DNA of 64,000 bases, taken from positions 6,496,001 to 6,560,000 of the forward strand of contig CM000151.3 of assembly GCA_000004695.1 (NCBI GenBank). The letters are read 5' to 3'. The DNA comes from Dictyostelium discoideum (lineage: Eukaryota). A program made the translations under genes and the position numbers. This document shows positions 1 through 64,000 of the stretch, piece after piece. The notes under the pieces are model-generated. The model did no database searches. It had not been told where the DNA came from and saw only the letters and a program-made list of their open reading frames with translations. The first letter of the stretch is position 1, and every line of letters begins with the position of its first letter.

Positions 1-187
1 TTGATTTATTTATTTATTTTTATTCGTTTAATTTTATTATCTCTATTTTTCCTTTTTTTTTTTTTTTTTTCTATAATACAATAGACCTAAAAGAATAAAA
101 AAACTTTTTTTTTTTTTTTTTTTTTTTCATTTTGTTATTGGAAAAAATTCTTTTTTTTTGTTTTTTAATTTTAAATTAAATTAAATT

Positions 188-219
<32 letters not shown>

Positions 220-249
220 GTATTTTTATTTCCTTTTTGATCCTTAATT

Positions 250-282
<33 letters not shown>

Positions 283-381
283 TAATCTTTTTTATTTTTT
301 AATTTCTCTGTACAAAAATTGTTATAAAGAAAAAAAAAATTAAAATAAACACCAAAGAATTAGGTTCAAGTAGTGGCAGTG

Positions 382-384
<3 letters not shown>

Positions 385-432
<48 letters not shown>
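385..432. repeat. (AAT)n microsatellite in an intergenic region
   Basis: Perfect AAT trinucleotide run directly visible in the sequence. Confidence 0.9.
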
Positions 433-433
<1 letters not shown>

Positions 434-494
434 TAATAATATCAATAGAAATAGTATTTAGGTATAAGTGGTGATTATAATACATGGTTTCTTC

Positions 495-1523
495 ATGACA
501 TCACCAAATTTCACATCAAATAAAAATGAAAATGTATCAATATTAAATGATTTGCGACAAACAAATAAAAGACTTCTTATTTATGTTACCAAGAATGAAA
601 GTTTATTAAAAAAAGAATTTGAAATGGCACAAGAAATTAATGATTTAAAAAAAACCATTTCTGAAAGAGATACAAGAATTTTGGAGCTCCTAATAATTAA
701 TCGTCAACTCACACAAGTTAACGAACCATTAAAAAAAGATATTGATGGTTTGAAAGAAAGAGATAAAAAACAAGATGATACAATTAATTTATTAAAACAG
801 GAAATATCAGATTTAAATACCAAAATTGGTCAAATGGAAGAAGAAGCTCTTGTTCAATTAAAACTTATCAATAGGTCATATAATGGTTTAAAAAAAGCAA
901 ATGAGTTGCTTCAAACAAAAGCTACTGATTTGGAGGAAATAATTAAAAATCTCAATAAAGAAATGCAAAGTAAAGATACTATTATCAATAGATTAGAAAC
1001 AGATGTAGCAGAATTAAAAAAAAAAGAAGCCCAAAGACAATCGTCTGCGGTCTATGTTTATATGGCCGATTTATGCAATTATTATTTGAACAACAAATTG
1101 TACCCAGATGTTTTAAAAGTATTTGAATATGGCACATCAGGATATACTAATTTTTTACAAAAATTAAAAAACGATGGTGAACAACCCATATCATTTTTGA
1201 GTTATTTTCGTAGAGAATATGCTGAAGATCCAAATATCGCTGTCCAAGCAGCCCCACATGGAGTTAACTTAGGTTTTATGCTAGACTTAATCAATCACAG
1301 AAATACCTTTACCCATTCATACGTCCCATATTCCGTTACGAGTTTATTAAAACTCTCCATAGAGGGATACAACCACCTTGAAAGTAAAAATCATCAAGAT
1401 GTTCTCGGTCAAATGTTTGAATTATACCAAAACTTCACACCATCACCACCACCACAAAATAAACACGATGCACCTCCAGACAAAACTAATAACCCATTTA
1501 AACATTTTTTAAATAAAAAATAA
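495..1523 (+). CDS. Coiled-coil protein with a C-terminal helical domain carrying an RNTFTH (Rx4H, HEPN-like) motif; single exon
   Basis: The track ORF 468..1523 begins at GTG; the first in-frame ATG is at 495. The N-terminal 200 aa is heptad-rich (LKKTISERDTRILELL, EISDLNTKIGQMEEE). The C-terminal roughly 140 aa is a non-repetitive domain containing DLINHRNTFTHSY. The upstream sequence is (AAT)n/poly-T intergenic, so no upstream exon is expected. Confidence 0.6.
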   Translation: MTSPNFTSNKNENVSILNDLRQTNKRLLIYVTKNESLLKKEFEMAQEINDLKKTISERDTRILELLIINRQLTQVNEPLKKDIDGLKERDKKQDDTINLLKQEISDLNTKIGQMEEEALVQLKLINRSYNGLKKANELLQTKATDLEEIIKNLNKEMQSKDTIINRLETDVAELKKKEAQRQSSAVYVYMADLCNYYLNNKLYPDVLKVFEYGTSGYTNFLQKLKNDGEQPISFLSYFRREYAEDPNIAVQAAPHGVNLGFMLDLINHRNTFTHSYVPYSVTSLLKLSIEGYNHLESKNHQDVLGQMFELYQNFTPSPPPQNKHDAPPDKTNNPFKHFLNKK

Positions 1524-1772
1524 ACTTTCAATTGCTTTTATTTTTTTATTTTATTTTTTTAATTTTATTTTATTTTTTTTTTTATTTTTTTTTTTACTTT
1601 TTTTTTTATTTTTTTTTTATTTTTATTTTTTTTTTTTTTGGGGTTGTTAGAAATAATTTTAATTTTTTTTTTTTTTTTTTTTTTCATTACTTATATCTAT
1701 ATTTATATATATATATATAAAAAAAAAACAAAAAAAAAAAAAAAAACAAAAAATAAATAAATAAATATAAAA

Positions 1773-3261
1773 ATGGATCAACAACTAAAAGAGCTTAAAC
1801 AGATGTTTTTTTTGTTTGGACTTTCAATGGTTTCATACTATACATATATTAAACTTCAAGAATATGTAAAGAGACAACAGCGTCTCTCAATAATTAAAGA
1901 TCATAAGGTAATTATCAAATAAAATAAAATAAAAAACATTTTATTTATCTATTAAATTATTAATAATTATTATTATTATTATTATTTTTAAATTTTATTT
2001 ATTTTTTCATCTTCTTTTTTTTTCTTTTTTTTTTTTTTTTCAAAAGAATATAAAAGAGATATCAAGAATGCATTTCAACGAATATGAGTTTAAAATTTTA
2101 TCAGGTTTGGTAGTTCCTCGAAGAGACTCTATAAGATTTGAAGATATAGGAGGATTAGATCTTATAATAGAGGATTTAAAAGAAACTATATTTTTTCCAA
2201 TGCAAGCAGCAAGTAATCTTCCAAATAAAGCCAAGAATGGCAGTTTCCACAATGACTTATTCTCAGTACCAAAAGGTATCCTATTATATGGTCCACCAGG
2301 TACTGGTAAAACTATGTTAGCAAAAGCAATTTCATATCATTGTGGTTATAACTTTTTAGGTATGTTGTGTTTGCGTTATTCCTTTTTATATATATATATA
2401 TATACATATAAATAATTAATTAAAGAAAAAGGGTAGAAATTAATTTTTTTTTATTTATTTAAATTTATTTTAATAAAAAAAAAAAAAAAAGTAATTGATA
2501 ATTCAATGTTAGATAGTAAATGGTATGGAGAGACAGAGAAAATGGTATCAGCTATGTTTTCAGTTGCCAAAAAGCTTCAACCAACAATTATATTTATAGA
2601 TGAAATTGATTCAATGGTTTCTACTAGAGAAGATTCAGAAAATGAAACATCAAATAGTAAAAAATCAATACTATTACAACATTGGGACGGTTTCTTTAGT
2701 TCAGGTAATGATAAAGTTATTGTAATGGGTGCAACTAATAGACCAAATTCAATCGATTATGCATTCTTAAGAAGATTACCAAAACGTATAAAAGTTGATT
2801 TACCTGATAAAGACCAAAGAAAACATATTTTACAAATTGTAATTTAAACTTTTTAATTTATTTATTTATTTATTTCTTTATTTATTTATTTCTTTATTTC
2901 TTTATTTATTTATTTATTTATTTATTTATTAACCAACCAACAACACACACCATTATAAATTTTAAAATTTAAAGATGTTAGAATATCATGTAGAAAATGA
3001 TTTTGATTATGATAAAATTGCAAATTTAACAAAAGGTTATTCAGGTTCAGATTTAAAGGAATTATGTAAAAAAGCTTCAATGCGTATGTAATAAAATATA
3101 TTAAAAATAAAAATAAAAAAATAAAATAAAAAATTATTTTGTTTGAATACTAATATTTTTGAACGTCTACAGGTTTTATGAGATACCGACCTAAAACCGA
3201 TAATATATTTGACTCAATGAAAATACCATATGAGTATTTTGAAAAGGTGTTATTAGGTTAA
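1773..3261 (+). CDS. ATAD1/Msp1 (Thorase)-type membrane-anchored AAA ATPase, 5 exons
   Basis: Exons are 1773..1907, 2047..2359, 2492..2838, 2975..3083 and 3173..3261. Donors are GTAATT, GTATGT, GTAATT and GTATGT, with (T)nAG or AAAG acceptors, and all phases are consistent. The N-terminal TM anchor is MFFLFGLSMVSYYTYI. Walker A is GILLYGPPGTGKTM. The exon 2/3 junction recreates NFLVIDNSMLDSKWYGE, aligning with human ATAD1 FINLQPSTLTDKWYGE. Walker B is IIFIDEIDS and sensor-1 is VMGATNRP. The C-terminus GYSGSDLKELC...RPKTDNIFD matches the ATAD1 tail. Confidence 0.85.
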
Positions 3262-3899
3262 TTCCAGTTTAATTTGTATATCTCAAATCGCTAGCGACAA
3301 TTTTATCATTTTATCCCAGCTCCGGCTCAATTGATTACTAAAAATAAAAAAAAATATAAAAAAAAAAATAAAAAAATAAAAAAAATAAAAATCCAAATGA
3401 ATTATTATTATACCAGGTTTCTTGAAAGCAATAATGTTAACATTAATTATTATTAAAATCAAGGAAGAATTCATATGAAAGTTTGCCATAAAATACTAAA
3501 ATCGCATTCGTTGCATTCAAAATAAAAATAAAGTTAATAGTAAAAATAATCACGATCTTTTATTTGAAAAGATATTTTATAATAAAAAAAAAGAAAAAAA
3601 AAATCGATTTCATAATGAAAGTAATATTTAAAAAATATTTTTAAAAAAAAAAAAACGATATGTTATAATAAAATGATGATGATGATGATCTTTTATTTGA
3701 AAAAATAAAAAAAAAAACGATATGTTATAATAAAACAAAATGATTTTAGATTAAAGAGGATCCAATTTTCGATTTCGTTCAATTTCATATGAAAATGATT
3801 TCTTGTTCCATTTTTATTTTATTTTATTTTTTTTTTTTTTTTTAATTTTTCCAATTTTTATTTTTTTTTTTTTTTTTTTTTTTTTTTATTTATTATTAT

Positions 3900-3951
<52 letters not shown>

Positions 3952-4192
3952 CAAAACACAACGTCGCAAAACTGTTTTTATGTTTGGAAACCAAAATCAC
4001 CAAAATAAAAAAAAAATACAAAGTTGAACTATTTTTAATCTAAACACTTAAGCCAGCATTGCAAAATAATAATTAAATATTAAATAAATCAAAAATTGAA
4101 AAAATAAAAAAAAAAAATATTTAAGTTGAAAATTTTCTTTTTTTTTTTTTTAATTTACAATAAAAAACACACAAACCACAATTATATTTCCT

Positions 4193-4232
<40 letters not shown>

Positions 4233-4276
4233 AGATTGGCTTTGAAATTAATGAAATAATTTAAATAATATAAAAC

Positions 4277-4311
<35 letters not shown>

Positions 4312-4337
4312 ATAATAATAACAATAAAACTAAAATC

Positions 4338-8666
<4,329 letters not shown>

Positions 8667-8887
8667 AAAAAAAATAAAAAAAACAAAAAAAAAAAAAAAA
8701 AAAATATAAAAAAACAAATAAAAATATTATTGGAATCAATTTTTTAAAAAAAAAAAAAATCATTAAAATTGTTTAATTGACTATTTAAAATAGTTTTTAT
8801 ATGATTTATTAAGATGTACAAATTTTTTTTTATATAATTTAAAAGGTTTCCAAGTTTCCAAGTTTCCAGGTTTTTTTTTTTTTTTTT

Positions 8888-9577
8888 TTACATTAATTTA
8901 TAAGTTTTAACTTCACATCCATATGCAGTTGGTAATAATGAAATTACAGTGTTTAATGGTATATTAATATATGGGAATTTTTCAATTGGTTCACCTGTGA
9001 TATAGCCATATAAGCATCTTAATGGTGCTGGATGACTAACTATTAGTGATGTGTTTTTAGCTGTATGTGATGAAGATAGTAAAAAAAAAAAAAGAATTAG
9101 TAATTTTATTTTTTATTTTTTTTTTATTTTTTTTTTTTTCTATCTAAAATAACAAATAACATACTTCTCTCTAATTCTAGAATTACAGATTCTAATCTTT
9201 GAATTACATCTAAATAACATTCTCCTCTTGGTATTCTATAGCCTAATTTATCATCACTATGAGCACCAAATTCTTCTGGCATCTTTTTTAAGATATCCTC
9301 TCTTTTTAAACCTTGCCATTCTCCACGATCTAAATCATCCAATGCTTTTACATGAATTTTTGGATGTGGTATATATTGTGCCGTTCTAATTGATCTCTTA
9401 AATGTTGATGTCCAAACTGTAACTTCTTCATTTTGTGAATTTTCATCAACCCATGATGCTAATCTATGTGAAAAATTCTCACCTTCTGCTGTTAATTCTG
9501 AATCACCACCTTTTCTATAAAATGTTTTTTTTTTTTTTTGAATAACAAAATAAAATACAATATAAGTATATATTTTA

Positions 9578-9637
<60 letters not shown>

Positions 9638-11143
9638 TTGATATTGTATTTTTTTTATTTCTTTTTTTTAAATATATATATATACAAACCTTCCTAAAAC
9701 TTCCCATTCAGATTCACCAGATCTACATAATAAAATTGGACGTGGTGTTAAATGTAAATTCATTAATAAAAACATAATTCTACTTGGTAAATAACCTGTA
9801 ATATTATTGGCTATAATCTTTTTACCAACATCAAATAATTTAATAAATTGAAGTTGATCAGATTTATCAATGCTAACATATTCCTTTTCATAATATGATA
9901 ATCTTTCTCTAAAATGATTGACTGCTTCTGCTTGACTATGATGTTCATAATCTGGTGATGATTTCCAATTTTCAATCATATTTGTTTCAATTTTTTCTAA
10001 AAAAAATAAATAAATTAATTTAGATTAGTATTTTTGTATATATATATATATATATATTATTGGTTATTTTGATTTATTAAAAACAAAAAAAAAAGAATAC
10101 AAACTTTTATCAGTCATAAAAGATTCAACGAAAATTACTTTTTCAATACCTTCTCTTGCGCATCTTGATAAAATTAATTGTCTTCTTTCAGTTGTTAAAT
10201 TTGTAGCATCGAAAATACCAGCTTGAGCGCCAGAATTTAACCAAGCCATCATATCATCAATTGCAGCGACCGCCATATGTAATCTAACCCTAGATGCATC
10301 TATATTACCAGGATCAAAGAATTCAGCTGGTTGTTTTGCACCTAATCTTAATCTTCTATAATCTCCAACAGTGAATACCTTTGCTGGTACACCCATCCAA
10401 TTTAATAAATTTCTAACTTTTCTACTAATATATGTTTTACCTGATGCTGGTAATCCAACCATTACCACAACAATCTTATCAGATTCAAATCCTGTATAAA
10501 CATATTGTCTTTTTTTACCTTCTGTAATCACTATAAATTTAATAATAAATAATTAGTATGAATATATATATATATATAAACTATTACTATTATTATTATT
10601 TAATTATTTATTATTATTTATTATTTATTATTAATTATTTATTATTATTATTATTTGAAATAAATTTTATAATGATACTATACAATCAGAAGAACCTTTT
10701 CTCATCTCTAGAGTACAACCTGGATATAAATCGCTAATTTCATCCAATTCGTATAATGTTTTAGTTTGTCTATGTTTAATAATGAATGGTGTTAATGTAT
10801 CTTTATTATATTCTGGGAAAAGTGTTAGGAATAAGTCGTTCAAATCCTCTAAAGTTTTCCCATTAAATGATGTGGCTCTCATTTTACCACGAACTTTAAA
10901 GAAAATAATAAGACTGTTTTCATCTTTATGTTGTTGATGTTCTAAATTATATTATTGTGATGAAGTGATAGTGTTATTAGTGTTGTGTGTGTGTGTTTTT
11001 TTTTTTTTTTTGTAGTATGCGTGATTTTTATAAAAAGTTAGTTAAAAAAAAAAAAAAGATTTGTATAATTTATAATTATTTTATAAATATATATATAATA
11101 TAATTATAGTAATATTATAGTATTATTTACCATTACTTGTCAT
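8888..11143 (-). CDS. 6-phosphofructo-2-kinase/fructose-2,6-bisphosphatase (PFKFB-like) with an extra N-terminal ubiquitin-like (beta-grasp) exon; 6 exons
   Basis: Minus-strand exons are 11143..11131 (ATGACAAGTAATG then GTAAAT), 10941..10684, 10530..10105, 9996..9690, 9514..9165 and 9060..8888. Phases are consistent throughout (1,1,1,2,1). The kinase has P-loop VVVMVGLPASGKTYISRKV and DATNLTTERRQL. The exon 3/4 junction rebuilds VESFMTDKKKIETNMIENWKSSPDY, aligning with human [27 protein letters not shown]. The bisphosphatase has LCRSGESEWEVLGR|KGGDSELTAEG (RHG motif equivalent) and the C-terminus ...LPTAYGCEVKTYKLM*. The frame shown for 10531 in the track begins at GTG, which is really the acceptor TTTATAG|TG. 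Confidence 0.8.
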
Positions 11144-11178
11144 TGTTCTATTAAGTTTGTTTATTATTACTTTATTTT

Positions 11179-11209
<31 letters not shown>

Positions 11210-11359
11210 TAAATTAAAAGAAGAAAAAAAAAAAATGAAAAAATTAAATTAATTTAAAAAAAATAAAAAAATGGAAAATGAAAAAAAAAAAAAAAAAAAA
11301 AAAAAATTTTTTTTTTTGGTTGGTCAAAATATCTATTTTTAAAAATTTTATTAATAAAT

Positions 11360-11375
11360 AAGGATTAATATCCTT
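11360..11375. repeat. Perfect 16-bp palindrome AAGGATTAATATCCTT, with a second partial copy of ATAAATAAGGATTA 60 bp downstream (11420-11436)
   Basis: Seen directly. It lies in the intergenic region upstream of the PFKFB-like gene. Confidence 0.6.
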
Positions 11376-11717
11376 TTATTAATTTCAAACCAATAATAGT
11401 CTTTTAAAAATTTTATAAATAAAATAAGGATTATGACGTTGCGTTTAAAATTTTTATTAATCTCAATAACAATCTAATAAAAAAAATATTAATTATTTCT
11501 TAACCCTAAAAATTTATTCAATTTATAAAAAAAAAAAAAAAAAATCTTTATTTAACATTCGAATAATAAAAAAAAGAAAAACACACACACAAATAATTTT
11601 AAGATTTAAATTATAATTCCCTTAACAATTTTTTTTTTTTTTAAATCTTTTATCTCTTAATTTTATTTTTTGTAAATATTTAGTAATACTTTTATTTAAT
11701 ATATTTTTTTTTTCTTT

Positions 11718-11755
<38 letters not shown>

Positions 11756-11775
11756 TAATATTATTTATTTATTAT

Positions 11776-14379
11776 TTATTTTTTTTTATTTTTTGATGAA
11801 GACTTTGAGTTGAATATATCATCAATTTCATCATGTTTATCATTTGATTTTTTAGATTTCTTTTTTGGTTTTTCATCATCAGTATTTTGATCTTGTTCTT
11901 CATCTTGGTCAACTTTTTCAATTTCTTGTTTTTTATTTGATTTTTTATTATTTGTTGAGGTAGCAGTAGTAGTAGTATCTTTTTCATTTTCATTATCATT
12001 TAAAAGGTCAGAGAATAATTTTCTCTTTTTATCTTTTGAAGTGACATCATTAGCCCAACTATCTTTCTTTTTCTTATATTTATTAATTTGACAAATCATT
12101 AAAACGTAACGACCACATGGACGGGCGAATAAACGTTCTTCCTCTTTCATCAACTCTACAGCAATGACATCTTTTTGTTTAAAATCTGCAATTTTATACA
12201 TTTTTTCAATGGAATAACTACCATAACGATCTTCACCTATTGTAACGAAATTACCATTGAATTTAGTGATTAATTGATTCTTCTTTGGCAATGGTACATT
12301 TTGACTATCCAAAAATCCATCCAATACTTTACTACCGATAACATTGGTAGCCAATGAGAGTAAATATTCGATATCCAAAGAGAGGAAACTTTCAATGGTA
12401 GTTTTATTGTAGTCATTTGGGAATTTAAATAACAATTGAAGTATGACAGCACCACAAGCAGAATACATTTGATTATGAGATACATTACCCTCCAAACCCA
12501 ATAAATATTTAGCAATCTCTTTTTGATCAGTTTTATAATTTGGTAAGAGTGCTTCATTCAAATGTTTAATAATCTCTTTTTCATAGGCTGACCATTTCAA
12601 TGATTGTTCAATTAATTTCTGTACTATTAAACCTCTACCCATTTTAAATAGTTGTTTAAATGAATCCTTAAACTCTTGAATTAAAGTTAAGAAATGACCT
12701 TCACAATGGCAATGATCAATCAATTGTTGAACGACATGATTTGCATAGAAATCCTCTGAAAGATCCAATAGATCATGTTTACACAATTGAATCAACTCTA
12801 AAAAGATAACTTCTGGTGCTGTCTTTACAATGATTTCACAAAATACTGATCCAAATTGATTCTTCATTGCTTTAATAAGTTGTTTCTTTGAGAATTCTTC
12901 ATTGGACATCTTTATAAATGCTTCTAACCATGAACGATAAATTTCAATTGGTGCATTTGATAACACTTGAAATATTGATTTAATCGTTTCAATTGGTTCC
13001 TTTTGTGTTGAATATTTAACCATATTTGATTTAATTGGATCTTTAATTTTCTCTAATATCTCTTTTAATTTATCTGTAAATTCTTTTGATACTGGATATT
13101 CATTTGATTCTGGTTTCTCTTGTTGACGTTCCAATTCTAACATTCTTTCTTTATATGGTTTCTTTTTACCACCACCTTGACCATTACCTTGACCATTACC
13201 TTGACCTGGTTGATCTCCACCATTTGGTAATTTCTTTTCTTTTACTGTACCTGATAAAATTAAAATTATTGATGAGAAAACATAACTTGCATATCTATCA
13301 GTTACTGTCTTTAAAATATCCTTTAATAATAAATCACATAAATTAAAGAGAATCTCATTGAATTTATTCAATGTTTCTTTATCTGATCTATTTACAATCT
13401 TTGGTGTTGATCTTAATAAACCTTCAATAACTCTTGATCCATTTGCATCATTAATCAACTTTTCAAATTCTTTACCAAATGATTCAAAAAATTTAACAAT
13501 AACTTTTGGATCTTTACATTTTTGAAACATTGATTCTAATACTAAACTTGTCTTTTTATCACATGCTACTAAACTTTCTTTACCTTCAATTTCTTTATAT
13601 GCATTTTCAATCATAATTTCAATTTCTAAAAAAAATAAAAATAAAAATTAGTATTTAAAATAATAATAATTAATAATTTATTGTATTTTATAATAATTTT
13701 TACCTTCTTGATCAACAGCTTCTTCTTGTTTATTAATTAATGATTCAATTCTTGTGAAATAAGATCTTGTATCTAAATCTAATTGTGGAGCTGATGGATT
13801 AGTTGCATCCTCAACTACAAATTCTTCATCTTCTTGTTTATTTGGTCTTCTGTTATTTTCACTGTTTCTATCACCATTTCTATCATTGAATCTTCCACCT
13901 CTACCTCCACCTCTACCACCACCTCTTCCACCACTACCATTTCTATCACCATATCTACTATCACCATTTCTACTATCACCATTTCTATCACCATATCTGC
14001 CACCACCATTGTTATAATCCCTACCACCATTATCTCTATCATTATATCTACCACTTCCACCACTATTTCTACTACCAACTTTATCTATATAAAATCCACC
14101 ACCATTTGATTGATCATTGTTGTAATCTCTATTATTATTCCAACTTTTTTTATAGTTTCCGTCATCACCTCCTTCATTATTCCAACTCTTTTTATAGTTT
14201 CCACCATCACCTCCTTGATTATTCCAACTTTTTTTATAGTTTCCACCATCACCTCCTTCATTATTCCAACTTTTTTTATATCCACCACCGTAACCGCCAT
14301 CACCTCCTTCATTATTCCAACTTTTTTTATATCCACCACCATAACCACCTTCATAATTTGATTTTTTATTATATGACAT
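11776..14379 (-). CDS. Nop9-like nucleolar Pumilio-repeat RNA-binding protein with an N-terminal GGY/RGG low-complexity region; 2 exons
   Basis: Exon 1 is 14379..13704, from the ATG at 14379 to the donor GTAAAA in phase 1. Exon 2 is 13625..11776, after the acceptor TTTTTTTTAG. The junction reads ...EEAVDQE|EIEIMIENAYK. Pumilio-type repeats are visible (GSRVIEGLL, NHVVQQLIDHC, GSKVLDGFL). The Nop9-type tail is ARPCGRYVLMICQINKYKKKKDSWAND followed by a K/D/E-rich C-terminus. Exon 1 encodes (GGYGGGYKKSWNNEGGDGG)n repeats and an RGG box. Confidence 0.7.
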
Positions 14380-14662
14380 TTTGTTGTTATTAACCTTTTT
14401 TCTTTAATAACTATTTTTAAAAAATAAAAAAAAAAAAAAAAAAAAAAATTTTTTGACTCGAGTCTTTCGTTTTTAAATTTTTTTTTTTTTTTTTTTTAAT
14501 TTTATTTTATTTTAATTTTATTTTTATTTTTATTTTTATTTTATTTTTTTTCTGACTTTTTTTCCATAAAAAAAAAAACTTGATTTTTGTTTAACAAATT
14601 TTTTCAACCCAAATTCTTGGATTTAGGTTAGTCAATTACTAACAAATATCTTGATCTCCATA

Positions 14663-14702
<40 letters not shown>

Positions 14703-14817
14703 CAACAAATTTAATTAAAAATTTTTTATTATCTTTATTTTCTATTATCTTTATTTTTATTATTTTTATTATTTTAATTTTTTTTTTTTATATTTTTTTA
14801 TATTTTTTTTGGTAATT

Positions 14818-15350
14818 TTATATATTTAAACGTGATTTTGAATTAAAATTTGAAAGTGTAAAAAATTTGACGATTTCATCACGAGATACATCATCTTCTC
14901 TTCTTTTTTCAATATTTTTAACTTTAATTGTCTTCTTTGCACCTTTTTCTTTAATAGTGATAATGTAAAGAGCACCAGAAGTGATTGAAGCGTCTTGTTG
15001 TTCTTCTGGTGTTGGATTTTCAATATACATAGTTTCAGCATTAAATCCTGCATTACACAAATCACCAACTATACCAATACGTTCTAAAAATAAGTTTGGA
15101 CCAAGACTAATGACAAAGATATCAGGAGTTGAGAATTTATGAGCAATCATTTGACTTTCACTTGACAAAGTTGGAGGTAATTGTTGTCTTCTCTTTTGTG
15201 AATATAATTCACGTTCTCTCGAATAGACCTTATCCATCGCAACACTTAATCCAGTAATTGGTAAATTAAAATTTGTTAAATAACAATTACTATAATAATT
15301 ATAATTATAATTATTATTATTATTATAATTATTATAGCTATTATTATTAT

Positions 15351-15382
<32 letters not shown>

Positions 15383-17143
15383 TTATTACTATTATTTAAA
15401 TTAAGTGGTGAATCATATCTACCACCAACAGCAAGACATTCATGCTTTTCTTCTTTTAATATAACTTGAAACATTATACCAGTTGAATAGAAATTTTCAC
15501 TAAAACAATAAGAAAGATCAAAAATTACTTTATGAGGTGAAATTGACATTTTTTCAAAATAAACTGCTAATTGTCTAATATCTTCTAATAAATCTGTAAA
15601 TGATGAACTAATTCTAACATTGTTATTGTTATTATTGTTATTATTATTATTACCTAAACTACCATTACCAGATAATAATGGATTATTATTTTGAGAAGCA
15701 TCTAATTTCTTTAAAACATCTGGTATTGTACCTTTAACTAATACCCAATTTGCTATTCTTTCAACTTGTTTTAAAGGAAGTTTAAATTTCTCTAATAAAA
15801 CTTTTTTAACAGTGAACCATGGTTGACGAATTAATTGACTCACCACTTGACTAATTTCATTCTTTAAGGTTAGATCAGTGATACCAATGAATTTCCACAT
15901 ATATTCAACGATACCGAAATGATTTAAACGTACGAAATAAAAATTTTGAGTCGATGGTAATGAATCGAAAATTTCCGTTGTAACTTTAATCGTTTCAGCA
16001 TCGGAATACAATGAAGATGAACCAAAAACATCAAAACAAAATTGTGATAATTCTTTTGGTAATTTACCAACTAAATGTGGTTTTCTAAATACATGTCCAA
16101 ATTCATAACGTTTAATTGGTGCTTTTGAAAGTAATTCTAAAATTTCATCAACTGATCTTGTCGTAGTATTAGATTTATCTTGATCATGATGACGATCATT
16201 ACTATTATTATTATTACTATTACCATTACTACTATTGTCATGACGAACATCATTTTGTTGTTGATGATGATGTTTATAATGATCACCAAGATTTAAAAAT
16301 TCAGTTTCAATAAATGATTTAAATGAAACACGAAGATCATGTCTTAATTCTAAAAGTTGACCACTATCATCCATTAATATTGATTTACCAGTTTTATTTG
16401 AAACTTTATTAATATTTGATGTAGATGTTGATTTATTTATTACAACTGAATTTGTATTATTAGCAGTATTTGTGGTGGATGTAGTGGTAGTAGTTGATGA
16501 TGATGATGATGAATTATTAAATAAATTTGGTTGTTCATTCCATTCTTTAATTATTGACATTTGGGGTGTTAACATTTCATTAGCATTATGTTTTTTTAAG
16601 ATTGTTATTATGACATCATCAACCAATTGTTTAACTTGAAGTAAATCTAAACTACAAAATAAGGATTTACTATAGGAGGATGAAGTTACACTTGATTGTT
16701 GATGATGATAAATATGGGAATGAAGATGTTGATGATTTTGTGAAAACAATGAATTTAACATAGTTTGATAGAATTGATTAGTTGGATTTGTAATTACACG
16801 AATTGAATTCTTAATATATTCATCCTCCATTTTTGGTGGCATTAATTCACTTTGTAATAATTGTTGAGCACTTGGTCTTTTTGCTGGATCTTTATCGATT
16901 AACATTCGAATCAATGTTGCCTGTCTAGAATGATTACGTTCAAAGTCACTTGGGAATTCAAATTTTTCACGAAGATTTCTTAAAACGATAACTCTTTCAT
17001 GACCAGTTGAAAAAACATACCACATTTCAAAGAAAACAATACCTAAACTATACATATCAACTTTATCATCATATGCACTATCACCATTTGTACCTGCTTC
17101 TTGTTCTGGACTTGTATAAAATAATGTACCAACTCTTGCTGTA

Positions 17144-17189
<46 letters not shown>

Positions 17190-20003
17190 GCTGTTGTTGT
17201 TGTTGTTGTTGTTGTTGACCTTCAACTTCATCTTCCCAATAATTTTGTGGTTGTTGTTGTTGTTGTTGTTGTTTTGTATTAATTACAGATTGTACAGAAT
17301 TGGAAGAAGTTGTTAATGAACCAGCACTACTTGTTGATGAATTTATGTTAGTTGTTGGTGATAGGGTTGAGGTTGTTTTATTATTAATTGCTAAACCAAA
17401 ATCACCAATTTTAATATCACCACATGAATCGAAAAATATATTCGATGGTTTTAAATCTCTATGAATGATACCTTGACCATGAACATATGCCATACCCTCA
17501 ACAATTTGTCTAAATAATTTCCAAATATCATCATCTTCTAAATTCATACCAGTTTCTGTTAAATTTCTTAAAATCTTTTGACAGTATTCCATCTGAATAT
17601 AAAGATATGGTATCGATGTTGATTTTTTAATATTCTTTAATTTGCTTGATGAAATTGATTTTTTACTATTACTTTTACTTTTACTTTTACTTTTACTCTT
17701 GCTCTTACTTTTACTCTTACTATTACTATTTTTTAATTTCTTTTGTTGTTGTGATTGATTTTGTTGTGGTTGTTTCTTTTGTTGTTGTGATTGATTTTGT
17801 TGTTGTTGTTGTTGTAAATGTTGATTACTTGAACCCATACTTCTAGTATTATTACCACCAATTTTATTATTTAAATCAAAAACTTCAAGTAGAAAGCCAC
17901 AATCTGAATGAAGGAATGAATAACTATCATCAGTTAAATCAAATTCTAATGATCTCTTATTACCATTTTGAAATAAGAATACCTCTGAAAATGATTGATC
18001 AAAATCATTATTCTCTTCTGATTCAAATTCAGAATCATCAGAATATTCACTTTCTTCACTTTCTTCACTTTCACTACTTTCACTACTTTCTTCACTTTCA
18101 CTACTTTCTTCACTTTCACTACTTTCACTTTCACTTTCACTTTGACTTTCTTCACTTTCACTTCCACTTTCAAACTCATCATCATCATCATCATCATCAT
18201 CAGAATTATCATTTGTTAATGATAAACTTTCAGCACTTTCAATCCAAGCTTGATAATATCTTACAACATGTTGATGATGTAATCTTGATAATGTTATTAC
18301 TTCTCTTAGAATTCTTCTATTCAATGATTGATTACTATCCAATTTAATCTTTTTAATTGCATAATATCTGCCATCTAATTTATTTCTAACTTTAACTACT
18401 TGACCAAACCCACCTCTACCAAGTAATTGAATCTCTTCAAAATCTGAATGATATCTAGATTGTTGATGAGGATTAATTGTTTTTTGTGATGATCCTCCTC
18501 CTACTCCCCCTCCTCCTCCTTCACCACTATATTCAAAAGTTGATGGTGATTTCTTTAAACCACTATTTTCATTAGTTTTATTTAAAGTATCCCAAAATTT
18601 ATTTAAAAAGTGACCAGAATTATTTGCTGCTGAATCAACATTATTCTTTAAATCACTTAATGAAATATCATTAAATTGTTTTAAAAAGTAATCTTGAAAT
18701 ATATGTTGATAAATTTGATTATCATTTGAATTATGCATATTTAATAATGATAAATGATTTCTATTAAATATACCCATTTGTACTAATTGTTCTCCCTATT
18801 AATTAAAATAAAAATTAATATTACTTCTTTATGTTTTTACAAAAAAAAAAAAATATATATATATTAAATATTACTTACCAATGTTTTAATATGATCATTT
18901 GTAATATTTGAATCATTTTGACAAAGTAAACGAAGTAAATGAAGTATCATAGTTTGTTGTTTATCAATTGTTTTATTATCAATACTTGAAACATTACTAT
19001 TATTTGTATTATTATTATTATTATTATTATTAAAATTATTAAAAGCATTATTATTATTATTATTATTATTATTTATTGAATGATCAATTGAATAATCTAT
19101 ATTTCTTTGTTGTTTTGATAATTTTGATTGTGGTCCATTTGTAAATTCATTTACAATTGTTTTCTTTCTTTCTTTTTCATATTGTGCTCTTTGAATACTT
19201 TTTTGAAGTCTATAATTCTTTCTATCCTCTTTTAATTGACTTTCTTCTAATGTTGATTCCCATTCTTTTTTAGTATCATTATTATATTGAAGTTGTAGTT
19301 GTTGTAATTGTTGTAATTGTTGTTGTTGTTGTTCATTCGTACTAATTTCAATTGATATCTTTTGTTGATGTGATCTGAAATCATGGTGGATCGATTGTGT
19401 TGGTTCGAAATTATTTTCATTTAAAAAGTCTTTGGCGATTTCACAAAGATCAAATATCATAATGTTACCGATTTTACCTTGAGATTCTCTTATTAACTTC
19501 TCCTCCAATTCTATTGCTTTCTTTTGTGGCAGTCCTTTGTTGACTAAAACTTGGATTGATGGTAACACAACTGGATATTTCTCGGGGAATCCCACCACTA
19601 AATAAATAGATACAAAACATTTCTCGTCATCCCCAACGTATGGTTTGATTGTAATTCTGAATCTTGCACTCTCTCTAATTGGTTTAATACCCTCGATTAT
19701 CGTATCCATATTCCTATTGATTATAATTGGATCCATTGTAATAAATTCGTCGTTGAATATAGCTTGTAACGCTTCCAACTCCATATCTTGTTGATCTTTT
19801 AATTGTCTAATCAATTCTCTATCTCTCTCTTTTTTCACCTTTTTCAATGCATTCTTTACACTTGATTTAGTTGGTAATTTAACTCCACCTTCTTCTTCAT
19901 CACTTGATAAAATATCTTCAATTAATTGTGCTGCTGCTGGTGGTGGTGGTGGTGGCGGTTGTTGCGACGGTTGTTTCGCCTTTTGTTTAGGTTTAGGTGG
20001 CAT
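14818..20003 (-). CDS. GCN2-type eIF2alpha kinase (RWD domain, protein kinase with a large insert, HisRS-like domain); 2 exons, about 1700 aa; IfkA/IfkB-like
   Basis: Exon 1 is 20003..18879 and encodes the RWD domain ([13 protein letters not shown]...[15 protein letters not shown]), ending at a canonical GTAAGT donor in phase 0. Exon 2 is 18795..14818, after the acceptor TTAATTAATAG. The kinase carries [42 protein letters not shown] and GTLFYTSPE, with a long acidic (SE repeat), poly-Q and poly-K insert. The C-terminal domain is HisRS-like (GGRYDSPL). Confidence 0.9.
17150..17290. repeat. (CAA/TTG)n coding microsatellite giving a poly-Gln tract in the GCN2 kinase insert
   Basis: A long TTG run on the + strand equals CAA codons on the coding (-) strand. 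Confidence 0.85.
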
Positions 20004-20611
20004 TTTGTTTTTTTTTTATTTTATTTCTTTTTTTTTTTTTTTTCTATATTTATATTTGTGAATATATATGTGTAAATGTAAGTATTTTAAAATTATTTTT
20101 TATTTAATTTTTTAAAAAAAAAAAAAAAGATTTATTTATTTTTAGATATCAAAAAATGTATAATGAGGGTGTGGGGTGTATTATATTAATTATATTTTTA
20201 TTTTATTATTATTATTATTTTTTTTTTTTTTTTTTTTGATGGGGTTATAACAGAAAAGGATTAAATAAAATGAAAAAAAAAATAAATAAAAAATAAAAAA
20301 TAAAAAAAAAAATATTTAAAAAAGAAATTAGTGAACTATATGTTATTTTATTTTTAATTTATATTTTTTAAAAAAAAAAAAAAAAAATAATAATAAAAAA
20401 AAAAAAATAATAAAAAAAACCAACACAACTGTGTTCTATGGAATTAAATTTAATGCATAAACGGAGTGTTTTTGGTAAATATTGTTGAGTATTTACAAAT
20501 TTGTCAAGTAAAAATTGAGTATGAAATTGTTACAATATTACTATACAATGTATTGATAAATTAAAAAAATAATCCCTATGAGAGTTTGTTTTTTTTTTTT
20601 TTTAAAAATAA

Positions 20612-20642
<31 letters not shown>

Positions 20643-20956
20643 CGTTAGTCTCCCAATGCCTTAAAAATATCTTTTTTTTTTTTTTATTTTTATTTTTATT
20701 TTTTTTTATTTTTAATTTTTTTTATTTTTTTTTTTTTTATTTATTTAATTTTTTTAATATTTTTTTTCATTCTAAAAATATCTTTGGATCTCCTAGAAAA
20801 AAAAAAAAAAAAAAATCGTCATTAAAATCCTTTTATTGTCAAAATTGATTCTTTGTTCTGTTCTATGGGTGGCAAAAAAAAAAATAAAATAAAATAAAAT
20901 AAAAAAAATAAAATAAAATAAAATAAAGAATTGATTAAAAAGAAATCAAAAATTTA

Positions 20957-22404
20957 TTATAACTTATTAAAAAAACCTTCAACATCAATTGAATTAATAT
21001 TATTACCATTTGAATCGTATGACATATCAATTTTCTAAATAATTAAATAAAGAAAAAAAAAAATAAAAAAAAAATAATATTAAAAATTAAAAAAAATAAA
21101 TAAATTATGAAAAAAAAAAAAATATTAGTAAATCTACATTTAAAATATTAAAAAAAAAAAATAAAAAAAAAAAATATTAAAAATTAAAAAAAATATACAT
21201 ACACTTAAAAATCTATTTAATTCTTGAGAAGGAATAAAAACAGTATTAGAATTAATTTTGTTGAAAAATTGTTTTTTTTCAGGATCAGTGGTTTTTGAAA
21301 TAGTGGATTGATCAATTTTAGCTAAACCTTCAATCATACCAATTACTTCATTCTCAATATTAATAACTGGACCACCACAAATACCCATTGGTGATGGATT
21401 TCTAGTTGAAACATAAAATCTTTCTGGTGATTCATCAAAGTGGAAAACGTATGGTGTTTCAATTGGTTTCATAATATTTTCACTTTCACTTATTAATTGA
21501 TATCCATATAATTTACCTTCCTATAATATATAATATAATATATAAATAAATGAGTATAATAAATATGATTATCAGTATTTTTAAGTCACAAAACTTACAT
21601 GACCTTCTTTTGGGAATTCATAATGTTCCAATTCCATAATAGTTGTGTGATATGGTAAATTGGTTTTATTGAAATCATCTTCATCAACTTTAAAAACAAC
21701 AAGATCTAACATTGGATGTAAATGGAATGGTGGTTTTAATGGGATAATATTAAGTAATTTACCTGTTTTTTGCTAATATGTATATAAATATTATATAAAT
21801 ACATAATTAATATTTTCAATTATATCAATTGATATATATATATTTTTCAAAATTAAAAAATATTTACATCTCTATATTCTAATTGAACTTTAATATTTTT
21901 TTCACCTAATGAATAAATCCAACTATATTGATCCTCTTTGTATAAATTTGGAAAATGAAATGGATGAGTGATATGTGCACAACTTATACAATATAAAGAA
22001 TTATTTGGTTTTGATAAGAGTCCTGATGGTGCTCTTGCTAAAAATGCAGTTCCTTTTGAAAGGTTTGTATAATCTTCAACACCACCTTCTGGATATCTAA
22101 AGAATGAACTAATTGTGAGAAGATCTGGTCTTTCAACCATTCTAAATTTATATGCTTCTGTAAGTTCATTATATTCTTCTTTTTGTTTTAAAGTCTGTCC
22201 TTTAAATTCTTCAGTATTCTTTAAAGGATTTAGATTTTTATTATTATTATTATTATTGTTATTATTATTATTTGAAGAAGTACTATAATTATTTTTAATA
22301 ATTGTTTGATTCACTATTATATTATTTGAACATTTTATAATTGAATTACTATTACTACACCTTAATGATTTATTTGCAAAACTAATTAAAGATCTTGAAA
22401 TCAT
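20957..22404 (-). CDS. Trypsin-fold (PA clan) protease-like protein with Cys at the nucleophile position and an N-terminal mitochondrial-presequence-like leader; 4 exons
   Basis: Exons are 22404..21868 (donor GTAAAT), 21773..21599 (GTAAGT), 21520..21203 (GTATGT) and 21034..20957, with consistent phases. The His box is CISCAHITHPF (compare the S1 TAAHC region). The Asp region is DLVVFKVD. The oxyanion/nucleophile motif reads GICGGPV, where chymotrypsin family members have GDSGGP. The N-terminus MISRSLISFANKSLRCS resembles a mitochondrial presequence. The track ORFs 21853..22527 and 21140..21472 are the two large exons, read through flanking poly-A/T. Confidence 0.6.
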
Positions 22405-22475
22405 ATTTAAATTATCTCGTTGCTGGGTTTTCGAGTTATTGAAAATGAAAAAAAAAAAAAAAAAATTTTCTTTTT

Positions 22476-22514
<39 letters not shown>

Positions 22515-23054
22515 AAATTGCATTCATTTTTTTTATATTTTATATCATTTTGTGTGTTTTTGAGTGCTCTATTTTTATACACTAAATCCATATAAAAAAT
22601 AAAAAAATTAAATAATTGTTAAAAAAAAAATAAATAAAATTAAAAAAATTAAAAAATGGAAAATAAAATGAAATTTCATTTTATTTTCCATTTGAAAAAA
22701 AAGGATTAAATAAAAAATATTTTCATTTTTTTTTTTTTTTTTTTTATTCTGTGTCCATGAAATTTAGGTTAACCCCATAATTTTTTTTATTTATATATTT
22801 ATTTTTATCACAAGTTATAAATATATATATTAAAACAATCAATAAAATGCATTAGGTTATTAATCCCCAAATACAAAAATAAATATTTTAATTTTTTTTA
22901 TCTATTTTTTTTTTTTTGTTTTTTTACACCACACATTTGTTTTTTTTTTTTTTTTTTTTATGTATTATAATGTCAAAAAGTTAATTAAGGATAAAAATAA
23001 AAATAAAAAATAAAAATAAAATAAAAAAAAAAATACATTAATTTTTTATTTTAA

Positions 23055-23086
<32 letters not shown>

Positions 23087-23311
23087 AACTTTTATTATCA
23101 TTATTAAATTTTTTTTTTTTTTTTTTATCATTAAAATTTAAAAATAGTATAAAACCATAATAATAATAAAGTTTTTATTTGTTTAAAAAAAAACTTTTTT
23201 TTTTTTTTTTATCATTAAAAAAGGAAAAAAAAAAAAAATAAAAGAAAAGAAGAAAAAAAAAAATAAAAAAAAAGAAAAGAAAAGAAAAGAAAAAGAAAAA
23301 GAAAAAAAAAA

Positions 23312-24862
23312 ATGACAACAATTGTTGAAGAAGAACCATTATTTTACATTGTTATGTTATCAATTGGATCATTTTTTGCACTTGGTTCAATTATAATAGC
23401 AGTTATATTAATACTTCAACATTTTATTCATTATAATAAACCAAATCACCAAAAGTATATTGTTAGAATTATTATGATCGCACCAATCTATGCGATTCAT
23501 AGTTTATTATCATTATTTTTCAAAAGACAATTTTGGGCATTATTTTTTGATATTTCACGTGACTGTTATGAAGCCTATGTTTTATACTGTTTCTTTAAAT
23601 TGTTAATTTGTTTCCTTGGTGGTGAAGAAGCATTGAAAGAATTATTAAGCAAAAAGGATACACAACCACTAACTTGGCCATTAGGATATTTCTTTAGTTT
23701 TACACCAAAAAAGAGTTTCTATAGATTATCACTGGGTTTAGTTTTACAATATGCAATCATAAAACCAACATTAGCAATTGTTGCAGCAATTTTATACTAT
23801 AATAATAAATATTTAGAAGGTGATTTTTCAATATCTCAAGGTTATTTATGGATTACTGTTATAAATAATATTTCAGTATTAGTATGTATAATTTTAATTT
23901 TTATTATTTTTATTATTTATTTTTATTATTTTTTAAAATTATTAACCTGATAATAAATTAATAATTAATTAATTAATTAATAAATTAATTAGATTGCACT
24001 TTACTTTTTAGTAATGTTTTATGAAGTATTTCAAAATGAATTATCACCACATAGTCCAATACTTAAATTTTTAGTGATCAAATCAGTGGTTTTCTTTTTA
24101 TTTTGGCAAACTGTTGTTATCACTGTATTGATATGGTTTGATGCATTACCAAAATCAGATGTTTATTCATCAGAACATATTGGTTACTTTATCAATGATT
24201 TCTTGGTTTGTATTGAAATGTTTATAACATCAATTGCAATGGGAATTTGTTTCTCTTATTCTGATTATGTTATTGATAAATCAACACATGATGAGATTTT
24301 GGGTAATGGTAAAAGAAGTAGTAGTAGAGGAATTGGTAGTAGAAGTGGAAGAAATATTAAAATCTCTTCAAAAATAAAAAATATTAAAAATAATTTCAAT
24401 AGATATAGACATAATATTGGTGATGGTTTATCAGATGTAAATAATCCAAAAGATATAATTTTAGATACAATAATGGTTGCAAAGTTAAATAAAAATAATA
24501 ATAATACAAACAATAATGAAATTAATAATGGAATAATTGATAATAATAATAGTAATAATATTGAAAATAATGGAAAAAGTAGAAATAATATTGAAAATAA
24601 TATAGATAGTCAAGATGTAATATTATTATTATTATATATATTTATTCATTTCTTTTTTAAAAATTAAATTTTAACATATTAATATTATTATTATTTTTTT
24701 TAGTATTTCAACTTTATAGATTTAAATACAAACGATAAAGAAAAACAAAGTAAATCAAAATATTTTAAGATTAAAATGCCAGATTCTGATCAATCATCTT
24801 TAATAAATCTTGATCAGTGTGAATCACCTTCAATCTTATATGGTTCATTAAATGGTGCTTCA

Positions 24863-24899
<37 letters not shown>

Positions 24900-25033
24900 T
24901 TAATAATAATAATAATAATAATAGTAACAATAGTAATAATAATAGTAATAGTCAATTTGAAAGTATAGATATAAATAGCAATAGTGTTAACTCAAACAAA
25001 AATCAAAGTGATGCTATATTATTTACTTTTTAA
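23312..25033 (+). CDS. TMEM184/OSTalpha-family (DUF300) multi-pass membrane protein; 3 exons (the third is tentative)
   Basis: Exon 1 is 23312..23881 with a GTATGT donor. Exon 2 is 23993..24616 after the acceptor AATTAG; the junction gives NNISVL|IALYFLVMFYEVFQNELSPHSPILKF, matching human TMEM184 [32 protein letters not shown]. Exon 3 is 24704..25033 after GTAATA...TTTTTTTTAG, in frame, adding an N-rich tail. If that last intron is not used, the protein ends at 24667. Confidence 0.75.
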
Positions 25034-25222
25034 AAAAAAAAGAAAAAAAAGAAAAATAAATGTATTATAAAATGTAATAAAGTATATACTTCAGTATATA
25101 CCATGTCCTTTGCCTCTTGTATAAATTTTTTTTTTTTTGTTTTTTTTTTTTTTATTATATTACTTGGTAGCTTTTTATTATTATTTATTATTATTATTAT
25201 TATAATTTTTATTATTATTTGA

Positions 25223-26277
25223 TTATTTCTTTTTATTTGATTTAGATCTAGATTTTGATTTTGAAATTAAAACTGGATCTCTACCTTGTTTAAATTCCTC
25301 AACCCAATGAAGAATCCATTTTCTATTTGAAACTGGAACTTGTAAATCTTTTAATTTACGTGAAGATGTTTCCATAAGATCTTCCCATTTTTCAAATAAT
25401 TCTACATGTTGATCACATCCTCTACCTATTTGTTTTAAGAAAGATTCAACAGTATATCCTCCTATTATTATTATTTATTATTTATTATTTATTATTTATT
25501 ATTTATTATTTTTTATTTTTTATTTTTTATTTATTATTAATTATTATTTAATTGTATTAGTATAAATTCAAAGTATATTTAAAAAAAAAATAGATTTTGT
25601 TGATAGTTACTTGGTTCAGTAAATCTGAAAAATGGGAAATAATTAGCATTTGTTTTTGATGGATCTTTGAAAGGGTCTTCATATTTAATTATTAAATTTT
25701 CAACAGTTTTTGGTGCTCTGAATGCTGGTAAAATTGGTTGATCAGTTGGAAGTGGAGTGAAATGAAATTGATCGGATGGATCAAAATCTTCTGATGCATC
25801 ATATGTAACACCCCAGGTTGGACGTTGGCTTTCTGATCTTTTAGTCGATAAAACTGTTTTTGGTGCAAGAAATTCCTTTTCTTCTTGTAAATGTCTTTCA
25901 CGTTTTCTTCTTTTTAAAAATGTTCTAAATTTTTCATCGGCTCCTTCATTTTCTTCGAAATTTTCATCGAAATCTTCTTCGAAATCTTCTTCGAAATATG
26001 AATTTTCTTGTTCAAATTTCTCTGGATCAAATTCTTTATTTTTTTTAGATTTCTTATTAAGTCCTAATAATTCTGCAAATTCATCATCATCGATGGTTTC
26101 TGTGATTGTTGCTTCAGTATCACTTAAAGTATTTTGAGATAAATCTTTTGAACTAAATGATCTATTATTTTTATATATGTTGTTGCTGTTGTTGAATAAT
26201 GATGATACTGCTACATTTGATGATATAATAGTATTTTTACTAATTATTCTATTACTTAAAATTAATCTTGAAATCAT
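25223..26277 (-). CDS. Hypothetical acidic protein with a mitochondrial-presequence-like N-terminus (possibly mitoribosomal or matrix); 2 exons
   Basis: Exon 1 is 26277..25611 and begins MISRLILSNRIISKNTIISSNVAVSS, followed by an acidic FEEDFEEDFDENFEENE stretch. The donor is GTAACT in phase 1. Exon 2 is 25461..25223 after the acceptor AATAATAATAG and encodes ...GYTVESFLKQIGRGCDQHVELFEKWEDL...KSKSRSKSNKKK*. No family could be assigned from memory. Confidence 0.5.
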
Positions 26278-26845
26278 TTTTTTTTTTTTTGTTTTTTTTT
26301 GATTTCACCCACAACGACTTTGTGTTGGTTTTTGAAATGAAAAAAAAGATAAACAATCAAAAAAAAAAAAAAATAAAAAATAAAAAATAAAAAAAAAAAA
26401 AATAAAAAAAAAGGTGAAAATAAATTTTCGAAAAAAAAAAAAAAATAAAAAAAAAAAACTAAACTATAAAAATTTTCGTTTTTTTTGATCAATTTTTTAT
26501 ATTTTTTTTTTTATTTTTATTTTTTTATTTTTATTTTTATATTAACTAAAAAATAGATTTAATTTACATTTTATTTTTGGTTTTTTTTTTTTTTATTTCC
26601 AAAAATGAATTTTTTTTTTTTTTTTCTTTTAGTTTTAAATAAAATCTATGGACTCTAGATATTTATTTTACAAAAATTCCTGATATTATAAACCTTCAAG
26701 TTACTAATGTGTCAGTGTCAGGGTCAGTTCAATTTTTTTTTTTAAACAAATCTTTTTTTTTTTATAATAGTCAATAAAAATGGTACTTTTTTGTTGGCTA
26801 TTTATTAAAAAATAATAAATTTAAATAACAAACGATAAGATTAAT

Positions 26846-26876
<31 letters not shown>

Positions 26877-26877
<1 letters not shown>

Positions 26878-26926
26878 TGAAACCACAAACAAGAATTTCC
26901 AGAAAATCCCAATCCACCCCAAAAAA

Positions 26927-26957
<31 letters not shown>

Positions 26958-26971
26958 CCTTTGGATTTACT

Positions 26972-27018
<47 letters not shown>

Positions 27019-27385
27019 AAATAGGACAATACAAGTGAACCAAAAAGCCTTTATTGATATTGAAGATGAAAAAAAGGAAAAACATAGATTGGTAGAAGCT
27101 AAAGGTAGAGGTAGAAGAATTAAATTATATGAAAAGTTGAATTTATTATTAAAAGATCTTGAAAAAAAAGTTGGTAAAGAAATTCCATCTGAAGTTTTAA
27201 TTATCAAAGAAGATCTAACAGATGATAGAAGAAAATTGAAATCAAACAAAAAGAAATACAACAACGAAGATATTTTAAGAAAAGTTCATGTACTAATTCA
27301 CATATCAAATTGTATCACTTCTAAAAGAAATTCTATTAGAGTTTCAATCAATGGTAAAAATATTGAAATTCCATCAACAACAACG

Positions 27386-27417
<32 letters not shown>

Positions 27418-27652
27418 GATATCAGATAATTACACAATTTCTCATTTTCCAACACCTCTACATTCACCAAGAGATATCGATGAACCAATATCACTTCCAG
27501 AATTACCAAGCAATGTTAACATCACAATCATTCATTCACCATTAAGTAGTGAATTAGAACAACTTGCCAACCTCTCAATATCTCGTCTTACACAACCAGA
27601 GCCAAAACATCAAATGTTTATTGATTTATACTTTTCCAGTTTTGATGTTTAA
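26877..27652 (+). CDS. Hypothetical Thr/Ser-rich protein; 2 exons (the ATG lies in a small first exon)
   Basis: The track ORF at 27035 begins with GTG and has no in-frame ATG. Exon 1 is 26877..26926 (ATGAAACCACAAACAAGAATTTCC...CCAAAAAA, then GTATTT). The intron is 98 nt and T-rich. The acceptor AATAAAATAG precedes exon 2, 27025..27652. Phase 2 is satisfied (AA+G=K). The product reads MKPQTRISRKSQSTPKKTIQVNQKAFIDIEDEKKEKHRLVEAKGRGRRIKLYEKLNLLLKDLEKK, then a poly-T stretch. Confidence 0.5.
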
Positions 27653-27774
27653 AAAAAAAAAAAAAAACAATTAATTTAAAATTAAAAATTAAATAAAAAA
27701 AAAAACTGTACATTTATAGTTTTAAAATAAAATTTTATTTTTTATTTACTTTTTTTTTTTTTATACAATATTTT

Positions 27775-27899
27775 TTAAATAAAATCAGTTGGTAAGTTAT
27801 TACAATAATTAGGATTTTGATTTGGATTTGAATTTGAATTTGAATTTGAATTTGAATTTGAATTTGGATTTGAATTTGAATTTGAATTATTATTATTAC

Positions 27900-27951
<52 letters not shown>

Positions 27952-30900
27952 TTCAACTTCTAAATATTTTTTAACTAATTCACCCAAGGGTTGTAGTTTA
28001 AGTGGTTTTACTACAAAATCATCCATACCCATTGAAACACAATAATCTTTTGAACCATGTAAATAAGTTGCAGAGAGACCAACTATATTTGCACGTGATT
28101 TATAATTATTTAATTCTTCATGGGACCTAATAAGTTTTGAAGCCATTGAACCATCACATAGAGGCATATTTAAATCCATGAATATTAATTCATAATTATC
28201 TTTTTTTTGCATTTCAAAACCTTCGAAACCATTGGTAGCCGTATCACAGTCATAACCCAATTTTTTCAATTGAAGTTTAACTACTTTTCTATTGACAGCA
28301 TTATCATCAACTAATAGTATTCTTGGTCTTGTTCTAATTCCAACATCTAGTGAATTATTTGAATTTTCACTGTTTAAACTATTAACACTATTAACACTAT
28401 TAACACTATTTACACTATTAACACTATCACTTCTTGTTTCTTTAATTGTTATAGATGATGATTGGAAAAATGTTGATTCAGCTTTTGTTGATACAACTTC
28501 AGAATTTGCCTTTGGAGTTGGTGGAGTTACTATTGGGTCATTGATTAATTGAATATTTGATAATCTTTGTTCCTTATATGGTTGATTTTTTAAAACTACC
28601 AACTCACCATCACTCTTTAATTCACGAAGATTTTCACTGAATTCAAATTCATCAGATTCACCACTATCACTACTTGTATCGGAATATAGTTTAATTTTTG
28701 GTGATGATGTTGATTCCGTACCAAATCTATCAATTCTTAAAGGTGAGATATTAAAATCATATTTACCTCTATCTTTCTTTGGTGTCGTTTTCTTTTCACT
28801 ACTATCACTATGTGGAGAAATGGTTACAAATTGTTGTTCTTGTTGAAGTTGTTGTTGTTGATGTTGTTGTTCTTGTTCTTGTTGTTGTAGTTGTTGTTGT
28901 TGTTGTTGTTGTTGATTATCAATTTGTGAAATTGTTTGAATTAAATTTGAAGATGATGAAGATTTTGGTATTATTTTACGAGCCATATTTGAAACTTTAA
29001 TTAAATTTGTTGAGGAAATTGGTTTTTTGAAAATTAAAAAGTCTCTACGTTTTGGTAAATTTTTAAAATTTTTATGATTGATACCCAACGCAACCACAAT
29101 TTTCTTTTTATAAAATTCAATGAAATCTTTAACATACTTTAAAAATATATCTAGATTATCCATGAATCTATGGAAAACAATAATACATATTAAACTTGAA
29201 TCAAAGAATGGTAATAGCTCTGGATCAAGATTTTTTAAATCAATTTTGTTAACATCACCATTAATTTTATATTCTTGAACTAATTCAAAGAATTTTTTAA
29301 CTGTTGACTCTTTCACCAGTATTATATTTGATTCTTCAAAGATTTGATCAAATCTTTGAGATGCTATTGATGCTGTATATTCATAGTTGTCTAGAATTAT
29401 ACAAGTTTTATTCCTTGAAAATGATTTATCCGGTAGTAAAGATTTTAAAGTGTTTGAACCAATTTGTTCAAAATTTAAAGTTACAGAGAATAGAGAACCC
29501 ACACCTGGTTTACTTCTTTCTAATATTACTTCGCCACCCATTAATTTTGCAAGTTTACTTGAAATTGCTAAACCCAGACCAGATCCACCATATTTTCTAG
29601 TAGATGATGAATCGATTTGATGAAATGGTTCAAATAGATGTGCTCTTTGATCTTCACCAATACCAATACCACTATCATCTATACTAATTTTAATTTTACA
29701 TCTATTTTGTTCTCTAGAGATAACGGAAATTCTAAAAACTATATGACCTCTATCGGTATACTTTACAGCATTTGTACCCATATTTAACATAATTTGAATT
29801 AACCTATTTGGGTCACCAATAAGACGATGAGGAATATCAGTATCCATTAAAAATGCAATTTCAATTGGTTTATTAGTTATTGAAACACCAATTGTTTTAC
29901 CAATACCTTCTAAACAACCAATAAAATCGAATTCAATCATTTCCAATTCTAATTTAGATGCTTCAATTTTACTAAAATCCAAAATATCTGATGTAATTGA
30001 AAGTAGTAATTCACTTGAACCAAAAATAGTTTCAGCTATATCATGTTGTTCCGTATTTAAAGGACTAGTTGATAATAACATTTCTCCCATTGTTATAATT
30101 CCATTTAGAGGTGTTCTAATTTCATGACTGATTGTAGCAAGAAATTGAGATTTAATTTTTGTTGCTGTTAATGCCAAATCTCTAGCCTCCATTAATTCTT
30201 GATTTCTTTTTTGTTCCAATTCTGATTTCTTTTGTAATTCAATATTCATTTCTTTTAATCTTATTTGATCGGTAATATCACGTACAATAATCATTATTCC
30301 AATTGAATTTGAATGAATATCACTAATCTCTTTAACAAATACTTCGGCTGGGTATTTCTCTCCATTCTTTTTAGTTATTGTTGTTTCGGTCGAAAGATTA
30401 TTATTTTCGAAACAAACTTGTTTTAAAATGGTACTAATATCAGAACTCTTTTCAACCGAACTAATATTCTCCCCAATTTCTAAACCCAATAAACGTTCAT
30501 AAAACGCTCCAATCTTTCTAATGATTTTTCCATTTCTACTAACTAAACAACTACAAGATGGTGATTGGTCTAATAGATTTTTAGCAATAATTAATTGATC
30601 TGAAACTTTCTTTTTTTCAAATTCCATTGAAGTTCTATTAGTTATAAATGTTAAAATATTTGTATCTAAAATATTTGGATTTAAAGTTTGATCACCAAAT
30701 AAAACAATATCACCAAAATAAAATTCTTTTGAATCTTTTAATGGTATTTCCATATAACTTTTTAAATTATATTTTTTAATAATTTCTGAATTATTAAAAA
30801 TTTCATTAATGTTACTTTTTAATTATTTAATTTAAATAATAAAAAAAAAAGAAATGAATTAATATATTATTTTTTAAATTTTAAATATTTAGAATTAATT

Positions 30901-31073
30901 AAACTTACTCATAATAGGTAATGTTTTTACTAATTTTTTTTAAACTATATGAAAAATTTTCTAATTCTTGAGTTGATGAACAAAATGCAATTGTATCGAA
31001 TAAACCATCTTTATTAAGTACACTTATGCCGGCACACTATAAAAAATTAAAATTATTAATATGTATATATATT

Positions 31074-31108
<35 letters not shown>

Positions 31109-31204
31109 CTAAACACAAACCTTTGAATTAAAAACTTTACACATTAATAATGATAATTTTGAAAAAAATAAAGTTGATGATGAATAAACTGAACTAATAT
31201 CCAT
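27775..31204 (-). CDS. Hybrid sensor histidine kinase (Dhk family): N-terminal PAS-like region, HisKA, HATPase and a C-terminal receiver domain; 3 exons
   Basis: Exon 1 is 31204..31121 (MDISSVYSSSTLFFSKLSLLMCKVFNSK; donor GTTTGT, phase 0). Exon 2 is 31036..30909 (CAGISVLNKDGLFDTIAFCSSTQELENFSYSLKKISKNITYY; donor GTAAGT, phase 2). Exon 3 is 30757..27775. The H-box is ISHEIRTPLNGI. The ATP-binding G-boxes are DSGIGI and GGSGLGLAISSKLAKLMGG. The receiver is RILLVDDNAVNRKVVKLQLKKLGYDCDTATNG...IFMDLNMP. The C-terminus is an N/S-rich low-complexity tail encoded by (GAATTT)n and (ATT)n repeats at 27800-27955. Confidence 0.85.
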
Positions 31205-31470
31205 AAAAATTTGAATTAAATTATCAGAAAATATTTTAGCAACTTTAAAAACACATTGTTGAATAATAAACCTAATAATAATAAAAAAAAAAATAAAAAA
31301 ATAATAATAATTAAATTAGTATTAATATTATTATTATTATTATTATTATTATTTTAAATAAAAAATATTTAAATTAAAATTATAATAAATACTTTAAAAT
31401 CATATTATTATCTAATTCTTTAATATCTTCTGGAACAGTTGGATATAATTTAATTTCACCATATAAATTA

Positions 31471-32063
31471 TCAGGTGTGATTAATGGAATGTCTTAATGT
31501 TCTTCCTTCTAAAAATATTTTATTTGATTTTTGAGGTAATTTGCCACTATCATAGATATAATTGAAATCACTTGTAACTTTCCCATCTTTATATTCACAT
31601 AAAACCAAACAATTATTAGTACCATTAAAAACTTGAGAAATTATAATTTGATCTAAATGTGGAAAATACTTTAAAAAGTATTGAACAATATTGGAAAATA
31701 GTTGGTCATTATTCATTGAAAACATATTATACGGTTCTGAAGAGTCCATACTAATTGATAACTCTTCTAAACTATTGAATGATTTTGTTGTTTTATTTGA
31801 ATTACTACTACTATTCATACTATTGAAACTTGAATCAAGTAGATTATTACCAATTAAACTTTTTTTATCTTTTACATTATATAATGGATTTTGTTTTTGA
31901 ATCTGTAGTTGGTGTTGGTCATTTGGTTGTTCACCAGATTCATCATCACCACCCAAATAATTATCAAATTTTTCCATTTTTTGAAAATCTGATTTATTAA
32001 TATTATTATTATAATTATTTTTATTATTATTATCATTACTACTATTACTATTGATATTATTAA

Positions 32064-32143
<80 letters not shown>

Positions 32144-32492
32144 TCACTATTATAATCACAAGCATTACAGCTACAAGAACTATCTAAACTGTCCATACTT
32201 TCATTTGATGATGAACTTTTAATTAATCTACTATCGAAATCTGAAGCTGATAAATTATAGTACTTTCCATCTTTATTTTGTTTTTTCTTTCTCTTTGTAA
32301 GTGGTGAATTGTCTCCCAAATGGTCAAATTCTTCTAAATCTTGACTTTTTTTTTCATTATTTGGTGTATCATTCATTTTTTGAAAAAAGCATTCAATTGT
32401 TTTTAAATAATTATTTTTTTTTGGTGAAATTTCCCTTTCAAATGCTAAATTAATTTTCTTTGCTTCTTCATTTTCGTCATCAATTTCAATGG

Positions 32493-32586
<94 letters not shown>

Positions 32587-32715
32587 TTCTTTATTATTAT
32601 TTGGAATATTTTTATCATTTACATTAGATTCATTTTTTGGTGTTGGGTTTTTTACATTTTTTTTAATTTTATCATCTTTGTGAAAATAAAATTGGGAATT
32701 ATTTTCTTTGTCCAT
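31471..32715 (-). CDS. Hypothetical N-rich protein with a conserved-looking C-terminal domain (EPYNMFSMNNDQLFSNIVQYFLKYFPHLDQ...CLVLCEYKDGKV)
   Basis: Continuous ORF from an ATG at 32715. Two (AAT)n poly-N tracts sit at about 31880-32150 and 32490-32590. No family was recognised. Confidence 0.45.
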
Positions 32716-33625
32716 AATTTTTTATTACATTAATTTATATATTTGTTTTTATTATTTATTTTATTTTGTACAAAAGAAAATGTTTAAAAAATTAAATTTT
32801 TTATTTATTTTATTTTAATTTTTTTATTTTTTTTTTATTTTTTTTTTTTTTGTTTTTTTTTTATTTTTAATATAACTTGGCACTTATAATGAAGGAGATT
32901 AAAAAAAAGAAAATTAATTTTTCCTATCTAACATTCAAAATAAACCCTTGTTTTATGAAATTTTAATTAAATTTAAAACAATTGAATTACCTTTTTTAGG
33001 TTTTTTTTTTTTTTTTAAAAAATATAAATTTAATTTTTTTTTTTTTTTATTTTTAATTTTTTAATTAAATTATTATTTTTATTTTTAAATTCATTTCCTA
33101 ACATGGGAACAAATCGAAGCCAACTGAAATAAATAGCTTATATTAAAATAAAAAAAATAAAAAGTTAGGATCACACTCACCACCAATCCATATATATTTA
33201 AAATATAATAAATTTAAATGAAATTTGTTTAATTCCATTGCATCATTATGATTTTAAAAATAATTATTTCAACTGTTTATATTTAGATAAACAAAAAAAA
33301 TGAAGATATGTTTTAAAAATAAAATAAAATAAAAAAAAAAAAAAAAGTATATTCTATGGTTTTATTTTTTTATTATCATAAAGTATCTAATAAAATATTT
33401 TTTTTAAAAATAAAATAAAATATTCCTTGTTTGAAAACCATGTTTAGATAATTTAAAAATAAAAAAATTTATTTTTATTTTATTTTATTTTATTTTATTT
33501 ATTTTTTTTAATTTGGAATTTCCAAATTTATTTACTATTACTATTATTATTATTACTAGTTTTTTTTTTAAAAAAAAATTATTTTTTTATTAAGAGTATA
33601 TGTGTATATATTTATAGATCGATTT

Positions 33626-33675
<50 letters not shown>

Positions 33676-34471
33676 TTAATTATTAATTACTTCTGTTTGA
33701 TAATTTTCAGTAATATTATTATTTTCAATATTTTGATTGGAACTGATTTTATCTTTTTCTTGTTTTTTTAATTTTTTATTCTTTTTTCTATCCCTAATTA
33801 AGTAATAAACGCAAATGCAAATTAAAACTATCATTTGAATACCAGTTGCTAAATAAGGTACCCAAGTAGACCAATCTTGTTTAGCTTCAATTTGGAAATA
33901 TACAACTAAAAATGAACCCGGTGCTTGAATACAAACTGAAACTAAACTTAAACTACCAATTTCCTTTTTAAATTTTTAAAAATAAAAAAATTATTAATAA
34001 AATTGGTGAAAATAGAAAAAAAAATAAAAAAAAAAAAAAGCACTTAAAAAAAAAATAAAAAAAAAATTTTAAATATATAAAAATAATATTTAAATATTTA
34101 CATCTGTGACCCAAGTTGTATAAATTTGAGGTATCCATTGAAGGAAAACTAAAACCAAAGCGAAAATACCACAAGCAAAACAATAATGAGTGAGAACTTT
34201 TGATTCTGCACCATAGCTATATACAATGCCAACACCAATACCAAATAAAACCAAAGTAAGGAAAATACTACCCCAAAAGAAAGGTTGAGAATGCCAATCC
34301 ATTCTTAAAATAAATTCTTCTACTGGACTCTTTTTTTTAGTTGATGATGATGATAATAATGGTGATAAACCAACACTTGATTGTGAACTTGTTGTTGAAC
34401 CTGGACTTTCACTACCTACACCACCACTACCGCAAATTCCTGAACTACTACTTGGTGCACAACTACTACTA

Positions 34472-34502
<31 letters not shown>

Positions 34503-34740
34503 TATCCTTATTTTCAATATCAATAGCATCGTCAGTATTTAAACTAATTGTCATATTTTCATCAATATTATTAATACTATTTTTAATTGGATTAGGATTT
34601 GTATAATTAATTGGTGGATTCTCTGGATTAATCTTTGAAACTTCTCCACTATTTTGAATATCACCTCTATTTGTTGATGGTTTTGGTCTATATATAACAT
34701 ATAATATAAATCTAAAAATAAAAAATAATAAAAAAAAAAA

Positions 34741-34786
<46 letters not shown>

Positions 34787-34932
34787 CTAAATCTAAAAAT
34801 CGATAACATACATTACTAATGAACATAAAAATGGTGGAGCTAATTGAGTGACTGGTAATAAATTTCTAAAACATGTCCATGGATTTTGAAAAATTAAATT
34901 AAATTTTTGGATCAAAATTAACAAAAATGTTT

Positions 34933-34963
<31 letters not shown>

Positions 34964-35125
34964 ATCATTATAATTTTCTTACCATCCAAGTACAACATTC
35001 AAAAACAAACCAATTTAAAAATAAAACATTTACAAATGTTCCCATACAATTGACAAAATTCAACCAACACATAATTACTGATAAACCATCTACATTCTTT
35101 CTGAATATCATAACAAACACCTTTA

Positions 35126-35196
<71 letters not shown>

Positions 35197-35372
35197 TTAG
35201 TACTCTGAAAATAAAATAAAAATAAAATAAAATAAAAAAAATAAAAAAATTTTAGATTGCTTACCTGTGGTAAAAAGGATATAACAATACCAACTGTTAA
35301 TAAAAGACCTAATACTACATCTGATGTTTCAAAATCTGTTTTACAAACAAATTCACCACTTGATGAATCCAT
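33676..35372 (-). CDS. PQ-loop repeat 7-TM protein (MPDU1/PQLC/cystinosin superfamily) with a long low-complexity cytosolic loop; at least 5 exons, with one unresolved junction
   Basis: Exons are 35372..35265 (MDSS...VISFLPQ; donor GTAAGC), 35120..34983 (VFVMIFRKNVDGLS..., the first PQ-loop with canonical spacing to R and GLS; donor GTAAGA), 34865..34812 (frame LPVTQLAPPFLCSLVMYV; donor GTATGT), 34711..34102 (TM continuation FILYVIYRPKPS, an N/S-rich loop, then LQWIPQIYTTWVTD, the second PQ-loop; donor GTAAAT) and 33963..33676 (EIGSLSLVSV...). Exons 3-5 are mutually in phase, but the exon 2 to exon 3 join is off by one nucleotide; see findings. Confidence 0.55.
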
Positions 35373-35851
35373 TTTTTTAATTGTTATAATAAAATTTTTT
35401 TTTTTTTTATAACTGTATAGATAGGAGATTTGAATTAGTTTTTTATTTCTTTTTTTTCTTATTTATTATTTTTTTTTTTATTTAAAAAAAAAATTTTATT
35501 TATTATTACTGAATTTTTTCTATTTTATTATTTTATTATTTTATTATTTTATTATTTTATTATTTTATTTTTAAAAACTTTACAAAAGTTATTATATACT
35601 GTTTTTTTCACTTAGACAGACTATGGCATGAATGAAACAAAAAAAAAAAATAATTAAAAAAAATAAAATTTTATAAAAAAACCTCCTATTTTATTTTTTA
35701 TTTTATTTTTTATAAAATATCTAATTTTTACTTTTTCGAATGAAATTTAAAATGATATAAAAAAAAAAATAATTCGATCAAATTCGTTCGTTGTATATAA
35801 TATTATTGTGTTTATAAAATAACCTAAATTAATTTAAAAAATTTAAACTAG

Positions 35852-35886
<35 letters not shown>

Positions 35887-36067
35887 TTTTTTTTAAAAAT
35901 TTTACTGTTTTAAATACATATGTATACAATTTGGATAAATCAAACAAAAAAAAAAACAATATAAAAAAAAAAAAATAAATAAAAATAAAAAAAAATAAAA
36001 AAAAATTTTTATTTTTTTTTTTTTTTAACCCCCACTTTCAATTTTATTTTTAAAATTTCCCACACCC

Positions 36068-36099
<32 letters not shown>

Positions 36100-36247
36100 A
36101 AAGTAAAAAAAGTAATTATAATTATAATTAGCAACAAATTTATTTTAATGAAAAAACTATTATTAACAATTATTTAAACTTATAATTGAAAGAAGATATA
36201 TTTAAATTTTTTTATTTTTTTTTTATTTTTTCATTTTTTTTTTTTTT

Positions 36248-36281
<34 letters not shown>

Positions 36282-36358
36282 GTTTATTATTATTATTACT
36301 TGTATTATTATTATTTACATTATTATTTACAGATTTTTTTGAATTTTTTACAATGTTG

Positions 36359-36411
<53 letters not shown>

Positions 36412-36427
36412 ATTATTTTATAATTAA

Positions 36428-37701
36428 TTATTTTTGTTGATATTTATTTGAACCTAAATCTTTACAAATTTCATAAACAGCAAAAGAAATGGCAACAGTT
36501 GGGACAACTTTAAAATAAGCAGGAATGATACCATGATAGAAAGCAACCAAACCTTCATTTGATAAGATTTTCTTTGTCGCATCCCAGCCATTTTTATAGA
36601 GTACTTTATTACCACCAATACCTTGAATCATCATTCTTCTTCTTAAAACATCCAAAGGATAGCAAACAGTCATAGTAACAGCACCACTAAGAGCACCACA
36701 AACAAAATCGCAAATCATATTTACACCTTTTTTCAATTCATTCTCATCAGAAGCAACAGAATTTATCAATAGCGATGAAGGCATTGTTGATGCCATAGTT
36801 GAACAACCGGATGTATTTGTTAAATTAATACCATTTTCACCAAGTTCATTTTCATAAATAAATGAGTTATTATTTTTATTATTATTATTATTATTATTAT
36901 TAATTGATGATGGTGTTGTAGTTGTTGTTGATAATGATGATGATGATATTTGATAATTTAAAATCATTTTTTTACAAATTATTTTAAAACCTTCATAAGT
37001 TGCAAAACTAATTGAAACCCAAGGTACAATTGAAGCAATGGAGGTACCCAAACCTTTGTAAAGACCTTTTACACCTTCATCCTTGTGAATTTTAAAGAAA
37101 CTATGAGTTATACCATTATAACGATGAGCTGCATAATCATTTGAACAAGATCCTTGAAGTGATAATCTTATTCTAACAACATCCAAAGGATATGTGAAAA
37201 AGGTTGAGGTAAGTCCAGCCATTGCACCAGAAAACATTGTTTGGGGAACTGTCATCTTCATTTCACTACCACTACCACAACCAACACCATTACCATCAAT
37301 ACCATTCTCAATCGAAGATGAAGATGGATGATTTGAAGAGTTGTCTAAAAAATGTTTTTTACAAAATTCATAAGTTAAAAATCGAATTCCAGAATTTGGG
37401 GAAACCTTTACAATGTTTGCGCCATTTCCTTTCCAAATTGATTTAAATCCTTCCCTCTTCACCATCTCTTTCATAGCAGCAATGCATCCAACATAACCTT
37501 GACTAAGATTTTGTGACATACCTTGAACTTGTTGAATAATCGTTAATCTTTCAAATCCTGCTGTTGCAGATCTCGATATTGCTCCAGCAATCGATCCTGA
37601 TACTAAATACTTTTAAAAATAAAATACAAATAATAAAAAAAAAATAAAAAATAAAAAATAAAATAAATTATTAGTATCATTATTTTAAAAATATTAAAGA
37701 G

Positions 37702-37751
<50 letters not shown>

Positions 37752-38156
37752 TACATTGACATTTTCTTTTGAAATTGATTTTTTTGAAACATCTAATTTT
37801 GAATTTGAATTGTTTTTATTATTTCCTTTTAAAATTTTATTTTGATTTTCGTTTTTAATAATATTGTTTAGAATACCATTTTTGGAAATTAAATTGTTAT
37901 TATTATTAATATTATTATTATTATTATTCTTATTATTATTGTTTAAATTTAATAATTTATTATTATTTGATTTTATTAATTTTTCTTTATTCAAATTATT
38001 GTTTACATTATTGTTCAATTGAATGATTAAGGAATTAGCAATATTGTTACCATTTTTGAGACTTTTATAAGTATTTAAGGTTTTGGATGGTCTATAGGTG
38101 TTGCTATTATTTTCTGTCGATTCTTTAAAGCTCTTTTTAAAATCAGAACTATTCAT
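36428..38156 (-). CDS. Mitochondrial substrate carrier family protein with an N-rich N-terminal extension; 2 exons
   Basis: Exon 1 is 38156..37755, with an ATG start, an N-rich sequence, then a GTAAGT donor in phase 0. Exon 2 is 37609..36428 after the acceptor TTTTAAAAG. The junction yields YLVSGSIAGAISRSATAGFERLTIIQQVQ, the first MCF signature helix. Further signatures are PLDVVRIRL and PLDVLRRRMM. The track shows only the part from an internal Met at 37519. Confidence 0.8.
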
Positions 38157-38212
38157 TTATATTAAAGGAGGGGAAGAGAAAAAAAAAAAAAAAAAAAAAA
38201 ATATTTTTCCTT

Positions 38213-38254
<42 letters not shown>

Positions 38255-38271
38255 CTCTTTCAAGTTGTTGT

Positions 38272-38304
<33 letters not shown>

Positions 38305-39404
38305 CAATGAAATTAATCTTGGGTTTATAATTATTTGTTGTGTTGATATTATTGAATCTATATAAAAAAAATGATTTTTGTATTAATATATTTTTTTTTT
38401 TTTTTATTAAAAGATAATTTTTTTTTTTTATTTTTTTTTTATTTTTTTTTTTTTTAAAATAAAAAAAAAAAAAAAAAAAAAAAAAATTAAAAATAAATAA
38501 AAAATTTAAAACAATAATTTAAATATATTGTTTTAGATATTTTCCTTTTTTCTTTTTTTTTTATTATTTTTTATTTTTTTTTTTTTATTTTTTTTTTACC
38601 TTATTTTCATAATAAAATTTTTTTATTTGAACAACAAGTAATCTTAATTTTTTTTTTTTTTTTTATTTATTTATTTAATAATAGATTATGTTATGGTGGA
38701 TATTTTATTTTAACATACATAAATATTTTTAAAATTATGATAATTATATTTTTTTTTGAAAAATACTATTAAAATAAAAAAAATAATAAAAATATATATA
38801 TATTTATTTTTATATTTATGACTTGTCTGGTTATATATATGAAATTAAAAATTAAATGTTTTTTTTTTTTTTTTTTTTAATTATAATTTTTCCTGTTTAT
38901 AAACAAAAAAAATTCTTTTATGGATAAAAATTTTAAAAAAGAAAAAATAGCTAATACTGGTGAATAGAAAGTGAATATATTGAAACTGTTTATGTTTGGG
39001 AGGTCTTTTTATTTTCAAAGTGTTTACTATCAAAATATCAATTGAACTTTGAAAAGTATAATTGAAGGGTGTCCAAAAAAGGTCAAAGTTGCAAAACTAC
39101 AAAAATTTAAAAAAAAAAGCCCCACTATTCGACACTTTAATTATTTTTTGGTTATTTTTTTTTTATTTTTTTTTTAATTTAAAATTTATTTTTTATTTTT
39201 TTTTAATTTATTTATTTTTTTATTTTTTAATTTTTTTTAATTTAAACTTGATTAGGTAACATCCCTGTTGTTTTTATTATCTGAAAAAAATAATAATAAA
39301 AACAAAGATTTTTATAATTAGATTTTAAATAATTTCATTGATTTTTACAATAATAATAATAATAAATATTAAAATAATAATAAAAATAAAAATAATAATT
39401 ATAA

Positions 39405-39445
<41 letters not shown>

Positions 39446-39811
39446 TAATAAAATGATTAAATAAAAAAATTTAGATTTTGAAATATAAAATGGGTTTTTA
39501 TTTTTTATTTTTTTTTTTTTTTTTTTTTGATTTTTTGATTTTTATTTTTTTATTTTTTATTTTTTTTTTTTGTTGGTTGGGAAATTTGTTGTAAATTTTG
39601 GAGCTCACAAAGATAAAACTATTTGTTTGGTACCTATTTTTTTTTATTTTTTTATTTTTTATCTAAATTCCAAAAATATCATACCAAGAGAGAATTTTTA
39701 TTCAAATTTATATAACATACCCCCTCTCCAGATAGAATCATAAGTCACAATAGCACTCTATTGTGAGTTGTTATAAATAAAAAAAAAAAAAAAAATAATA
39801 ATAATAAAGAA

Positions 39812-39858
<47 letters not shown>

Positions 39859-40032
39859 GTTTTATGTGCAATAAATCAAATTCATAATTACCACCAATAA
39901 AAAATCCACAAAAAACTCACAATTTCACCACAATTACATATATAGATAAAATCAATTACATATATATATATATTTTTTTTTTTTTTTATTTTCAACAAAA
40001 ACAATACTCCCACATAAAGTAACCCCACCCCC

Positions 40033-40057
40033 ACTCACACACACACTAAATTACTTT
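40033..40057 (+). promoter_or_regulatory. CA-rich element (ACCCCACCCCCACTCACACACACAC), CAE/GBF-type, about 180 bp upstream of the 40235 ATG
   Basis: A conspicuous C/CA-rich island in otherwise more than 85% AT sequence. It resembles the CA-rich elements bound by G-box binding factor in post-aggregative Dictyostelium promoters. Confidence 0.4.
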
Positions 40058-40234
40058 TTTTCTCATAATAACACAGATAATTTATTTTTCAACATTAAAA
40101 TATCTCCTGCTCATTCATAATAATATTCAAATAATTAAAAAAATAAAATATATAAAAATAAAAATAAAAAAATAAAAAATAAAAAAATAAAAATAGTAAA
40201 ATTAACACACAAGATATTTTTAAAAAATCCAAGA

Positions 40235-41014
40235 ATGAATCAATCAAAACTACCAATAACAAAAATTTCAGAAACTGTTTTTAACCGCTTAAACCAATCA
40301 AATGATGTTATTAACAACACCAATAATAACACCACCAACAATAACAACAACAATAACAACAATAATAATAACACCAATAATAAAAATAATATAAATTATT
40401 TATTAAAACCAATTAATGAAATTAATGAAAATAAAATTTTAAATGATCCATCAAATGAAAATGGATTAAAACAATTATTTTACGAAATTAATAAATATTA
40501 TAATAATTTTGGGAGTAAATTAATATTTTTCTCATTAATTGGAAGTGAATCATTTAATTTGAATATTGAATCAAGTGATCAAGATTTCTTTGGAGTTTAT
40601 GAATGTGATATTGATCAAATTTTGTCATTTGAAAGTTACTATTACAATAGAATTCCAATTCAAGTTTTTCAAAATAACAACTCAAATAATTCATTACAAA
40701 AAGATAGAGATCGTGATAATATAATCAACCCAAATGAAACCATTATTCATTTAAAACCAGATATTACAATTCACGAAATTAGACATTTTTCAAAACTTTT
40801 ATTATTAGGAAATCCAAAATTAATTGAACCCTTATTCATTGAAAACTTTTGTTCATCAAGTCAATCATGGTTAGATTTAATTAAAAATAGAAAACTTAAT
40901 TTTTATACAATAACTTGTTTAACTCATTATTATTCAACTGTTAAAGTTTTATATTTTGATATTAAATCAATTTTTGAAAATGATAAAAAACAAAATGAAA
41001 AACAACAAAATGAA

Positions 41015-41059
<45 letters not shown>

Positions 41060-42520
41060 AATGAAAAATCATTAAATGATAGAAAAAGTATTTTTAAAAA
41101 ATCATATCATATAATTAGATTATTAATTGAAATGAATGATATTATTAATTATAAAGATATTAGAATTTATTTACCAAATCAATCAGAAGAAAGAAAATTA
41201 TTAATGAAAATTAGAGAAGGTGAAGAAATTGATATTCAATCTTGTTTTGAATTAGTGCAATCTAAATATTTAGAATTTGAATCAAAATTTAATGAATTAA
41301 AAAAAAATTCAACAAATGATTCTTTAATTAAATTAAATTCAGCTAGAGCATTACACGTTTTAAATGATTGGGTGGTTGATATTAGAAGAAATTCAATTGA
41401 AAATTCAAATAATTTAAATTCATTTAAAAAATATAAATTTGAAAATGAAAATCATCATGATGAATCAAATAATAGTTTTAAAATTGCAATGGATTTAATG
41501 AATAAAAATAATATTAAAGGTACTTTAATTTATTTTGGTCCTTCAGGTAGTCATTTACATGGTTTACAAGATGATGATCATAATGATGAAAATAGTAATG
41601 ATAATGAAAAGATTGATTGGATTGGTATTTATGCAGCGCCAACTGATGATATTGTTTCATTATTCCCACCTGCATTAAAACATGATTCAAGTGGTTTCAT
41701 AATGCAATCAAATGAACATATTGGTATAAATCTTAATCCAGCACCTGATAGACCAAATAATCAAAATAAAAAGGATTCATTCAGTAAAGGTATCATTTTA
41801 TATGAATTAAAATATGCATTGCAATTAATTGTAAATTGTTCCTATAGAGTTTTAGAATGTGTTTTCATGTCTTCAAATCAAGTACTCAATAATCATCCAT
41901 TCAAAAATAAATTTTATATTACAGATGCATGGAAAGATTTCATTAATCAAGTTTTAATCAATGATAATAATAATAATAAAACTTTTTCAAAATTATCAAA
42001 TTCAAATTTAATTCAACAATATTGGGGACTTGCAAAAGGAATTAGTATGAAGAATTCAACAATTTTTAAAATGGTTAAATCAAATTTGTTAAGAAAAAAA
42101 GATGATGCTATTACTATTGCTGAAGAAGATTTAGTTACTGATGATAGTATTTCAAAGAATTTATTCTTTTTAAATTATTTATTAATACAATGTAATACTA
42201 TATTAAATGGTATTGTTTTTAATGAAAATAATACAATTATCAATTCTCCAAATAATGAAATTTTATTAAAAGAAAAAGAAATACCATCTATATTCATTGA
42301 TAAACAATCAAAAGATTATCAATTTTTAATGTCATTAAAACATAACAAGCTAAACAAACTATCAATCATTCAATCATTAATAATTGATTCTGATTCAATT
42401 TTAGAAGAAATTAGAATTAAATTAGATACTTTAAAGAAAATACAAAGAATTGATCTTGTAGAATTTGAAACTATAAAATTATTAAATTCATTTTATAATA
42501 AAGTCAGAAAATCATTATAA
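40235..42520 (+). CDS. Large protein with two tandem predicted Pol-beta-superfamily nucleotidyltransferase domains (RlaP/PF10127-like), plus poly-N and poly-Q tracts; single exon, 761 aa
   Basis: The ATG is at 40235. Domain 1 reads LIFFSLIGSESFNLNIESSDQDFFGVYE (GS-x10-SDxD-hhGV). Domain 2 reads LIYFGPSGSHLHGLQDDDH...IDWIGIYA (GSHxxG...DW.GIY). Both fit the GS...[DE]x[DE] nucleotidyltransferase signature in the form found in bacterial RlaP-type predicted NTases. Confidence 0.65.
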
Positions 42521-42711
42521 TAAAAAAATTTTTTTTTTTTCATTTCTTAGCAATTATTTAATTTTAATATTAATTTAGTGTAGTATATAAATAGATCAAT
42601 TTATATACTATACTAAAATACTCTTAAAAATTGATTTATTAATTAATGAATATTTTAAAAAAAAAAAAGGAAAATGACCATGATTTAAATAATTTAACAT
42701 TTTGATGAAAA

Positions 42712-42778
<67 letters not shown>

Positions 42779-42985
42779 ATAATTTTCAAATAAAAAAATC
42801 ATGAACCAATCTCAAAGTTTTTTTTTTAAAAAATTGGTGATATCAAAATTTGTTGGTTTAAAATAAAAAATTAAAATTTTAAATGTTTAGAAGGTTTGAT
42901 TACTGAGATTCGCCATGTTTTTTCATAATTTCATAATAATTATTAATAGATTTTTTCATAATTCAAATTCGATAGCATAACGTTC

Positions 42986-43038
<53 letters not shown>

Positions 43039-43159
43039 AAAACTCAAAATTTGGTAAATATAAATAGAAATGGAAAATAAAAAAATTATTATTCAATTCA
43101 TAAATATAAAAATAAATAGTAAATAGTAAATAATTAAATAAATTATTAAATAAATTAAA

Positions 43160-44179
43160 ATGTTACCAATAACAAATAAAGTTGCATTAATTACAAAAAA
43201 AGGATTTTCAGAATCATTTTCAATTGTTGATAATGAAATTCCAAAACCTAAAGGAAATGAAGTTTTAATTAAAGTTGATTATGTTGGTCTTAATAGATGT
43301 GATCTTTATTTTTCATTGGGACTTTATTTACCATTTGAAAATTATCCAAATGTATCAGGTTTTGAAGCTTCAGGTACTGTTGTAGAATTTGCAAATGATG
43401 AATTAGAGAATTCAAGTAAATTTAAAGTTGGTGATAAAGTTAGTGTAATTTATACTTGTGATCATAGAAAATATGGTACATTTGCAGAATATGCAGTTTT
43501 TCCAATTGGTTGTTTAGTTAAGAATAATGAATTATCAAGTCAAAAAGAAATTGCTGCAAATTGGATTTCATTTTTCACTGCATACTATGGTCTTGTTGAA
43601 TTTGCTCAAATTAAAAAAGGTGATTATGTAATTATCACCGCTGGTAGTGCTGGAACTTCTTTAGCTGGTATTGCAATTGCTAAATTTTTTGGTGCTCATA
43701 CAATCGTTACAAGTCGTAATGAAAAGAAGAAACAACAAATTTTAGATTATGGTGCTGATTATTTCGTTTCTCTTGACACTGAAGATATTGTTAAAAGAAC
43801 CTTTGAAATTACTAATGGTAAAGGTGCAAATATTATATATGACTCTGTTGGTGGACAAAGTGCTCAAAAATTATTTGAATCATCTTCACAATTTGGTAAA
43901 ATTGTATTCTATGGTAATATGAATCACTCAGAACCAACACCTCTCCCAATTTTAATTGGTCTTAAAAATTACTTAACAATCAAAGTTTTAAATACAAATG
44001 AATACCTTTATCAACCTGAATTTAATAAAAAAGCTATTGAATTTTTAAATTCAAATTTTCATCATTTTAAATCAATAGTTGGTAAAGAATTTATTGGTAT
44101 TGATTCATTGGTTGATGCTCTTAAATATTTAGAAACTGGTGATTTATTTGGTAAAGTTGTTGTAAAAGTTAATAATTAA
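43160..44179 (+). CDS. Quinone oxidoreductase / zeta-crystallin-like NADPH-dependent MDR-superfamily oxidoreductase; single exon, 339 aa
   Basis: N-terminal GroES-like fold (EVLIKVDYVGLNRCD). Rossmann motif ITAGSAGTSLAGIAIAKFFGAHTIVTSRNEKKKQ. No zinc-ligand Cys/His pattern is present, so it is a QOR-type enzyme rather than a zinc ADH. Confidence 0.85.
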   Translation: MLPITNKVALITKKGFSESFSIVDNEIPKPKGNEVLIKVDYVGLNRCDLYFSLGLYLPFENYPNVSGFEASGTVVEFANDELENSSKFKVGDKVSVIYTCDHRKYGTFAEYAVFPIGCLVKNNELSSQKEIAANWISFFTAYYGLVEFAQIKKGDYVIITAGSAGTSLAGIAIAKFFGAHTIVTSRNEKKKQQILDYGADYFVSLDTEDIVKRTFEITNGKGANIIYDSVGGQSAQKLFESSSQFGKIVFYGNMNHSEPTPLPILIGLKNYLTIKVLNTNEYLYQPEFNKKAIEFLNSNFHHFKSIVGKEFIGIDSLVDALKYLETGDLFGKVVVKVNN

Positions 44180-44272
44180 TATAATAAAAAAATGGATAAT
44201 ATATTTTTATAGTAGTACTATAGTTATGCAAAAATAAATAAATAAAAGACTTTTATCATGCCCTATATCATT

Positions 44273-44324
<52 letters not shown>

Positions 44325-44410
44325 AAATTAATGAGATAAATAAAAAATATATTTTGATTAATTATTGTTTACTTTTATTAAATTAATAATAATAAATATT
44401 ATTATTTTAT

Positions 44411-44566
44411 TTAAAAGAAACCTGAAATTCCTTCAGCCATTAAAGCGGCACCTTTTATTAGTTTTGAATAACCAGACTTGGAAACAGAGTTTACATTTTG
44501 ATTTGTTTCAATCATGCTGTTTGTAGAAACAAAGGAGAATGAATTCTTTCTGTTAGAGATACCCAT
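44411..44566 (-). CDS. Candidate small ORF (51 aa: MGISNRKNSFSFVSTNSMIETNQNVNSVSKSGYSKLIKGAALMAEGISGFF); speculative
   Basis: A short island with coding-like composition (higher GC, no homopolymers) between two convergent genes. There is no homology support. Confidence 0.2.
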   Translation of the reverse strand: MGISNRKNSFSFVSTNSMIETNQNVNSVSKSGYSKLIKGAALMAEGISGFF

Positions 44567-45242
44567 ACTTGAAATTGATTCTATTTTTAAAAAAAAAACA
44601 ATTAGAAAACTATATTTTAAAATATAAATTGAAAATTATTTTCATACATACTTAAAATAGTCATTCCAATATTTTTTTTTTTGTATACAAAAGAAAATAA
44701 TTTATTAAAAATGATTTTGAATTCCTTTTTTATTTATACAAAAAAAAAATTGAGCAAAATTTCAAAAATTGCTACAAAAAATATTATTAAAAAAAAAATA
44801 ATTAACACACCCACAAAAGTATATCTATATTATTAAAGATTACTTGTGAATTAAACAATCTGGTTGAATTTTACCAAAATTATATAAAGTGTAATTTAAA
44901 CAAAATTTTACACTTGTGTAAATAAATATTTGTAAAATTAAAAAAAAAAAAAAAAAAAAAACCAATGTGTTGATAGGTATATAATATTAATTATACCACC
45001 AATATTTTTAAAAATAAATTATATAAATTATTTTGGGGACCACTCAAATTTTCTCAAATGTACAAAATTATACAAAAAAACCTTGAAACACCACACCAAC
45101 TTGTTTATTAATATTAATTTTAAGTTGTGAATGAAAAAATAAAAAAAAAAATAAAGAACAGTTTTTTTTTTTTTTTTTTGTTATTATAGTTGTGTATTTT
45201 ATTTAGTTTATACAATTTATATATATATATTTTATTTTTATT

Positions 45243-48200
45243 TTAACTTTTAAAAGTTTTTAGTTTATTTTGTAATCCATTTTTGAATTTTGTATCTTTT
45301 TTCTTTTTGATTATATGGTAAGCAATGGAAATGGCAATTACTGCAGCAAATGCAATGGAGCCAATAATTATACCAATAAGTTGTGGTGTTGTTAATTTTG
45401 ATTGATTGGGAGTACAAACTGAATTTTCATCATTTTTTGAAGTTGATTTACTATCTATTAATACTGAGAAATCTGGATCAATAATTATTGATTTTTGATA
45501 GTTTGGTATTGTTATACCTATATATGATTGTGAAGATGATGCAGTTTGAATTGAGTTCATTTTTGAATCTAATAATACATTTTCAATGGTCGAAATTTTT
45601 GAATCAATTATTGCTCTTTTAATAAATCTACCATAAAGTGAATGGTCATTAATTTGAATTTTAAAATAATTTGAATTATCTCCATTACTAGTTTCACCAA
45701 AATCTTTTAATGAGCAAATTTCTTTAGTTTTCGATGACTCAAATGATGCAGACATTACAAGTTGTAAATTATTTAATTGATTTGAAAATTTATATTCTGT
45801 AATTTCAATTGTATATTTAATACTTGATGGATACATTGTAATACTAGAATTTGCAAATTCTATAGTACTTGTATCTTTAAACCATTCTAATATAACTGTA
45901 ATATTTGTATTAAATGGTGTAGTTGAATTATTTTTTATACTTGTAAAGTATTGACTTTTATTTTGATTAATTTGAGTAAATATCCATCGATCAAATGGGT
46001 ATAAATTTATTTGATTTCCATTAAAATCTAATTCTCTAATTGATACGATTGAAATTAATGATTTATATAAATAATTTATACCAGAAGGTTGTTGGTTATT
46101 ATTATTATCTATGATTGGTATTTCAGTTGATGGTTGTGAAGTGTTAGTTGAAGGTTGTGGTATAATTACAACTTGTGCATTACAATCATTACCAATCCAT
46201 GGTTGGTAACAAACACATCCTTTTGATGAGCAAAAACCTTGTTTAGGTCCTCCACATATTGGTTCACCTAAACATGTTTGAGGTTTATTAGTTGGTGTTG
46301 GTAATTGAGTCGTAGTTGTTGGTGTTGGTGTATTAAGTGGTGAAACAGAAAGAAAGGAAAATAAAGGTGTAACTATGAATTCATTTGATTGTTGACCATT
46401 TTTTGTAACTACTCTGATGGTGAATGGTTTATCAGTTGGGTCAATATCTAGTATTAATAATGCAGTTGAAAAAATTATACTTGGAAAAGAAATTTGAGAA
46501 AATACTAAATCAGTTGAATATTTAATTTGTACATATTGAATCGAGGTTTTAAATCCTCTTCCTACAATCCATAATTCACCACCTGTTGATGAAATTTGAC
46601 TTGTTCTTAAAATTTCAATCTTTCTAACCAATTGAATATTTGACATTGAATAAATTGGAAATGCGGATGAAATGTACGTACTTGGGAATCCACTATAATA
46701 ACCACCATTATTAATGAAACCATAAACACTAAATACTATATCTGAATTATATCCAAACCCTACTGGTAATTCAATTTCACATGTATAATTTGCAGTTTTT
46801 GAATTTATAGATTTAATTTTCGATTCACATTGAATAATTTGTAATTCTGTTGATTCAATATAAACAATTGGATATTGTTCATTTTTTAAACCAGTATCTA
46901 AATCGACGGCTTGAAAATCAAATGCTATAACAATTGTTTGAGAATCATTTAAAATTGTTTTCACTGCACTAAACAAAGTTAATTCTGGTGGTGAAATATC
47001 GTAACCGTCATTTTCAGTTGTACATTTTTTATATATTTTATTTATAGTTGAATCACCTAAAAAATTTATAAATGGATTTCTAATACTCTCACATTGTTCA
47101 GATACTGAAAATTTAGCGAAATTACCTCGAGTATCGAATAAATAAACATCTGTAATGATATAATTTTGAGAAGCACATAAAATTGATATTTTAATATTAA
47201 TTTGATATTCACCATTATATTTATCACCACTAGTTAAATTTAAAGGTGTTAAATGAAATTTATAAGTTGAACTATCCATTTCACCTCTAACAATAATATC
47301 ACCATAATCAAATCCATTAATTTTATCACCTATTACAAATTTCCAACCAAATTCATTTGTAGTATTTATTTTTTCAACTTTATTAAAAATTGGACCATAA
47401 CTATCGAAATCTATTATTATTTTTATTGGAATTAGTAAAACAATAATATATATATATAACACTTGTATTATAACTTACTTGATGAAATTATAAATAATTG
47501 TGCTGATAATGGTAACATTGTACTATCTATTGGGTTATAATTTGGATTTGAATTTCCATAAAGTTTAAAAGGTATATGACCAGGTTGAGTGTTAGCAGGT
47601 ACAGTGAATTCAATTTGGAACATTGATGTTGATGAATTCCATTTTGAGAATCTAAAATCTGAACTATCTAAATCACCATTTTTTAATATTGAAACTGGAT
47701 CATTTAATAATAATGCAAAAGAGCTACCTTTATCAAATTCACCTTCATAACTGAAATAAATGATATTATTAACAGATTTATTTGTAACATCAATATTATT
47801 ATATAAAAATGATATATTTGTAATTAATACTGGATTTAGTTCGCCAAATGGTATTTCAAATTTCAATAAAGGACTAATTGAATAATATTCACCTCTTAGA
47901 TAGTTTATTCTATTACTTAATAAATTTGAAATTGTAAATTTAGTAATTGAATCTTTATATAAATCTACAACTGTTTCAAATTCCAATACACTACTATTAC
48001 TTTCACTATCAACTACCGATTCATATCTTAATGTGATATCTGACCCTAGATATATTGATGCCCCATAACCATTTGTATTCACTTTAAATCTAAATAAATA
48101 ACTTTCATCAAATAATAATTTACATTCAAATTCTAAAAGAGTTGATAATATTGAACTATTTAATATTTGAGCTTAATTTTAAAATTAAAATGTGTAAAAA

Positions 48201-49404
48201 AAAAAAATTAGAAATTTATTTATATTATTAATTTTTAATTTTTAATAATGTTATTATCATTATAATTTTAAATTTTATTAAAGTAAAAAAAAAAAAAAAA
48301 ATTAAGGAATTTTATTAATAAAATACATACCATATGGTGAAGTAACTGTTACAAAACTATTACTATTTTGAATAACAAAACTATGTGTAGGAGAATATGA
48401 ATATAAATACTCCAGGTGAGATTGCACATGCACGTATTTAAAATTATTACCATTGCTAAATCCATATGGCCATGTGTAGCTATTTTTGTACTCGTTCCAA
48501 AACATTACAAGTGGATAAAATCCGTATTGTGTTTCTGTATCAAACTTAACAAAAAACAATGATGAAAAAAGTAATGACACACCATGTCCAGATGACAAAT
48601 ATGTATTATTTATATTAGCGATACTAAATTCTATGGTTTGTTTTTAAATATAAAGATTGTTAATAATTAATATAATATAATAAAAATAAAAAAAAAATAA
48701 AAAAAAAAAAAGATAATATTAAATACCTTTTAAATATATTATCGGAGTTTCATAAACTTTAACAAAATTTTTTGAAAAAAAAGAATAAATTACTTCTGGT
48801 GTATGGATATACAATTGGCCTAAATAGGTAATAAAATTTTCATCTTGATAAATTGGTGTGAAATCTGCATTCTTACTATTTCCATCATCTACGTATAAAT
48901 AAGGCTCATAATCATTACTAGTTTTATTAATAGTTACTGAATAAACGGTAGAACATCCTAATCCAAACTCTGAAACATTTGTGGTTTCGTTTGGATAATA
49001 GTTTATTTTTGAATTACTGATATCTAGATTATAATCTATTTAATGTTTCAAAAAAAAAAAAAAAAAAAAAAATTAAAATAAGCAAATTTTGGAAAATATG
49101 AAAATAGATGAAATTGAAAAAATTACCAAGATATGTAGAAGCTGGGATAGTAACGACAATTGTATGAGGGCCATAAAATAATAAAGAAATGTTATAATTT
49201 TCAACTGTTCCCCCATCCAACTCCTCAAGGGAAATTAAGAAATAATTTGGATTTAATGGGTAAGCACTACCACCAAAAATTACCAAATTATTTAATGGAT
49301 ATTTTAATCCAATTAATTGAATAATTCCATTACCATATAAATTATTTTTTTTAAAGTAATTTGGTTTTAAAATTTTTACTTTCATTAATTCGTAGTCAAT
49401 CACT

Positions 49405-49457
<53 letters not shown>

Positions 49458-49899
49458 GTTAGAATTTAAAATCAAATAATTTTAAATAAAATTATATTTT
49501 AATTAAATACAAACTTTCACATGAATAAGATATGTTTAAATCAACTTTTATTGTTGGATTATTTAAAAGATAGCAAACAATATTTGATGTATAACTTCCA
49601 AAGGACAATGCAGTATGAGTAATACCAATTATACTTCCTGTTCTATCAGATCTTATCATTTCAGAATAATCAAAATCTGTTGTAAACATCAATTGATCAC
49701 CTTCATCCATTGCTGGTTCAACGTAACAAAGAATTTCAAATGAAAAATCACAAAATTCCCTATCACTATATTGAGGATACACTTTATAATTTTTTGGATT
49801 TGATATATCTGTAATTTTCAATGTTTGACAATTACAAAAATTAATCAAAACAAAACAAAAATAATAAATAATAAAAAATTTTAATAAATTTATATTCAT
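45243..49899 (-). CDS. Large type-I transmembrane glycoprotein with a signal peptide, many N-glycosylation sites, a Cys-rich EGF-like module and one C-terminal TM helix; possibly Tgr (IPT/TIG) adhesion-family-like; 6 exons, about 1360 aa
   Basis: Exons are 49899..49515 (signal peptide MNINLLKFFIIYYFCFVLINFCNCQ; donor GTTTGT), 49402..49127 (GTAATT), 49036..48727 (GTATTT), 48630..48331 (GTATGT), 48132..47479 (GTAAGT) and 47410..45243. Every exon is phase 1 to 1, with clean (A/T)nAG acceptors. The five track ORFs on this strand are these exons. The EGF-like module is CLGEPICGGPKQGFCSSKGCVCYQPWIGNDCNAQV. The TM is LIGIIIGSIAFAAVIAISIAYHII, followed by KKKKD. Confidence 0.65.
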
Positions 49900-50554
49900 T
49901 TTTGATTCATATATAAAAATACTGAAAATTAATTATTAAAAAAAAAATTAAATAAAAAATAATTATAATAATTGTTTTTTTTTAAAAAAAAAAAAAAATA
50001 ATAAGAAAAAAAAAAAAAAGAAAAGAAATTTCTAAAAAAAAAAAAAATAAAAGAATTTTACAATTTCTGTAATTATTTTATGTTTATAAAAAATAATTTC
50101 AAAGGTGATATTTTTTTTTTTTAAAATATCAAGATTTTTTTTTATTAATTGGTAAAAAAAAAAAAAAAAATAAGATATTTTGAATTTTCAAATTTTTTTC
50201 TTTTTTTTTTTTTTTGGTATTTTTGAATATCAAAATCAAATAATAAAAAAAATATCGACTGTAAAGCTCTCCATGGGTTATTTAAAAATTATTTTTAGTT
50301 TTATTTATTTTCTTTTTTTTTTTTAATTTTTTTTTTTTTTTTTTTTTTTAAAAAAATAATGATTTTAATTATTACATTGTTGTTATATATATAAATTATA
50401 AATATGTGGCTTTTTTATTATTCATTTAAAATTAAAGACAAAAACCCAGGAGATAATTTAAAAACAAGTTAAAAAATTTGTAGTATTTAATTATAAAATT
50501 ATTTATCTATTTTTATTATTTATTTTGGTTATTTACTTGGTTTCCACTTAATTT

Positions 50555-50590
<36 letters not shown>

Positions 50591-51082
50591 ATTACCCAAA
50601 AATAAATATCTTAAAAAAAAAAAAATTTCAAAAACGATTTAAAATTTTAAAATGTATTCAAAAAATAAAATACCACAATCTCAGTCTCCTCCCTCTAAAC
50701 ATCAATCTCATAATTCAAGATGGAAAAAAATTTTAATTTTATCTCAATTATTATAATTACAATTTTCACATTAGTATTTTTAGTTGGTAATTTATACCCA
50801 ACACATGATGAATATGTTTTAATTGATGTTAAATATATTTTGGAAATTAAAGAAGAATGGGAAATAAATTGAAGCCAATTTGCATCTATGTTAATAGATC
50901 AACACTCAATACTCAAAAATAAAAGTGGTTTTAAAAGGTGATTACAACAGTGGTAAAACTTAGTTGATGAATATGCTAGATAACAAGAATTTCTAGTTTA
51001 TCTAACTTTTGATAAAGGTATTTTTTGTATGTCCTTCACCATTATTTTTTTCACAAATATCAGTATTGTATAAAATAAATCT

Positions 51083-51120
<38 letters not shown>

Positions 51121-51895
51121 GAATAACCATATAGAATATAAAAATAGATTTTGGAAAAAAAAATAAAAAAAAAATAAAAAAATAAACTAAATTTGGACTA
51201 TTTTGTTTGTTTTTTTTAATTTTATTTTTCAAAAATTCAAATTTGAGATTAAAAAAAAATATTAAAACCAAATCAATTTTTAAAAATTAAAAAAATTAAT
51301 AAAAAATTAAACAAAAAATAAAAAAAAAAAGGTAATAACAATTAAATTTAAATTTTTTTATTCTGTCCACCCTTTTATTTATTATTTTTTTTTTTTTTTT
51401 AATTCAAGAACAATTTAAATATATCCAAGTTTTTATTTTGGTGACTCACAAACAAAATTAATTTTCTAATATTAAATATGTGAGGTTTTTTTTTATAAAA
51501 GTTAGTTAATTTTTTAATTTTGGTGAGTCATTGAAAGAATCCACTAATCAACCATATAAAGATTAGAATTTACCAGAATAAATAACTGAAAAATATAAAA
51601 ATAGAAAAATTTAAAAAAAAAAATAAAAAAATAATAAAAAAATTAAAAAAAAAAAAAATAAAAAAAAAACAATTGAATAAAAAAAAAATAATAAAAATAA
51701 TAAAAATAATAAAAATAATTAAAAAAAACAATAACCCCATTTTAAGTTTTTTTATATTTTTTTTTTTTATTTTTTTTTTGTTTTTTTTTTTTTTTGCACC
51801 CAGAACTTCAACAAATTGATGACAAGACATTTTTAAAAAAAAAAAATTTCAAATTAAAAAAAAATAAAAAAAATTAATTTTTAAAAAAAAAATTT

Positions 51896-51926
<31 letters not shown>

Positions 51927-52121
51927 TTATTTCATTTATTAATAATACATCCACAAAGGTATGATATTATTATTTTATAACTATTTAATCCTTTTTTATT
52001 ATTATTATTATTTTTTTTTTTTTTTTTTTTTATCTTTTTTTCATACAATTATATTTTTATAGAAATTTTTTATTTATTTAATTTTTTTTAAAAAAAAAAA
52101 AAAAAAATTTACTAATCCTTA

Positions 52122-52154
<33 letters not shown>

Positions 52155-52167
52155 TAATTAATTTAGA

Positions 52168-53349
52168 ATGAAAATATTATTATTTGTTACATTAATTGCA
52201 TTGGCATTTGTTGCCTTATGCTCAGCAGAAGGAAATGTTGTTGTTTTATCACCAGACAACTTTGATACAGTTGTTGATGGTTCAAAAACTGTATTTGTAA
52301 AATTCTATGCACCATGGTGTGGCCATTGTAAAAAACTTGCACCAGATTTTGAAATCCTTGCTGACACATTCGCACCAGTTTCCAACAAAGTTGTAATTGC
52401 CAAAGTTGATTGTGACCAAGCTGACAACAAAGCTCTCTGTAGTAAATATGATGTTTCTGGTTATCCAACCCTCAAAATCTTTGACAAATCAACCACTGCC
52501 AAAGAGTAAGTAAAAAAATAAAAAAACATATAATATTACTTTGATACTAATATATATATAATATATATATTTTTTTTTTAAAAAAAAAAAAAAAGTTACA
52601 ACGGTGCTAGATCAGTTGATGAATTATTAACTTATATCAATAATCACGCCAAAACCAACGTTAAAGTAAAGAAAGCACCATCAAATGTTGTTGATTTATC
52701 ACCATCAAATTTTGATTCAGTTGTTTTAGATAAATCAAAGAATGTTTTAGTTGAATTCTATGCACCATGGTGTGGTCATTGCAAAAAGTTAATGCCAGAT
52801 TATGAAATCCTTGGTAACACCTACGCCAATGAAAAAGATGTTGTCATCGCCAAAATTGATTGCGATGCTGCTGATAACAAAGCCATCTGCTCCAAATATG
52901 GTGTCACTGGTTTCCCAACACTCAAATGGTTCGGTAAACAAAGCAAAGACGGTGAAAAATATGAACAAGGTCGTGATCTTGATACTTTCATCAACTACAT
53001 CAACAAACAAGCTGGTGTTAACCGTGTCAAAGGTGGTAAACTCGCTGTTGGTGCTGGTCGTGTTGAACAACTCGATACTATTGCCACTGAATTCATCGCT
53101 GCCGCTGCTGAAGTCCGTAAGGAACTCGTCAAGAAAGCTCAAACCGTCGTTGATTCTCTCCCAGAAGAATTAAGAACTGAAGGTTCATACTACGTCAAAG
53201 TCATGAAAACCATTGCTGAAAAATCAATCGATTTTGTAACCACTGAAATCGCTCGTATCACCAAATTAGTCTCTGGTTCAATGTCTGGAAAGAAAGCTGA
53301 TGAATTTGCCAAGAAACTCAATATTTTAGAATCTTTCAAATCAAAATAA
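52168..53349 (+). CDS. Protein disulfide isomerase with two thioredoxin domains plus a C-terminal helical domain (P5-like; matches the described Dictyostelium Dd-PDI architecture, which lacks KDEL); 2 exons, 363 aa
   Basis: Exon 1 is 52168..52505, with the signal peptide MKILLFVTLIALAFVALCSA and the first WCGHCK. The donor is GTAAGT (phase 2), the intron is 90 nt and the acceptor is (A)nAG. Exon 2 is 52596..53349 with the second WCGHCK and a C-terminal domain ending ...ILESFKSK* with no KDEL. I could not confirm the exact dictyBase gene name from memory. Confidence 0.9.
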
Positions 53350-53484
53350 ATTAAATTTAATTTAGAAAATAAAAAATAAAATAAAAGAAAAAAAATAAAA
53401 TATAAAATAAAATTTTAAAAAAAATAAAAAAAAAAATAAATGTTATTCTTATTAAATCAATTCTTTTTTTTTTTTTTATCCTTT

Positions 53485-53515
<31 letters not shown>

Positions 53516-54266
53516 CTTAAAAGCGATCAGACATGCACATGAATTTTCATTCCAAAATGTGATTTTTTTATTTTTATTTTTATTTTTTTATTTTTATTTA
53601 TTTTTATTTTTTTATTTTTTTTTTTTTTCACTTTTGTTTTTTTTTTTTTATTTTTTTTTTTCAATTTTTTTTTTTCTTTTTTTTTCATCATCAACAAATA
53701 AGGTATGAATCAATTGTGTTTATTCTTTTATATTTTTTCTTTTTTTATTTTCCTCATTTATTTTTGTTTTTAACAAAAAAAAAAAAAAAACATAATAATG
53801 TTTAAATTTTTTAGATTAATTAATTTAAACCCGAAACATATATAAGTGTGAAAAAAAAAAAAAAAAAAAAAAACCTACCTACCCACTCTTTTTTTTATTT
53901 TTAAAAATACAAACAACAGTTTTTTTTTTTTTTTCTTTTTTTTTTTCACTTTTTACAATTAAAAATACATAACAATAGTAATAATAATAATAATATTTTT
54001 AAAAAAAAAATATTAAAAATAATAATAATATATCGGCTGGTATTGGTTTGTTTTTATTGAATTATTTTTTATTTATTTATTTTTATTATAAAATTAATTT
54101 TTTATTTAATTATTTATTTATTTATTTTTATTATAAAATTTTTTATCATTATTTTTTTTTTTTTTTAAAAAACATAAAATTTAAAAATATTGGTTTCAAT
54201 ATTAATTTAAGACACTCAATCTTTTTTTTTTTTTTTTTAAAGTTAAATTACTCTTTTTAATAAAAA

Positions 54267-54782
54267 ATGTCAGAAAAAACTTTCACTCGTCAAGAAGTTG
54301 CTAAACACTGTTCATTAAACAGTTTATGGATCATTTACAATGATGATGTTTTTGATGTTACAAATTTTGTCGTTGAACATCCAGGTGGTGAAGAAGTTTT
54401 AAAAGGAAATGGTGGTAAATATTATTTAAATTATTTTATTTCATTTTAAATTTGAAAATATTTTTTATTTTAAGGGGATTTTATTTTATAAATATTAAAA
54501 ATTTAAAAAATATTTTAAAATATTATAGGTAAAGATGCAACTCAAGAGTTTGATGATGTAGGTCACAGCGCAAGTGCTATCGCAAAAATGCAATCACTCA
54601 GAATTGGTCGTATCGAAGGCGCTAAACCAAGAGAAGAGAAAAAGAAGGAAATTAAAAAAACAACCACAACTACTAGCGCACCAAAACAACAAGAAAGTGC
54701 TGGTTTAGGTCTTTTAAAAATCCCATTAATTATCATTGTTTTAGCAATCGCTGCTTACTTTTTCATGGGTGACCAACAATAA
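54267..54782 (+). CDS. Cytochrome b5 (tail-anchored); 2 exons
   Basis: Exon 1 is 54267..54414 (HPGGEEVL heme-binding motif; donor GTAAAT, phase 1). Exon 2 is 54529..54782 (G|KDATQEFDDVGHS second heme-ligand motif, then a C-terminal TM IPLIIIVLAIAAYFFM). Confidence 0.9.
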
Positions 54783-55086
54783 ACAAAAAGATAAAGAAAT
54801 AAAATAAAATAAAATAAAATAAATTTATATATCAACGTCACAACATCACCAATAATAATAATAATAATAACCTCATCTACAAAAACAAATAAACAAACAA
54901 ACAAACCAACAAACAACAAACCAATATAACCCTACAATAGTAATGTCAACAATAATATGGTAACACAAATAAACTCACTTTTATAAATAAAATCAGTAAC
55001 AATAAATTGAAGTGTGAAATGTAAAATTTTAAAAAATTGACTAGTTGTCAGTTTATTTCATATATTATGGATACATTATTTACCCC

Positions 55087-55116
55087 CAGTTATATATTAT
55101 ATATATATTTATAAAT

Positions 55117-55148
<32 letters not shown>

Positions 55149-55275
55149 ATATATTATATATATATGATATATATTTATAAAATATATATATTTAATGTAT
55201 ATTTATAAATATATTATATGTATAATAAATGTGTGTGTGTGTGTGTGTGTGTGTGTTGGTGTGTTGTTGTATTAT
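55087..55275. repeat. Compound (TA)n / (GT)n microsatellite
   Basis: Imperfect (TA)n at 55087-55200, followed by (GT)13 and GTT repeats at 55231-55275. Confidence 0.9.
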
Positions 55276-55524
55276 TTTATTTTGAATTGCAATCTAATAC
55301 TAAAAATATCAAAGTTTTTTTTTTTTGTTTTATTATTAGAAAATCCAATTTAACTTTTTTACTATTACATTAATGGGGTAAATTGAGGTTTATATAGTTC
55401 GATTTGTAAAAAAAAAAAAAATTCAAGTATTGTTGGTCTCATACTTTTTATATTAAAAAGTCGATTATTGGAATCAAACCCAATGACATTTTTACCACTT
55501 CAATTTTGTAAACTAAATTAGGTT

Positions 55525-55563
<39 letters not shown>

Positions 55564-55890
55564 AAATTTTTTTTTTTTTTGGTAAAGCAAAATTTTATTT
55601 TTAAATTTCTATTTTTAGAACATAAAAAAAAAAAAAAATTGCTATATTTAACTTTTTTTGGTATATTTTTTAATAAAAAAATAAATAAATAAATATTAAA
55701 AAAGGTAATTATTTTTAGGTTTAAAAAAGTTTATTGTCAAGTCAAACATTACCAAACAAAGTAAAAAGAAAGACATATTTATAAATTTTGAAATATGGAT
55801 TTTAATGGTATTTTTAATTAATAATTAATTAATTTAATTAATAAAATATTTTTAAAAAAGGTCCTCACACAACACTAAAATTAAATTTTT

Positions 55891-55925
<35 letters not shown>

Positions 55926-56179
55926 GTGTAAAAATTTAATTTTGTTTTTTTTTTGCCTTTTGGAAAATTAAAGTATAAACTAGTAAAATAAATAAATAAT
56001 TATTTTTTACTATCAACAATAATTATTATCAAAAAAAAAAAAAAAAAAATAAAAAAAAAAAAAAAAAAAAAAAAAAATTACAATAAAAAAAGAATAAAAG
56101 CAATGATAAATTTGGGTGATGTTTCCAAATTACCACACTCCTTTTATTAGAATACCATTTTTATTTTTTTTCTTTTTTT

Positions 56180-56221
<42 letters not shown>

Positions 56222-56751
56222 CTAATTTGTATATTGATTTTAATAATTGAAATATAATTAAACTTTTTTGATTTTGCTGTTGTTAATTTAGTCAATAAAA
56301 TTTAAATTATTATAGGTTAATAATAATTTTATTATCATTAAAATTACTGTTGTTTTAATTATTGGTAAATATTAATGATGATAGGAGAAGTGTATTTTAA
56401 TTAATTTTTTATTTGTATTATGGTTGGATAATTAATAATACTTTATCATTATCTTCATCTTCTTTATCGCCACCATCTTTTTCATCATTACATCATCATC
56501 ATCATCATCATCTTCATCTTCATCTTCATCATAATCATGATCTTTACTCAAAATTAATTAAAAAAAGAAACAAAAAAAAAAAAAAATAAATAAAAAAAAA
56601 TATAAATATAAAAAATTCAATTATAAAAATAAATAAAAATATTATCATTATTATTCTTTGGTTTATTTTATTTTTTTTTTTATTTTTTTTTTTAAATCCA
56701 GAAATATAAAAAAAAGGTAATCAATAATTATAATAATAATAATAATATGAT

Positions 56752-56782
<31 letters not shown>

Positions 56783-56939
56783 TGGTAATAAATCGGATAT
56801 ATTGATTATAAATCTATTCATTGAATCATAAATTCAACTTCAAAAAATAATCTATTTAGTGTTAAATTTGTAAAAAAAAAAAAAAAAGAATGTAATTTTT
56901 TTTTTTGTAAAATTATACACAACGCAGCAGATCACTCAC

Positions 56940-56974
<35 letters not shown>

Positions 56975-57114
56975 AAAAACTCATTCAAATAACTGTTTTT
57001 TTATTATTATATTTTCCCAAAAAATTAAACATCACAAATCTCAAAAAATTATAAATAAAAAAAAAATACACATTTTTCACTGCCACGAATCTACTACTTT
57101 TCATTCATTGAATT

Positions 57115-57192
<78 letters not shown>

Positions 57193-57445
57193 TGCGTGGG
57201 AATATAATTGTAAAAAAAAATAATTATTTTTTTTATACATAAATAGTTTAAATCTACTAGTTTGAATAGCGTTACCACCACCACTACCACCACTACTACT
57301 ACTACAGTTTCTATTTTTAAATTGTATATCATTTGGTACAATATAATAACCAATGAATTTATTACTATTATTTTTTTTAATTTTTTTTTTTTTTAATTTT
57401 TTTTTTTTTTTTATTAAAATAATTTATTCGTTCCAAGATACATAT

Positions 57446-57510
57446 GGGGGGGTGTGGGTTTGTGTGTTTTAGTGGGTAAAAGTGCTATATCTGTGTTTGT
57501 GTGTTTTAAC
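57446..57510 (+). promoter_or_regulatory. G/T-rich G-box-like island (GGGGGGGTGTGGGTTTGTGTG...GTGTTTGTGTG) in a gene-free interval
   Basis: A strong compositional outlier resembling GBF-binding G-box sequences. No flanking ORF lies within 2.5 kb. Confidence 0.35.
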
Positions 57511-58003
57511 TCATTGAAATAAATAGAGAGTATAGGTGTTTGTTATTTATTTTACTTTATGAACTTAAATAAAAAGATCAAAATTATTATTATTATTTTT
57601 ATTAATGGATTCAATAAAAATACCACATAAATATATTATATTAAAAAAAAAAAAAGAGAAAATTAAAAAAAAAAAAAAAAAATGCAATGATAGTGCTAGT
57701 AGACCCTATACATTATTAAAAAATTAATTAATTACATTCACACTCACAAAAAAAGGAAGAAATTTAAATTTAATTATTTTAATTATTTAATTTTTTTTTT
57801 TTTTTTTAAATATTTATAATATATACACACATATTTTTTCTTTTTTTTTTTTTTTTTTTTTCTTTCTCTTCCAAAAAAAAAAAAAAAAAAAAAAAATCAT
57901 TTAAATCATGTTGAGTATTTATACAATAACAAAGCCCAACTATAATAAATTTAAAATAAACAGAATAATCATAATCACATAAACATAAAAAAAAAAAAAA
58001 CAA

Positions 58004-58040
<37 letters not shown>

Positions 58041-58928
58041 TAAAATAACAATAATTAAAAAAAATTAATTTTTACTTAAATTAATAAACCATTATATAAT
58101 CAAATTCGTAAAAAATAAATTTGTTTTTATATTTCTTTATTTTTTTATTTACAATTAAACACTTTTTTTTTTTTTTTTTTTCAATATTTTTTAAACTTTT
58201 TTTTCTTTTTTTTTTTTTATTTTCTTAAAAAAAACATATTGATTTATTATTTAAATATTAATAGTATTTATATATATATTATTTTTATTAATTATTATAA
58301 TATAAAGAATCCCAACCAATTTTTTTTTTTTTTTTTTTTTGTAAGTATGAGCATTTTAATAATCAAATCCATTATTATAATCAATTCAATTCATTGTTAA
58401 ATTTTATTATATAAATTAAGAAATACTTTTTTTTTTTTTTAAGATAATGGTTTTATTATTTAAAAAATTTATCTGTTTTTATTTATATATTTTTTTTTTT
58501 TGAAAATACTATTATTGGATTTTTTTTTTTTTTTTATTTATTTATTTAAAATAAATTAAATTATTTTATTATTTTTTTTAAACAATAATTAATAACAATA
58601 TATAAATTTGTTTGTTGGTATTTTTTAATATTTTTTTTTTTTATTAATCTACACTTTTTAGTTCAAACCAAATCATTAAAATTTTCCATTGTTATTTTGG
58701 TTTTTTTTTTTTTTAAAATTATATTGTGATTGTCGGGTAAATTTCTAAACTTTGAAATCATTTTTTACATAATTTTTTTTTTATTTTTTGGTATTTTAAA
58801 GTTATAATTAGATTTTTTAGATAGTTGGATTAATCCAACTATATAAAAATATAAAAAATTATATTTATATATTTATTTATTCATTCATTTAATTTTAAAT
58901 ATATAAATAGACGCATTAATATTTGTTC

Positions 58929-59032
58929 AACCACACACACACACAAAAAAAAAAAAAAAAGAAAAAAAAAAAATAATAATATTCACACACACACAACACA
59001 CGATATGCATTACACGCCCCACCATTTTTTTC
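58929..59032 (+). promoter_or_regulatory. CA-rich boxes (CCACACACACACACAA ... CACACACACACAACACACG ... CACGCCCCACCA), the inverse of the 57446 G-box, about 1.3 kb upstream of the 60293 gene
   Basis: Seen directly in the sequence. This is CAE-like sequence in Dictyostelium promoter terms. Confidence 0.35.
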
Positions 59033-59095
59033 ACATCCTCTGTAATTGAGTATACATAAAATAATAATGAATAAAAAATAAAAAATTAAAAAATA

Positions 59096-59131
<36 letters not shown>

Positions 59132-59352
59132 TATAAAAATAAATTTATTTAATCTATATACCGCCTTTATATATATTGGAAATTAAAGAATATCATATCC
59201 TTTTAATTATATTAAATTTTTTTTTTTTTGTTGTTGTTGTTTGTTGTTGTTGTAGTTGTTGTTGTTGTTACATATTCAAAAAATTAATAATAATTTAAAA
59301 AATAAATATAAATAATATAATTTATTTATTTTTTTTTTAAAAGTTAATAAAT

Positions 59353-59383
<31 letters not shown>

Positions 59384-59829
59384 AATAAAAATTTAATAAT
59401 TAAAAAAAAAAAAAGAATAAAAAGTATTATTCGAACATGATAAAAAAACATCTTTAAATTGATTATATGGTAACTATTTAATCAATCCACTCAATCTTTA
59501 TCATCATTTTATTATCTGCTTCTAAATAAAGGATTTTACTCAAAATTTTTACTATAAAAATAAATTATAATTTAATTTATTTATACCAAACACTCTTGTT
59601 TTTTTAATTTATTTTAATTTTTTTTTTCTTTTTTTATTTATTTTTATAAAAAAAAAAAAAAAGAAAAAATTATAATTTAAATAATTAATGTCACTACTGT
59701 ACAATACAATTTCCAAAACTCAAACAACAAAAAAAACAACCACCACCACAACCACAACAAGAATTGTTATAACAACAATTTTTTTTTTTTTTTTTTTTTT
59801 TTTAAACATATTTATTTATTAATTAATAT

Positions 59830-59863
<34 letters not shown>

Positions 59864-60024
59864 TGGGGAATAAATATGAAAGTGAATATTTGGGTTTTGT
59901 GTTTAAATGCGCTTATTTTTTATCCAAATATAGTTTTTTAAAAATAACAAAAACAACCTATCCTTTAACTAAAAAAAGAAACAATTATTTTTATTATTTA
60001 TAATATTAATAAAATAACTAATTC

Positions 60025-60076
<52 letters not shown>

Positions 60077-60292
60077 AAATTATTAATATTAATTTTTAAA
60101 TTCAATAAAATTTTTAAACCCAAAAATAGATATAAAATTGTTAAATCAAATAAAAATAATTCTCAATAACAATAACATTGTTTTTTTTAAATATTTTAAT
60201 TATTTTTTTTTTTTTTATAAATAAAAAAAATAAAATAAAACAATAAAAACAATTTATTTTCTTAAAAATAAAATAAAATAAAAAATAAAAAA

Positions 60293-61348
60293 ATGATTTA
60301 TAATAATAAAATAATAATAATAATAATAATAATAAATATAATTTTATTAAATAATGTAAATGGTCAAATAGTAAATGCACAATCACAATATAAAAATATT
60401 TATCCATTTCCAAATTTATTGGGGCCAACTGATCCAGGGTTTAGTCATTTTCCATTATTTGAAGATTTAATTTTACATATTCGTTGTTATTATAATAGGG
60501 ATGGTGAAATTGGTGATATAATGCTATTTGATTCTGGGCTACCAATGTTTTCAACATCATTTGGAAACGTCATACAAATGTTAATTGCCAATAATACAAT
60601 GAGCAAGTTGGGTTTATCAACAGCCTGTTTCTTTGATAGATACGGATACGGTTGGTCAGAGATTAGTCCAAAGCCTGTGTTGGCACAGGATTTCGCAAGA
60701 AAGTTAAGAGGTTCCATCCAAATGATACCAGAGTTGGCCAATAGAAAATTCTTTTATTGCGGTTGGAGTTATGGAGGATTGAATGCTCAAACCTATGCAA
60801 TGTTATATCCAAACGATGTTAAAGGTATTCTAACAATCGATGGTACCGATATTGGTGTTATAAATGATCAAAAATGGTTAATGATTCCACGTTTTCTTGA
60901 TATGATCAACTATTTCAAAAGATTACCAAATGAAGAGTTTAAACAATTTTGTAGAAATGGTTCTCTAAGTATTGACTATGGTTGGATTTCCAATGCTATA
61001 AGTTTACCACAAAGTTGTATAGATAAATCACAAGCAGTATACTATAACCCAAATCAAAATTATCTAAATACAATATATCAAGAATTGTCGAATATGATTC
61101 CAAATGCAAATGCTTTGAATAAATTGTACAAAAAAGCCCCAAATCCTTCAAAGCCATTAGGAAACTTACCAATGGTAGTTATGTCCTCTGATCCAGATGA
61201 TGAACCATCTTGGTTTGAAAGACAAATTAAATTATCTGAATTATCTTCAAACTCTATTCAATTAAATTGTCAAAATCATTTCGTACCATTTTATCAACCA
61301 AAATTAGTTATAAATGCAATTGAAGTTTTAAGTGCTAAATCAAAATAA
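60293..61348 (+). CDS. Secreted alpha/beta-hydrolase-fold protein (GWSYGG nucleophile elbow; esterase/lipase-like); single exon, 351 aa
   Basis: The ATG is at 60293. The signal peptide is [24 protein letters not shown]. The GxSxG motif is in YCGWSYGGLNAQ. No introns are needed. Confidence 0.75.
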   Translation: MIYNNKIIIIIIIINIILLNNVNGQIVNAQSQYKNIYPFPNLLGPTDPGFSHFPLFEDLILHIRCYYNRDGEIGDIMLFDSGLPMFSTSFGNVIQMLIANNTMSKLGLSTACFFDRYGYGWSEISPKPVLAQDFARKLRGSIQMIPELANRKFFYCGWSYGGLNAQTYAMLYPNDVKGILTIDGTDIGVINDQKWLMIPRFLDMINYFKRLPNEEFKQFCRNGSLSIDYGWISNAISLPQSCIDKSQAVYYNPNQNYLNTIYQELSNMIPNANALNKLYKKAPNPSKPLGNLPMVVMSSDPDDEPSWFERQIKLSELSSNSIQLNCQNHFVPFYQPKLVINAIEVLSAKSK

Positions 61349-61532
61349 ATTTAATTTTTTCCCAACTTTTTTAAAATTATTATAATAATAAAATAATAAC
61401 TATAAAAATAATAATAATAATAATTATAATAATAATAAAAAAAATAATAATAATAATAACAATAATAATAATAATAATAATAATAATTAACTTTTTTTTT
61501 TTTTTATTTCGAATTTTAAAAAAAAAAAAAAG

Positions 61533-61587
<55 letters not shown>

Positions 61588-62112
61588 AAAATATTGTTTA
61601 TCTATTCAATTGTTTAAAACTACTTTCTATTATTTATTAATATAAAATAATATTTCAAAATAAAAAATAAAAAAATAATAATGAAAATTTTTAATAAAAT
61701 ATAAAAAAAAAAAAAAATTATAAAATCTAAATAATTTCCATTTTTAAATATTTTATTAAAAAAAGTATCAAACATTGCTCATTTGAGATCGAATTAATAA
61801 TTGATCTCTTTCCAAATCTATTTAAACTTTTGCTCTGAGCCAAATTCTAATTGTTATTCAGACCAAATTATTTTCTTTTAAACTGTGATCTGATGAATTT
61901 TCTTAAAAATAATTTAAAAAAAGATTTTTCTTTTTTTTTTTTTTACATATCATTTAATTCGATCTTAAATGAGAAATATTTAATACTTTTTTTAATAAAT
62001 ATTTTGTCTTTGATTTTTTAATTTTTTTTAAAAAACCTATATTTAATTTCAAATTTTTTTTTTTTTCCCACACTTTTTTCATTTTTCGCCTATCTAAATT
62101 AATTATTTAAAA

Positions 62113-62661
62113 ATGAAAACAGCAAAAACAGACCATTATTTATTCAAAATTCTTTTAGTTGGTGATGGTAATGTTGGAAAGAGTTCAATGATTGAAAGAT
62201 TTATTGATGATACATGGAATGATACATATATAGTAACTAGAGATCAAACTTTTAAAGAGAAATATATTTATTTAAATGAAAATACAATTAAACTTCAAAT
62301 TTGGGATATGGAAAGGTTAAAAATGGTATACCGTAGTGCACATGGTATTATAATTGTTTTCGATTTCACTAATCAAGATTCATTTAATAACATTAGAAGA
62401 TGGTTATCTGAAATTGAAAGATATGCACATGAAGAGGTAAATTTATTATTGGTTGGAAATAAAATTGATTTATATGATCAAAGAGTAATATCAACTGACC
62501 AAGTCAACTTATTAATAGAACAGTTAAATGGCATTTTTAATTTTAATTTGAATTTTATTGAAGTCAGTGCAAAAAAAAATATAAACCTTGAACAATCTTT
62601 CATCACAATTACAAATGATATGTTAAATCGTTATTTGGAGGGTTCTAAAAATACAACCCAA

Positions 62662-62714
<53 letters not shown>

Positions 62715-62769
62715 TAATAATAGTAATAATAAACCAAGAAAGAAATCATCATTTTGTATAAATCAATGA
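62113..62769 (+). CDS. Divergent Rab/Ras-like small GTPase with a C-terminal CAAX box (CINQ) and WDMERL in place of the canonical WDTAGQE G3 motif
   Basis: G1 is LLVGDGNVGKSS. G3 is IWDMERL, with no catalytic Gln. G4 is GNKIDL and G5 is SAK. There is a poly-N linker, and the protein ends SSFCINQ*. Confidence 0.8.
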
Positions 62770-63014
62770 GTCCAAATATGTTAATTTTTTTTTTTTAGAG
62801 AAAATTATAAATATCCAAACATGTACATAAAATTATTGTAATATAAAAAAAAAAAACAATTTAATAAAAATATAAAACCTTTTTTGTTAATTTAATTTAT
62901 GTTTAATATAATTTAATTATTTAATATTTTATTTTTACTAATTAATATAATTAAAAATGTTAAAATTTGAAATAATTATTATATTATTTTCTTTTTCTTA
63001 ATTCTTTTTCCTTT

Positions 63015-63047
<33 letters not shown>

Positions 63048-63101
63048 TTCTACTTATATGTGATAATTATTATTATTATTATTATATTTTTCTTTTTTTT
63101 T

Positions 63102-64000
63102 TTAAAGATTTGAAATTAATTTTTCAGATTCTTCATCTTCTCTATCTTTAAAAGATACTTCAGTTTCATCATCAGATTCACTTTCACTTGAATCTTGATT
63201 ATTAATCATATTTGATTTTGCCAATTCTTCACTATTGTCAACGATTACACGTGGAGGACGTAAGAAAAGGTTAATACCACAAAATACCATAAATGCTTCT
63301 GCGACTAATAGTGGAATTAAAAGGAAGAGACTATTGATATTATGTTGTTGATCAGTGGCAAGAATTAAGAGTACTTTGAAAACTATTGAACAAATTGTGA
63401 TGAAAATGATTGAAAGCAGTTGACCGATTGAGAAAGTTGCAGTATCTTTTGAACCCAATGAAAAAATCAATAAAAAGAAAGAGAAGCAAGAAGCGATAAT
63501 ATCACCAATGAAAAGGGACACAAAACAAACGGCCAACTTTGCATCGTAAAGACCATCCAATTTAAGTGCTATCATAATTGCTGCAGGCGTTAGTATTGCG
63601 CCAGTAAACAATAGTGGTAGCCCGTTGACGATGTATTTGGTTTTACGTTGTGGTGTCGATTTACCATCGACAAATATAATACCAAACAGTAGTGAGAAGA
63701 TACCCATTACAAATACTGAGCCAAATGTAAAGAGTAACGGTATCATCATAACACTGAATCCAAAGGTATTGTATTTGAAATGTATAATTGTGAATACCAC
63801 AAACACTGTCAACCCAAAAACACTAAGACGCCAAACCAATCTGATAATCCACGATACTAAATTCGAGAGTACCCTTGATCCTGTCGCCAAATAACTTGCT
63901 GCCAATATAACATAAACCGGTATAAATAATATCCAATAACTCCAATCAATATATCCATCAATATATAGGCCAATGAATATCGTAAATACAATTGATGATA
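63102..64000 (-). CDS. TMEM185-family multi-pass membrane protein, 5'-truncated by the window end
   Basis: The track ORF begins at TTG 63905, but the reading frame stays open on the minus strand to the window edge (…IVFTIFIGLYIDGYIDWSYWILFIPVYVILAASYLATG…). This aligns with human TMEM185A [21 protein letters not shown]. The second repeat is LKLDGLYDAKLAVCFVSLF. The stop is at 63102. Confidence 0.7.
   Translation of the reverse strand, partial: SSIVFTIFIGLYIDGYIDWSYWILFIPVYVILAASYLATGSRVLSNLVSWIIRLVWRLSVFGLTVFVVFTIIHFKYNTFGFSVMMIPLLFTFGSVFVMGIFSLLFGIIFVDGKSTPQRKTKYIVNGLPLLFTGAILTPAAIMIALKLDGLYDAKLAVCFVSLFIGDIIASCFSFFLLIFSLGSKDTATFSIGQLLSIIFITICSIVFKVLLILATDQQHNINSLFLLIPLLVAEAFMVFCGINLFLRPPRVIVDNSEELAKSNMINNQDSSESESDDETEVSFKDREDEESEKLISNL

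Follow-up and report, generated by a model that had tools for sequence, protein, structure and literature searches.

PFKFB sets the level of fructose-2,6-bisphosphate, one of the major signals by which eukaryotes balance glycolysis against gluconeogenesis, and the clade-specific N-termini of PFKFBs are where regulation is wired in. A locus within the window analyzed here, a stretch of 64,000 nucleotides of the Dictyostelium discoideum genome (contig CM000151.3, positions 6,496,001 to 6,560,000 of the forward strand), raised the question of whether such an enzyme carries a folded domain ahead of its catalytic body, to which family this domain belongs, and what it may do for the enzyme. A preliminary description had placed at this locus a PFKFB-like bifunctional enzyme, joined through a 13-nt first exon to an N-terminal module of the beta-grasp fold that was likened to the CIDE-N and PB1 domains.

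Gene model and start exon

An exact-sequence look-up identified the locus, at positions 11143-8888 of the minus strand, as the gene DDB_G0276253 of D. discoideum AX4. The coding sequence, as rebuilt from the DNA, was composed of six exons with a total of 1527 nt, encoding 508 amino acids followed by a TAA stop codon. All five introns were of the GT...AG type, with lengths of 104-189 nt and a G+C content of 6-15%, compared with 26-33% in the exons. The spliced product was identical at every residue to an annotated protein (XP_643342.1 / EAL69426.1 / UniProt Q551Y6), which is named [quoted passage not shown] in the databases. Hence, the gene model is already annotated and known, and the exon coordinates and splice phases given in the preliminary description were the correct ones.

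All features lie on the minus strand. Exon 1 (11131-11143) reads ATGACAAGTAATG, which encodes M-T-S-N and the first base of codon 5, and is followed by the donor GTAAAT and by intron 1 (10942-11130; 189 nt, 15% G+C, GT...AG). Exon 2 (10684-10941; 258 nt) encodes residues 5-91, which include a short N-terminal tail, the entire beta-grasp domain, and the start of a linker. The ubiquitin-like beta-grasp domain itself spans positions 10703-10912 (residues 15-84); in Pfam, its homolog is the head of the AIP3/Bud6 region. Following intron 2 (10531-10683; 153 nt, 6% G+C, donor GTATAG), exon 3 (10105-10530) encodes the remainder of the linker, up to residue 106 (coordinate 10484), and opens the 6-phosphofructo-2-kinase domain. 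This domain continues in exon 4 (9690-9996), where the histidine-phosphatase-type domain also begins; the middle of the latter domain is encoded in exon 5 (9165-9514) and its end in exon 6 (8888-9060), with the stop codon TAA at 8890-8888.

The upstream ATG exon was found to be required by the reading frame of exon 2. This frame is closed by a TAA at 10954-10952, directly upstream of the acceptor, and the earliest in-frame start codon of any kind within it is M25 at 10882. However, residues 14-24 (SLIIFFKVRGK), which form the strand beta1 and a hairpin, are conserved in all orthologs and are among the most conserved positions of the module, so that translation from M25 would omit them. Only three minus-strand ATGs exist between the upstream gene and exon 2, at 11558, 11143, and 11133. 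The ATG at 11558 opens an ORF of 11 codons when read unspliced. The other two adjoin the GTAAAT donor, but only 11143 enters exon 2 in frame; the ATG at 11133 was rejected as a start, as it reads exon 2 out of frame through the same donor and encounters an early stop.

A counterpart of the mini-exon was identified in D. firmibasis, where ATGACAACAAGTAATG|GTAAATA represents the same 13-nt exon with an in-frame insertion of 3 nt and the same donor, while the surrounding intron and promoter DNA is A+T-rich, poorly conserved, and scarcely alignable. In exon 2, the two species differ at 21 of the 258 nt. The 19 codons affected include 14 synonymous and five non-synonymous changes, a proportion that supports selection on this exon as a coding sequence. 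The junction 11131|10941 is thus supported by comparative and reading-frame arguments as well as by the existing annotation, and the 13-nt ATG exon first proposed from the window can be accepted on the combined strength of the frame argument, the D. firmibasis counterpart, and the identity with the annotated protein. Two Logan members of the protein cluster (P0128 and P0129) were discarded as transcript evidence, because their ORFs had been called in bacterial style from genomic DNA and ran into introns.

The choice between two donors for intron 2, GTATAG and GTTCTT, had been considered the weakest point of the model. Splicing at GTATAG (10683) yields ...EMRKGSSD-L-ITEGKKRQYVYTG..., where the orthologs read ...EMRKNTSD-S-ISEGKKRQFVYTG... 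with the same spacing, residue by residue. The pattern shared by orthologs across the junction of exons 2 and 3, RK(G/N)(S/T)SD-x-I(T/S)EGKKRQ, is exactly reproduced with this donor, while the alternative GTTCTT shifts the frame and leads to a stop. Judged by the matching ortholog spacing and by the identity with the annotated protein, GTATAG at 10683 is the correct intron 2 donor.

The beta-grasp domain and its relatives

Structure prediction provided a confident model of the module as a ubiquitin-like beta-grasp, with strong structural matches to ubiquitin-like domains. Strands were predicted at residues 15-21, 24-30, 57-60, 67-69, and 81-84, and a helix at residues 35-45, in the topology beta-beta-alpha-beta-beta-(alpha)-beta that PB1 domains have. 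The module had a pLDDT of approximately 94 when modeled alone and of 65-86 in the full-length model. The N-terminal tail that precedes it (11-14 residues) was predicted with low confidence, and the linker at residues 86-106 had a pLDDT below 50 in the full-length model, followed by a well-predicted catalytic body. In these models, the module resembles a folded unit that is connected to the kinase domain by a flexible tether of about 20 residues.

The beta-grasp fold of the preliminary description was thereby retained, while its likening to CIDE-N and PB1 found no counterpart at the sequence level. No CIDE-N structure was present among the 60 structural matches listed for the module, and ubiquitin, ISG15, and FAT10 scored as well as PB1 and ULD structures, so that the resemblance to PB1 was no better than that to ubiquitin. 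A PB1 domain was not matched in Pfam at E <= 10 in DDB_G0276253, nor at E <= 1 in 20 orthologous modules, and neither CIDE-N nor DCX was matched in the Pfam scan of 20 amoebozoan PFKFB modules. Membership in the PB1 and CIDE-N families was ruled out on these sequence criteria, and the module is described here as generically ubiquitin-like. When PDB sequences were searched with a profile of the module, a chance match alone was returned (E 1.6), and no solved structure covers the domain by sequence.

A different relationship emerged from the Pfam family AIP3 (PF03915), which includes the Bud6/Aip3 proteins. DDB_G0276253 itself matched only positions 14-72 of the 406 in this profile, at a sub-threshold level (E 0.003, 13.5-17.2 bits against a cut-off of 31.6). 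However, 19 of the 20 amoebozoan PFKFB modules matched positions ~1-75 of PF03915, with a best E-value of 3e-15. As the 85-aa module alignment was too short a query for a word-indexed profile search, which returned one fragment only, an HMM of the module was instead searched exhaustively against 1.84 billion representative proteins, where 369 proteins were identified at E <= 1e-3. Ten long matches were scanned for other domains. The AIP3 region was found in all ten and the Aip3p_Bud6_N domain in eight, and the module match fell precisely at the start of the AIP3 region in every case. The AIP3 region was matched from start to (near) end in nine of these proteins; the remaining one (P0154) is truncated and includes only the start of the region. 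Ten shorter matches comprised five PFKFBs, three Bud6-type proteins, one RRM protein (P0151), and one Ion_trans channel (P0217). By a local HMM count, seven of the best 150 among the 369 matches were of PFKFB type and an AIP3 body was present in at least 35, while in the remainder of these 150 the module was mostly located at a truncated end.

A direct comparison of the PFKFB modules with the Bud6 heads by hhalign gave a probability of 99.6% (E 9e-25) over 79 columns. Given its homology to the start of the AIP3 region and its presence on an RRM protein and an Ion_trans channel, the module is, by profile comparison, a distinct and mobile beta-grasp domain contained in the first ~75 positions of PF03915. 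DDB_G0276253 is not a member of the AIP3/Bud6 family, as it shares the head domain alone: the first ~75 AIP3 positions are homologous to its module, whereas both the rest of the AIP3 region and the Aip3p_Bud6_N domain are missing. An AIP3 domain is also annotated in the animal relatives of Bud6/Aip3, SRCIN1/p140Cap and KIAA1217/SKT.

The comparison with other dictyostelid orthologs that had been proposed revealed the fusion in both dictyostelid PFKFB paralogs, of which DDB_G0276253 is paralog A, across species of Dictyostelium, Polysphondylium violaceum, Acytostelium, Cavenderia, Heterostelium, and Tieghemostelium. It was also found in annotated proteins of Acanthamoeba castellanii and Balamuthia mandrillaris. 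Additionally, it occurred as continuous ORFs in the transcript assemblies of Physarum polycephalum, Clastostelium recurvatum, and Luapelamoeba hula, which places the module and the enzyme on one mRNA in several species. The relatives in the bacterial Polyangiaceae matched 76-81% of the query and left the N-terminal module uncovered, and the solved animal PFKFBs aligned only from residue ~107. The earlier statement that animal PFKFBs lack the module was confirmed for these solved structures, and according to the same description yeast PFKFBs have no beta-grasp head either. The fusion is lineage-specific, as had been suggested, but it is not confined to Dictyostelium: judged from its distribution, the fusion is old and spread across Amoebozoa, the beta-grasp domain having been joined to PFKFB since early in this group.

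The only apparent exception, the T. lacteum protein model (P0006, 425 aa), is annotated without the module. It offers an argument for an alternative gene structure, in which the upstream ORF would belong to a small gene of its own or be an exon joined by mistake, and the enzyme would begin within the exon that starts at 10530. Yet in T. lacteum the module is encoded immediately upstream of the annotated start, where its frame is broken by a run of T that is one base short (six T where seven are needed), so that the short model is a truncation artifact. In D. discoideum, exon 3 contains no in-frame ATG ahead of the kinase domain, a start there being available only via GTG, and exon 2 is unable to stand alone, since its sole ATG comes only after the conserved beta1 strand. 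Together with the fusion on transcript-derived ORFs of three other amoebozoans, these observations make a separate upstream gene highly improbable.

Catalytic residues of the kinase and phosphatase-type domains

Both domains of a PFKFB were identified well above the Pfam cut-offs. The 6PF2K domain (PF01591) was matched at residues 99-317 with 230.9 bits (cut-off 27), over profile positions 3-223 of 223, and the His_Phos_1 domain (PF00300) at residues 320-505 with 114 bits (cut-off 21.7). Human PFKFB3 aligned over residues 108-505 (E 6e-104). DDB_G0276253 shares with the animal PFKFB1-4 (e.g., human PFKFB3, PDB 2AXN/6IBZ) the two-domain catalytic body, the Walker A motif GxxxxGKT, and the second phosphatase His, while it differs from them by the added beta-grasp domain and by the replacement of RHGEx with RSGES and of NEID with DDLD.

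These replacements concern the catalytic center of the bisphosphatase. The phospho-acceptor His of the RHGE motif is absent, with the sequence R324-S325-G-E in its place (RSGES, compared with RHGEN in PFKFB3); the codon of Ser325, TCT, is located in exon 4 at 9721-9719, where RSGES replaces RHGES at the position expected for the catalytic His. The catalytic Glu of the NEID/DEID motif is replaced by Asp395, encoded in exon 5 (ALDDLDRG, compared with ALNEIDAG in PFKFB3). In contrast, the second phosphatase His of the HQA motif is kept as His461 in SHPAP, encoded in exon 6. In an alignment of 19 sequences, both replacements, that of the phospho-acceptor His by Ser or Ala and that of the catalytic Glu by Asp, were limited to the dictyostelid paralog-A clade (P0121 and P0001-P0005). 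The His was kept in the 13 other amoebozoan PFKFBs, and both RHG and DEID were kept in paralog B and nine non-dictyostelid PFKFBs. Similarly, the Walker A motif at residues 116-123, encoded in exon 3, reads GLPASGKT in place of GLPARGKT in the paralog-A clade only, with G, K, and T kept. This change of Arg to Ser might affect the kinase as well.

The yeast Pfk26-type PFK-2 is a monofunctional enzyme that has Ser at the phospho-acceptor His, and restoring the His reportedly restores its bisphosphatase activity. DDB_G0276253 shows the same replacement at RHG in a phosphatase-type fold that is otherwise intact, but its loss of the His is restricted to the dictyostelid paralog-A clade and is independent of that in yeast. 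By its domains, DDB_G0276253 is a PFKFB, yet at the residue level it lacks the phospho-acceptor His and the catalytic Glu expected of a bisphosphatase. With the mechanism of the histidine phosphatases and the Pfk26 precedent, Ser325 and Asp395 predict that the bisphosphatase is probably inactive and that the protein would be a kinase-only or kinase-biased producer of fructose-2,6-bisphosphate. The original designation as a PFKFB-like bifunctional enzyme is therefore appropriate for the domain content and doubtful for the second activity.

Proposed role of the N-terminal domain

Considered as a whole, the locus is best explained, with a probability of about 0.85, as an amoebozoan PFKFB with a fused Bud6-type beta-grasp domain, in which a kinase-only or kinase-biased enzyme would bear a tethered interaction module. 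The head would act as a protein-protein interaction or regulatory module: it may bind a partner, possibly of the same kind as those bound by Bud6-type heads, or pair with itself, and either mode of binding would control the location of the kinase or its level of activity. Such a role appears the most likely one for the head in view of its beta-grasp fold, its occurrence on unrelated host proteins, its conserved motifs (a basic VKK and an acidic YELD/E-D/E..D), and the regulatory nature of PFKFB N-termini in other lineages. Plant F2KP has a long N-terminal region, and the trypanosomatid PFK-2/FBPase-2 reportedly carries ankyrin repeats. DDB_G0276253 follows the same principle, in which the catalytic body is conserved and the accessory region at the N-terminus is specific to the clade, but its accessory module is a Bud6-type beta-grasp domain, unlike the plant and trypanosomatid extensions.

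Other readings of the head were weighed against this one. Within its own dimer, the beta-grasp domain may dock on the kinase domain or on the degenerate phosphatase domain and so tune the kinase, with no external partner involved. In mammalian PFKFB isoforms the N-terminal segment sets the ratio of kinase to phosphatase, and the module is located where other PFKFBs have their regulatory N-termini. The linker of paralog B and of the Physarum-group protein P0007 also includes, immediately ahead of the kinase domain, a basophilic KKRS/RKRS motif that is reminiscent of regulatory phosphorylation sites. The pLDDT of the module decreases from ~94 to 65-86 within the full-length model, with no confident packing predicted either way. 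However, the linker is predicted to be disordered, and the same domain occurs on Bud6 scaffolds, an RRM protein, and an ion channel, so that a general interaction module fits better than a surface that co-evolved with PFKFB. Docking within the dimer is regarded as somewhat unlikely. A self-association of the PB1 or ULD type, where the basic VKK in the beta1-beta2 hairpin and the acidic YELD/E-D/E..D patch would build higher oligomers or stabilize the dimer, is unlikely; the module shows no detectable sequence relationship to PB1 domains or to the ubiquitin-like dimerization domain of protein kinase D.

A more specific version of the interaction role holds that the head is the partner-binding or PB1-like head-to-tail domain of polarity and cytoskeleton scaffolds (Bud6/Aip3, p140Cap, SKT), and that in Amoebozoa it brings a kinase-only PFK-2 to the cortical or cytoskeletal sites of these scaffolds. 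This version is speculative and its probability is low. If it were true, fructose-2,6-bisphosphate would be made locally, and carbohydrate flux would be coupled to cell polarity or motility. A KIAA1217 fragment of aa 1-269, which spans the AIP3 domain, has been described as merely cytoplasmic. The formin- and actin-binding constructs of Bud6 begin at residue 478, and they probably lie downstream of the head, as the heads are located at residues ~307-409 in fungal Bud6 proteins of similar length. Beyond the statement on KIAA1217, the literature covered, which left most subscription journals outside its scope, assigned no function to the Bud6-type head. Within the same scope, it included no report on DDB_G0276253, Dictyostelium PFK-2, or amoebozoan PFKFB, no Bud6-type or beta-grasp head on a PFKFB, and no description of the Bud6 head as ubiquitin-like.

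In summary, a folded Bud6/Aip3-type domain is present on all sampled amoebozoan PFKFBs, the preferred reading being that of a tethered interaction or regulatory module on a kinase-biased enzyme, and the catalytic residues predict that one dictyostelid PFKFB paralog is phosphatase-dead. The AIP3 head is an independent, mobile beta-grasp domain, which is a useful re-delineation of the AIP3 region. The fusion provides a testable handle in a genetically tractable organism, and it could give the first functional clue to the head of Bud6, p140Cap, and SKT.

Neighbouring genes and repeats at the locus

The PFKFB gene DDB_G0276253 is flanked by a PIGO/PIGG-type GPI ethanolamine-phosphate transferase of 1442 aa (window 4338-8666, plus strand), which contains very long poly-Asn tracts, and by a NOP9-like PUF-repeat protein of 612 aa (window 11776-13614, minus strand). 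At the D. firmibasis locus, genes were called at equivalent flanking positions, and their orientations likewise matched. A convergent gene ends at 8666, and the short spacer that separates it from DDB_G0276253 contains, just 3' of the DDB_G0276253 stop codon (window 8845-8887, minus strand), a run of about 19 A and then CCTGGAAACTTGGAAACTTGGAAACC, which comprises three copies of an 8-nt unit. Repeats were also observed within the gene: intron 4 consists mostly of a long microsatellite of the (TAA)n/(ATA)n type (window 9555-9660), and intron 2 has a similar make-up, with (AATAAT)n-like repeats.

Occurrence of the beta-grasp module

The annotated Tieghemostelium lacteum orthologue has 425 aa and begins at the Met of 'EMRK'. 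Directly upstream of this start, and in frame with it, beta-grasp coding sequence (containing YFFKVRGKIKTVTFRGTTLEEL) was found at about 1290-1500 of LODT01000051.1, where a T-run between this coding sequence and the likely start MSTHVSPSTLSTNENGVLKQDMII is one base short (six T, with seven needed). The module-less T. lacteum model reflects either a truncated annotation or an error in the assembly. An HMM search with the module also retrieved two proteins that carry the same beta-grasp head as an N-terminal fusion, namely an RRM-repeat protein (P0151, 504 aa) and a voltage-gated-type ion-transport protein (P0217, 548 aa), and the domain has therefore been shuffled among unrelated proteins.

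After Amoebozoa, the catalytic body scored best against the homologues P0024-P0120, in none of which the N-terminal module was found. These relatives are mostly metagenome-derived, with lengths of about 393-459 aa and identities of 44-53%, and those with a named taxon were all assigned to Polyangiaceae/Polyangium or 'Deltaproteobacteria' (myxobacteria-type). Such sequence matches may be the result of gene transfer involving eukaryotes and myxobacteria, or of database composition alone.

Bisphosphatase residues of paralogue A and a linker motif

In the alignment, the dictyostelid paralogue A clade has lost two bisphosphatase residues: the phospho-acceptor His is replaced by Ser or Ala, and Asp stands at the position of the catalytic Glu. 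Both residues were retained in paralogue B and in the nine other, non-dictyostelid PFKFBs of the alignment. In DDB_G0276253, Ser325 is encoded at window 9719-9721 and D395 within exon 5 (window 9165-9514), both on the minus strand. Judged from sequence, this enzyme is probably kinase-only, and yeast Pfk26 represents a parallel case.

Just upstream of the kinase domain, a basophilic motif was found as KKRS in paralogue B and as RKRS in the Physarum-group protein P0007. In this part of the linker (alignment residues 94-106, corresponding to window 10484-10522 in DDB_G0276253), Clastostelium (P0008) has RKRG at the matching positions and DDB_G0276253 has KKRQ. RKRL is present in P0009, and a transcript-derived protein of Physarum polycephalum belongs to the P0009 cluster. 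The KKRS/RKRS motif may represent a regulatory phosphorylation site that was lost in paralogue A.

Follow-up and report, generated by a model that had tools for sequence, protein, structure and literature searches.

The locus considered here raises a simple question: does a nuclear gene of Dictyostelium discoideum encode a protease of the trypsin fold in which cysteine, rather than serine, serves as the nucleophile? A preliminary description of the DNA had pointed to such a gene and had called cysteine in the PA clan typical of viral enzymes. The catalog of the clan bears this out, since its nine cysteine families all come from positive-strand RNA viruses (PMC6524800). The window that we analyzed is a stretch of 64,000 nucleotides (contig CM000151.3, positions 6,496,001 to 6,560,000 of the forward strand), and the coordinates given below count from its first letter. 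It has ~20% GC, poly-A/T between genes, and Asn/Gln-rich open reading frames (ORFs), all of which are typical of Dictyostelium. The gene in question, DDB_G0276167, lies between a gene for a GCN2-type eIF2-alpha kinase with RWD, kinase, HisRS-like, and anticodon-binding domains (14818-20003, minus strand) and a gene for an Ostalpha/TMEM184-type transporter (23312-24667, plus strand), both unrelated to it.

The full coding region occupies positions 20957..22404 of the minus strand, from the ATG at 22404 to the TAA ending at 20957. When its four exons were assembled and translated, they yielded an uninterrupted coding sequence of 1107 nt that specifies 368 amino acids and a stop codon. Exon 1 (21868..22404, minus strand; codons 1-179) encodes the leader, a poly-Asn linker, an N-terminal helix, and the first beta-barrel with His144. 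Exon 2 (21599..21772, minus strand; codons 180-237) carries Asp202; exon 3 (21203..21520, minus strand; codons 238-343) encodes the second beta-barrel with the GICGGP (Cys285) and GMIEG motifs; and exon 4 (20957..21034, minus strand; codons 344-368 and the stop) encodes a short C-terminal tail, KIDMSYDSNGNNINSIDVEGFFNKL, which D. discoideum shares with D. citrinum and, in part, with D. purpureum. The three introns on the same strand are 95 nt (21773..21867; GTAAAT...AG, 8% GC), 78 nt (21521..21598; GTAAGT...AG, 14% GC), and 168 nt (21035..21202; GTATGT...AG, 5% GC) long. All exons are in phase 0, and their GC content is 19-28% compared to 5-14% in the introns. The three exon junctions (EYRD/QKTG, KEGH/EGKL, and FLS/KID) fall within ungapped, conserved parts of the orthologue alignment. 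The conceptual protein matches D. discoideum AX4 DDB_G0276167, annotated as "hypothetical protein," with 100% identity over 100% of its length. The four-exon model with its short last exon is therefore the existing annotation and not a new model; the preliminary description, which had called it new relative to the list of ORFs, had it right. An upstream in-frame ATG at 22527 (ORF 21853-22527) was considered as the start and rejected, since its use requires a poly-T tract to be read as poly-Phe; the annotated start is at 22404. One orthologue, P0005 (385 amino acids), comes from a contig of only 1380 bp, which is too short to hold introns.

Three sequence boxes had been proposed to form the active site in chymotrypsin order. 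The first, ISCAHI at residue 140, contains His144 (codon CAT, 21973..21975, minus strand), the predicted catalytic base, within the motif AH[VI]THP. The second, DLVVFKVD at residue 202, starts with Asp202 (codon GAT, 21704..21706, minus strand), the predicted triad acid of the DLVV motif. The third, GICGGP at residue 283, contains Cys285 (codon TGT, 21377..21379, minus strand), the predicted nucleophile of the motif G[MIL]CGGP. The three residues are encoded by exons 1, 2, and 3, respectively. The Pfam Trypsin_2 profile (PF13365) spans residues 127-299 of the protein end to end with an E value of 0.0026; at 19 bits, the match is below the gathering score of 27.6 bits. The same profile matches all eight dictyostelid orthologues (E<=1, best 3.2e-8) and 54 of 102 members of the wider family described below (E<=0.01, best 1.9e-10). 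Since the profile is matched from end to end in the protein and is also matched by its orthologues and by family members, the arrangement of the motifs is not due to chance. No protease family besides Trypsin_2 was matched at E<=0.01 when the 102 members were compared to Pfam.

The homology of the individual residues was assessed by profile alignment. In HMMER alignments to DegP, HtrA1, and SplF in the Protein Data Bank (PDB), the triad residues are in the same register, and the Ser of GNSGGP in HtrA/DegP is matched by Cys285 with HMMER as well as with hhalign. Asp202 aligns to the Asp of DIAxL in HtrA2 and SplF. With hhalign, the 102-sequence family profile was aligned to the HtrA2 protease domain over 160 columns with a probability of 88.7% and an E value of 2.6e-6; tsaHVt fell on TNAHVV, DLavl on DIATL, and GMCGGP on GNSGGP. 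The His, Asp, and nucleophile boxes thus occupy homologous catalytic positions, as the chymotrypsin order read from the sequence had suggested, with Cys in place of Ser. By HMMER scores, the similarity to solved proteases is marginal: the HMMER family profile matches HtrA/DegP entries of the PDB with E values of 0.009-0.07, and the NCBIfam profile degP_htrA_DO matches one of eight members (E 0.022). A phmmer search of the PDB with the single protein returned only poly-Asn/MBP-linker artefacts.

The predicted structure agrees with these alignments. The protease domain, residues ~93-347 (21023..22128, minus strand, split by three introns), was modeled as an HtrA-like double beta-barrel followed by C-terminal helices; it has the two six-stranded barrels with the active site between them that define the PA clan. 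The AlphaFold2 model built with the 102-sequence alignment has a mean pLDDT of 81.6, with most of residues 90-350 above 90 and residues 2-63 disordered (pLDDT <50). This model, and not an earlier one based on 8 sequences (pLDDT 65), was used for fold searches. The best 50 Foldseek matches in the PDB are all HtrA1, DegS, Deg1, Deg2, HtrA3, or DegQ, with E values of 1e-9 to 1e-7. In a library of viral structures, the best matches (E ~1e-8) come from giant viruses and phages, with HtrA-like proteins, and from RNA viruses, with serine proteases; Picornavirales polyproteins match more weakly (~1e-5). Overall, the trypsin fold of the DDB_G0276167 product and its membership in the family described below are nearly certain. 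Judged from the model, its closest structural relatives are the HtrA/Deg (MEROPS S1C) serine proteases, so the choice between a Trypsin_2/Deg-like and a 3C-like assignment, left to profile searches by the preliminary description, comes down on the Deg/HtrA side. No PDZ domain was matched in Pfam at E<=10 in the protein or at E<=0.01 in the 102 members, and in the model only ~20 residues extend beyond the C-terminal helices of the domain.

An exhaustive profile search identified 262 relatives at E<=1e-3, 78 of them at E<=1e-10. Catalytic columns were counted in the best 157 of the 262 relatives after alignment to the profile. The column of His144 contains His in all 143 members aligned there, and that of Asp202 contains Asp in 135 of 136. 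At the nucleophile column, 117 of 119 aligned members have Cys and 2 have Ser. The two exceptions, P0098 (GMSGGP) and P0068 (GMSGAP), both have Cys-containing nearest relatives, and the Ser codon of P0098, AGT, is one base away from the TGT/TGC Cys codons of other members. When 102 full-length members were aligned with MAFFT, H144, P148, D202, G283, and G286 were invariant and conservation reached at least 90% at L115, G183, G243, C285, G287, G298, and E301, with pairwise identity to the query of only ~20-30%. The family signature reads ...SSWFxxPEQGM...LSRxSAF...AHVTHP...DL...GMCGGP...GMxEG. The Cys nucleophile, as predicted from these sequences, is therefore a character of the whole family and not a quirk of one gene. 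A word-indexed search retrieved only dictyostelid orthologues, among which H144, D202, and C285 are invariant; little was gained when the 102-sequence alignment or member P0028 was used as the query. Matches that consisted of several stretches were inspected for tandem or polyprotein architecture, which was rejected: P0092, P0140, P0113, and P0058 each consist of one domain with insertions. P0095 was discarded as a CUB-repeat false positive.

Cysteine at this position could also mark a dead enzyme, and the preliminary description had left open a choice between an unusual cellular Cys-PA protease and an inactive homologue. According to the latter explanation, an HtrA-like protease was inactivated by a Ser-to-Cys change, and the family now acts as a binding or chaperone module or as a thiol redox sensor. 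Pseudoproteases typically miss at least one triad or oxyanion residue. In contrast, the His, the Asp, the Cys, and the glycines of GxCGG are kept here in more than 100 sequences that share ~25% identity and come from several eukaryotic supergroups, and the sole alternative found at the nucleophile position is Ser. Cys and Ser are the two residues that are known to serve as a nucleophile in the chymotrypsin fold. A column restricted to these two, in sequences this divergent that also keep the His, the Asp, and the oxyanion glycines, points to a working rather than a decayed catalytic site. We therefore favor an active cellular Cys-PA protease over an inactive homologue, which we regard as unlikely, and consider the DDB_G0276167 product probably competent for catalysis, insofar as this can be judged from sequence. 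A caution comes from the reverse substitution: according to PMC4576821, replacement of the nucleophilic Cys of tobacco etch virus (TEV) protease by Ser reduces activity ~10^4-fold. Since a nucleophile swap can cripple a PA protease, activity is not to be assumed from the motif alone.

Since Cys in GxCGG is otherwise a viral hallmark (PMC6524800), we also considered that the gene descends from a viral 3C-like cysteine protease that was captured or endogenized and would be what is left of an RNA-virus polyprotein, not an ancient gene of the cell. When the family profile was aligned by hhalign to human rhinovirus (HRV) 3C (51.6%, E 1.5e-4) and TEV protease (28.6%, E 6e-4), the acid residue and the Cys of the viral enzymes fell on D202 and C285, as capture would predict; these alignments cover the C-terminal barrel only, and the protein is closer to HtrA than to 3C. 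The gene itself argues against such an origin, with its three spliceosomal introns and ordinary nuclear neighbors, and so do the two relatives inspected on long contigs, P0073 and P0168, which lie amid eukaryotic housekeeping genes. Their neighbors are ELP1, cullin, DHHC, KTI12, and nucleostemin-type genes, so these contigs are eukaryotic nuclear DNA. The members scanned against Pfam contained no detectable helicase or RdRp domain, the multi-stretch matches are single-domain proteins, and no match to Pfam Peptidase_C3, C4, C24, C30, or C37 was obtained at E<=0.01. The GxH motif of the 3C S1 site is missing, with GMIEG in its place. An origin from an endogenous viral element was therefore rejected, and we consider it scarcely credible.

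The family is widely distributed among eukaryotes, with members in many lineages of protists and algae. Named amoebozoan members come from Dictyostelium species, Tieghemostelium, Acytostelium, Arcella, Nolandella, Amoeba proteus, Balamuthia, and Planoprotostelium. Beyond Amoebozoa, members were found in the glaucophyte Cyanoptyche, the cryptophyte Geminigera, the chrysophyte Mallomonas, the red alga Agarophyton, and Palpitomonas, and many others are metagenome or metatranscriptome contigs. Among the 30 clusters looked up, there was no member from animals, fungi, land plants, prokaryotes, or viruses; with 30 clusters and 2 contigs inspected, absence of the family from these groups is a provisional conclusion.

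Where would such an enzyme act? Residues 1-64 (22213..22404, minus strand) form a basic, acid-free, Ser/Asn-rich leader that had been likened to a mitochondrial presequence and that may combine such a presequence with a low-complexity linker. The linker includes a poly-Asn tract at residues 44-55 (22240..22275, minus strand), which another D. discoideum strain (P0002, 360 amino acids) has in a form shorter by 8 residues. The composition fits such a presequence: there is no Asp or Glu in the 64 residues, for which P is ~6e-5 at the protein's own D+E rate of 14%, the first 40 residues contain five Lys+Arg, and the leader is net positive. For amphipathicity, no significance was reached: the maximal hydrophobic moment, 0.62 at residues 2-12, compares to 0.52 +/- 0.12 in shuffled sequences (P ~0.2). 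The AlphaFold2 model has a low-confidence helix at residues 2-10. Leaders that are rich in Arg, Ala, Ser, and Leu and resemble presequences are present in other lineages, in P0028 (MLRLSRGLARAAAVAALHR), P0087 (MLKALRVSLRWAG), and P0126 (MVLPLLRRTRLLSP). Of the Met-initiated members, 30 have 20 or more residues ahead of the domain; 18 of these have a net charge of at least +3 and lack acidic residues in positions 1-20. In the remaining 67 of 97 Met-initiated members, fewer than 20 residues precede the domain, and so either many of these ORFs are incomplete or only part of the family is targeted to an organelle.

The short N-termini of most members and the nonsignificant moment are also what would be expected if an active Cys-PA protease worked outside mitochondria, for example, in the cytosol, and if the N-terminal extension were mere low-complexity sequence, Asn/Ser-rich tracts being ubiquitous in Dictyostelium proteins. 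In the portion of the Dictyostelium mitochondrial compendium supplement (bioRxiv) that was examined, DDB_G0276167 is absent, which is in line with this explanation, and it is absent as well from two further data sets checked for localization. A nonmitochondrial location leaves the improbable composition of the 64-residue N terminus and the classic leaders of P0028, P0087, and P0126 to be accounted for, and we consider it rather unlikely, though a serious alternative. A mitochondrial presequence is plausible from leader composition, and a mitochondrial location of the DDB_G0276167 product is slightly favored.

Taken together, the data lead us to lean toward the following interpretation: DDB_G0276167, a nuclear gene with three introns, encodes a single-domain, HtrA-like protein of the PA fold without PDZ domains, which would be an endopeptidase that uses Cys285 and is most likely mitochondrial. 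The basic, acid-free leader would direct the protein into mitochondria and then be removed. His144, oriented by Asp202, would activate the thiol of Cys285, and the oxyanion hole would be formed by the backbone NH of Gly283 and that of Cys285, at chymotrypsin positions 193 and 195 within the motif GxCGGP. A thioacyl-enzyme intermediate would arise and be hydrolyzed, in the manner of the viral 3C and TEV proteases. The domain of ~260 residues would thus act as a thiol endopeptidase, with a possible role in mitochondrial protein processing or quality control. Since there is no PDZ domain, regulation in the style of HtrA would not be possible, and since the residue at chymotrypsin position 194 is hydrophobic and not Asp, activation of the trypsinogen type is not expected.

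A literature search with the gene ID DDB_G0276167 gave no matches, and a search for cellular chymotrypsin-like cysteine proteases returned viral and HtrA reviews only; the family is apparently undescribed. In databases, its members are named "hypothetical protein," apart from one orthologue called "trypsin-like serine protease." If our interpretation is true, this would be, as far as the literature found goes, the first PA(C) family known from cells. Such a family would offer a natural system in which the tuning of one fold for Ser or Cys can be studied, both residues being present in the family one nucleotide apart, and an unrecognized, possibly mitochondrial, predicted protease in a tractable model organism. 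As far as our searches show, the gene is single-copy in Dictyostelium, and a knockout is therefore feasible.

The family would also provide a concrete cellular candidate when the origin of viral 3C-like proteases is tested. Viral PA proteases are structurally nearest to the cellular HtrA (S1C) group, and an origin from HtrA-like enzymes of cells has been argued for the 3C-like proteases of picorna-like RNA viruses (PMC6524800). One could imagine that the family is the cellular Cys lineage so far missing from the chymotrypsin fold, ancient, HtrA-derived, and associated with an organelle, that it is a sister or ancestor of the 3C-like proteases of these viruses, and that it survives as an example of the TGY intermediate envisaged by Brenner. 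In Nature in 1988, Brenner reportedly proposed that a TGY (Cys) intermediate connects the AGY and TCN codons of active-site Ser. The occurrence of AGT-Ser members among Cys members fits this idea. There is nothing specific in favor of the 3C-ancestor scenario, and the affinity of the family to 3C is lower than that to HtrA; we regard the scenario as highly improbable.

Comparison with known systems sets the family apart on each side. Staphylococcal Spl and V8 glutamyl endopeptidase (S1B) are secreted bacterial enzymes with a Ser nucleophile, and no close relationship to them was detectable. Picornavirus 3C (C3), potyvirus NIa/TEV (C4), calicivirus (C37), and coronavirus 3CL (C30) proteases belong to the same clan as the DDB_G0276167 protein and share with it Cys in GxCGG, His and Asp/Glu in chymotrypsin order, and, by prediction, the same chemistry. 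However, 3C proteases have the S1 motif GxHxGG where GMIEG is found here, and the viral enzymes are encoded within polyproteins of positive-strand RNA viruses, whereas DDB_G0276167 is a nuclear gene with three introns. The HtrA/Deg/DegP proteases (S1C, Pfam Trypsin_2; among them mitochondrial HtrA2 and plant Deg1/2/5/9) use Ser, while the family described here has Cys in 117 of 119 members; they carry one or more C-terminal PDZ domains, which the family lacks; and their similarity to it by HMMER is marginal (E ~0.01). Since the protein lacks two features that define S1C and, the Cys apart, also those that define 3C-type proteases, the family may be regarded, by inference from its sequences, as one that works in a 3C/TEV-like manner on an HtrA-like scaffold and amounts to a new family of the PA clan. 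Its named members are from protists and algae only, and compared to HtrA/Deg it has motifs of its own: SSWFxxPEQGM; AHVTHP, whose Pro is invariant; and GMxEG, whose nearly invariant Glu lies roughly at the chymotrypsin 214 position.

Cys285 is the predicted nucleophile of DDB_G0276167, and two members of its family carry Ser at this position instead. In P0098 (locus L005, 39-1022), the motif reads GMSGGP, with the nucleophile encoded by AGT, while in P0068 it reads GMSGAP. Since the closest relatives of both proteins have Cys at this position, these cases suggest that members of the same family interchange Cys and Ser through a change of just one nucleotide.

The family members were sought in an exhaustive profile search (E ≤ 1e-3) that returned 262 matches. 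One of these, P0095, a 1996-aa protein with CUB-domain repeats, was matched by the eight-sequence profile with an E value of 2.8e-10 over six short stretches. It lacks the protease motifs, and the later 102-sequence profile found no domain match in it; P0095 was therefore rejected as a family member. This false positive shows that the lower part of the 262-match list needs checking.

A mechanically called ORF at window positions 21853-22527 (minus strand) begins at an in-frame ATG upstream of the annotated start (22404), and its long T-run is translated as poly-Phe. We rejected 22405-22527 as coding sequence: the apparent extension is an artefact of a homopolymer that lies in the 5′ UTR or promoter. 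Very long A/T homopolymers and (AAAAT)n-like repeats are found on either side of the gene (20570-20930 and 22430-22515), and GC content is ~17% across 20-22 kb, as is typical of Dictyostelium intergenic DNA. Within the coding region, the linker contains a poly-Asn tract (residues 44-55; 22240-22275, minus strand). This tract is a length-polymorphic AAT/AAC repeat, eight residues shorter in P0002, the 360-aa protein of another D. discoideum isolate.

On the minus strand, an ORF with an RWD domain (18864-20003) adjoins an ORF with protein kinase, HisRS-like, and anticodon-binding domains (14818-18777). Together (14818-20003), they look like a single GCN2-type eIF2-alpha kinase gene with a short intron at ~18778-18863. 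On the plus strand, ORFs at 23312-23950 and 24014-24667 match successive parts of a Pfam profile, Solute_trans_a (Ostalpha/TMEM184): the first covers positions 2-185 and the second 183-267. The two ORFs probably belong to a single transporter gene (23312-24667), each representing one exon.

Two further residues are conserved in the family: Pro148 in AHVTHP (codon at 21961-21963, minus strand), invariant in the alignment, and Glu301 in GM(I/V)EG (21329-21331, minus strand), present in at least 90% of members. They may serve, for example, in triad support or S1 specificity. Neither HtrA, with its GINTA motif, nor 3C, with GIHVGG, has a counterpart to either residue.

What the first reader, a model, noticed from the sequence alone, without database searches (positions are those of the whole stretch)
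40235..42520. Tandem RlaP-like predicted nucleotidyltransferase domains in one 761-aa eukaryotic protein, with a GBF-type CA-rich element upstream
Two separate segments carry the GS-x(9-12)-[S/D]DxD...hhGV/GIY core of Pol-beta-superfamily nucleotidyltransferases (LIGSESFNLNIESSDQDFFGVY and FGPSGSHLHGLQDDDH...DWIGIYA). This is the shape seen in the bacterial RlaP (RNA-ligase-associated, PF10127) predicted NTases. A tandem duplication inside a long poly-N/poly-Q Dictyostelium protein is not a described architecture as far as I know, and may reflect horizontal acquisition followed by duplication. The CA-rich island at 40033-40057 (ACCCCACCCCCACTCACACACACAC) suggests post-aggregative developmental control through GBF. 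Other possibilities are a pseudo-enzyme scaffold or a nucleotide-second-messenger synthase.
Basis: partly seen in the sequence, partly recalled or inferred. Interest (0 to 1): 0.75.

Follow-up and report, generated by a model that had tools for sequence, protein, structure and literature searches.

The report
Amoeba tandem RlaP nucleotidyltransferase, half dead
This Dictyostelium gene encodes two fused copies of an RNA-repair-type nucleotidyltransferase (RlaP): the first copy keeps its catalytic residues and the second has lost them, a layout shared across amoebae and not, as far as I could find, described.

Summary
The 761-aa ORF at 40235-42520 (+) is real. It holds two complete RlaP (PF10127) modules.

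- **Module 1 (aa 75-400)** passes Pfam's threshold. It keeps GS, SDQD and the third Asp (D176).
- **Module 2 (aa 412-761)** is weak against Pfam by itself. It is clearly homologous to module 1 (profile-profile E 5e-20 to 7e-42) and to single-domain RlaPs (E 6e-45).
- **Module 2 lacks two of the three catalytic carboxylates.** Asp1 is K459. Asp3 is G519, which is Gly in 36 of 37 relatives.
- **The architecture is not specific to Dictyostelium.** It occurs in two paralogues throughout Dictyostelia, and in Physarum, Mastigamoeba, Pelomyxa, Balamuthia and Stenamoeba. All second modules group together, so the duplication is old.
- **Bacillus phage G gp218 has a similar active-plus-degenerate tandem**, apparently evolved independently.

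The most likely function is template-independent nucleotide addition to RNA 3'-OH ends, as shown for bacterial RlaP. The dead module would act as a built-in partner. This is inferred, not shown.

The upstream CA-rich element exists at 40022-40046, not 40033-40057, and fits the GBF half-site consensus. Regulation by GBF could not be tested.

Verdict: new variant of a known kind, of moderate interest.

The parts
40022..40046 (+). CA/C-rich element ACCCCACCCCCACTCACACACACAC, 189-213 nt upstream of the ATG. It contains at least 2 non-overlapping matches to the C-strand form of the GBF half-site (T/G)G(T/G)G(T/G)G(T/G).
   Evidence: Exact position. Half-site count: 5 such clusters in the 64-kb window against 0.08 in shuffles. 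Consensus taken from PMC2257962. The element is conserved in a 92-96% identical D. discoideum assembly, with a 10-nt CT/CA expansion. Function not tested.
40235..42520 (+). Complete single-exon gene, 761 aa plus stop codon: a tandem RlaP protein.
   Evidence: The identical protein is a called gene on GCA_054883475.1.
40235..40456 (+). N-terminal low-complexity region (aa 1-74, poly-N at aa 35-46). Absent or different in non-Dictyostelium orthologues.
Evidence: Alignment.
40457..41434 (+). Module 1 (aa 75-400): complete RlaP module, predicted to be catalytically competent. It comprises a Pol-beta NTase domain, a helical domain and a terminal helix (LNDWVVDIRR).
   Evidence: PF10127 39.9 bits. 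PHROG 388 E=2.2e-15. Single-domain RlaP profile against M1, E=2.2e-73. 31 columns are at least 85% conserved. Model pLDDT is mostly above 90.
40541..40585 (+). Module 1 catalytic motif: G103-S104 ... S114-D115-Q116-D117 (hG[GS]-x9-SDxD).
   Evidence: GS and SDxD are present in 36 of 37 tandem relatives; the exception is a truncated sequence. They are 100% conserved in the 33-sequence module alignment.
40757..40762 (+). Module 1 third catalytic Asp: P175-D176, at the start of a beta strand (DITIHE).
   Evidence: Invariant in the 37-sequence alignment. A strand is predicted at this position.
40964..41083 (+). Lineage-specific K/Q/N-rich insertion with poly-Q (aa 244-283), inside the helical domain of module 1.
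   Evidence: It is shorter in the D. discoideum assembly protein P0001.
41468..42517 (+). Module 2 (aa 412-761): a complete but degenerate RlaP module (pseudo-NTase), ending in the terminal helix LNSFYNKVRKSL.
   Evidence: hhalign M1 against M2, E=4.7e-20 and 7.3e-42. Single-domain RlaPs against M2, E=5.7e-45. PHROG 388 E=3.4e-6. PF10127 only 14.9 bits for this sequence alone. Only 9 columns are at least 85% conserved.
41546..41617 (+). Module 2 remnant of the NTase motif. G438-S439 are kept. The position of Asp1 is K459. Asp2 is kept as D461 (DWIGIY). The acidic run D446-D448 lies in a variable loop.
   Evidence: Residue table: Asp1 position variable, Asp2 kept in 35 of 37. Alignment.
41789..41791 (+). 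G519: glycine at the position of the third catalytic Asp in module 2.
   Evidence: Gly in 36 of 37 tandem proteins. 97% in the module alignment. Invariant in the 21-sequence alignment A6.

Best explanation
The gene encodes a eukaryotic, Amoebozoa-wide member of the RlaP (PF10127) nucleotidyltransferase family. Two whole RlaP modules are fused head to tail.

Module 1 keeps every residue needed for two-metal nucleotidyl transfer: GS, D115, D117 and D176, plus a conserved K/Y/H/R set in its helical domain.

Module 2 keeps the fold but has lost two of the three metal-binding carboxylates and most cleft residues. It is a fixed pseudo-enzyme.

The most likely mechanism is as follows. Module 1 adds one or a few nucleotides, without a template, to the 3'-OH of RNA ends, as shown in vitro for Pseudomonas RlaP. 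Module 2 acts as a covalently attached partner, an intramolecular pseudo-dimer that shapes or extends the RNA-binding surface or stabilises module 1.

What is shown here: the architecture, the homology, the residue states, the phylogenetic spread and the predicted fold. What is inferred: the RNA substrate, the activity, and the partner role of module 2.
For: **Family and duplication**
- Pfam RlaP at 51.1 bits.
- The two halves are homologous to each other over their full length.
- Module 2 matches single-domain RlaPs at E=5.7e-45 and phage NTase family PHROG 388 at E=3.4e-6.

**Residues**
- Module 1's GS/SDxD/PD are present in 36 of 37 tandem relatives.
- In module 2, Asp1 is lost and Asp3 is Gly in 36 of 37.
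- 31 columns are strongly conserved in module 1 against 9 in module 2.

**Fold**
- AF2 model of aa 75-761: pLDDT 82.2, pTM 0.84. Both modules show the same order of strands and helices.

**Age of the architecture**
- It is found in Dictyostelia (two paralogues), Physarum, Mastigamoeba, Pelomyxa, Balamuthia and Stenamoeba.
- Second modules are monophyletic in the NJ tree, bootstrap 68/100.

**RNA link**
- Bacterial RlaP adds 1-2 NMP to RNA 3'-OH, and not to DNA (PMC12776372).
- YTH (RNA-binding) domains are fused to RlaP in 4 of 10 long relatives scanned, including Balamuthia and Platysulcus.

**Recurrence of the layout**
- Phage G gp218 has an active module followed by a degenerate one. It matches the model over both modules at E=3e-14.
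Against: - There is no biochemical or expression data for any eukaryotic member.
- Eukaryotic genes are not in operons. The RNA-ligase association that defines bacterial RlaP is absent here: the neighbours are a mitochondrial carrier and a Zn-ADH-like gene.
- The closest solved folds modify small molecules, proteins or DNA rather than RNA (aminoglycoside and lincosamide NTases, the AMPylase DrrA, HalB). Fold alone therefore does not fix the substrate.
- A few relatives have D or E at the Asp1 position of module 2 (P0012, P0013, P0014, P0017). The Asp3-to-Gly change is still present in them.
Confidence: 0.6

Rival explanations
1. Both modules are active nucleotidyltransferases, giving a two-headed enzyme. 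This is what the first reader's motif reading implies.
For: Module 2 keeps the GS dipeptide and one Asp (D461) just before the conserved hhGhY strand. Dictyostelid sequences have acidic runs (DDD) in the preceding loop.
Against: Asp3 is Gly in 36 of 37 sequences, and the Asp1 position is variable (K, I, L, T, Q and others). The acidic loop is not conserved outside dictyostelids. Only 9 columns of module 2 are strongly conserved, and the helical-domain K/Y/H/R set of module 1 is missing. All characterised Pol-beta NTases need three carboxylates (PMC12776372).
Confidence: 0.04
2. Module 1 nucleotidylylates a small molecule or a protein rather than RNA. Examples would be an AMPylase or a xenobiotic/antibiotic-modifying enzyme useful to a soil amoeba.
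For: The best solved structural matches are aminoglycoside and lincosamide nucleotidyltransferases and the AMPylase DrrA.
Confidence: 0.12
3. The protein synthesises a nucleotide second messenger, like cGAS or CD-NTases, for signalling or immunity.
Against: No PADLOC model matches either module. The only NTase-superfamily Pfam family reported at E up to 10 is RlaP; no CD-NTase-type (SMODS) family appears. Characterised RlaP extends RNA ends rather than making cyclic or free oligonucleotides.
Confidence: 0.05
4. The whole protein is a non-catalytic scaffold, with both modules being pseudo-enzymes.
For: Module 2 is degenerate. The Dictyostelium orthologues carry long low-complexity insertions.
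Against: All catalytic residues of module 1 and about 25 further positions are kept at 88-100% across distant amoebozoans at only about 34% overall identity. This is the signature of a maintained active site.
Confidence: 0.06
5. The tandem is a recent, Dictyostelium-specific event: horizontal acquisition followed by local duplication.
For: PF10127 is overwhelmingly bacterial and viral, with few eukaryotic members.
Against: The same two-module protein, with the same Asp3-to-Gly change, occurs in Discosea, Archamoebae, Myxogastria and Dictyostelia. Second modules form one group. No close phage relative was found: tblastn identity is at most about 30% and covers module 1 only.
Confidence: 0.03

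Closest known systems
Bacterial RlaP (PF10127), e.g. Pseudomonas fluorescens and P. aeruginosa RlaP encoded in rtcB-rlaP-rtcA operons (Carruthers, Fatma & Huang 2025, PMC12776372); phage T4 NrdC.11 is in the same family
   Same: Same Pfam family. Module 1 has the same GS / DxD / third-Asp set and the same three-part build: an NTase domain, a helical domain, and a last helix predicted to return to the NTase domain. Each module spans the full single-domain profile.
   Different: The bacterial enzymes are single modules of about 250-400 aa encoded next to RNA ligases. This protein is a fusion of an active and a dead module. It is a stand-alone eukaryotic gene with no ligase neighbour and carries poly-N/poly-Q insertions. 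Its activity is untested.
Bacillus phage G gp218 (519 aa, annotated 'NrdC')
   Same: Active RlaP module followed by a degenerate RlaP-like module that also ends in a W-L-I-D-h-h-D-R-type terminal helix. Its BFVD model aligns with the model here over both modules (E=3.2e-14, TM 0.48/0.61).
   Different: Its second module has lost even the GS and DxD remnants. That module is closer to its own first module (E=3e-12) than to the eukaryotic second modules (E=0.0024 over 42 columns), so the fusion looks independent.
Kanamycin nucleotidyltransferase ANT(4') and related ANT/Lnu enzymes (1kny, 6un8, 3jyy, 7uy4)
   Same: N-terminal Pol-beta NTase domain plus a C-terminal helical (HEPN-like) bundle. These are among the best solved fold matches. 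From my own knowledge, not tested here: KNTase works as a homodimer whose active sites are built from both subunits. That offers a precedent for why a second, even inactive, copy could be useful.
   Different: No detectable sequence relationship. The substrates are antibiotics. These enzymes are two separate identical chains rather than a fused active/dead pair.
YTH-RlaP fusion proteins of other protists (Balamuthia KAL6069548.1, Platysulcus EP00753_P016362)
   Same: They contain the same RlaP modules, with an intact first module followed by a degenerate one, and come from overlapping lineages.
   Different: They carry an N-terminal YTH RNA-binding domain that the window protein lacks. The window protein has only a low-complexity N-terminus.

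Membership tests
RlaP / PF10127 | Sequence match to the family profile above the curated threshold | tested here: met
   Whole protein 51.1 bits against a cut-off of 23, E=1.9e-13. Module 1 alone 39.9 bits. Module 2 alone is below the cut-off (14.9 bits), but its orthologues reach E=9e-10 and it matches single-domain RlaPs profile-to-profile at E=5.7e-45.
RlaP / PF10127 | Three strictly conserved catalytic aspartates (hG[GS]...DxD... third D) | tested here: met
   Met for module 1: G103-S104, D115, D117, D176, present in 36 of 37 relatives. Not met for module 2: K459 in place of Asp1 and G519 in place of Asp3, with only D461 kept. The protein qualifies as a family member through module 1. Module 2 is a degenerate copy.
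RlaP / PF10127 | N-terminal NTase domain, C-terminal helical domain and a final helix that rejoins the NTase domain | tested here: inconclusive
   Both modules align over the full length of single-domain RlaPs, including the terminal W-h-h-x-h-R helix. The AF2 model gives the expected order of secondary structure in both.
RlaP / PF10127 | Genomic association with an RNA ligase (RtcB or a 5'-P ligase), the origin of the family name | tested here: not met
   The neighbours are a mitochondrial-carrier gene (- strand) and a Zn-ADH-like gene (+ strand). The D. purpureum neighbours are a PUF/NOP9 gene and a 6PF2K gene. Operon-type linkage is not expected in a eukaryote, so this says little.
RlaP / PF10127 | Addition of 1-2 NMP to RNA 3'-OH ends | not testable with these tools
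   Known only for Pseudomonas RlaP (PMC12776372).
CD-NTase / cGAS-type second-messenger synthases and other defence NTases | Sequence match to the profiles of known defence-system NTases | tested here: not met
   No PADLOC hit for either module at E up to 0.1. The only NTase-superfamily Pfam family reported at E up to 10 is RlaP; no CD-NTase-type (SMODS) family appears.
GBF-regulated post-aggregative genes of Dictyostelium | Paired G-box/CAE half-sites (T/G)G(T/G)G(T/G)G(T/G) in the promoter | tested here: met
   At least 2 non-overlapping half-sites at 40023-40045, 190-212 nt upstream of the ATG. Consensus from PMC2257962. The element is retained in a close relative, and a C-rich box ACACCCCATCCCCCC lies about 90 nt upstream in D. 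purpureum. Four other such clusters occur in the same 64 kb, so the element is not specific to this gene.
GBF-regulated post-aggregative genes of Dictyostelium | Induction after aggregation, and loss of that induction in gbfA-null cells | not testable with these tools
   No expression data were reachable. The dictyBase gene identifier could not be recovered with the tools.

The most novel reading that the evidence does not exclude
Amoebozoa, and possibly the giant viruses that infect them, possess a dedicated RNA 3'-end 'nucleotide-restoring' enzyme that works as an obligate asymmetric pseudo-dimer: one live RlaP head and one dead RlaP head fused in a single chain. In this reading it forms part of a eukaryotic RNA-damage or anti-ribotoxin response, working upstream of RtcB-type ligation. 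The independent appearance of the same live-plus-dead fusion in Bacillus phage G would then mean that RlaP enzymes in general act as dimers using only one active site.
Probability: 0.3. Interest if true: 0.65.

Novelty: new variant of a known kind. Interest (0 to 1): 0.45.

Why it matters
RlaP is a large family of more than 10,000 sequences, and its first biochemistry appeared only in late 2025. Its eukaryotic members are unstudied.

This work shows that amoebae keep a conserved fusion of an active and a catalytically dead RlaP module, often in two paralogues per species. That yields a concrete, testable structural hypothesis (an asymmetric pseudo-dimer) in a genetically tractable organism, Dictyostelium.

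If module 1 repairs or tails RNA ends, this would be a eukaryotic counterpart of bacterial and phage RNA-repair accessory enzymes. The recurrent YTH fusions in related protists would then tie it to recognition of modified RNA.

The result also corrects the idea that the tandem is a recent Dictyostelium oddity.

Tried and rejected
1. **PDB sequence searches.** The protein and an N-half profile found nothing meaningful, only poly-Q artefacts. The PfRlaP crystal structure was not among the PDB matches in any of the three PDB searches.
2. **First AlphaFold run.** With a 6-sequence alignment it was too poor to use (pLDDT 54.6). A 37-sequence alignment fixed this.
3. **Word-indexed homologue search.** The full protein was swamped by low-complexity candidates and returned 5 hits. 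The C-half profile found only dictyostelids. The exhaustive HMM search was needed.
5. **AFDB50 fold search.** Not available, so the UniProt/dictyBase identifier of the AX4 orthologue, and with it expression data, could not be obtained.
6. **Phage searches.** tblastn against phage genomes found only distant single-module relatives: 24.5% identity for the window's module 1, and up to about 30% for the Balamuthia relative P0020, first module only. The IMG/VR scan likewise gave only module-1-type matches. No viral donor was identified.
7. **Burroughs & Aravind 2016.** The paper that named RlaP is not held. What I say about it comes from papers that cite it.
8. **Phage G descent.** I considered that the phage G tandem shares descent with the eukaryotic tandem. 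I rejected this because gp218's second module is nearer to its own first module.
9. **Gene-model fusion.** I considered that the two modules might be a fusion artefact. I rejected this because the ORF is uninterrupted and transcript-derived orthologues (Stenamoeba, Physarum) have the same layout.
Full report

Yes. Window 40235..42520 (+) is a single uninterrupted ORF of 761 codons plus stop. The identical protein is a called gene on a 4.9-Mb contig of a public Dictyostelium assembly (GCA_054883475.1).

The window is 92-96% identical at the DNA level to a D. discoideum assembly, whose orthologue (P0001, 747 aa) is 94% identical in protein. The source is therefore a member or close sibling of the D. 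discoideum group.

The protein is 15% Asn, with a poly-N run at aa 35-46 and a poly-Q run at aa 262-275.

**2. Are the two segments RlaP-like beyond chance?**

Pfam assigns PF10127 (RlaP) to the whole protein at E=1.9e-13. That is 51.1 bits against a curated cut-off of 23, in two stretches.

Scored separately, the N half reaches 39.9 bits. The C half reaches only 14.9 bits (E=0.022), below threshold. Three independent tests settle the C half:

- Four of five orthologous C halves hit PF10127, best E=9.1e-10.
- The window's own C half hits phage family PHROG 388 'nucleotidyltransferase' at E=3.4e-6.
- Profile-profile comparison of N halves with C halves gives probability 99.3%, E=4.7e-20 over 278 columns with 5-6 sequences. 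With 33 sequences each it gives E=7.3e-42. A profile of single-domain RlaPs matches the C-module profile at E=5.7e-45 over 231 columns.

The alignment runs from the helix before the GS strand to the last helix: ...NDWVVDIRR in module 1 and ...NSFYNKVRKSL in module 2. The whole RlaP unit was duplicated, not only the NTase core.

**3. Anatomy**

| Region | Residues | Notes |
|---|---|---|
| Low-complexity N-terminus | aa 1-74 | poly-N; disordered in the model |
| Module 1 | aa 75-400 | G103-S104, S114-D115-Q116-D117, P175-D176, E181, G192-N-P-K-x-I-E198, helical domain with conserved K288, Y291, H292, R295, E299, R320, R327 |
| Module 2 | aa 412-761 | G438-S439, D461, E524, G535, R538, E541, G598, R758 |

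In module 1, an N-rich loop (aa ~140-170) and a K/Q-rich insertion (aa 244-283) are lineage-specific and predicted to be disordered.

In module 2, the position homologous to Asp1 is K459 and the position homologous to Asp3 is G519.

That loop is not conserved outside dictyostelids.

**4. How general is this?**

An exhaustive HMM search of 1.84 billion representative proteins with a full-length dictyostelid profile found 4,652 relatives at E up to 1e-3. The top of the list holds two-module proteins of about 480-710 aa. Source names place them as follows:

- Dictyostelium (discoideum, citrinum, firmibasis, purpureum), Polysphondylium, Heterostelium, Cavenderia, Tieghemostelium and Acytostelium. 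These species often have two paralogues, a 'long' clade that includes the window gene and a 'short' clade.
- Physarum.
- Mastigamoeba and Pelomyxa.
- Balamuthia and Stenamoeba.

In a 37-sequence alignment, module 1's GS/SDxD/PD set is present in 36 of 37; the exception is a truncated sequence. In module 2, Asp3 is Gly in 36 of 37, Asp2 is kept in 35 of 37, and the Asp1 position is variable.

Module 1 has 31 columns at 85% or more conservation (mean pairwise identity 0.34). Module 2 has 9 (identity 0.25).

In a neighbour-joining tree of modules, all 33 second modules fall on one side, and the first modules plus single-domain proteins on the other. Exact monophyly of the second modules was recovered in 68 of 100 bootstrap replicates. 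Together with the shared Asp3-to-Gly change, this indicates one duplication before these amoebozoan lineages diverged. It was not a Dictyostelium event.

**5. Fold**

With 37 sequences, AlphaFold2 gave a confident model of aa 75-761: mean pLDDT 82.2, pTM 0.84. Both modules show the same succession of elements:

- helix
- strand
- GS turn
- strand carrying the DxD position
- strands carrying the third-Asp position
- two short helices
- long helical bundle
- terminal helix

The solved structures that match best are all Pol-beta NTase-plus-helical-domain proteins:

- Foldseek: 3c18 and KNTase/ANT(4'), probability 0.97 but E only 0.04-0.1.

No closer solved structure was found.

**6. Viral relatives**

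Against predicted viral structures, the best hit is Bacillus phage G gp218 (519 aa). It aligns across both modules at E=3.2e-14, TM 0.48/0.61.

Two giant-virus 'nucleotidyltransferases' (Terrestrivirus 515 aa, Yasminevirus 596 aa) also align over about 730-765 columns at E of about 3e-5 to 6e-5, though with poor TM scores. Many single-module phage NTases match at E around 1e-5.

I retrieved gp218. Its first module is a good RlaP (PF10127 E=4e-21, GS...SDVD). Its second is a more degenerate copy. That second module is closer to its own first module (E=3.3e-12) than to the eukaryotic second modules (E=0.0024 over 42 columns).

The 'live plus dead' fusion therefore seems to have arisen at least twice. 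This argues that a second RlaP-shaped body is functionally useful.

Sequence searches of phage genomes and IMG/VR gave only distant single-module matches, so no donor can be named:

- Window module 1 against phage genomes: 24.5% identity.
- Balamuthia relative P0020 against phage genomes: up to about 30%, first module only.
- IMG/VR scan: up to 28%.

**7. Mechanism**

Shown:
- Family membership.
- An intact catalytic set in module 1.
- A degenerate but conserved module 2.
- An ancient fusion.

Established for the family:
- Pseudomonas RlaPs use only RNA among cellular macromolecules.
- They add one or two NMPs to 3'-OH ends.
- They prefer nicked-tRNA mimics.
- They can restore aminoacylation of a tRNA that has lost a nucleotide before ligation.
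- Their structure is an NTase domain plus a helical domain, with a cleft lined by three Asp and basic residues (PMC12776372).

Supporting an RNA role in eukaryotes:
- Four of ten longer relatives scanned carry an N-terminal YTH domain, including Balamuthia and Platysulcus.

Inferred:
- Module 1 performs RNA 3'-end nucleotide addition.
- Module 2, lacking a metal site and most cleft residues, serves as a fused partner.
- From my own knowledge, KNTase-type enzymes are dimers with shared active sites, which offers a precedent for the partner role.

I put about 0.6 on this overall. That breaks down to about 0.9 on the architecture and the live/dead assignment, and about 0.55 on RNA 3'-tailing as the activity.

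**8. Rivals**

- Two active heads: contradicted.
- Small-molecule or protein NTase: only generic fold similarity.
- Second-messenger synthase: no PADLOC hit and no CD-NTase-type Pfam match.
- Wholly inert scaffold: contradicted by the conservation of module 1.
- Recent Dictyostelium-specific HGT plus duplication: contradicted by the distribution.

An ancient transfer from bacteria or viruses into an early amoebozoan or another eukaryote remains plausible. The family is overwhelmingly prokaryotic and viral. This was not tested rigorously.

**9. The upstream element**

The string ACCCCACCCCCACTCACACACACAC is at 40022-40046, which is 189-213 nt upstream of the ATG.

The element lies in a roughly 2-kb divergent intergenic region shared with a mitochondrial-carrier gene, whose start is about 1.85 kb away.

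It contains at least two non-overlapping matches to the published GBF half-site (T/G)G(T/G)G(T/G)G(T/G), read on the C strand. Five such paired clusters occur in the 64-kb window, against 0.08 in composition-matched shuffles. These elements are non-random in this genome but not unique to this gene.

The element is retained, with a 10-nt CT/CA expansion, in the 92-96% identical assembly. The D. purpureum orthologue has ACACCCCATCCCCCC about 90 nt upstream.

This is compatible with GBF control, but no expression or binding evidence was available.

**10. Novelty and score**

PF10127 is a known family, and public databases already tag these proteins with it. The presence of 'a small number' of eukaryotic RlaPs has been noted.

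I could not find the following described in the held literature:
- The conserved two-module, live-plus-dead architecture.
- Its spread across Amoebozoa, with two paralogues in dictyostelids.
- The recurrent YTH fusions.
- The parallel fusion in phage G.

I rate this a new variant of a known kind. Interest is 0.45: solid and testable, but it does not overturn anything.

Noticed in passing
window 57445-57467 (G strand on +), 55230-55264, 58931-58945, 58985-59023: Four further clusters of paired G-box/CAE-type half-sites, for example TGGGGGGGTGTGGGTTTGTGTGT at 57445-57467. One of them, at 55230-55264, is largely a GT microsatellite. Observed 5 clusters in the window against 0.08 expected from shuffles.
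   Followed up: partly
window 36428-38178 (- strand) and 43160-44179 (+ strand); 45243-49899 (- strand): Neighbouring genes: a two-exon mitochondrial-carrier gene (PF00153) divergent from the RlaP gene; a 339-aa Zn-dependent alcohol dehydrogenase/quinone-oxidoreductase-like gene (PF08240, PF00107) downstream; and a large gene for an about 1,376-aa protein with DUF7035/DUF7034/ComC_SSD domains. None is related to RNA repair.
   Followed up: partly
L001 1475-3667 (D. purpureum GL871020.1): The D. purpureum orthologue's gene span (2,193 nt) is about 72 nt longer than its 706-aa product requires, and the span does not translate directly. It therefore has a short intron where the window gene is a single exon. 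Its neighbours (PUF/NOP9, 6PF2K) differ from those in the window, so synteny is not kept.
   Followed up: no
proteins P0073 (Balamuthia), P0055 (Platysulcus), P0048, P0115: Recurrent fusion of an N-terminal YTH (m6A-RNA-binding type) domain to RlaP modules in protists. Platysulcus P0055 (1,025 aa) appears to carry three NTase-like modules.
   Followed up: partly
L004 10216-11775 (Bacillus phage G gp218, JN638751.1 150215-151774): Phage G encodes an active RlaP module fused to a strongly degenerate second RlaP-like module. The duplication looks independent of the eukaryotic one. An annotated RNA ligase (gp240) lies about 18 kb downstream.
   Followed up: yes
BFVD entries A0A3G4ZQ79 (Terrestrivirus, 515 aa) and A0A5K0U9N0 (Yasminevirus, 596 aa): Two giant-virus nucleotidyltransferases (Yasminevirus is, to my knowledge, an amoeba-infecting virus; not checked here) align with the model over about 730-765 columns, which suggests two-module proteins. 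Their sequences could not be retrieved, so their relation to the amoebozoan tandem is open.
   Followed up: no
window 39820-39853 and 42712-42790: Very long homopolymer A tracts flank the gene: about 34 A upstream, and A-rich runs of more than 60 nt downstream. This is typical of Dictyostelium intergenic DNA.
   Followed up: no
proteins P0147 (1,258 aa) and P0111 (765 aa) from the exhaustive search: Other multi-module relatives. P0147 has two RlaP stretches followed by a Methyltransf_24 domain, and P0111 has two RlaP stretches after a ~190-aa N-terminal region with no Pfam match. Their origin is unknown, as the sequences are unnamed.
   Followed up: no
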